In this document: piece by piece, positions 1 to 24,000 of the stretch
Layout of the letters: each line of letters opens with the position of its first letter
How positions within the stretch are numbered: position 1 is the first letter of the stretch
NCBI GenBank assembly: GCA_025210525.1
Contig: JAOARP010000029.1
Location: 108,739-132,738 of the forward strand
Reading direction: 5' to 3'
Length of the DNA stretch: 24,000 bases
Source: Marinisporobacter sp.
GTDB taxonomy: Bacteria > Bacillota > Clostridia > Peptostreptococcales > Thermotaleaceae
The notes under the pieces: generated by a model
What the model was told of the DNA's origin: nothing
Seen by the model: the letters and a program-made list of their open reading frames with translations, nothing else
Databases searched by the model: none
Position numbers and translations under genes: made by a program

Positions 1-963
1 TTTATCTTCACGATCACTTGTATTGCCATCAGAAGATGCTTTTTCAGCATAGGCTATAAAATTACCATTCATATCAAATTTAGCAATTTTATCTTCTTCA
101 CCAAAATGTACATAAACTTTATCACCTTTGATAGTTACACGATTTGCCCAATAAAACTTTTCTGACTCTTTAACCGTCCACAAAAGCTCACCTTTAGCTG
201 AGAAGCATTTTAAGAAATCACCATAATAACAGGATACAAAGATTAGACCATTATCAGCGCAGGCAATTTCAGCTCCACTACCCTTTAAATCCTTTTTCCA
301 TAGGATATTCCCTGTATCACCCTGAAAACAATATAACGTTCCTCTTATCTCAACCATTACATTCTTTTGAGCTGTTAATACTCCTTTAGATATTGGATCC
401 ATCTCTGTTAGTTCATCCTCTGACATATACTCAATATGTTCCCAAAGGATCATCTCTTCTGTTATTTTATCTGTTTTATCCAGTTCTTCTTCATTGGTAA
501 GTCCTAAAACATTCAATTTAATCCTACCATCATCATTTCTGTTTTTCCCTACAGCAATCGTTTCGATAAGTACGTTATCAGTATTTTCATCCATTACATG
601 GATATTATCCTCTAATTCATCATTTTGATCAATAGCACTTGTAGCATTACTATAATCAGTAGATGTATTACTTTTATCTTCATCTACAACATCATGATCA
701 TCACTCCCTAAAAACATCAAACTACCAATAAATAAAATAAACACTACTATAACAATTGGGATGATCTTACGTTTTTTCTTTCTACTCTTTTCTCTTTCAT
801 TATCTTCCTCAATTACATTATATTGCTGCTCATAAGTAGGTTGATTAACATTTTCTGTTGGTTTCTTATTCACACTTTCTGCTATCTCGACTTTCGTTCC
901 ACATTCACCACAAAATTTTGCATTATCATAAAGCTTATTTCCACATTCGCTACAATATTTCAT
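1..963 (-). CDS. Zinc-ribbon domain membrane protein, C-terminus cut by the window edge
   Basis: Missing from the ORF track because no stop lies in the window. My translation from ATG 963-961 (SD GAGGAGG at 971-977) gives MKYCSECGNKLYDNAKFCGECGTKVE (CxxC..CxxC ribbon). This is followed by KKKRKIIPIVIVVFILFIGSLMFL (TM helix) and a beta-rich extracytoplasmic region. The frame stays open for all 321 codons to position 1. Confidence 0.6.
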   Translation of the reverse strand, partial: MKYCSECGNKLYDNAKFCGECGTKVEIAESVNKKPTENVNQPTYEQQYNVIEEDNEREKSRKKKRKIIPIVIVVFILFIGSLMFLGSDDHDVVDEDKSNTSTDYSNATSAIDQNDELEDNIHVMDENTDNVLIETIAVGKNRNDDGRIKLNVLGLTNEEELDKTDKITEEMILWEHIEYMSEDELTEMDPISKGVLTAQKNVMVEIRGTLYCFQGDTGNILWKKDLKGSGAEIACADNGLIFVSCYYGDFLKCFSAKGELLWTVKESEKFYWANRVTIKGDKVYVHFGEEDKIAKFDMNGNFIAYAEKASSDGNTSDREDK

Positions 964-1013
964 AGATATCCCTCCTCGTATATTATATTTAGATACAAAA
1001 TTTTAATGTCTAA

Positions 1014-1050
1014 ACAAAAAAAGCACCTAAACATTCCATTTTTAGCTGCT
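1014..1050 (-). terminator. Rho-independent terminator candidate downstream of pfk
   Basis: On the minus strand, AGCAGCTAAA..TTTAGGTGCT forms a stem (9 of 10 pairs) followed by a T7 run (plus-strand A-run 1016-1022). Confidence 0.5.
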
Positions 1051-1246
1051 TTTCTTTTAAGTCTTTTATATTTTCTTGTTATTTTATTATCATCATAATT
1101 ATGACTATTTTTTGTTTTTTCTCTTTTTTTCTTTCTAATAAGCTTATCTTTACCCATATTATATCATAAAAATGGTTCTATTGGAATTTTCCTTAACATA
1201 AGACAGCTCTGAAGAGTAAATATTGAGTTAAAACCATACTATAATA

Positions 1247-2365
1247 TTAAAAAAACTCTAAATCTCTCTCTCTTTTTTCATAATTAAAACATTCATCTCC
1301 AAAATTAATACCCACAAGCTTTGCCGTTTCAATCAACTTATGATTCAATGGAACTGTCTTTAATAAACCTGCAACCCTTTCTAATGGCGATGCCACACAT
1401 GCATTGTTTTTAATAGCTACTGCTACTCCATATTTTTCTTGGGAGATCAACTTTGCCCCATATACGCCAATTTGCGTCGCTAATGTTCGATCATAAGCTG
1501 TCGGCGAGCCTCCTCTTAATATATGTCCCGGAATTACAACTCTTGTTTCAAAACCCGTCTGCTCTTTAATCATATTTGCAATACGATTAGAAATAGATGT
1601 ATTGTTTGTCTGTTTGCGATAAGCTTTAAATTCTTTCTTTTTCATATTGGCTTCTATAACATTTTTGGCGCCTTCTGCTACAACAACAATAGAATAATTT
1701 TTTCCTTTTTGATGTCTTTTCATGATTGCTTGTACAATGGCTAAATTGTTATAAGGTATTTCTGGGATCAATATGACATCAGCACCACCGGCAATTCCTG
1801 CATTAATCGCCAGCCATCCTGTTTTGTTCCCCATCAATTCAATAATCATCACTCTATCATGAGAATCAGCAGTTGTATGGATTCTATCGATTACATCCAT
1901 TGCTGTATCCACTGCAGATTGGTAGCCAAAGGTTACATCTGTATTCCATATATCATTATCAATGGTCTTTGGCAACGTAATAATATTCAAGCCTTCTTCT
2001 CTCAAAATATTCGCATTTTTGTGGGTTCCATTACCACCAAGACAAACTAAACAATCCAACTCGAATTTTTGATAGTTTGTAACCATTGCTTTTACTTTAT
2101 CAATACCATCAGCCTCAATCTTTCTCATTTTCTTGAATGGGGTTCTATGACTTCCTAGTATTGTACCACCTTTTGACAGTATCCCAGAGAAATCATCCAA
2201 TTCCATTTTTTTTATATCTCCTTCTATAAGACCTCTGAAACCATTTAAAATGCCGTAAAATGTACAATTCATTAACCCGTAAGACGCCTTTACAACCCCT
2301 CTAATAGTTGCATTAAGTCCCGGACAATCCCCTCCACTCGTTAAAATTCCAATTTTTTTAGTCAT
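1247..2365 (-). CDS. pfkA: 6-phosphofructokinase (PfkA family; ATP versus PPi dependence not resolved)
   Basis: 372 aa. Motifs seen: GILTSGGDCPGLNA, CLGGNGT, PKTIDND, ELMGNKTGW. SD GAGGAG lies just upstream of ATG 2365. Confidence 0.9.
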   Translation of the reverse strand: MTKKIGILTSGGDCPGLNATIRGVVKASYGLMNCTFYGILNGFRGLIEGDIKKMELDDFSGILSKGGTILGSHRTPFKKMRKIEADGIDKVKAMVTNYQKFELDCLVCLGGNGTHKNANILREEGLNIITLPKTIDNDIWNTDVTFGYQSAVDTAMDVIDRIHTTADSHDRVMIIELMGNKTGWLAINAGIAGGADVILIPEIPYNNLAIVQAIMKRHQKGKNYSIVVVAEGAKNVIEANMKKKEFKAYRKQTNNTSISNRIANMIKEQTGFETRVVIPGHILRGGSPTAYDRTLATQIGVYGAKLISQEKYGVAVAIKNNACVASPLERVAGLLKTVPLNHKLIETAKLVGINFGDECFNYEKRERDLEFF

Positions 2366-2380
2366 TATTTCTCCTCATTT

Positions 2381-3046
2381 CTAATTTAATATCTGATACC
2401 AATAAATCAATCCATTTTCACCTTCATCATTACATTCAGTCAAGGTATTGCCGTGAAAAGTATCAAATAGTTTAAATCCATATCGTTCATAAAAACTATA
2501 TGAACAACTTAAATCAGTCCATAAAAATACACTGCTCAATTTCTTTTCACGACAAAACTCAATATACCGATTCATTAATTCATAACCGTAACCTTGACCA
2601 CGAAGACATTCGCTGACAATAAAAAGATTGATTTCACTACTAAAATAATCCGAATATACCTCTCCTGCCATATCATCTCTTTTTTGATTTAGATAAATAC
2701 TAATTGCAGTATCCATTGTTCCAAAATTACCTCTTAATAGTTTAAATATACTCCATAACAAGGTTTTGATTCTCTTTATAATAACTGCAATTCCTTGGAT
2801 AGCAGCCCGATTTTCTATACTACCAAACATTATACCGCATACATTGTCATCTTCATCAAGAATCAATTCCTTGTACTCACTATAATCCAGACAATCTCTG
2901 ACATATAATTCGTAAATACTATCCATATCCTTTGGATTCTTATATGCTTCATGAAGATTCCAAGCTTCTTGTACCAGTTCACCGCAACTTTTCAAATACT
3001 TTGGTTCATATTTCTCAAATCTATATTTTCTGCTCATCCTCACCAC
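2381..3046 (-). CDS. GNAT-family N-acetyltransferase
   Basis: 221 aa. Acetyl-CoA motif LRGQGYGYELMN (R/Q-x-x-G-x-G) and C-terminal FYERYGF. The stop is 15 nt from the pfk start, so co-transcription is likely. Confidence 0.75.
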   Translation of the reverse strand: MVRMSRKYRFEKYEPKYLKSCGELVQEAWNLHEAYKNPKDMDSIYELYVRDCLDYSEYKELILDEDDNVCGIMFGSIENRAAIQGIAVIIKRIKTLLWSIFKLLRGNFGTMDTAISIYLNQKRDDMAGEVYSDYFSSEINLFIVSECLRGQGYGYELMNRYIEFCREKKLSSVFLWTDLSCSYSFYERYGFKLFDTFHGNTLTECNDEGENGLIYWYQILN

Positions 3047-3334
3047 CCCCTAATTGATGAACAAGTTATAACATTCTTAGGAATATTAATATTATTGTCA
3101 AAATAATACAAAATACAACCATCCATTTATATTTCTTACAAAATACCTTGTTTTTGTTATCGTTCCACCATAGGTATAAGTATCTTCAGCCTATGCATTT
3201 CTATGGTCTGCAACTCTTTAAATATATGGATCTGAAAAATTATTTTCCATCTTCTCACTCCATATTTATTTATATAAATACTTTAATCTCCTAAAATTCA
3301 TTTAACGTAAATTCAATCTCAAGATTTCTTGACA

Positions 3335-3360
3335 TAAAAAAACTCACAGAAAACTGTGAG
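3335..3360 (-). terminator. Rho-independent terminator after the sensor kinase
   Basis: On the minus strand, CTCACAG-TTTT-CTGTGAG is a perfect 7-bp stem followed by T8. Confidence 0.65.
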
Positions 3361-3372
3361 GTAAAAGATATA

Positions 3373-4962
3373 TTATTTCGGTATTTTAATTTCGTATAAA
3401 ACTGTTATTTCTTCAGTCCCATCCGAAACAAGTTCAATGGTACCTTTATGTGCTTTGATTATTTTATGTGCTATAGCCATTCCAAGCCCTGAACCTGTTC
3501 CACTTGTCCTAGAATCACTACCCACAACAAATGGCTCAAAAATCCTTTTCTGCAATTCCTCAGGAATACCAGGTCCGTTGTCTCCTATCACCAAACTGAT
3601 TTCTTGATCAAATTCTTTCAATATAAAATATATACTTGTCCCTTTAGGTGTATACTTCGTTGTATTCGAGATAATATTATCAAACACACGTTTCATCTGA
3701 AAAAAATCAACTCTTGCATCTATATATTTATCTGGAATTTCTAGTTCGAGTTTGTAGCCCAATAGTTCTAGCTCATTGTATTTGTCTATGAAATATGCTC
3801 TAGCCAATTCACTTATATTGCTTGATGTATCTTCTAACTTAAAATCAGGTCTATCAAGCTTACTAAATTCACTAAATACGCTGATCAGTTTCGCCATTGA
3901 CTGGCACTTATTATATATGCGCTCTAGGTACTTCACTCTATCTGTTTCATTTATTTTTTCATCTATTAATGCTTTTGAAAAGCCTTGAATCACTGTTATC
4001 GGTGTCTTCAAATCATGGGAAATATCAGCAATCATCTTTTTCTTTTCTTCTTCAACTTCAAATCGTATTCGTTCTGCTTCGTTCAATTTCACTGCCATTG
4101 CATTAAATTCTCTACATACATTTTCAAACTCATAAGGACCTTTGTAACAAATGAGTTTCTCTCTTTTGCCATGAGAAAATTCGTTAATTGCATCTCCTAG
4201 CAACAGCAACGGCACCTTCACTTTTTTGTCTAGATTGATGAGATAGATAAGAGCAGCAACAATAAAAAAAACGATAAAAACTGCCAAACTATAACCTAAA
4301 GTACCCTCAAGAGAAGCGGACACCATATTCAGGGGATTGTACTCTCTAAAAAACACAACGGTATGAGCATCGCCTTCATTATTGGTATAGAACAGTTTGG
4401 ATACTTCATAGGTGTCATCATAAACTCCACTTAATAAGTCAAACTCCTTTTGGGTAAATACTTTCTTCATATCTGGTATATTTGAAAAATTTAGTTTCAG
4501 ATTATTATCAACAACAACGACTGTCTGATATGTTTTTTTAAGATTATCATAATATTCAAAAGTAAGCTCAGTGTAACTCTTTGAATCAAATTCTTGGTAC
4601 TCTTCCTTTGTAATAATTGGTCGGTTATTTTCATTTGGAATCAATGTCAACTCTTCAGGTGAAAATTTTATTGGTTCATGGCCGGGATCTATATAAATAA
4701 CTTGGTTGTTTTCATTTAGTATTTCAAAAAAACCATTATTTCCAAGTTTATTCTTGCTTTTCAGCCCTGCATAATCTCCTTTTAAAATGGTCTTAGGCAC
4801 CTGTTCATAAGTTGATTCCAAATATCTTATCATACTAATATCTACAATTTCCTCTCTAATATATAAAATAGCAAAAATCAGTGTTAACACAGCTATGACA
4901 AAAATCAAAAAATCCCTAACCAATATATTGAAATAACTTCTTTTATTCTTAGTTACTTTCAA
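3373..4962 (-). CDS. Membrane sensor histidine kinase (HisKA + HATPase_c) with a large extracytoplasmic domain
   Basis: 529 aa. Two hydrophobic segments (about aa 19-36 and 222-243) flank a roughly 185-aa loop. H-box ISHDLKTPIT; G-boxes DNGPGIP and GTGSGLGMAIAHKI. Confidence 0.85.
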   Translation of the reverse strand: MKVTKNKRSYFNILVRDFLIFVIAVLTLIFAILYIREEIVDISMIRYLESTYEQVPKTILKGDYAGLKSKNKLGNNGFFEILNENNQVIYIDPGHEPIKFSPEELTLIPNENNRPIITKEEYQEFDSKSYTELTFEYYDNLKKTYQTVVVVDNNLKLNFSNIPDMKKVFTQKEFDLLSGVYDDTYEVSKLFYTNNEGDAHTVVFFREYNPLNMVSASLEGTLGYSLAVFIVFFIVAALIYLINLDKKVKVPLLLLGDAINEFSHGKREKLICYKGPYEFENVCREFNAMAVKLNEAERIRFEVEEEKKKMIADISHDLKTPITVIQGFSKALIDEKINETDRVKYLERIYNKCQSMAKLISVFSEFSKLDRPDFKLEDTSSNISELARAYFIDKYNELELLGYKLELEIPDKYIDARVDFFQMKRVFDNIISNTTKYTPKGTSIYFILKEFDQEISLVIGDNGPGIPEELQKRIFEPFVVGSDSRTSGTGSGLGMAIAHKIIKAHKGTIELVSDGTEEITVLYEIKIPK

Positions 4963-5644
4963 TTTTATACCCTAACCCTTTCACTGTTTTGATATACTTC
5001 TCTCCATTTTCGTCAACACCAATTTTCTCCCGTAGATTTGAAATATGCACCGTAATAGTATGTGTATCAGATTCAAAATATTCACCGCATAAGTATTCCG
5101 CTATCTGTATTTTTGAAAATATCCTATTAGGATTTCTCATCAACAAATTCATAATTTTATACTCAGTAGCAGTTAAAGTTATCTCCATTCCATCCTTTAA
5201 TAATTTGCAGGCATCATTATCTAGAATCAGATTTTTAATCTTACTGATATTATTCTGTTGATCTTTATGTTCATTAAGGATTCTATTTCTTCGTAAGTTA
5301 GCATTTACCCGTGCTACAACCTCTAAAGGATCAAAGGGTTTTGTTATATAGTCGTCAGCACCAATGTTTAATCCCAATATTTTATCATGACATTCTATTT
5401 TAGCCGAAATAATGAGTATTGGTATATTGCTATCTTTTCTTATTTCTCTAGTTAACTTGAAGCCGTCCATTTTAGGCATCATAATATCAAGAATGGCTAA
5501 ATCAAACTGCTCATTTTGAATAGCCCTCAATCCATCTAAACCATTATCCACAATTCTCACATCATATCCTTCACTTAACAGATACATTTCAATAATCTCG
5601 GATATATCTTTATCATCTTCTGCTATTAATATCTTCTCTTTCAT
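4949..5644 (-). CDS. OmpR/PhoB-family response regulator
   Basis: 231 aa. REC domain (ILIAEDD, LDIMMPKMDG) plus a winged-helix C-terminus (TVKGLGYKI). It overlaps the downstream kinase gene by 14 nt. Confidence 0.9.
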   Translation of the reverse strand: MKEKILIAEDDKDISEIIEMYLLSEGYDVRIVDNGLDGLRAIQNEQFDLAILDIMMPKMDGFKLTREIRKDSNIPILIISAKIECHDKILGLNIGADDYITKPFDPLEVVARVNANLRRNRILNEHKDQQNNISKIKNLILDNDACKLLKDGMEITLTATEYKIMNLLMRNPNRIFSKIQIAEYLCGEYFESDTHTITVHISNLREKIGVDENGEKYIKTVKGLGYKIESN

Positions 5645-5992
5645 ATCGTTTCCTTTCTTGTTCAGAGAATTATTATCAGATTAAATTTATAAAAACCTAA
5701 CCCTATCCATATATATTATATTTACCCAATTTTACTCGGTCAACATACTTAATAACAATTCAAATACCACTTTTTTCATATTAAACCAAAATATAAATTT
5801 ACATCTGATTTGGTTATACAGCTTACCTAAAAAAAATTGGTAATTGTGATCATCTATCTGAGGTAGAAGCAGCTAATTTAATATGGATTGTTGAGTATTG
5901 AAAAACAGGATTATATGAATAAAGTTTAGTTCCCGTTCATCTATAGCCCACAATCTTATTTAAAAATCCTTCTTTTTCTCCGTCCCACAACT

Positions 5993-6014
5993 TTCACATA
6001 ATCTTCACATAGCT
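5993..6014. promoter_or_regulatory. Tandem direct repeat TTCACATA-N3-TTCACATA (11-bp register), candidate OmpR-family binding site
   Basis: TTCACATA occurs at 5993-6000 and again at 6004-6011, exactly one helical turn apart. The site lies in the divergent intergenic region about 125 bp upstream of ATG 6138. Possible -10 hexamers follow: TATAGT at 6016, TAAAAT at 6026 and TATAAT at 6044. Confidence 0.35.
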
Positions 6015-6064
6015 TTATAGTAGATTAAAATTACATATAACCTTATAATTAAATTAACAGAAAG

Positions 6065-6080
6065 TTTTCTCTAGAGAAAA
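6065..6080. promoter_or_regulatory. Perfect 16-bp palindrome TTTTCTCTAGAGAAAA in the leader of the ferredoxin/FMN-binding gene
   Basis: Read directly from the sequence, 58 nt upstream of ATG 6138. It could be an operator or a 5'-UTR hairpin. Confidence 0.3.
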
Positions 6081-6137
6081 TTTGCCAGTACTAAATAAGG
6101 TCTAATCTACCGTATGATATGAGAGGGAGTGAATATC

Positions 6138-7304
6138 ATGAAGAAAATTCAAAAATATCGTTTAGTAGTTCAAATTCTATGTTTAGTTCTTACAATATGT
6201 GGATTCTTTACTAATTTTAAAGCAACAATGTTGGTGATTCTTGGTTTGACACTTTTATCTGGTGTATTTTATTGTGGTTGGATCTGTCCATTTGGGTTTA
6301 TACAAGATCTATTCAGTAGGGTAGGACGATTATTAGGTATTAAAAAGAAAAAAATGCCCCTATTTATTCAAAAAATATTAGTATTCAATAGATATATAAT
6401 AGTAGCTCTTGTTTCTCTCATTGGGTCAGATTTGATTTTTAGTATTCTGTCATTTGATCCTAGAGTAAATTTTGAAAAATTATTATTAAGTGATGTGGGT
6501 ACAATTGGTTCTATTGGAGTCATGTTATTCTTTGTATTCATTGCTTTATTCTTTGATAGGCCATTCTGTAATTACTTCTGTTTTGAAGGAGCTAAATATG
6601 GTCTAATAAGTTACTTTAGAGTTTTTACAATCAAGAGAAATAAATCTACATGTGTGAACTGCAAGAAATGCGACATAACTTGTCCTATGAATATTGAGGT
6701 ATCAAAATGCACTAATTTAAGATCCCCTCAATGCATTAACTGTTTTAGATGTATTTCTAGCTGCCCTGTAGAAGGTGCTCTTACTTATGGTAACGCCCAT
6801 ATGTTTAAGAATGAAAAGAAAAAACATTTAGCTATGCTTATTAGTATATTCGTATTAATTGGAGGTTTCCTAGTATATAATATCTATAATGGAGCTAATC
6901 CTTTAAATCTTGAAAACAAACACCTTTCTGAATCTACTTCTGATAAAACTATGGTAGGTGAAACTTCATCCTCAAAATCAAATGAACTTACAGTGATTTC
7001 TGAAGAAGATTCTAAAAACATAGGAGATGGAGCAGATATTTCTGACGGCATATATACAGGTAAAGGTGAGGGATTTAAAGGTCCAATGACTGTGCAAGTT
7101 ACAGTAAAGAACAAACATATTATAGCTATAGAAGTCATAGAACACCGTGATGATAGAAAATGGTTTAATCGAGCAAATGATGTTATACCTAATAAAATTG
7201 TTGATTCACAAAGTGCTGATGTTAACGTAGTAAGTGGTGCAACCTATTCATCTATGGGTATTATAGATGGTGTCAAGGATGCGTTGAAAAAATCAAATAA
7301 ATAA
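6138..7304 (+). CDS. Membrane polyferredoxin (NapH/NosR-like, 4Fe-4S) fused to a C-terminal FMN-binding domain
   Basis: CGWICPFG and RPFCNYFC (CxxxC) motifs sit between TM helices. There are two ferredoxin motifs, CVNCKKCDITCP and CINCFRCISSCP, then a further TM helix and a Ser/Glu-rich linker. The FMN_bind-like domain ends in DVNVVSGATYSS (flavinylation motif SGAT). I prefer ATG 6138 (SD GAGAGGGAG at 6121-6129) over the track's GTG 6129. Confidence 0.8.
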   Translation: MKKIQKYRLVVQILCLVLTICGFFTNFKATMLVILGLTLLSGVFYCGWICPFGFIQDLFSRVGRLLGIKKKKMPLFIQKILVFNRYIIVALVSLIGSDLIFSILSFDPRVNFEKLLLSDVGTIGSIGVMLFFVFIALFFDRPFCNYFCFEGAKYGLISYFRVFTIKRNKSTCVNCKKCDITCPMNIEVSKCTNLRSPQCINCFRCISSCPVEGALTYGNAHMFKNEKKKHLAMLISIFVLIGGFLVYNIYNGANPLNLENKHLSESTSDKTMVGETSSSKSNELTVISEEDSKNIGDGADISDGIYTGKGEGFKGPMTVQVTVKNKHIIAIEVIEHRDDRKWFNRANDVIPNKIVDSQSADVNVVSGATYSSMGIIDGVKDALKKSNK

Positions 7305-7318
7305 CGTGGTGATAAAAT

Positions 7319-7469
7319 ATGAAACGAATATTTCTAGTGATCTTAAGAGCAAATCGCCTTTTACAGACAAAATAAAAGAAACAAGGTAAAACAAGTTATA
7401 AACGCCCATGAAGGAACTATCTTAGCTTATAATTCAAAAAAAGGTATTGAATTTAAAATTTACTTTTGA
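7319..7469 (+). pseudogene. Probable scar of an internally deleted histidine kinase gene
   Basis: SD GGTGA plus ATG 7319 opens an 18-codon ORF, MKRIFLVILRANRLLQTK*. In another frame (7347-7469) the sequence reads ..KVKQVINAHEGTILAYNSKKGIEFKIYF*. That matches the generic C-terminal end of HATPase_c kinases (h-x-x-h-h-x-x-H-x-G-x-h..S..G.G..F.h). Confidence 0.35.
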
Positions 7470-7492
7470 AACAATTCAAAAATACACACTTG

Positions 7493-8971
7493 TTAATAGC
7501 AAACAACAGGGGTATTTACCTCAATATTATTAAATATCTCCTTTGCTACGTTGTAAGGCAAGTTTATACAACCATGAGATCCATTCCTCTTATAAATTTC
7601 CCCACCAAATTTACTTCTCCAATTTGCATCATGAAGCCCTATTCCGCCATCAAAGGGCATCCAAAAGGCAACTGGTACAGCGTAATCTGCCCCCCTTAAG
7701 ACAGCTTTTCTCTGTTTATATTTTAATTTATAAATACCTTTACGTGTTTCTGTATGTTTTTTTATATTACCAGATACAATAGGTCCTTGAACTATTAATG
7801 AACCATTCTTATAAAACCATATATGCTGTTGATCTATACTTATTTCAACATAGGTATTTCCAATATCAGTAGTCCCGTGAGAAAAGGCCGTCTGACTATA
7901 CGTTGGTTCTTTTGTTATAGTCCTTCCTTCTCTAATATTCACAATCAGATTTTGTACTTCTTCCGCTATATCAATACACCAGCCATAGTCGCCACCGCCT
8001 ATATGGATAGTCTGCCCTGATGATCCAACAAGATTTCTTACCTTTCCAACCGTGTTATGAGTTTTAAAAATTTCTTCTAAGTGATTCTCTACCTTTTTTC
8101 CATCAACGACGATTTCAAATTTCTCATTTACCATAAGCCACTGGTTTATTATAGAGCCTTCTATTGTTTCTTTATGGTCTCCGAATGTATAGGTAATTTT
8201 TGATGATACACATTTGTTAAGTGTGTCTTTGACTTCTATAATTTTAGGAGACTTTGAAGTATATTCTGGCTTTACATAGCAATCCACGGCTTCTAAATCT
8301 ATTTCAGTATCACCCTTTAGTATTGCCTCTGATACAAGAAGATATAGTTTCTCTTTATCTACCTTGCTTCCTGGGACTTCATCTAAAATTATATAACTAC
8401 TACCCAAATATTGAAAACTGGGATTCTTAGGTTCAATTATATTCTTATCATCCAAACATGAAAGTCCATCGATTCGTTTTTTCAATAGTTTCTCATCATA
8501 TAATAGGTCTACTGTGGTTTTTGGATTCTTCTGTAAAAAAAGTTCAAAACACCAATAGAAAGGATTTTGACTCTCTTTAAATTTATAAAATTCCTCGTCT
8601 GAACGATACCGTAAATTTATGTCATCGCCTTTTATCTGTTCAATCTTATCATCTCTCTCTTTTATACTTAACGTGTATTTCTGAAGCTGAGATGTCACTA
8701 CTATTTTAGCCTCTTCCACAGTTCTCCCAGAAACATCTATGTCATTAATTTCAGAACCAAAACAATAATGACTTTCAAAATGCTCCGTCATTCCAAAATA
8801 AAGAATAAGTAAGTAACAGATAGAAACTACTATGTATCCGACATATTTTTTACGCTTTTCTTCTAGCTCTTCTTTTGGTTCTTCCGTTTGCTCTTCGGAA
8901 GGCTTTTCAATTAACTCATTAGTTTGTTCTTCAGTGGGCTTCTGTATTGATCTTTCTAGTTTTTCTTCCAT
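7493..8971 (-). CDS. L,D-transpeptidase (YkuD domain) with an N-terminal TM anchor and a YoaR/PG_binding_4-like region
   Basis: The catalytic end reads GIGLHDANWRSKFGGEIYKRNGSHGCINLP (His..SHGC motif). There is a TM helix YIVVSICYLLILYFGM and an acidic KP(T/S)EEQT repeat at the N-terminus. ATG 8971 is preferred over the track's GTG 8980 on SD spacing. Confidence 0.85.
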   Translation of the reverse strand: MEEKLERSIQKPTEEQTNELIEKPSEEQTEEPKEELEEKRKKYVGYIVVSICYLLILYFGMTEHFESHYCFGSEINDIDVSGRTVEEAKIVVTSQLQKYTLSIKERDDKIEQIKGDDINLRYRSDEEFYKFKESQNPFYWCFELFLQKNPKTTVDLLYDEKLLKKRIDGLSCLDDKNIIEPKNPSFQYLGSSYIILDEVPGSKVDKEKLYLLVSEAILKGDTEIDLEAVDCYVKPEYTSKSPKIIEVKDTLNKCVSSKITYTFGDHKETIEGSIINQWLMVNEKFEIVVDGKKVENHLEEIFKTHNTVGKVRNLVGSSGQTIHIGGGDYGWCIDIAEEVQNLIVNIREGRTITKEPTYSQTAFSHGTTDIGNTYVEISIDQQHIWFYKNGSLIVQGPIVSGNIKKHTETRKGIYKLKYKQRKAVLRGADYAVPVAFWMPFDGGIGLHDANWRSKFGGEIYKRNGSHGCINLPYNVAKEIFNNIEVNTPVVCY

Positions 8972-9148
8972 GTTCCCCACCCCCCCTTATGCTAGAATAA
9001 ATTCTAAGACTATACTTATCTCTTAGGAATTGCTTAACCTTATAGAAAAAGTTCATATTACATCTTATGTGATGATATTCGTTCTTAAAACAATTATTTT
9101 CAAAATAAATTTCACAATGGATACCTCATAAGATAAAATAAGATACAT

Positions 9149-9200
9149 AAAAACCGTGCATAATGGAAGGTAACAATACCTTATCCTGCACGGTTTTTTC
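9149..9200 (-). terminator. Long hairpin terminator ending the stressosome/two-component operon
   Basis: CCGTGCA (9154-9160) pairs with TGCACGG (9187-9193), with an inner AAGGTA/TACCTT stem. T/A runs lie on both sides, so it could act bidirectionally. Confidence 0.6.
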
Positions 9201-9228
9201 TTATACTAGATATACATTTACACACATT

Positions 9229-10332
9229 TCAGGTAATAAATTTTTCCTCAAAATCAGCATATTCATAAGAAATCTTACGGAATTCTTCTTGAACATTCAT
9301 AAAAGCATCAATAATATCTGGGTCAAAGTGCTGCCCCTTTCCTTCAAGTATAATTTGAACAGCTTTTTCATGGGAATATGCTTGCTTATAAACTCGCTTG
9401 CTGATAAGTGCATCATACACATCTGCCACAGCCATAAGTCTTCCTGACAGAAAAATTTCTTCTCCTACCAGCCTATCAGGATAGCCGGTTCCATCCCATT
9501 TTTCATGATGAGAACGTGCTAGCTCCATTGCGCATTTCAAAAAAGAACTATCACCAAGATTCTTAGATGCTCTTGCTAAGGAATCATGTCCAAAAATGGT
9601 ATGCTTTTTCATTTCTTCAAACTCTTCATCTGTTAGTTTTCCGTTCTTCAATAAAATGTTATCTCTTATTCCTATTTTACCAATATCATGAAGAGGCGCT
9701 GATTTATATAGAAGCTCTATGGTTTCATTATTGAAAAACTCCTTGAACTTTGGATTTTTTTTAAGTTCCTCTGCCAATATTTTTATATAATTCTTTGTAC
9801 GCTTTATATGATCACCAGTTTCAGGATCTCGATATTCTGCCAGGCAAGCCAACGCTTCAATAGTTGCTTCCTGAGTAAGAGAAATTTCTTTTGTTCTTTC
9901 TATTACTTTTTTCTCAAGAATTTCATTTTGCTTTGATAATTCATATTTGGCAAGCTTCAAAGACAGGTGAGTAAAAACTCTAGCTTTCACCTCAAGAATT
10001 TCAAAAGGCTTGGTTACATAGTCCACTGCTCCTAGTTCAAATCCTTTTGTCTTGCTGTTTATATCTGTCATTGCGGTTAAAAATATAATAGGAATTTTTG
10101 AGGTAGCTTTATTCTCTTTAATGCGGCGGCATACTTCATATCCATCCATACCAGGCATCATGATATCCAATAAAATAATATCCGGTACTTCCATTTCTAT
10201 ATTTTCAAGGGCAGATTCTCCATCCATCGCAACGGATATCTCGTAATCGTCACCAAGTGCTTCTACAAGTATATCCACATTAACTTCCGTATCATCTACA
10301 ATTAGCACCGTACATTCTGAAAGCTTTTTCAT
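9229..10332 (-). CDS. Response regulator with HD-GYP domain (predicted c-di-GMP phosphodiesterase, RpfG-like)
   Basis: 367 aa. REC domain (VLIVDD, LLDIMMPGMDG), then LHDIGKIGI (HD) and HHEKWDGTGYP (GYP). ATG 10332 lies 1 nt after the kinase stop (10334-10336). Confidence 0.9.
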   Translation of the reverse strand: MKKLSECTVLIVDDTEVNVDILVEALGDDYEISVAMDGESALENIEMEVPDIILLDIMMPGMDGYEVCRRIKENKATSKIPIIFLTAMTDINSKTKGFELGAVDYVTKPFEILEVKARVFTHLSLKLAKYELSKQNEILEKKVIERTKEISLTQEATIEALACLAEYRDPETGDHIKRTKNYIKILAEELKKNPKFKEFFNNETIELLYKSAPLHDIGKIGIRDNILLKNGKLTDEEFEEMKKHTIFGHDSLARASKNLGDSSFLKCAMELARSHHEKWDGTGYPDRLVGEEIFLSGRLMAVADVYDALISKRVYKQAYSHEKAVQIILEGKGQHFDPDIIDAFMNVQEEFRKISYEYADFEEKFIT

Positions 10333-10333
10333 G

Positions 10334-13060
10334 TCATGTCAACTCCTTCAAGCTTGTTATCAATGTTTCCAGTATATACATTGCTTCTTTAAATTTATAT
10401 TTTGAAATAAGTTTTACAATATCTGCAGCTTGCCTTCGAAATTGAAGGGGCCATATTAATTTTTTATATTCTTCCATGATTTTAGAACATTTTTTAGGTT
10501 TTCGTGTTTTTACAAAGGGCTTAAGATCATTCAAAACTTTTAATAATTCCTCCTGTGTGGAAACAGTCCCCATTAACTGCGGCACATTCTCTTCTTCCGG
10601 AAGTGCATTCTCCAAATACTCTATCATTTTTGCAAGTATTACACTTGTTTCATCAATCATGATCTTTAGCGCATCCATTGAAGCCTGCTCCCTGATAGCT
10701 GTTTCCAGGTCAGCAGCCTTTTTTTGAATTGCAATAGCACCAATGCTGCCAGATACGCTCTTTAAAGTATGGACAAGCCGTTCTGCTGAGGACCAGTCTC
10801 CTTCTGAAAGCATCTGATCTATTTGTACAAAAATATATTTTTGTCCTGATATGTATTTTCTAAGTAAATTAATGTAGGATTTCTTTTTACCAAGTACTCT
10901 TTTTAATCCCATTTCTGCATCCAAACCGGGTATATTCAGTTCCAATCCATTTTCTACTGAATTCATTGACATCTGCTGCACTTGTTTCTCCTTTGATTGT
11001 TTAGTGGGAATCCATTTCAGAAGAGTTGAAAACAATTGCTCGGGATCAATGGGTTTTGCAATATGGTCATTCATTCCTGCTTCCGCACACTTCTCCTTAT
11101 CACCTACCATAGCATTTGCCGTCATTGCAATAATAGGTAGTGATACATACTCTATTTTTTTCCTAATTTCCTTTGTAGCCGTTACTCCGTCCATGACAGG
11201 CATCTGCATATCCATAAGCACAATATCATAGAACTCTTCATTAACTTTCTTAACGGCAATTTCTCCATTTTCAGCAATATCAATGAGAAAGCCGTAATCC
11301 TCCAGTAGTTCCACCGCAACCTGCTGATTCAGTTCATTATCTTCCACCAGTAATATACGTGCACCGCAGATAGATGCAAGATATTTTTCCGCAATATTAA
11401 TAGGACAATATTCCTCTTCTTCTCTTTCTTCAGTTTCACTTTCTCCTAATATTCGAAGTACAGAGTCAAGAAGCACTATGGAATTTACCGGTTTAACGAG
11501 AACCATCTCAATACCCGCATCTTCTGCTTCCTGGAAAACTTCCTCACGACCATATGCCGTTACTATGACATAGTGAGGTTTTGTTTTCAATGTCATTTTA
11601 TCTATTCTTTTTATGGTTTCTATACCCTTCAATCCTGGCATTTGCAAATCCATAAATACAATATCAAAAGGATCATTTCCATTATTAACTTTACCAATAA
11701 CCTGTAAAGCCTGTTCCCCTGATGCTGCTTCCATTACGTGTAAATTCATAGCCCTAAGCATTTCTGAAAGTATAATTCTTGCATGAAAATTATCATCCAC
11801 TACAAGCACCTTTCCATTCACTAAATTTGTAGAAGGTAGATAAGCTTTTTCCGTTGCTTTACTTATACCTAATTTAGCAGTAAACCAGAAGGTGCTTCCT
11901 TTACCTATTTCTGTTTTAACGCCTACATCCCCATCCATCAAATTAGCCAATTTTTTAGAAATAGCAAGGCCCAATCCAGTACCACCATATTTTCTTGTTA
12001 TAGAAGTATCACACTGCTGAAAAGATTTGAACAGCTTATTTTTCTGTTCTTCTGTCATCCCAATTCCCGTATCCTGAACTTCAAACTTCACCAAACATTC
12101 ATTTTCCCATTCAGTTTTTTTACGAATTCCTACAATGATTTCTCCTTTATCTGTAAATTTAACAGCATTATTTGTGTAGTTTATTAGAATTTGACCTAAC
12201 CGCAGTGGATCTCCACATAGGTCATTCGGTAATTCAGGATCAAGGTCAAAAATTAACTCAAGCCCCTTAGAGGAGCACTTTTCACCAATAACAGTTAGCA
12301 GGTTATCCAGTACTTGATCCAGTTTGAAATCTATTTTTTCAATTTCCAGTTTGCCTGATTCTATTTTTGAAAAATCCAATATATCGTTAATAATTCCCAA
12401 TAGATGCTGACTGGATTTCTGTATTTTATCAATGTAATCCTTTTGCTTTGGGTTTAAGTCTGTTTTTTGAATTAAGTAAGTCATTCCCATAATAGCATTC
12501 ATAGGTGTTCGAATTTCATGGCTCATGTTAGCAAGAAAATCTACCTTAGCTTGTGCAGCTACTTCTGAAATATTTTTAGCCTTTTTTAACTCTTCTGCAT
12601 AAACAATTAGTTCATCATTCTTTTTTTTAAGTTCATTCATCAACTCAGCTCTTGAGGGTAGTAAGAGTTCTCTTCTTATTTTGTCAATAAAATCATCGGT
12701 AATAAAAAAACTTGAATCACTTAAATTAGAATATGCCTCCACAGTTAATGAACCATCTTTTGAATTTTCCATATAGAATTTATCAAAAAACTCATTTCCA
12801 AAGAAATAATTTCCGCTATTTGGCATTCGACTAAATCTGAACATAAGTGCTTTCAGGTTATTGATCTCAGTTATGAAAGTTGAAATTAATATTTCATTAT
12901 CACCCCGGTAGCCTATTCTGCACATTTCTGATATAGCAATTTCAATTCTTGTAGCCTTAATTTCGGAATAATTGAACTTCTTAACAAGTCGCTGAATTTT
13001 TTTTCTAGCTTCTATTCTAGAATCTGTGTTGGTAACTTTAATAACACCTAATTCAATCAT
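10334..13060 (-). CDS. Cytoplasmic hybrid histidine kinase: N-terminal RsbT-like degenerate domain, coiled coil, HisKA, HATPase_c, REC, REC, Hpt
   Basis: 908 aa with no TM segment. H-box [14 protein letters not shown]; G-boxes QDTGIGM and [16 protein letters not shown]1 reads [14 protein letters not shown] and REC2 reads [18 protein letters not shown]. Hpt motif [12 protein letters not shown]. Confidence 0.9.
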
Positions 13061-13084
13061 ATTTCTTTACCTCTTCCCAAAATT

Positions 13085-13672
13085 CTACATTGAATATTTT
13101 AATACAATGCAAGATGCATCATCGTTTTTTTTCCAAAAATACTCCAATATCCTGGCGGCGATACTCCCGGCATTTTCTCTTAATAATCCCACATAATTAA
13201 TCAGATCAAAATGTTCCTTAATACCATCAGAATGCATAAGTATCGTATCTCCAGGATAAAGCTTCATACGATGCTTTTGAGGTTTTCTCATCCTGTAGCC
13301 TATTGTTCCATCCTTGGGAATAAGTCTGGTTGGCTTTGTTCCAAAAATTCTCACAGTAATATTTCCAATTCCAACATAGGTTAATTCCCCTGTCAAAATA
13401 TCTAAATGACACACCGCCGCCACAGCTCCCCTTGTTCCTTTTAAATGTTCATGGAGACCATTGATCATGTCTGTAAGGTCCATCCGATAATTATTTTTCA
13501 GATATTTCTTAGCTGAAAGAGCTATTTTTCTTGCTTCTGAACCATGTCCAAGTACATCAATCAATGCAAGAAAACATTGATGATCATATTCCTGGATTAC
13601 TCCTATATCACCGCATTCCGATTCATCTCCCAGCAGAGCTCGAAAAGTCATTCCTAAATCAATATTTCGCAT
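13085..13672 (-). CDS. rsbX: RsbX-like PP2C/SpoIIE-family phosphatase
   Basis: About 195 aa, close to the 199 aa of B. subtilis RsbX. Motifs seen: ECGD, ALIDVLGHGSEA, YVGIGN, MHSDGI. ATG 13672 forms a TAATG overlap with the upstream stop; the track's GTG 13684 is also possible. Confidence 0.7.
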   Translation of the reverse strand: MRNIDLGMTFRALLGDESECGDIGVIQEYDHQCFLALIDVLGHGSEARKIALSAKKYLKNNYRMDLTDMINGLHEHLKGTRGAVAAVCHLDILTGELTYVGIGNITVRIFGTKPTRLIPKDGTIGYRMRKPQKHRMKLYPGDTILMHSDGIKEHFDLINYVGLLRENAGSIAARILEYFWKKNDDASCIVLKYSM

Positions 13673-14133
13673 TATTTCATCCACCTTCGCACAAGCACTC
13701 GAGTTCCCCTTCCCATTAAAGATTCCATATAAAATTCGTCCATAATTCTTTTTACACTGGGTAAACCAAGTCCTAAACTATTTGGTAATGAGCTATATTG
13801 TTCTTGCATAGCAAGTTCAATATCTCTTATTCCAGGGCCATTATCACTTGCATATATTTCAAGTCCTTTTCGTCCATCTTTTAGATTTTTAATAATACTA
13901 ATAATCATCTCACCTTTTTTAGCATAACGTATAATATTTGTCGATAATTCAGAAGCAGCTGTGGCAATCATCACTTCATCAGTACTCATAAAGCCCGCTT
14001 TTACTGACATTTCCCTAGCAATAAATATCACATGTCCATTATCATAATCCTCTACCAACTTAACCAATACTGATTCTAGTATATTTACATTCTTACCTTG
14101 GAAAAGCGTGAATTCCCCTTCTAATTTATCCAT
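13672..14133 (-). CDS. rsbT: RsbT-like anti-sigma-regulatory-factor-type Ser/Thr kinase (GHKL)
   Basis: 153 aa. N-box ASELSTNIIRYA, G1 SDNGPGI, G2 LGLGLPSVKRIMDEF. TAATG overlap with the rsbS-like stop. Confidence 0.8.
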   Translation of the reverse strand: MDKLEGEFTLFQGKNVNILESVLVKLVEDYDNGHVIFIAREMSVKAGFMSTDEVMIATAASELSTNIIRYAKKGEMIISIIKNLKDGRKGLEIYASDNGPGIRDIELAMQEQYSSLPNSLGLGLPSVKRIMDEFYMESLMGRGTRVLVRRWMK

Positions 14134-14528
14134 TACTTATTACCTCTACTCTTATTCAATTGAGCTCTGGAAATGATCTTAAGACCTTGCTCTAAATTCA
14201 TTGCCGTTTTTATACAGCTTACATCTACATTTAAATCCAATAAAGCAGACACTACACCCGGTCTCAGACCAATCCATACAACCATTACTCCCATTAGTGA
14301 AATTGCCTTTGAAGCTTTTCTTAGTGCTTCAAAACTATATGAATCCAATACAGATACTATACTTAAATCAAATATTGTCCCTTTGATATAAGAATTATTT
14401 GCTTTCATTAGTACCCTGCTGCTGCCAATTTCTATATCCTCATCTGTCATTTCATTTGGTAATGTTACTATAAGGCATCTCTGTACTACCGTAATAGATG
14501 TATTTAAACTACTATTCAAATCACTCAT
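14133..14528 (-). CDS. rsbS: RsbS-like single-STAS-domain protein
   Basis: 131 aa. IFDLSIVSVLDSYSFEAL..LMGVMVVWIGLRPGVVSALLDLNV..LEQGL lines up with B. subtilis RsbS around the phosphorylatable Ser (the D-S dipeptide is conserved). Confidence 0.75.
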   Translation of the reverse strand: MSDLNSSLNTSITVVQRCLIVTLPNEMTDEDIEIGSSRVLMKANNSYIKGTIFDLSIVSVLDSYSFEALRKASKAISLMGVMVVWIGLRPGVVSALLDLNVDVSCIKTAMNLEQGLKIISRAQLNKSRGNK

Positions 14529-14543
14529 ATCGATACTTCCTTA

Positions 14544-15353
14544 CTATTCATTTTTCTTTTTTACTTCTAGATTTAATATTGTAAAAGCTTCTGCAAGTGC
14601 ATCACTTAAAGTAGACTTTGTGTTTATATTATCCATCTCAATACCTAACTGAATAATGGTTTGTGCTACTGCAGGACTTATCCCTGAAAGTATACATTCA
14701 CACCCCATAAGCTTTGTAGCCTTTGTTATTTTAATCATATGGTTTGCTACTGCTGTATCTACAGCAGCCACACCATGAATGTCCATAATGATAACTTTTG
14801 AATAGGTTTCGATAATTTTATTCAACATGGTATCCATCATATGCTGAGCTCTCATTGAATCCACAATCCCTACCACAGGGAGAACCAATACTCCATCCCA
14901 CAGCTTTATAGTCGGTGTTGCCATTTCACGTATGGTGCGGTTTTGTTCCCTTACCCTTTCTTCATATTGAGCTCGTTCCGTCATATCAACAATAAACTCA
15001 AGCCCTCCAATTACAACATTGTTTTCATTCTTTAAAGGTACTGCAAAATATTCAAAGGGTGTATTCACACCCCCTATTATCGCTTCATTTCGAGAAGAAC
15101 ACATTTTTCCGCTTTCAAGGGTTCTCTTCATACGGCATTCATCCGTATTGCAGTGCAGGGATTTTAAGAACTCACAGCACTTTTTTCCTACAATTTCTTT
15201 CCATTTTTTATTGCTAATCTTTTGGAAAGCATGATTCATATAGATTATCCTTAATTCTTTATCTACTGCCATTACCGGAGTAGGGATTTGATCAAGAATT
15301 TGCATTTTAGTCATAGTAGTTGCTTCTTGAAAATTTTCAGTGATCTTTTTCAT
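14544..15353 (-). CDS. rsbR: RsbR-like stressosome sensor: Cys-rich PAS domain + C-terminal STAS
   Basis: The STAS region IMDIHGVAAVDTAVANH..LMGCECILSGISPAVAQTIIQLGI retains both RsbR-type Thr positions (VDT, AQT). The N-terminal PAS-like fold carries C60 C61 H68 C69 C74 C86 (track numbering). ATG 15353 with SD AGGAGG is preferred over the track's TTG 15356. Confidence 0.75.
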   Translation of the reverse strand: MKKITENFQEATTMTKMQILDQIPTPVMAVDKELRIIYMNHAFQKISNKKWKEIVGKKCCEFLKSLHCNTDECRMKRTLESGKMCSSRNEAIIGGVNTPFEYFAVPLKNENNVVIGGLEFIVDMTERAQYEERVREQNRTIREMATPTIKLWDGVLVLPVVGIVDSMRAQHMMDTMLNKIIETYSKVIIMDIHGVAAVDTAVANHMIKITKATKLMGCECILSGISPAVAQTIIQLGIEMDNINTKSTLSDALAEAFTILNLEVKKKNE

Positions 15354-15750
15354 CAATTTCCTCCTTGATAATTTCTTTTTATATATTATTTAATTAGGCC
15401 ACATGTAGAATATATAGTTTCACGTAAATATAGTTTTTAAATTTAAACCTTATATTTTCAACATTATTTCTAAATATATTATATTATCTTTGTACAATTA
15501 TAGAACTTATGGCATTGTTGAAATTTTATAATAATAAAAAATGAAAAATACTTTGGTGATATATAGTAACAGTCATCAATTAACTATTGATAATATTGTT
15601 TAGTTACTAAAAACCTTTCCCAAGAATTTATATTCTTAAGAAAGATAAGATTAAACTTTTTAAGCATTTAAAAAGTTTAGTATGAATGCATAAATATTTT
15701 TCAATTATTATAAATTTATTCAGTTATTATCCTTAAATTGTAATTATAGT

Positions 15751-15782
15751 AAAAAAAAGCTACCTCTTTGATTGAGATAGCT
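15751..15782 (-). terminator. Rho-independent terminator (copy 1 of a repeated hairpin module)
   Basis: On the minus strand, AGCTATCTC-AATCAAA-GAGGTAGCT (one G-U pair) is followed by T8. It is nearly identical to the hairpin at 23275-23302. Confidence 0.55.
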
Positions 15783-15896
15783 TTCATCTTATCTGCTAGT
15801 AATGTATAAATTAGCTTTACCTATTTGTATTTTTATTTCTTTTTCTATATGATTATTTTTTTCAGAATGCTTTTGAGAAATTATATTTTCTCTAGT

Positions 15897-15931
15897 AAAA
15901 GTGCCTGATGTCCAAAGCTCCAGGCACTTTT
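15897..15931. terminator. Bidirectional hairpin terminator after the small membrane protein gene
   Basis: GTGCCTG (15901-15907) pairs with CAGGCAC (15921-15927), flanked by AAAA on the left and TTTT on the right. Confidence 0.6.
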
Positions 15932-15955
15932 AAAATTATAGAATTTGATTATTTA

Positions 15956-16369
15956 CTATTTGTGATTCACTTCTGCCATATAAATCTTTGAATTCATTCT
16001 GCCTGCAATATCTATTGCTTCTCCGACATCATCCACTGATAAAATAAACCTTCTAGATACCACATCCTTACCAATATGCAGTTCCACATTTGGTCTGGAT
16101 TTGATTGAATCTGTATGAATTGTGTTTATTTCGGTCCAGTCCCACATATTATGAAACTGGACTCCACAGATAGTGTACAGAATATCCACTCCTTCTTGTG
16201 AAATCACATGTTTTCTGTCAGAAAAAGTGGCAAGAATCATGATAATTCCAAATGGCAGGTAAAACCAGTTATGATTTACAGCTGCGTTATAAACAACATA
16301 AACTCCAAAGATGATAACTGCCACTTTTACCCACAGTTTTCGTTCCGGCATGATTCCGTAATATTCCAT
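15956..16369 (-). CDS. Hypothetical small membrane protein (two TM helices + soluble C-terminal domain)
   Basis: 137 aa. Hydrophobic segments WVKVAVIIFGVYVVY and WFYLPFGIIMILATF. SD AGAGAGGTGA upstream. No recognisable motif. Confidence 0.5.
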   Translation of the reverse strand: MEYYGIMPERKLWVKVAVIIFGVYVVYNAAVNHNWFYLPFGIIMILATFSDRKHVISQEGVDILYTICGVQFHNMWDWTEINTIHTDSIKSRPNVELHIGKDVVSRRFILSVDDVGEAIDIAGRMNSKIYMAEVNHK

Positions 16370-16403
16370 AGTATCACCTCTCTTATATTAGCTAGATTTG
16401 TTT

Positions 16404-17924
16404 CTATACGTTCTTACATAATCCAGCAGTTCTTCTTTCTGCAAGAGCCTTCATAGCCTTTTCATGTGCTTCTTCAGGTGCACCAGCAGGTCCATGACCC
16501 TTTTTTAGCTTACCAAACATATTAGTTCTTGATCCATCAGCATATAAAATATTTCCACCCCAGCTTGCAGTAATAATAGCATAAATAGGGTTGATAATAT
16601 TCATGAAGCAAAATGGCAAGTATGACAGTGTTGGAACTCCAAGTATTGCTGAATGGTATGCACCGCAAGATGACCAAGGGATAAGTGGTGACCATAAAGT
16701 ACCACCGTCTTCAAGTGTTCTTGACAGCATGTTCCTACCAAGACCCATTTCGTCAAAGTTGTCCTTATACATTGATGAAGGAATGATTAATCCTAAGTAC
16801 TGATCGCACATAGTTGTGATACAGAACATTGAAGTCGTAATAGTAACAACAACTAACTGGAATGGAGTCTTAACTTTCTTGATAAGTCCACCAAGAAGTG
16901 ATTCTACTGAACCAATCTTCTGAAGTATACCACCAAAAGCAACCGCAACTATTACAAGATTGTTAGTCCAAAGCATACTATCCATACCACCTCTGTTTAC
17001 AAGCTTTGCAAACAGTGCGTTTTGTGATTCAGCTGCATATCCATAGTGTAACATTTGGATGCAGTCAGAGATTCCGGCACCCTGGAAAATTAAAGCAAAT
17101 GCACATCCAATCAAGGAAAGAAGTACAACTGAAGGAATAGCTGGCATCTTTATTACTGCTACTACTATAATCAGTAAAATAGGAATAAGAAGAATTGGAC
17201 TCATATATGTATAGTGGTCCATGATTGAAGCTGATAACTCATTTGCAAGAGTAGGGTCATAGTTGCCAACCTTTGAAAGTGAGAAAAATGCATATATACA
17301 TATTGCAATGATTACACTTGGTAAAGTTGTAGTTACCATAGCTCCTACATGATCAAAAAGTCCAGTCTGTGCAGAACCAGCAGCCAGATTTGTTGAATCT
17401 GAAAGTGGTGAGAATTTATCGCCACAACATGCGCCTGAAAGAATAGCACCTGCAATAAGTGCTGGATTTAGTCCCATTGTTGTACCTATAGCCATAAATG
17501 CAATACCAAGAGTTGCTGTTACTGTCCATGCTGATCCAAGTGCAACACCTACAACTGCACAAAGAACTGTTACACATGGAAGGAATATAGCCGGTGTAAG
17601 TAGCTTCAGCCCATAATAGACTACCGCCGGGATAGTTCCACATGCAGTAAATGAACCAATCAGACATCCCACAAGAAGAATTATAATTATTGCTTCAAGA
17701 GACTGATTAACAGATTCAAGACCTGCAGCAAGCATTTCCTTGTAGTTGTAGCCGCACAGTTTTCCAATAATCATGGCAACTCCACATGCAAGAGTTACAG
17801 GAATATGAGGATCCATTCCCCAGCCAAGTGCATAGTTTGTGATCATTACTGTCAGAAGAAAAACAATTGGAATAAGCGCTTCCACTTTGTTAGGCAATCT
17901 GACTATTTTGTTTTTTTCACTCAT
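16404..17924 (-). CDS. nhaC: NhaC-family Na+/H+ antiporter-like transporter
   Basis: Polytopic membrane protein of about 505 aa with the glycine/alanine-rich helices typical of the NhaC family. Start moved to ATG 17924 (MSEKNK..), which has SD GGAGGTG 7 nt upstream. Confidence 0.7.
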   Translation of the reverse strand: MSEKNKIVRLPNKVEALIPIVFLLTVMITNYALGWGMDPHIPVTLACGVAMIIGKLCGYNYKEMLAAGLESVNQSLEAIIIILLVGCLIGSFTACGTIPAVVYYGLKLLTPAIFLPCVTVLCAVVGVALGSAWTVTATLGIAFMAIGTTMGLNPALIAGAILSGACCGDKFSPLSDSTNLAAGSAQTGLFDHVGAMVTTTLPSVIIAICIYAFFSLSKVGNYDPTLANELSASIMDHYTYMSPILLIPILLIIVVAVIKMPAIPSVVLLSLIGCAFALIFQGAGISDCIQMLHYGYAAESQNALFAKLVNRGGMDSMLWTNNLVIVAVAFGGILQKIGSVESLLGGLIKKVKTPFQLVVVTITTSMFCITTMCDQYLGLIIPSSMYKDNFDEMGLGRNMLSRTLEDGGTLWSPLIPWSSCGAYHSAILGVPTLSYLPFCFMNIINPIYAIITASWGGNILYADGSRTNMFGKLKKGHGPAGAPEEAHEKAMKALAERRTAGLCKNV

Positions 17925-18034
17925 AAAAACACCTCCGAAGATATAATGATTTATCAAATTACAATCCCATCATAATATTCTCTCCGTCAAGGAAGTGTCA
18001 ATAAATATGAATATTAGTCAATTTTTTTTAATAT

Positions 18035-18850
18035 TTATTTTTGATATTTCTCCCTTTCGATGAAAGCATTAACCTCTTCAGCCCAAGAATACTGAGCCAT
18101 ATATTCGCCATGATAAAGCTTTCTGCCCTCTACACTGTTTTCTACCCATTTAAAGTAGTCGCACTGGATACATTCTAAGCTTGACAGTCCAATCTGAGCT
18201 CTTGCACTATATATTATTTTTCCACATCCAAGCTGGTTCAACACATCCTGCAAGTCTTTTTTCAGCATCCTATAGTACGAATCATGACCATCCTCCTCCC
18301 ATAGTGTTGCAATTACTTCCTTTGAAGTACATCTTGCGCCCTTTCTGTGAACAAGATATGCCAGAAGCTCCTTTGTCTTTTCAAATTTAAATTTTGCAGG
18401 TTTTCCATCTATACGTATCTCAAAATTTCCAAAGCAGGTTATCTGTATCCTCTGTTCCTCTTCCCCTACTGGATTCTCCTGCGATGAATATCTAAGATTT
18501 TCAAGTGCATGACGTATCTGCTCCACATTTGCTGGCTTCATGATATAGTCACTGGCATCTAGTCTAAATGCCTCTCCCATATGATCCGAATAACCAGTCA
18601 CAAATATGAAGTTGGTCTTAGGGTACAATTTCTTAAGCTTGTTGGCGAACTCTATTCCATTTAATCCCGGCATTTGTATATCAATAAAACACACATGAAA
18701 CTGCTGCTGCTTGGCAAGCTCCAGTGACTGAACAGGATTATTTGCCGTTACAACTTCTGCTTTTTCATCAGCTTCACATATTAATGCTGCAAGATACTCT
18801 GCTGCAATTATCTCATCGTCCAATACTAAGTATTTCACGTCGTTCACCAC
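18035..18850 (-). CDS. Response regulator: REC + SARP/OmpR-like winged helix with a short BTAD-like tail
   Basis: REC domain (YLVLDDE, FIDIQMPGLNG, KP). The C-terminus reads ITCFGNFEIRIDGKPAKFKFEKTKELLAYLVHRKG..IATLWEE..YHGEYMAQYSWAEE. The start is ambiguous (GTG at 18850, 18847 or 18838). Confidence 0.75.
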   Translation of the reverse strand: MVNDVKYLVLDDEIIAAEYLAALICEADEKAEVVTANNPVQSLELAKQQQFHVCFIDIQMPGLNGIEFANKLKKLYPKTNFIFVTGYSDHMGEAFRLDASDYIMKPANVEQIRHALENLRYSSQENPVGEEEQRIQITCFGNFEIRIDGKPAKFKFEKTKELLAYLVHRKGARCTSKEVIATLWEEDGHDSYYRMLKKDLQDVLNQLGCGKIIYSARAQIGLSSLECIQCDYFKWVENSVEGRKLYHGEYMAQYSWAEEVNAFIEREKYQK

Positions 18851-20117
18851 TCTCCAGTCTTACATTTTTTCTTTCTCCCGGAATAATAATTTTTACAGTT
18901 GTTCCAATTCCTATAAAACTTATAATTTCCATTTCTGCCTTAACCATACTTTTTAGCCGTTCATTTACATTATGTATGCCAACATGAGGTTTTCCATCAT
19001 TTAATGCCTTGTCTATTTCAAAGCCTATTCCATTATCTGCAATTGTTATGATGTGATCCCTCCCCTGCTTTTCCGTAGAAATCTTTATTGTTCCCCCCTC
19101 AAGCTTCTTGCATATTCCGTGCTTGACTGCATTTTCCACAATTGGCTGCAACGTCAGGGTTGGCATATTAAAATCATCTGATTTTATATCATATTCTACC
19201 TTTACCCGATCCCCAAATCTCAGTTTTTCTATATCAAGATAAATATTTGTATGCTCCAGCTCCTGAGAAAAAGGATGTGTGTCATTTTCGCCCATGCTAT
19301 ACATATTTTCCCTAAGATATCTGGAAAATTTTATAGTAGTTTCCTCTGCAAGCTTCGGATTCGCTCGGCAAAGTGCAGTGATCGTATTTAATGTATTGTA
19401 TAAAAAGTGAGGCTGTATCTGTGAAAGCATCAATGATACTCTTTGCTCCCTCAGCTTTATTTCCTTTTCCTCATTTACCTGCTGTGATATATATACATGT
19501 ATTACAAGGTAATAAAACAAAAATGCTACAGCATAAGTTTCGTTCAATATTCCTGCTCGTACCCCTATTGATTCCATAATATTTGCAGTCATCAGCCAGG
19601 CTATACAGAAGAAGGCTCCAAGAGGATTTACATCTGTTTTTCTGTAAAATTCCATATTCAATATAAAAAGGAATATAACCCAATAAACCCAGTCCGTAAC
19701 AATAAAGGTATATCCCACAAGTCCAAGTTCAAGGCTTCCATCCGACCCAAAATAAAATACATTATTTTTAAAAAATGCACCGCAGTAAAAAAGGAAATTC
19801 ACTGTGGCGGGAACATAGATTAATTTATTTTTTGGTTTCACCATATTTATGACTGTAGCCATAACCAAAGGTTTTAGCGAGTAATAGGTTATACCTGTTA
19901 CGATGAGCGGCAATCCCACTATAGCTTGCTCCTTAAGATAATTCATATAGAACTCCGCTATAGACAGAATCAAAAGCAGTGTCATATTTATAACCATTCG
20001 TTTTTTTATAAATATATCTACTGCTGATTTCATGGAAACAACAAAATATATACCCACTACCATTGCAATAAGTATATAGTTTTCAATAAGATAATTTTGC
20101 AAATATGTCTCTTTCAC
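18813..20117 (-). CDS. LytS/YehU-type sensor histidine kinase (His_kinase PF06580-like) with a multi-TM N-terminus
   Basis: 434 aa with about 6 TM helices. H-region QIQPHFLYNTLNTI, N-box PIVENAVKHG, G-box DNGIGF. GTG start at 20117 with SD GAGGTG. Confidence 0.8.
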   Translation of the reverse strand: MKETYLQNYLIENYILIAMVVGIYFVVSMKSAVDIFIKKRMVINMTLLLILSIAEFYMNYLKEQAIVGLPLIVTGITYYSLKPLVMATVINMVKPKNKLIYVPATVNFLFYCGAFFKNNVFYFGSDGSLELGLVGYTFIVTDWVYWVIFLFILNMEFYRKTDVNPLGAFFCIAWLMTANIMESIGVRAGILNETYAVAFLFYYLVIHVYISQQVNEEKEIKLREQRVSLMLSQIQPHFLYNTLNTITALCRANPKLAEETTIKFSRYLRENMYSMGENDTHPFSQELEHTNIYLDIEKLRFGDRVKVEYDIKSDDFNMPTLTLQPIVENAVKHGICKKLEGGTIKISTEKQGRDHIITIADNGIGFEIDKALNDGKPHVGIHNVNERLKSMVKAEMEIISFIGIGTTVKIIIPGERKNVRLESGERREILSIGR

Positions 20118-20342
20118 TTACTTCACCTCATAATATTCAAAAACACTTTAAACTGCCTAGCTTCATTTCAAATCAAGTGAATTTTAGTAACATTACCACC
20201 TTTTCGCAAAATAGATATGTCATTTTTTTACTTCTATATAAGCATACAATAACTACCACTAGGAATTTTATTTTTACTTGTAATATTACTATATCATGTT
20301 TACTTAATTAATCAATATGCACATGTAAAGTCTGTATCTGAT

Positions 20343-20430
20343 GTTATTGGACTTTGACTTGTCGTGCAGTTTTATATTTTTCGTTCTGTAATATCTTCTT
20401 CAGAGTTTCTGATCTCCACTTTAGACTAGC
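20343..20430 (-). pseudogene. Frameshifted fragment resembling the Recombinase domain of a large serine recombinase
   Basis: Minus-strand frame X reads ..ASLKWRSETLEEDITERKI*. The adjacent frame reads ..LWKKILQNEKYKTARQVKVQ* (stop at 20343-20345). Removing 1 nt at the CC at 20400-20401 joins them into KWRSETLKKILQNEKYK, which matches W-x-S-x-T-h-x-x-I-L-x-N-E-K-Y. There is no start codon. Confidence 0.3.
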
Positions 20431-20502
20431 GCTACTATCAAAGGATAAAAAATAAGGCTTCCAGCAGTCGGTGATTGTTACCGAAAGTCTGGAAACCTCT
20501 GA

Positions 20503-20561
20503 TTTAAGTCTTTCCCTGTTGCTGTCGGTAAACCGACTGGATTGATACCCACGTGAAAAAA
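20503..20561 (+). repeat. Direct repeat copy 1, a detached L,D-transpeptidase codon fragment
   Basis: tttaagtctttccctgttgcTgtcggtaaaccgactgGAttgatacccacgtGaaaaaaa. In frame this reads FKSFPVAVGKPTGLIPT*, with a TGA directly upstream, so it is not translated as part of a gene. Confidence 0.8.
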
Positions 20562-20590
20562 AGACACTATTTCTGAAATGAATGTCTTTA
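20556..20590 (-). terminator. AT-rich hairpin + T7 on the minus strand
   Basis: On the minus strand, AAGACA..TGTCTT with an inner ATTT/AAAT stem is followed by TTTTTTT. The stem is weak. Confidence 0.35.
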
Positions 20591-20621
20591 AAAATTCTAT
20601 TTTACTCTGCCATATTATTTT

Positions 20622-20732
20622 CTAATTTAAAAGTTTTTCAATTTTCTCTTTTGGCAATTCTATTACCTCTGCAATCTTTTCAAGAGTAAATCCTAATGAG
20701 ATTAATTTTTTTGTTACCTCATATGTATAATT
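20622..20732 (-). pseudogene. C-terminal helix-turn-helix tail fragment of the kind found at the end of Rpn/YhgA-like PD-(D/E)xK transposases
   Basis: An open frame without a start codon reads NYTYEVTKKLISLGFTLEKIAEVIELPKEKIEKLLN*. It is bounded upstream by TAA. Confidence 0.3.
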
Positions 20733-20754
20733 TTACATTTATTCTAAATATTAA

Positions 20755-21507
20755 CTACATGTTTATTGGTTGATTTACTATCGCTTCTATATCTGTTCCA
20801 AAATCAGATTTTTTTCTCTTATACCCCTTTGTAAATGCATCCACATTCTTTATTATATTCTCCTTATCATACACAAAGAAAAATAGATAATCAGTTTTAT
20901 AATGAAATGCATCTGCCCCCATTTCCTCAGTAAGATTCCTTTCAGTCATACTTTTTCTTGTGCATTTAACTTCTATGACTACATCATATTCATTACCAAT
21001 TTTAATTTTACTTAAATCTTCTTTTTTTATTGTTCCCTTTCCATGTATTTTTTCTTGATACATTACTTGAATATGCTTGTAAAAATTTTTTAGTATTCTC
21101 CTTACTATAATTAATGCAACATTTCTTTCTAAATAATAATCATTACCATTATCTGATTCTTTTGTACCACTATATTTATCGTTATCTATTTCTTCTTTTA
21201 ATATTTGAAGAAACTTTATACCACTTTCAATACCTTCACTTAACATATTTTGGCTCTCTATTTTGGAAAATTTGTTGATATTTCGTTCTACATTAAATAA
21301 AAATTCCTTGGTCTTTTGATTATTTTTAAATATTTGCCTTAATATAGCTTCTGTGCCTCTTACCCATTGATTATAACTTTTTTCCATTTCTGCAATTGAA
21401 GAATTTTTATTCAAAAACCCAATACTATTATTCCCTAACTTTATTTGTGTATCAATTCTTTCAATACTTGTCTTTCTGCATTCATTTGCCAAAATATCAC
21501 TTTTCAT
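20755..21507 (-). CDS. Hypothetical effector-like protein: helical N-terminal domain + C-terminal PD-(D/E)xK-like region
   Basis: About 250 aa from ATG 21507, which forms an ATGA overlap with the upstream stop (the track's start at 21525 is also possible). The C-terminus reads KKEDLSKIKIGNEYDVVIEVKCTRK..TDYLFFFVYDKENII, giving acidic residues, then E-V-K in a beta-strand-like context. I recognised no named family. Confidence 0.55.
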   Translation of the reverse strand: MKSDILANECRKTSIERIDTQIKLGNNSIGFLNKNSSIAEMEKSYNQWVRGTEAILRQIFKNNQKTKEFLFNVERNINKFSKIESQNMLSEGIESGIKFLQILKEEIDNDKYSGTKESDNGNDYYLERNVALIIVRRILKNFYKHIQVMYQEKIHGKGTIKKEDLSKIKIGNEYDVVIEVKCTRKSMTERNLTEEMGADAFHYKTDYLFFFVYDKENIIKNVDAFTKGYKRKKSDFGTDIEAIVNQPINM

Positions 21508-22706
21508 TTTCGATTTACTCCCCATCTAATATAGAATAGAAATAATGGTTCAAGAATATAAATCTGTTCATCTTTCCATTCAAACACTTGATATATCGCT
21601 TCACTATTAGTCATAATATCTTGAATTGCTTGCAATGTTTTTTTTAGTTTATTTTTATCAAGTTTATCCTCTATATTCACCATTAAATGATCTACTCTAT
21701 TTTTCAATTCATCAATTGTTATGCTTATTAACGGTGGATCTGATGCAATAGCTTTCAAAATAATTCCGTAAACATCTAGATCGTGTTCCCCATCAATTTT
21801 ATATGTTTTTCTTTTTTGTCCTCTTGTAGATGGTCCAGATTTAAGTTTTTTTACAACTTCTTTATAAGGTAAATTTATGGTAGTAAATTTATAACTTTTA
21901 TCCAGTAATGTCATATCTAATTCATTAACCTCATCTATATTAGATATTAATGATAAATTTAAGCATATAGATTGCATCAGTTGAGGAGATGTAAGGCTTT
22001 CTATTGCAATTTTTTCTGCAAAAATATCTGTAATCTCTATTCCCAACTTATCAAAACCAGTTATTGCTATTTTTTTTAGTTCTTCCTTTTTCCACGGTTC
22101 TATATTTATCAAATTTAGTCTTCCACTTAAATCAGCATTCTTTCTAATTGCATCATCTGCCCTGTGAGGTAATGAAATTACTATTGCTTTAAGTTCTTTT
22201 CTAATAGCATCTTTTAATTGGTATGCAATATCAAATTGTAATTCTTCTGATGCATAGTGAAAATCATCTAAAACGAGCACCAAATTATTATTCTTGAAAT
22301 AATCAATAATTGTATCTTTATTTGCTAAATATCTATCCCTTGAAGCTATACTTTTTATTCTCATATTTTCTTCATTAATACTTTCTTTTGAAGTATTCAC
22401 TTTAGAATATTCACCTTCAACTACTAATCCCAGTTTTGTTGCTATAACTTCCCAAAAATTTGTTGAATTTTTAAAATCACTTCCTGTTAAAGATATCATA
22501 TTATCTAATCCTATAACTTTTTCACATAAAACTGTCTTCCCTGTTTTAGAGGGTCCGATAATCGAGGTAAGATAACCCGGAGTGTTTAAAGCTTGTTTTA
22601 ATCTAAACTCATAAGTAAACATTAATTCAGAAGATATTCTGGAAATATAAGTATATTCTGGAAATGCACCTGGTTTAAATACATCATATGATTGAAGTTT
22701 TTTCAT
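21504..22706 (-). CDS. P-loop NTPase (AAA+/ORC-like architecture) with a probable winged-helix C-terminus
   Basis: About 400 aa. Walker A is IIGPSKTGKTVL, Walker B is LVLVLDDFH, and VISLPHR is sensor-like. ATG 22706 has SD GGGGTGAGGA (the track starts at GTG 22715). Confidence 0.7.
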   Translation of the reverse strand: MKKLQSYDVFKPGAFPEYTYISRISSELMFTYEFRLKQALNTPGYLTSIIGPSKTGKTVLCEKVIGLDNMISLTGSDFKNSTNFWEVIATKLGLVVEGEYSKVNTSKESINEENMRIKSIASRDRYLANKDTIIDYFKNNNLVLVLDDFHYASEELQFDIAYQLKDAIRKELKAIVISLPHRADDAIRKNADLSGRLNLINIEPWKKEELKKIAITGFDKLGIEITDIFAEKIAIESLTSPQLMQSICLNLSLISNIDEVNELDMTLLDKSYKFTTINLPYKEVVKKLKSGPSTRGQKRKTYKIDGEHDLDVYGIILKAIASDPPLISITIDELKNRVDHLMVNIEDKLDKNKLKKTLQAIQDIMTNSEAIYQVFEWKDEQIYILEPLFLFYIRWGVNRK

Positions 22707-22919
22707 AATCCTCACCCCTTTTATAGCTTAAATCTTTTATATTTTATATTATATACTAAACTAATATTTTTTGATATGACTCATTAGTATTTTACACCTT
22801 TTTATAGCTTTTTATACTTATATACATTTTCAAACAACTTTATATACCCTTTATCACCAATGACGTTTCTTATCCTTATATACTTCATTTTTCTTATCTC
22901 TACTTCAATTTTTTAGAAA

Positions 22920-22952
22920 CCTTCTTTTTCTTAAAATTTAAGAAAAAGAAGG
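22920..22952. other. Perfect 14-bp inverted repeat CCTTCTTTTTCTTA-AAATT-TAAGAAAAAGAAGG
   Basis: Read directly from the sequence. It lies about 215 bp upstream of the NTPase start, between that gene and the truncated ldt ORF. On the minus strand it is followed by TTTCT, so it is at best a weak terminator and may be an operator or insulator. Confidence 0.4.
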
Positions 22953-23132
22953 CTGTATTCTATCCTATCTAAGAAAAATGTGATTTGGAGTCTTCCTATT
23001 TATCAAAAAAACCACCGTTATTTACAGTATGCTTTCACCTCACCAAATCCTAAATTTCTATATTTTATCCTCTCTAAAATGATTTTTCTTGCATAATATG
23101 TAATAATTATAAAATAATCACGAGGTGATCAA

Positions 23133-23276
23133 GTGTATTCTAATTTGTATATGCCAATTAATTATAGTATCGCCATTAATACCTATTCTCGAATCCTTAC
23201 TTTATTTCGTAACGGACAGTGGTTTAAGTCTTTCCCTGTTGCAGTCGGTAAACCGACTGAGTTGATACCCACGTAA
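23133..23276 (+). pseudogene. Truncated N-terminal fragment of a small YkuD-type L,D-transpeptidase gene
   Basis: SD GAGGTGA plus GTG 23133 gives (M)YSNLYMPINYSIAINTYSRILTLFRNGQWFKSFPVAVGKPTELIPT*. The y-I-x-I..r-L-x-L-f-x-nG..k-x-fPVAVGKP pattern matches the start of the YkuD domain. The ORF stops before the catalytic His/Cys region. Confidence 0.6.
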
Positions 23277-23281
23277 AAAAA
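23223..23281 (+). repeat. Direct repeat copy 2, inside the truncated ldt ORF
   Basis: Matches 20503-20561 at 55 of 59 positions. The mismatches are at 23243, 23260, 23261 and 23275. Confidence 0.8.
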
Positions 23282-23302
23282 CTACCTCTTTAATGGAGAT
23301 AG
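23275..23302 (-). terminator. Rho-independent terminator after the TPR gene (copy 2 of the repeated hairpin module)
   Basis: On the minus strand, CTATCTC-CATTAAA-GAGGTAG is followed by T7. The 26-nt core ctacctctttaatggagatagctttc differs at 2 positions from 15760-15785. Confidence 0.55.
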
Positions 23303-23403
23303 CTTTCGTGTTTGGTAATATATGCGATGGTTCACATCTTTTTCGTGGACTATCTGAAAATACCATGTTATGTAAATGTCGTCGAAATCATAGTATCACC
23401 AAC

Positions 23404-24000
23404 TTAAGATTTCTTTTTATTTTTTCGAACTACTTTGACACCAACATCATATACGCCTAATTGTTTATCAATTAATTCAAATCTTTTATCCTTTTTCAAA
23501 ACTTCAAAAAGTTCTTCCTCTTTAAATGTTAAATACCCTTTTGCTATAATAAAATTGCAATATATATCTGATATTGTTATTAACTTTCTTTTATTTTTCA
23601 GAAATTCATAACACATATCTAATATATCTTCTGTAAATCTAATTACTTCAGGTTTTTCAATCCATTCAAAAGAATTTTCGTCCTTATCCAACGCGAACAA
23701 AGCATCTAGAATAGAGTATTGTACATCTATAAAGTTAGGGTGTTTTATATATAATTTTGATAAAAAGTCAATTGCCTTTTCATACTCACTATTTAATACA
23801 TAGGCATCTCCCAATCTCCATTGGATATATGGATCATTTTTGTTTTGTTTTGCAGCTTTTTCTCTATATTTAACCAATCCATTCCAATCCTTTTTATTAA
23901 AGTAGTCATAATCTACTTCCCAACTTTCATATTCACTAAATTTCTCATGTTCTTTATTTATCCTATAATCTTCAAGTTGAACAACTTTTTTATCTTTCAT
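23404..24000 (-). CDS. Hypothetical TPR-like repeat protein
   Basis: 198 aa. WRLGDAYVLNSEYEKAIDFLSKLYIKHPN fits a TPR unit. The ATG sits exactly at the window edge, so the true start could lie beyond the window. Confidence 0.45.
   Translation of the reverse strand: MKDKKVVQLEDYRINKEHEKFSEYESWEVDYDYFNKKDWNGLVKYREKAAKQNKNDPYIQWRLGDAYVLNSEYEKAIDFLSKLYIKHPNFIDVQYSILDALFALDKDENSFEWIEKPEVIRFTEDILDMCYEFLKNKRKLITISDIYCNFIIAKGYLTFKEEELFEVLKKDKRFELIDKQLGVYDVGVKVVRKNKKKS

Follow-up and report, generated by a model that had tools for sequence, protein, structure and literature searches.

A stressosome-type operon with a predicted phosphorelay output and a degenerate RsbT-like domain on its hybrid histidine kinase

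Locus and operon layout

The window, a 24-kb stretch of DNA from a marine Clostridia bacterium (Thermotaleaceae), contains six genes, all on the minus strand, that span positions 9229-15353. The features are listed in the direction of transcription, with the basis of each assignment.

15354-15955, minus strand: upstream intergenic region of ~600 nt, AT-rich (GC 0.26), presumed promoter and leader
14544-15353, minus strand: rsbR-like gene, 269 aa (ORF and Pfam)
14133-14528, minus strand: rsbS-like gene, 131 aa (ORF and Pfam)
13672-14133, minus strand: rsbT-like gene, 153 aa (ORF and Pfam)
13085-13672, minus strand: rsbX-like gene, 195 aa (ORF and Pfam)
10334-13060, minus strand: hybrid histidine kinase (HK), 908 aa, soluble (ORF and Pfam)
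12656-13060, minus strand: N-terminal domain of HK (Ndom, "pseudo-RsbT"), aa 1-135 (fold and profile comparison)
10334-12655, minus strand: remainder of HK, comprising linker, HisKA, HATPase_c, REC1, REC2 and Hpt (Pfam)
9229-10332, minus strand: response regulator (RR), REC-HD-GYP, 367 aa (Pfam)
9143-9196, minus strand: intrinsic terminator at the operon end, a GC-rich hairpin followed by a U-run

Gaps of 15 nt (rsbR-rsbS), 24 nt (rsbX-HK) and 1 nt (HK-RR) separate the genes, and TAATG overlaps join rsbS to rsbT and rsbT to rsbX. The second overlap is formed by the ATG start of rsbX that gives 195 aa, the length called in homologous loci. An AAGGAGG ribosome-binding site precedes the ATG of rsbR, whose ORF in the mechanical list begins 3 nt earlier, at a TTG. 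The downstream terminator starts ~33 nt past the RR stop and was folded as RNA at -26.4 kcal/mol (z = -3.8 against shuffles). Two terminator-like hairpins (15785-15755 and 15646-15613) at the 5' end of the upstream intergenic region are assigned to the bPH_7 gene that lies upstream, and an Rfam search of 15354-15955 matched no family. By hydropathy, no segment in any of the six proteins was hydrophobic enough for a transmembrane helix. From the overlaps, short gaps, flanking terminators and kept gene order the six genes are predicted to form one operon. The original prediction had described six co-directional genes with minimal spacing, and its coordinates, overlaps and gaps were all reproduced; the HMM domain check that it proposed was run and returned STAS, HATPase_c/HATPase_c_2, SpoIIE, HisKA, Response_reg, Hpt and HD_5.

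An rsbRSTX-D1-D2 or "Vibrio-type" locus has already been described (Pane-Farre 2005; Heinz 2022, PMC9237108), and the V. vulnificus locus has the same layout, with RSTX, a hybrid kinase and a predicted c-di-GMP phosphodiesterase. In that organism the D1 and D2 transcripts follow those of RSTX, and deletion mutants are altered in motility and fleQ. An RSTX module wired to a kinase plus HD-GYP regulator in place of sigma-B is thus real and already known, a point on which the original prediction was overstated; the new point is Ndom. The Vibrio-type layout was found in > 60 genomes of Clostridia, Spirochaetes, Desulfobacterota and Proteobacteria, and 73 further loci with the same order were found across phyla. 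Clostridium sp. JS66 and Acetobacterium woodii share the gene order, whereas in C. tagluense the order is kept but the HD-GYP regulator is missing; a REC-HD-GYP gene follows the kinase in 34 of 51 kinase-type loci. Because dozens of unrelated genomes share this order, the six-gene arrangement is more than chance.

Stressosome module and output relay

RsbR consists of a PAS sensor (aa 21-129; Pfam PAS_4, 2.4e-13) and a STAS domain (aa 153-253; Pfam STAS, 9.2e-14). The best solved relative of the STAS half is the V. vulnificus stressosome RsbR (7o0i_B, E 9.5e-46); Listeria RsbR matches at about 1e-28, and the top SpoIIAA-like match reaches merely 3e-5. RsbS is a single STAS domain (Pfam) and, among solved structures, comes closest to RsbS from B. 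subtilis (6jhk, 3.5e-12), V. vulnificus (7o0i_a) and Listeria (6qcm). By these comparisons both STAS proteins are stressosome-type and not SpoIIAA/RsbV-type; the latter grouping, together with a sigma/anti-sigma pair just outside the window, had been named beforehand as evidence against the proposal, and the proteins fell with stressosome RsbR and RsbS.

The D-S phospho-site expected in RsbS is present as Ser63 in LDSYS, which aligns with Ser59 of the B. subtilis RsbS site (IDSF). Threonines had been expected at both the T171 and T205 positions of RsbR. The T205 equivalent is indeed Thr200, but Ser166 (VDSMRA) stands at the position of B. subtilis T171 (Listeria T175), with Ser in 62 of 62 homologues; Vibrio has Ser here too, in contrast to the Thr of B. 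subtilis. Overall the stressosome phospho-acceptor Ser/Thr residues are kept in 60-62 of 62 homologues. Three cysteines of the PAS domain (Cys59, Cys68 and Cys73) are invariant.

RsbT and RsbX are the GHKL serine kinase and the PP2C phosphatase that had been proposed. RsbT matches Pfam HATPase_c and HATPase_c_2, and its ATP-binding motifs are intact (N-box SELSTN, aa 61-66; G1 DNGPG, aa 97; G2 GLGLP, aa 121). For a protein identical to it, JGI uses the name RsbT and NCBI "anti-sigma regulatory factor [Marinisporobacter sp.]". Among solved structures its sequence matches solely SpoIIAB, since these structures offer no RsbT sequence match, and this does not denote closer kinship; an NCBIfam spIIAB match was sub-threshold. 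RsbX is a single-domain protein (Pfam SpoIIE) that, of the solved structures, most resembles Moorella MtX (3zt9, 2.5e-20) and B. subtilis RsbX (3w40, 2.5e-11).

HK carries HisKA (aa 172-236), HATPase_c (aa 283-397), REC1, REC2 (aa 569-679) and Hpt (aa 745-817) by Pfam, with the phospho-acceptors His181 (HisKA), Asp471 (REC1), Asp617 (REC2) and His764 (Hpt) all present. The domain string given by the original prediction named these domains correctly and omitted the separate domain at aa 1-135. A helical linker (aa 136-171) precedes HisKA; it begins with a conserved Ser/Thr-Arg/Lys and has a conserved SRxEL cap, with E139 and L140 almost invariant whatever the output type. RR, as anticipated, is a REC-HD-GYP protein with REC at aa 9-119 (Asp56) and HD-GYP at aa 165-340 (Pfam Response_reg and HD_5/HD), and contains HDIGK at 215 and HHEKWDGTGYP at 275-285 (HHE 275, GYP 283). 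Among solved structures it is closest to two c-di-GMP phosphodiesterases, PA4781 (4r8z, 3.4e-51) and PmGH (4mcw, 4.3e-48), with 5z7c also among the matches. All HD-GYP motifs conserved in PmGH align, and the metal-ligand and GYP motifs also align to PA4781.

With every phospho-acceptor residue kept, HK and RR are predicted to make up a complete relay, and the intact HD-GYP motifs agree with the proposed ending in c-di-GMP hydrolysis. The substrate of RR is probably c-di-GMP, which its phosphodiesterase activity would lower; some HD-GYP enzymes favour pGpG or cGAMP.

A degenerate RsbT-like domain on the kinase

A Pfam search of HK aa 1-135 gave no match even at E 10. The region nevertheless defines a family of 65 representative homologues/clusters in which the match begins at about residue 1 in nearly all. 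The AF2 model (pLDDT 94, pTM 0.88) was searched with Foldseek; the top 19 matches were all SpoIIAB, RsbW or UsfX (target-normalised TM-score up to 0.83), and histidine-kinase CA domains appeared just at E > 0.2. Alignment with the RsbT family using hhalign gave a probability of 94.6% (E 7e-8), and plain HMM searches cross-matched Ndom and genuine RsbT proteins in both directions (i-E 2e-6 to 9e-4). The N-box Asn, G1 box, ATP lid and G2 box of the ATP-binding site are missing, the G1 and lid segment being deleted. Ndom is therefore best modelled as a conserved, degenerate RsbT/RsbW-like GHKL fold, a putatively dead RsbT paralogue, and is apparently undescribed.

The gene after rsbX (or rsbT) begins with Ndom in 62 of the 66 informative loci, namely those that were RsbT-seeded and had room downstream. 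This holds for histidine kinase, class III cyclase, GGDEF and PP2C phosphatase outputs alike, the fusions involving HisKA/HATPase, Guanylate_cyc, GGDEF, SpoIIE or HD_5. When the Ndom HMM was run over the 3,882 ORFs (>= 60 aa) of the RsbT-seeded loci, just seven weak cross-matches were obtained elsewhere, all to RsbT proteins. Globin-RsbR loci also show the linkage, and in the Vibrio-type Deefgea locus it is weak (E 6e-6 with an enriched HMM). Three of five independently sampled Ndom proteins (L078, L080 and L082, one of the three contigs being short) had no adjacent RSTX, so the domain is not exclusively a stressosome adaptor.

Proposed coupling of RsbT to the output

In RsbU, RsbT binds an N-terminal adaptor and orders a coiled-coil linker, a mechanism also suggested for GGDEF and kinase outputs (PMC12143880). 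Most RSTX outputs, VvD1 included, are without the RsbU_N adaptor, and Heinz et al. 2022 did not detect a VvRsbT-VvD1 interaction and left the RsbT-kinase link open (PMC9237108), in agreement with the earlier statement that this coupling was mechanistically open. By analogy, Ndom may be the RsbT-receiving adaptor and the missing link of both halves, a dead RsbT-like fold in the role that the four-helix bundle of RsbU_N has in RsbU.

On balance we regard it as reasonably probable that the operon is a stressosome-type system whose output phosphorelay controls c-di-GMP hydrolysis, with RsbT coupled through Ndom. Homology supports the upstream steps: RsbR (Cys-containing PAS and STAS) and RsbS (STAS) would build the core, on which active RsbT sits; upon a signal RsbT would phosphorylate Ser63 of RsbS and Ser166/Thr200 of RsbR and be released, and the PP2C RsbX would reset the complex. 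Free RsbT would then meet the 135 residues of Ndom instead of an RsbU_N four-helix bundle, possibly pairing as a hetero-dimer, much as SpoIIAB and RsbW dimerise with themselves. Binding would repack the SRxEL-capped linker leading into the DHp helix and so switch autophosphorylation at His181. From the domain order the phosphoryl group would pass to Asp471 or Asp617, to His764 of Hpt and to Asp56 of RR, whose phosphodiesterase activity would leave less c-di-GMP. In SpoIIAB-type kinases the ATP lid helps to form the face that binds STAS; it is deleted in Ndom, and the binding mode is thus not transferable from known complexes.

Alternatively, Ndom could imitate RsbT and dock the kinase itself on the STAS surface formed by RsbS/RsbR, so that the phosphorylation state of the core sequesters or releases (or inhibits or activates) the kinase directly and RsbT just phosphorylates the STAS proteins. 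This would account for the undetected VvRsbT-VvD1 interaction, and it fits the homology of Ndom to a core-binding protein (hhalign, Foldseek, HMM). In a mirror-tree comparison Ndom distances correlated with RsbS (r = 0.745) as well as with RsbT (r = 0.74) and RsbX (r = 0.75), RsbT not being singled out, and Ndom is retained where rsbX is absent (L014, L020, L021, L024 and L046), which suggests that its presence goes with R, S and T and not with X. We consider such docking unlikely, however, as the G1/lid segment contributes to STAS binding in the SpoIIAB-SpoIIAA and RsbW-RsbV complexes and is deleted here, a dimeric 908-aa kinase is sterically demanding on a crowded icosahedral surface, and orphan Ndom proteins occur without nearby STAS genes.

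It is also improbable that RsbT transiently phosphorylates the downstream kinase, or that the modules merely share a promoter, with Ndom a dimerisation or ligand-sensing input unrelated to RsbT binding. RsbT-dependent phosphorylation of the kinase was suggested by Heinz et al. because no stable interaction was detected (PMC9237108). In principle the Ser/Thr-Arg/Lys that opens the linker helix might be phosphorylated, but S-x-x-E is a standard helix-capping box and its conservation needs no phosphorylation. Ndom proteins do exist apart from RSTX modules; a generic input domain is nevertheless hard to square with the linkage in 62/66 loci, four output classes and several phyla, and descent from RsbT argues for a role in the same protein-interaction network. 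A conventional partner-switching module for a sigma factor encoded elsewhere, with the two-component genes as mere neighbours, is very improbable: the NCBI name and SpoIIAB matches of RsbT point that way, but the STAS proteins fall among stressosome RsbR and RsbS and not with SpoIIAA, the modules are bound together by overlapping genes and by synteny across phyla, the rest of the 24-kb window encodes no sigma factor, RsbU, RsbV or RsbW, as originally stated, and no sigma module was found in 16-kb contexts of three relatives.

The invariant PAS cysteines, together with the globin or hydrogenase-like sensors in sister loci, suggest that the sensed signal may be O2 or redox.

Predicted operon structure and encoded proteins

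Six open reading frames (ORFs) on the minus strand of the window, spanning 9229-15353, were assigned as follows.

14544-15353, minus strand: rsbR-like gene, 269 aa, counted from the ATG 3' of an AAGGAGG ribosome-binding site
14133-14528, minus strand: rsbS-like ORF
13672-14133, minus strand: rsbT-like ORF, with a TAATG overlap with rsbS
13085-13672, minus strand: rsbX-like ORF, 195 aa
10334-13060, minus strand: ORF of the hybrid histidine kinase, 908 aa
9229-10332, minus strand: ORF of the REC-HD-GYP response regulator, 367 aa

The junctions, read from the sequence, were 15 nt, TAATG, TAATG, 24 nt and 1 nt, the spacing originally predicted. Upstream of rsbR is an unusually long AT-rich leader of 600 nt (15354-15955, minus strand; GC 0.26), within which the preceding gene has its terminators; no c-di-GMP riboswitch or other known RNA was found in it, and no Rfam family matched. 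A strong hairpin with a U-run (-26.4 kcal/mol, z = -3.8) was located 3' of the last stop codon. Because the junctions are tight and the gene set is flanked by these terminators and this hairpin, the six genes look like one operon, as judged from sequence. A terminator-like site within rsbR (15076-15053) had a weak T-tail, and since the terminator count was not above that of shuffles it was taken as chance. Promoter predictions were no more numerous than in shuffled sequence and were left unused.

Pfam confirmed every domain named in the original prediction. The RsbR-like protein consisted of PAS_4 and STAS, a variable sensor followed by the RsbR-type C-terminal STAS domain. When compared with solved structures, its STAS half matched RsbR of the Vibrio vulnificus stressosome (VvRsbR; 7o0i_B) at 9.5e-46 and Listeria RsbR at ~1e-28, against only 3e-5 for the SpoIIAA-like TM1442. 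The RsbS-like protein matched the solved RsbS of B. subtilis, Vibrio and Listeria, and assignment of the STAS proteins to the stressosome type was thus upheld. Because STAS similarity to VvRsbR is high and the complex of the latter is solved (7o0i), we infer that RsbR and RsbS would form a pseudo-icosahedral megadalton particle sequestering RsbT.

Threonines had been proposed at both RsbR phospho-sites. Thr200 does occupy the T205 position, but the T171 position holds Ser166, a serine present in 62 of 62 homologues, as in Vibrio. Ser63 of RsbS takes the position of B. subtilis S59. The phospho-acceptors were kept in 62/62 and 60/62 homologues. RsbT, a small GHKL serine kinase (HATPase_c_2 by Pfam) encoded directly 3' of rsbS, carried the N-box SELSTN, G1 DNGPG and G2 GLGLP, which were invariant in 26 family members. 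A protein identical to this RsbT is recorded for a Marinisporobacter sp. MAG (Clostridia, Thermotaleaceae). RsbX was a single-domain PP2C phosphatase with a SpoIIE domain alone, its best solved relatives being Moorella MtX (3zt9) and B. subtilis RsbX.

In the hybrid kinase, Pfam identified HisKA, HATPase_c, two REC and Hpt domains, with His181, Asp471 and Asp617 (one per receiver) and His764 (Hpt) as the phospho-residues. The receiver residue of the response regulator is Asp56, and its HD-GYP domain matched HD_5 at 8.6e-28. Alignment with the c-di-GMP phosphodiesterases PmGH and PA4781 showed that E..H, HD, H, HHE..DG.GYP and D..D were all kept; the regulator is a predicted phosphorylation-controlled c-di-GMP hydrolase. 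None of the six proteins had a membrane-spanning segment. As the original prediction stated, no RsbU, RsbV, RsbW or sigma factor was found among window ORFs of at least 100 aa; nor was any present in the 16-kb contexts of three relatives. The locus is very probably a stressosome-to-phosphorelay operon.

The N-terminal domain of the hybrid kinase

Residues 1-135 of the kinase matched no model in Pfam or NCBIfam. RsbU_N was considered as the adaptor and rejected: it gave no match to the kinase at E up to 10, and the structural model is alpha/beta, not a four-helix bundle. Word-indexed homologue searches returned only 1-2 fragments, so that an exhaustive HMMER search was needed. The latter yielded 65 representative clusters, with the match starting at about residue 1 in nearly all. 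Outputs joined to the domain were determined in 43 proteins (42 of the longer matches and the window kinase) and comprised HisKA/HATPase (36/43), class III cyclases (3/43), PP2C phosphatases (2/43), GGDEF (1/43) and HD-GYP (1/43). Within the alignment Arg19 was invariant and Lys21, Arg38, Ser44-Glu45 and Phe92-Asp93 were nearly so; the linker helix of these proteins begins with an S/T-R-x-E-L cap. A 552-aa homologue (P0129) contained two matched stretches, that is, two tandem copies, the second starting around residue 130.

Profile-profile comparison (hhalign) with the RsbT family gave a probability of 94.6% (E 7e-8) and placed the SE..R helix of the domain on the RsbT N-box. Plain HMM searches linked the two families in both directions (i-E 2e-6 to 9e-4). 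The domain has no Asn at E+4, and ~20 residues are deleted at the position of RsbT's G1 box, ATP lid and G2 region.

Single-sequence AF2 prediction of kinase residues 1-175 was unusable (pLDDT 43), and a model based on the family alignment was taken instead (pLDDT 94, pTM 0.88 for the domain). Its topology is E-H-H-E-E-H-E-E-H. When this model was searched against the PDB using Foldseek, the 19 best matches were all SpoIIAB, RsbW or UsfX, with a probability of 1.0 and a target-normalised TM-score of up to 0.83, and CA domains of histidine kinases matched at E > 0.2 only. On the combined evidence of alignment and predicted model, the domain is judged to be related to RsbT-type kinases but catalytically dead, i.e. 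a pseudokinase, since it lacks the N-box Asn and the deletion covers the G1/lid/G2 region; it is referred to here as the pseudo-RsbT domain. It further differs from SpoIIAB, RsbW, UsfX and RsbT (HATPase_c_2), whose fold it shares, in having no Pfam match and in being fused to an effector rather than stand-alone.

In the literature searched, with subscription papers mostly outside the search, no RsbT-like or pseudokinase domain was described on stressosome outputs; a prior description is possible.

Linkage to stressosome genes and proposed coupling

Scanning one genome per species with the RsbT profile retrieved 73 loci from Clostridia, Spirochaetes, Desulfobacterota, Alpha-, Beta-, Gamma- and Zetaproteobacteria, a Chitinophagales MAG and one MAG labelled Thermoplasmatota. 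The pseudo-RsbT domain begins the gene after rsbX, or after rsbT where rsbX is absent, in 62 of the 66 loci with downstream sequence, a figure conditional on one RsbT clade in that the loci were seeded with RsbT. Among 3,882 ORFs searched, matches elsewhere amounted to seven weak cross-matches, all of them RsbT proteins. The domain was followed by hybrid kinases in 51 loci, with a REC-HD-GYP gene next in 34 of these, and further by class III cyclases, GGDEF cyclases and PAS-PP2C phosphatases; the linkage was kept with both PAS-type and globin-type RsbR. Five proteins with the domain were also sampled independently of RsbT: two lay behind rsbRSTX and three did not (one of them on a short contig). 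In these last three (L078, L080 and L082; proteins P0150, P0142 and P0134), no rsbRSTX genes lie upstream; one of the three has the order pseudo-RsbT-PAS-V4R, and its neighbours are a HAMP-PP2C protein and another protein with V4R.

Mirror-tree analysis of the domain gave r ~0.74-0.75 with RsbT, RsbS and RsbX and 0.51 with RsbR-STAS (partial correlations 0.30-0.37), and did not tell RsbT, RsbS and RsbX apart as its co-evolving partner.

Stressosomes are widespread, and their output mechanism is understood only where RsbT meets RsbU_N. Loci of rsbRSTX with two-component or second-messenger outputs form a large class that includes the pathogen V. vulnificus; the window locus is an ordinary member of it, and its existence alone is therefore not news. 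According to the published position on this class, an adaptor cannot be detected and RsbT has not been seen to interact with the output: most RSTX outputs, including the V. vulnificus hybrid kinase VvD1, are without RsbU_N, and interaction of VvRsbT with VvD1 could not be shown (Heinz et al., PMC9237108). The original prediction, which called the step from RsbT to the kinase unresolved, agrees with this. RsbT acts on RsbU_N and a coiled-coil linker, and the same logic has been proposed for kinase and GGDEF outputs (PMC12143880).

By homology, RsbR and RsbS would constitute the core, which RsbT would phosphorylate before being released, with RsbX resetting the complex. Released RsbT or, less likely, the STAS core may then engage the pseudo-RsbT domain and so alter the helical linker into the DHp domain. 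Such coupling would follow the RsbU logic of released RsbT acting on an N-terminal adaptor, a helical linker and a dimeric effector (PMC12143880). From the domain order, phosphate would pass from His181 to Asp471 or Asp617, on to His764 and finally to Asp56 of the regulator, whose phosphorylation would set HD-GYP activity and lower c-di-GMP.

The pseudo-RsbT domain is slightly more likely than not to form the coupling interface. The chances are even for a broader reading, in which many phyla use it as a general, so far unrecognised receiver that places non-RsbU outputs (hybrid histidine kinases, class III nucleotide cyclases, GGDEF cyclases and PP2C phosphatases) under the control of RsbT or of the stressosome core. 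It would then be a second type of adaptor, derived from the switch kinase through duplication and decay. If true, this would explain Vibrio-type outputs without RsbU_N, and stressosome output recognition would be a kinase-pseudokinase pairing.

Alternatively, the domain could mimic RsbT and so dock the kinase on the stressosome, or RsbT could act by phosphorylating the kinase. The domain could also be an unrelated input, a reading in line with the existence of orphan copies. Both the gene contexts and the STAS affinities make a classical partner switch on a sigma factor very unlikely.

What the locus brings to light is a conserved, confidently modelled N-terminal domain descended from RsbT that marks the first output gene whatever the effector chemistry. 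It offers a sequence signature by which stressosome outputs may be predicted in genomes, and makes the RsbT-output link experimentally approachable.

Comparison with known systems and variation among relatives

The six-gene arrangement is already known from Vibrio. In V. vulnificus rsbR-rsbS-rsbT-rsbX is followed by VvD1, a PAS-containing hybrid kinase, and VvD2, a predicted c-di-GMP degrader (PMC9237108, PMC10014275, PMC3360785). RsbRST modules with two-component outputs are traced in these sources to Pane-Farre et al. 2005. The locus rsbR-rsbS-rsbT-rsbX-D1-D2 of V. vulnificus and V. brasiliensis was also described by Jia et al. 2016 (PMC4976288), Heinz et al. 2022 (PMC9237108) and Cutugno et al. 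2023 (PMC10014275). Gene order is the same as in the window, with a soluble hybrid kinase and a predicted c-di-GMP-degrading regulator within a few bases of rsbRSTX; VvRsbR is the closest solved relative of the window RsbR STAS domain, and both have Ser at the first phospho-site. The window locus differs mainly in its sensor, a PAS domain with three invariant cysteines in place of a haem globin, and in its host, an anaerobic Gram-positive member of Clostridia. In addition, VvD1 and the Acetobacterium woodii orthologue carry a PAS domain, unlike the window kinase. The RsbT profile also picked up a full Vibrio-type locus, that of Deefgea salmonis (L069); the pseudo-RsbT domain is strong in the window kinase but weakly detectable in the D. 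salmonis one, whose N-terminus was matched solely by an enriched HMM (E 6e-6).

The window has the same R/S/T/X set as the RsbRST systems of B. subtilis and Listeria, with the phospho-acceptors at equivalent positions and RsbX as feedback phosphatase. In those organisms the output is RsbU-RsbV-RsbW-sigma-B, none of which is in the window, where moreover rsbX directly follows rsbT. Their adaptor is the four-helix bundle of RsbU_N, compared with an alpha/beta GHKL-like domain in the predicted model of the window kinase.

RpfC/RpfG of Xanthomonas pairs a hybrid HisKA-HATPase-REC-Hpt kinase with a REC-HD-GYP c-di-GMP phosphodiesterase, RpfC being a membrane sensor of DSF. This domain logic is shared by the window output module, which keeps the HD-GYP catalytic motifs; unlike RpfC, its kinase is soluble and has two REC domains and a pseudo-RsbT input domain.

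In the Moorella thermoacetica system MtR-MtS-MtT-MtX-MtG (Quin et al. 2012), as described in PMC12143880, the output is a single GGDEF cyclase with RsbU_N under direct control of MtT. Like the window locus, this is a Clostridia-class stressosome with an rsbX-type protein (MtX) and an output acting on c-di-GMP. The window output, in contrast, is a predicted multi-step phosphorelay to an HD-GYP hydrolase, with the pseudo-RsbT domain first.

The six-gene layout is shared by Clostridium sp. JS66 and A. woodii, and Clostridium tagluense (L003) has it minus the HD-GYP gene. No REC-HD-GYP gene lies next to the hybrid kinase in three loci, L003, L006 and L007. Its place is taken in L003 by an MCP and two single-domain receivers, and L007 encodes an HD-GYP protein of 676 aa without a detected REC domain. 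The relay is therefore exchangeable in its terminal output. Immediately upstream of rsbR, Clostridium-type loci also carry a conserved pair that the window does not have, consisting of a REC-HisKA-HATPase protein and a REC-AraC regulator. This pair, which may be a second, transcriptional output branch, was located at the following positions.

L002:4374-6650, upstream of rsbR
L003:4504-6775, upstream of rsbR
L006:2616-5002, upstream of rsbR
L007:2250-4527, upstream of rsbR
L032:11369-13774, downstream of the hybrid kinase

In a Vallitalea sp. MAG (L005:9073-11813) the orthologous hybrid kinase is in two ORFs of 317 and 591 aa, probably through a frameshift or a MAG assembly error; the RsbT of this locus is 95% identical to that of the window. 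The Thermoplasmatota-labelled MAG (L052; JANQNL010000184.1) has a STAS-S-T-X-pseudo-RsbT-kinase-REC cluster on an archaeal-binned contig, owing either to horizontal transfer or to an error in binning.

In the RsbR PAS domain (14967-15293, minus strand), Cys59, Cys68 and Cys73 (C-x8-C-x4-C) were invariant in 62 of 62 PAS-STAS RsbR homologues, among which Cys60 and Cys85 vary. Such conservation points to metal binding, an Fe-S cluster or a redox switch; the pattern resembles that of the Cys-ligated Fe-S PAS domain of NreB. In the STAS domain, Cys218 and Cys220 (MGCEC; 14694-14702, minus strand) were present in 62/62 and 61/62 across the clade, and the aligned V. vulnificus RsbR carries the same motif as MGCDC. 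The Bacillota MAG JAEWAX010000141.1 (L046:5757-7523, plus strand) encodes an RsbR whose sensor half, fused to STAS, comprises two 4Fe-4S motifs and a domain like the Fe-only hydrogenase large subunit. The gene order there is RsbR, S, T and pseudo-RsbT-hybrid kinase with rsbX absent, and the system may be an H2- or redox-sensing stressosome. Because the PAS cysteine triad is invariant and sister loci have globin and hydrogenase-like sensors, the data suggest that stressosomes of this clade monitor O2 or redox state in anaerobes.

Other genes in the window encode a phosphofructokinase, a GNAT acetyltransferase, two ordinary two-component pairs, an Fe-S/FMN protein, an L,D-transpeptidase, a bacterial PH-domain protein, a Na+/H+ antiporter and a DpnII-like nuclease with an AAA protein. 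The last two, a DpnII/MboI-like restriction endonuclease domain protein and an AAA_22 ATPase (20755-22715, minus strand), lie in the lowest GC of the window (0.26-0.29) and may form a small defence or mobile island.

Follow-up and report, generated by a model that had tools for sequence, protein, structure and literature searches.

A Bacillota gene pair predicted to encode an ORC/Cdc6-like ATPase and an AgaN-related nuclease, with an internally deleted nuclease allele in Marinisporobacter sp.

Two overlapping open reading frames, termed here gene A and gene B, are present on the minus strand of the window, i.e. the whole 24,000 nt stretch of Marinisporobacter sp. DNA that was analyzed. The question raised by this locus is whether the two genes form a phage defence module, as the initial annotation suggested, and what state this copy is in. 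The reading reached here, held with moderate confidence, is that A and B represent a self-contained mobile module of Bacillota, that its function is most likely anti-phage or anti-plasmid defence with A switching on B, and that the copy in the window has decayed.

Gene A and gene B and their predicted products

The features of the two genes are:
21504–22706, minus strand: gene A, an intact 400 aa open reading frame for a predicted ORC/Cdc6-like AAA+ ATPase
22533–22556, minus strand: Walker A motif GPSKTGKT, A residues 51–58 (from the sequence)
22257–22280, minus strand: Walker B motif VLVLDDFH, A residues 143–150 (from the sequence)
22326–22418, minus strand: long beta-hairpin insertion between Walker A and Walker B, A residues 97–127 (AF2 model)
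21555–21773, minus strand: C-terminal winged-helix domain of A, residues 312–384 (AF2 topology and Foldseek)
20755–21507, minus strand: gene B, a 250 aa open reading frame for a predicted helical domain plus restriction endonuclease (REase) fold, an internally deleted allele of a 289 aa gene
21504–21507, minus strand: ATGA, where the TGA stop of A and the ATG start of B overlap (from the sequence)

Gene A starts with ATG at 22706 and ends with TGA at 21506–21504. The sequence GGGGTGAGG, a G-rich Shine-Dalgarno-like stretch, lies ahead of its start codon. The A protein is 100% identical to P0001. Both Walker motifs of the NTPase of about 400 aa that had been described are present, and they are highly conserved: Walker A residues G51, S53, K54, G56, K57 and T58 and Walker B residues L144, D147, D148, F149 and H150 are invariant in 57 A homologues. 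The match of A to Pfam AAA_22 (ORC1/DEAH-type AAA+) is at 26.6 bits, where the gathering cut-off is 27 (E-value 8e-6). Many gene A homologues carry a precomputed PF13401 match.

The AF2 model of A (pLDDT 86.8, pTM 0.81) together with Foldseek displays an AAA+ alpha/beta core, a helical lid and a C-terminal winged helix. The winged helix is modeled as H312–322, E328–330, H331–341, H351–366, E375–378 and E381–384. Top Foldseek matches in the PDB are Cdc6 (1fnn, E-value 1e-8), Orc1/Cdc6 (2qby, 2.5e-7) and ORC2 (1w5t, 4.3e-7), all with probability 1.00 and TM scores of 0.41–0.46; PAB2304 (2qen, TM 0.50/0.56) is also among them. The alignments to Cdc6/Orc1 are full length. A is thus predicted from the structural model to be an ORC/Cdc6-like AAA+ ATPase with a C-terminal winged helix, in agreement with the layout proposed in the initial annotation.

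Although A shares the AAA+ core, lid and winged helix with Orc1/Cdc6 initiators and with the PAB2304-type "archaeal ATPase", it is only 13–14% identical to them and has in addition the long beta-hairpin that separates its two Walker motifs. In the AF2 model this insertion consists of strands at positions 97–111 and 114–127 with a pLDDT of about 58–60, and conservation in the A alignment is lowest here. Unlike the archaeal and eukaryotic Orc1/Cdc6 proteins, A is bacterial, is found on mobile elements and is paired with a nuclease.

Gene B starts with ATG at 21507 and ends with TAG at 20757–20755. A Shine-Dalgarno-like GGGGAG is located 10 nt ahead of its start codon. Translational coupling of the two genes through ATGA had been proposed; both minus-strand open reading frames and the overlap are real. 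The B protein of the window is identical to the NCBI MAG protein N4A62_07420 of Marinisporobacter sp. The PD-(D/E)xK character that had been read into its C-terminal half is borne out by a match to Pfam PF18742 (REase_DpnII-MboI) of 67.9 bits, above the cut-off of 27 (E-value 9.6e-19). This match is split in two stretches. The intact allele (P0122) matches the same model in one stretch, at positions 2–140 of 150, with 125.7 bits.

The AF2 model of an intact B homologue (pLDDT 89.4) displays an alpha-beta-beta-beta-alpha-beta core, i.e. H173–184, E191–197, E204–210, E215–221, H228–241 and E246–252. A profile of B matches the solved EcbAgaN chain with an E-value of 2.8e-10, and the motifs NEY.VQ, R.D and EVK are aligned. 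The PADLOC model Aga_Helical-REase matches intact B at 4e-16. Foldseek of B against the PDB gave no significant match (best E-value 0.05), and the weak matches are to REase-fold proteins (Cas4, AF1548, Can2 and cap-snatching endonucleases). For the fold of B the sequence profile is more informative than Foldseek.

On these profile matches, B is predicted to consist of a helical domain and a PF18742 restriction-endonuclease-fold domain of the PD-(D/E)xK family, and its closest characterised relative is AgaN, which serves long-B Argonaute systems as the DNase effector in abortive infection. As an enzyme AgaN is a nonspecific DNase that depends on Mn; activity is lost in the D298A and E309A/K311A mutants, and cells are killed only after its activation (PMC10620215). 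In its autoinhibited state AgaN is a dimer under the control of the N-domain, and the sensor assembles it into the active octamer (PMC13535254).

The layout of B is similar to that of AgaN of the long-B BPAN systems (EcbAgaN), with a helical domain at the N-terminus that a linker joins to a C-terminal PD-(D/E)xK domain. The two share the NEY.VQ, R.D and EVK motifs, and B, like AgaN, is encoded beside its putative sensor. B is shorter, however, about 280 aa compared with 390 aa, and the likeness demonstrated is that of the nuclease domain. The partner also differs. In BPAN it is an Argonaute, while the gene upstream of B encodes an AAA+ ATPase and no protein of the window matches an Argonaute family.

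The deletion in the window allele of gene B

The initial annotation treated B as an intact nuclease-like effector, but the gene has sustained an internal loss. A contig from another sample (L081), 99.65% identical to the window by blastn, carries an intact B of 289 aa. Compared with this sequence, the window B shows a 117 nt in-frame deletion (39 codons) between two 14 nt repeats and has thereby lost the catalytic Asp together with two strands of the core. The stretch IGNEYDVVIEVKC, which had been read as a nuclease motif, is not native and represents the junction of the deletion. The features of this region are:
20980–20993, minus strand: deletion junction, with the single surviving copy of the 14 nt repeat ATGAATATGATGTA (blastn and junction sequences)
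20965–20973, minus strand: residual E-V-K of the D...EVK nuclease motif, with its partner Asp deleted (sequence and alignment)

The 39 codons missing at the junction are QRMLYSLIRPIFPSARMEISDDAGYNSIRYDILIDEYDV. Residues 177–215, absent from the window B, encompass most of helix 1 and strands 1–2, thus the complete alpha-beta-beta-beta-alpha-beta catalytic core is not present. The catalytic triad D...(D/E)-x-K is also incomplete. The E-V-K remains and aligns with E309-V310-K311 of EcbAgaN (PMC13535254), but D207, which aligns with D298 of EcbAgaN, is deleted; in this the window allele differs from AgaN itself. Residues N172, E173, Y174, Q177, E194, R205 and D207 are kept in 136 of 137 B homologues, the window protein being the sole one without this group, and E218 and K220 are kept in all 137.

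The same deletion is found in an independent Logan assembly (L082); it has been seen in assemblies of one sample only, i.e. the MAG and Logan SRR21418666. The deletion is microhomology-mediated. Since helix 1, strands 1–2 and the catalytic Asp are lost, the B protein of the window is almost certainly inactive and this copy of the cassette is probably decaying or dead, while A is still intact. Mutating the E-V-K of the window allele would therefore amount to testing an already dead protein, and this allele is unsuited to cloning. Annotation pipelines would label the window B an intact "PD-(D/E)XK nuclease" despite its lost catalytic core, a reminder that in-frame microdeletions can silently inactivate defence genes.

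Surroundings and pairing of A and B

The flanks of the cassette contain the following features, none of which is assigned to a strand:
22920–22952: perfect palindrome with 15–16 bp arms, a terminator-like hairpin located some 215 nt ahead of gene A (repeat search)
23220–23281: upstream copy of a 62 nt direct repeat (repeat search)
20500–20561: downstream copy of the 62 nt direct repeat, at the edge of the low-GC segment (repeat search)

The hairpin that had been reported upstream of the pair is present, it is perfect, and it is the sole terminator-like site in 20100–23500. Flanking direct repeats are likewise present, with the qualification that their length is 62 nt, at 92% identity, and not 59 bp as first given; two matches were obtained in none of 100 shuffles. 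Elsewhere the 62 nt repeat is found only in two Logan contigs of the same organism, and a comparison with metagenome contigs gave no exact match. In the sister sample the contigs are broken within the upstream copy. For a reading of the repeats as attL and attR, no empty-site comparator was found. No Rfam family was detected in the whole window at gathering thresholds or in 20100–23500 at E ≤ 1, and no tRNA was found by ARAGORN, thus the repeats and the hairpin represent neither a known RNA nor a tRNA-derived att site. Reading the 62 nt repeat as a YkuD L,D-transpeptidase fragment (FPVAVGKPT...) is at best tentative, as there is no Pfam match and a BLASTP comparison with the YkuD protein encoded in the window reached an E-value of only 0.34.

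The cassette has a GC content of 0.26–0.29 and is located at the edge of a low-GC island. The island also holds a Stk2-like kinase gene (5.6e-52) and a HEPN gene, just past the end of the window and near the cassette. Pseudogenised mobile-element debris had been described around the pair, but this could not be substantiated: blastx of both flanks against the open reading frames of 80 related loci gave no significant similarity to a transposase or recombinase (best E-value 0.84), and ordinary chromosomal genes lie left of position 20117.

The pair is also not an orphan, as it had been called. The A family comprises 512 clusters (50% identity) with E ≤ 1e-30, and the nuclease domain of B is homologous to AgaN. 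Pairing was surveyed in 66 species-level loci found by searching for A. A full B directly follows A in 49 of these core loci and a broken B in 13, i.e. B, whole or broken, is found after A in 62 of 66. The adjacency and joint conservation of the two genes, proposed initially as a check, are thus observed. The distance from the A stop codon to the B start codon is mostly –16 to +25 nt, with many pairs overlapping by 4–16 nt.

No third conserved gene is found beside A and B in the homologous loci. A 198 aa TPR-like gene upstream was considered as a third component and set aside, as it has no homologue beside A-B in any other locus. In Tumebacillus (L039) a 391 aa open reading frame is located downstream of A; it has no Pfam or PADLOC family and would be only a candidate for a swapped effector. 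Standalone A genes are distant relatives only (33–41% identity) and are adjoined by type I restriction-modification (R-M) genes. Given these distant homologues without B, A may also function independently.

A-B pairs occur in the Bacillus cereus group, on Clostridioides difficile phage-plasmids, on Clostridium plasmids and in gut Lachnospiraceae.

The surroundings of A-B elsewhere were surveyed qualitatively. Pairs are present in 25 plasmid records and one C. difficile phage record, and in B. cereus CI within a large serine recombinase element. The intact pair of this strain, B. cereus biovar anthracis CI, is located around 5,154,800–5,156,900 of CP001746. A-B lies beside CRISPR, R-M, MADS and PARIS-like genes; neighbours include Cas1/Cas4, mad2/mad3, AriA/AbiLi, type I, III and IIG R-M and LeoA/LeoBC genes. 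MazEF and AbiEii are among the neighbours as well, and Fic and Panacea-domain genes are near A-B on a C. estertheticum plasmid. Housekeeping genes, e.g. flagellar, polysaccharide and GNAT genes, make up many of the neighbours. The plasmids, the phage-plasmid and the variable, mobile-element or defence surroundings agree, within this qualitative survey, with the expectation that homologues are found in variable or defence islands.

Possible function of the pair and other explanations

No description of the A-B pair, nor an experimental test of any member, was found in the literature that was searched. In keeping with the initial statement that no named defence system is matched, neither protein maps cleanly onto a named system in PADLOC v2 (2023). 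The pair is most likely a variant of the ATPase-plus-nuclease defence theme that is unnamed as far as PADLOC v2 shows.

The nearest entry on the side of A is PDC-S59, a single-gene phage-defence candidate of PADLOC defined as embedded in defence systems (Payne et al. 2024 preprint); the term "S59" is absent from the supplements of the PADLOC candidate paper. A is a homologous AAA+ ATPase: the window protein matches PDC-S59 with an E-value of 6e-21, and family members reach 2.6e-27. The window A gives 73 bits, mostly at residues 123–395, and family members give 76–94 bits. Since these scores are only 73–94 bits against a 428-position model, the comparison indicates that A belongs to a related family and is a distant relative of PDC-S59, not a member. 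Unlike the single-gene PDC-S59, A is paired with B in the 62 core loci noted above. On the side of B, the PF18742 effector family is shared with variants of Detocs, where it is an alternative effector and a swappable output. The sensor of Detocs, however, is a two-component phosphorelay, and its REase is fused to a receiver domain, while that of B is fused to a helical domain.

Observations on the pair itself extend to its folds and motifs, to the strict pairing of its genes and to their mobile or defence surroundings. Activation of B by A, and the nature of the trigger, are proposed by analogy with AgaN, where pAgo is the sensor. In this model A would be sensor and switch, binding invader-associated DNA or another trigger and oligomerising in an ATP-dependent manner. 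B would be a DNase of the AgaN type that is autoinhibited; its helical N-domain would be regulatory, and its restriction-endonuclease-fold C-domain would carry the D...EVK motif. Recruitment or assembly of B by A would end the autoinhibition, and active B would degrade DNA, resulting in abortive infection or destruction of the invader.

A McrBC-like, ATP-dependent (type IV-like) restriction is an unlikely but serious alternative. A would bind foreign or modified DNA by its winged helix, oligomerise and position B to cut this DNA directly, with no suicide of the host. The gene order is that of mcrB-mcrC, an AAA+ NTPase gene followed by an overlapping PD-(D/E)xK nuclease gene, and in both cases the nuclease is presumed active only inside an NTPase-nuclease complex. 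The winged helix of A is of the DNA-binding type, PF18742 is named for true restriction enzymes, and the neighbourhoods of the pair are rich in R-M genes. However A is of the ORC/Cdc6 clade with its winged helix at the C-terminal end, while McrBC has an N-terminal modified-base reader and no modification-reading domain is detectable in A. Neither A nor B matches McrB-type AAA_5 or McrC in Pfam, NCBIfam or PADLOC at E ≤ 1, and AgaN, to which B is closest among characterised proteins, is a nonspecific DNase of abortive infection that acts only when activated.

Considerably less probable is an addiction or toxin-antitoxin-like module that stabilises plasmids and integrative elements, where the DNase B would act as the toxin, with A as the regulator or antitoxin that depends on ATP, serving the element over the immunity of the host. 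Carriage on many Clostridium plasmids and a phage-plasmid is in its favor, as are the MazEF, AbiEii, Fic, Panacea-domain and MqsA genes among the neighbours, although many copies are found on chromosomes, next to bona fide defence systems. B is often broken where A is intact (13 of 66 loci and the window), a pattern that toxicity of B would predict; however, A was the query with which the loci were collected, and this asymmetry is biased accordingly. A 400 aa AAA+ protein with a winged helix would also be an atypical antitoxin, and toxin-antitoxin and defence functions can coexist.

A remnant of Tn7/Tn5053-like transposition, with A as a TnsC/TniB-type AAA+ regulator and B as a TnsA-like endonuclease, is disfavoured and very improbable. 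A has a weak Pfam TniB match (E-value 0.019) and weak TnsC profile matches (E-value 0.64), and one homologue is labelled "TniB family" by NCBI, but the structural best matches are Cdc6/ORC and not TnsC, and B matches PF18742/AgaN and not TnsA. No conserved DDE transposase (TnsB/TniA) and no conserved third gene is found beside the pair, and rve is missing from the common neighbour families. Direct repeats do flank the cassette, but at 62 nt they far exceed transposon target duplications in length. A housekeeping replication or repair pair of ORC-like initiator and nuclease is scarcely credible, since the resemblance of A to the replication initiators Cdc6/Orc1 and to clamp loaders is outweighed by patchy distribution, variable context, plasmid carriage, a GC content below that of the host and frequent pseudogenisation.

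Within the preferred reading of A-B as a mobile defence module, a more specific proposal is put forward tentatively, at just under an even chance. The intact pair would be a distinct, unnamed defence system in which an ORC/Cdc6-like AAA+ ATPase replaces Argonaute as the sensor assembling and activating an AgaN-type DNase. Initiator-like ATPases may have been recruited to recognise invading replicons, and the PDC-S59-like standalone relatives in R-M loci may represent a sister lineage with other outputs.

If the pair protects against phages or plasmids, it would be a compact two-gene addition to the immune repertoire of Firmicutes. The AgaN-type nuclease would then be a portable effector, driven by Argonaute or by an ORC-like ATPase, and the pair would offer a tractable case for the coupling of one autoinhibited DNase to unrelated sensors.

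Layout and surroundings of the cassette

The cassette consists of an ATPase gene (A) followed by a nuclease-family gene (B).

Features of the A–B cassette and its immediate flanks in the window
18813–20117: LytS-type kinase gene
20500–20561 and 23220–23281: direct repeats, 62 nt, 92% identical
21507 (ATG) to 20757–20755 (TAG), minus strand: gene B, 250 aa, with GGGGAG 10 nt upstream
21504–21507, minus strand: ATGA overlap of the B ATG and the A TGA, three bases in common
22706 (ATG) to 21506–21504 (TGA), minus strand: gene A, 400 aa; GGGGTGAGG precedes the start
A residues 51–58, minus strand: Walker A sequence GPSKTGKT
22326–22418, minus strand: long, variable beta-hairpin, A residues 97–127, between Walker A and Walker B
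A residues 143–150, minus strand: Walker B sequence VLVLDDFH
22920–22952: perfect 16+16-nt palindrome, terminator-like
23404–24000, minus strand: gene for a 198-aa protein, directly upstream of the cassette

Both Walker motifs sit where the initial annotation had placed them. The window B protein is identical to NCBI N4A62_07420 (Marinisporobacter sp. MAG). The palindrome is the sole terminator-like site within positions 20100–23500, and this hairpin together with A and B is exactly bracketed by the 62-nt repeats. Two such repeat matches were never obtained in shuffled window sequence. The repeats correspond to no RNA family and no tRNA and have no match elsewhere. GC content is about 0.37 at 16–20 kb and 0.26–0.29 from approximately 20.1 kb to the window end. 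Since the repeats enclose the hairpin, A and B, and the downstream copy lies at the GC step, a putative old att-type or recombination boundary is plausible. The step, at 20100–20500, is sharp and coincides both with this copy of the repeat and with the LytS-type kinase promoter region.

On the plus strand both repeat copies translate as FKSFPVAVGKPT(E/G)LIPT and then reach a stop at the same codon. This translation is reminiscent of the start of YkuD L,D-transpeptidase domains; it has no significant similarity to the YkuD protein of the window (E 0.34) and no Pfam match. The 198-aa upstream protein displays TPR matches below threshold only and belongs to no PADLOC or PHROG family. It was considered as a part of the unit and rejected, its gene being found beside A–B in no other locus.

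The pair had been described as lying among pseudogenised mobile-element debris, which was not borne out when the flanks were checked. The remaining window is ordinary chromosome, with PFK, two-component systems, a stressosome-like cluster, YkuD and an antiporter.

Other features of the surrounding chromosome
13085–15356, minus strand: stressosome-like cluster (PAS-STAS, STAS, RsbT/RsbW-type HATPase_c_2 kinase, SpoIIE/PP2C phosphatase)
10334–13060: hybrid histidine kinase, 908 aa, with two receiver domains and Hpt, after the stressosome-like cluster
9229–10332: receiver-HD protein, after the hybrid histidine kinase
L096:773–2881, ~1.5–3.6 kb past the right edge of the window: Stk2-like Ser/Thr kinase and HEPN pEK499_p136 protein

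L096 is a sister-sample contig with 100% identity to window positions 23235–24000 that runs on past the window end. Its kinase matches PADLOC Stk2 over near full length (E 5.6e-52), and the kinase and HEPN genes are followed by a 336-aa and a 55-aa gene, both of no assigned function. The stretch with the kinase and HEPN genes is low in GC throughout, and thus the cassette in this genome is at the edge of a small defense-type island.

Gene A

The A sequence gives a borderline Pfam match to AAA_22 (26.6 bits, cut-off 27) and weak matches to TniB and AAA_16. From 57 homologues, AlphaFold2 yields a confident model (pLDDT 86.8, pTM 0.81). The top PDB match of this model is Pyrobaculum Cdc6 (1fnn, E 1e-8), the other leading matches being Sulfolobus Orc1/Cdc6, Aeropyrum ORC2 and the PAB2304 "archaeal ATPase", with RFC and RuvBL subunits ranking next. 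The C-terminal residues 312–384 display a winged-helix topology in the model. These structural matches and the modeled winged helix support the ORC/Cdc6-like layout proposed in the initial annotation. Conservation is high throughout A apart from the hairpin at residues 97–127, where it is lowest and where model confidence is also low. The hairpin could serve in specificity or sensing. A near-invariant block of the family is SLPHRADDAIRKN.DLSGRL. The family is of moderate size, comprising 512 clusters (50% identity) at E<=1e-30 among 1.84 billion representatives, and nearly all cluster members are 370–460 aa in length.

Gene B and its deletion

With an above-threshold match to Pfam PF18742 (REase_DpnII-MboI), B is placed in a PD-(D/E)xK family, as had been proposed. 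PF18742 also serves as an alternative effector domain in Detocs. Alignment with 38 homologues shows that 39 residues are missing from the window B only. The corresponding 117 nt are retained in L081, a Logan contig of 3,297 bp assembled from another sample (SRR25229948), which is 99.65% identical to window positions 20084–23263. There B is 289 aa, with one residue difference from the window B besides the deletion. The deletion endpoints are two copies of ATGAATATGATGTA, of which a single copy is left in the window at 20980–20993, as is characteristic of slippage or microhomology-mediated deletion. The same deletion is found in L082, an independent assembly of the window's own sample. Retention of the 117 nt in L081, the ATGAATATGATGTA repeats and the shared junction in L082 are evidence that the deletion is real. 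The stretch "IGNEYDVVIEVKC", which had been quoted in the initial annotation, is the deletion scar.

The AlphaFold2 model of intact B (pLDDT 89.4) consists of an N-terminal helical bundle and a C-terminal alpha-beta-beta-beta-alpha-beta core. The deleted residues 177–215 comprise most of helix 1 and strands 1 and 2. Among 137 full-length homologues, E173, Y174, Q177, E194, R205 and D207 are absent in the window B alone, N172, E218 and K220 are kept in each of the 137, and one homologue other than the window B has Glu in place of D175.

A search of the B profile against solved proteins yields one match, EcbAgaN (E 2.8e-10), and here the NEY.VQ, R.D and EVK motifs of the two proteins are aligned. 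The PADLOC Aga_Helical-REase models score 4e-16 with intact B and just 2e-4 with the window allele. Long-B Argonaute (BPAN) systems use AgaN as their effector. It is a nonspecific Mn-dependent DNase which kills by genome degradation after Argonaute recognizes its target, and its D298A and E309A/K311A mutants are inactive (PMC10620215). The AgaN dimer is autoinhibited under the control of the N-terminal domain, and the sensor assembles it into an active octamer (PMC13535254). EcbAgaN D298 aligns to D207 of intact B. Because D207 lies within the deleted segment, the window B is, judged from this alignment, almost certainly catalytically dead and probably misfolded. The window copy is therefore a decayed allele in which the effector is inactivated and A is intact.

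Pairing, genomic context and interpretation

A survey of one genome per species gave 80 loci, all in Bacillota, 66 of which are core loci (A at least 44% identical, with sufficient downstream sequence). Full-length B is directly downstream of A on the same strand in 49 of the 66, is fragmented or IS-interrupted in 13 and is lacking in 4. Measured from the A stop, the B start mostly falls at -16 to +25 nt, and no other neighbor gene is conserved beside A–B in the surveyed loci. Ten distant A homologues without B (33–41% identity) are from Negativicutes. B broken in 13 of 66 species besides the window fits a costly or toxic effector, and with the window deletion suggests recurrent nuclease loss, although sampling was anchored on A and the asymmetry is biased accordingly. 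Loci in which B is interrupted by IS/transposase genes or truncated and A is full length are L023, L043 and L063, and also L002, L003, L030, L038 and L060. In Tumebacillus permanentifrigoris (L039:11239–12414) an A homologue of 51% identity is followed 15 nt downstream by a 391-aa ORF replacing B. This ORF is unrelated to B, has no Pfam or PADLOC family, and may encode an alternative partner or be a spurious high-GC reading frame.

Three genes on either side of the pair were scanned at 25 diverse loci (148 proteins). The neighbors include Cas1/Cas4, mad2/mad3, AriA, AbiLi, LeoA/LeoBC, PDC-S01, resolvases and type I, III and IIG R-M components, and also plainly housekeeping genes. The pair is found on 25 plasmid records (13 from Clostridium), among them pCF009-a, where it lies between Fic and Panacea-domain genes, and on a 113-kb Clostridioides phage record and three IMG/VR contigs. 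In Ureibacillus it lies amid IS elements, MazEF and AbiEii, and in Bacillus cereus biovar anthracis CI it adjoins a large serine recombinase. The latter locus (CP001746.1, 5144847–5166049) has the pair at the end of a block containing an RVT_1 reverse transcriptase, a ParA-like ATPase, several unknown genes, the recombinase and an LRAT-family protein. The block probably represents an integrated element that carries the pair as cargo.

Against PDC-S59, one of 145 PADLOC candidates defined by embedding in BREX, DISARM, type I R-M or Hma loci, the score of A is 73 bits; A is related to that family without belonging to it. Distant standalone A relatives (24–34% identity) adjoin type I R-M genes on Glutamicibacter pRE117-1 and Selenomonas pSRC6, and the one on pSRC6 also adjoins MqsA, another AAA ATPase and Fic. 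Combinations of an ATPase with a PD-(D/E)xK effector are a common theme, the effector here is from a known family, and A has this catalogued candidate relative; no name for the specific A–B pairing appears to exist in PADLOC v2 or the searchable literature.

The observed folds, motifs, pairing and context are best explained by A–B being a mobile two-gene defense module. Rival explanations are a McrBC-like restriction system and a plasmid addiction module. A Tn7-like remnant is disfavored since there is no conserved transposase and the A structure is Cdc6-like, not TnsC-like, and a housekeeping function is disfavored by the patchy and mobile distribution. In the defense module, A would be an ORC/Cdc6-like AAA+ sensor and switch controlling B, an AgaN-type DNase. 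From AgaN we infer that A may activate B in response to a trigger, leading to host suicide or direct restriction. The alleles worth testing are the intact one in L081 (the 289-aa protein P0122) or the B. cereus copy, not the decayed one of the window.
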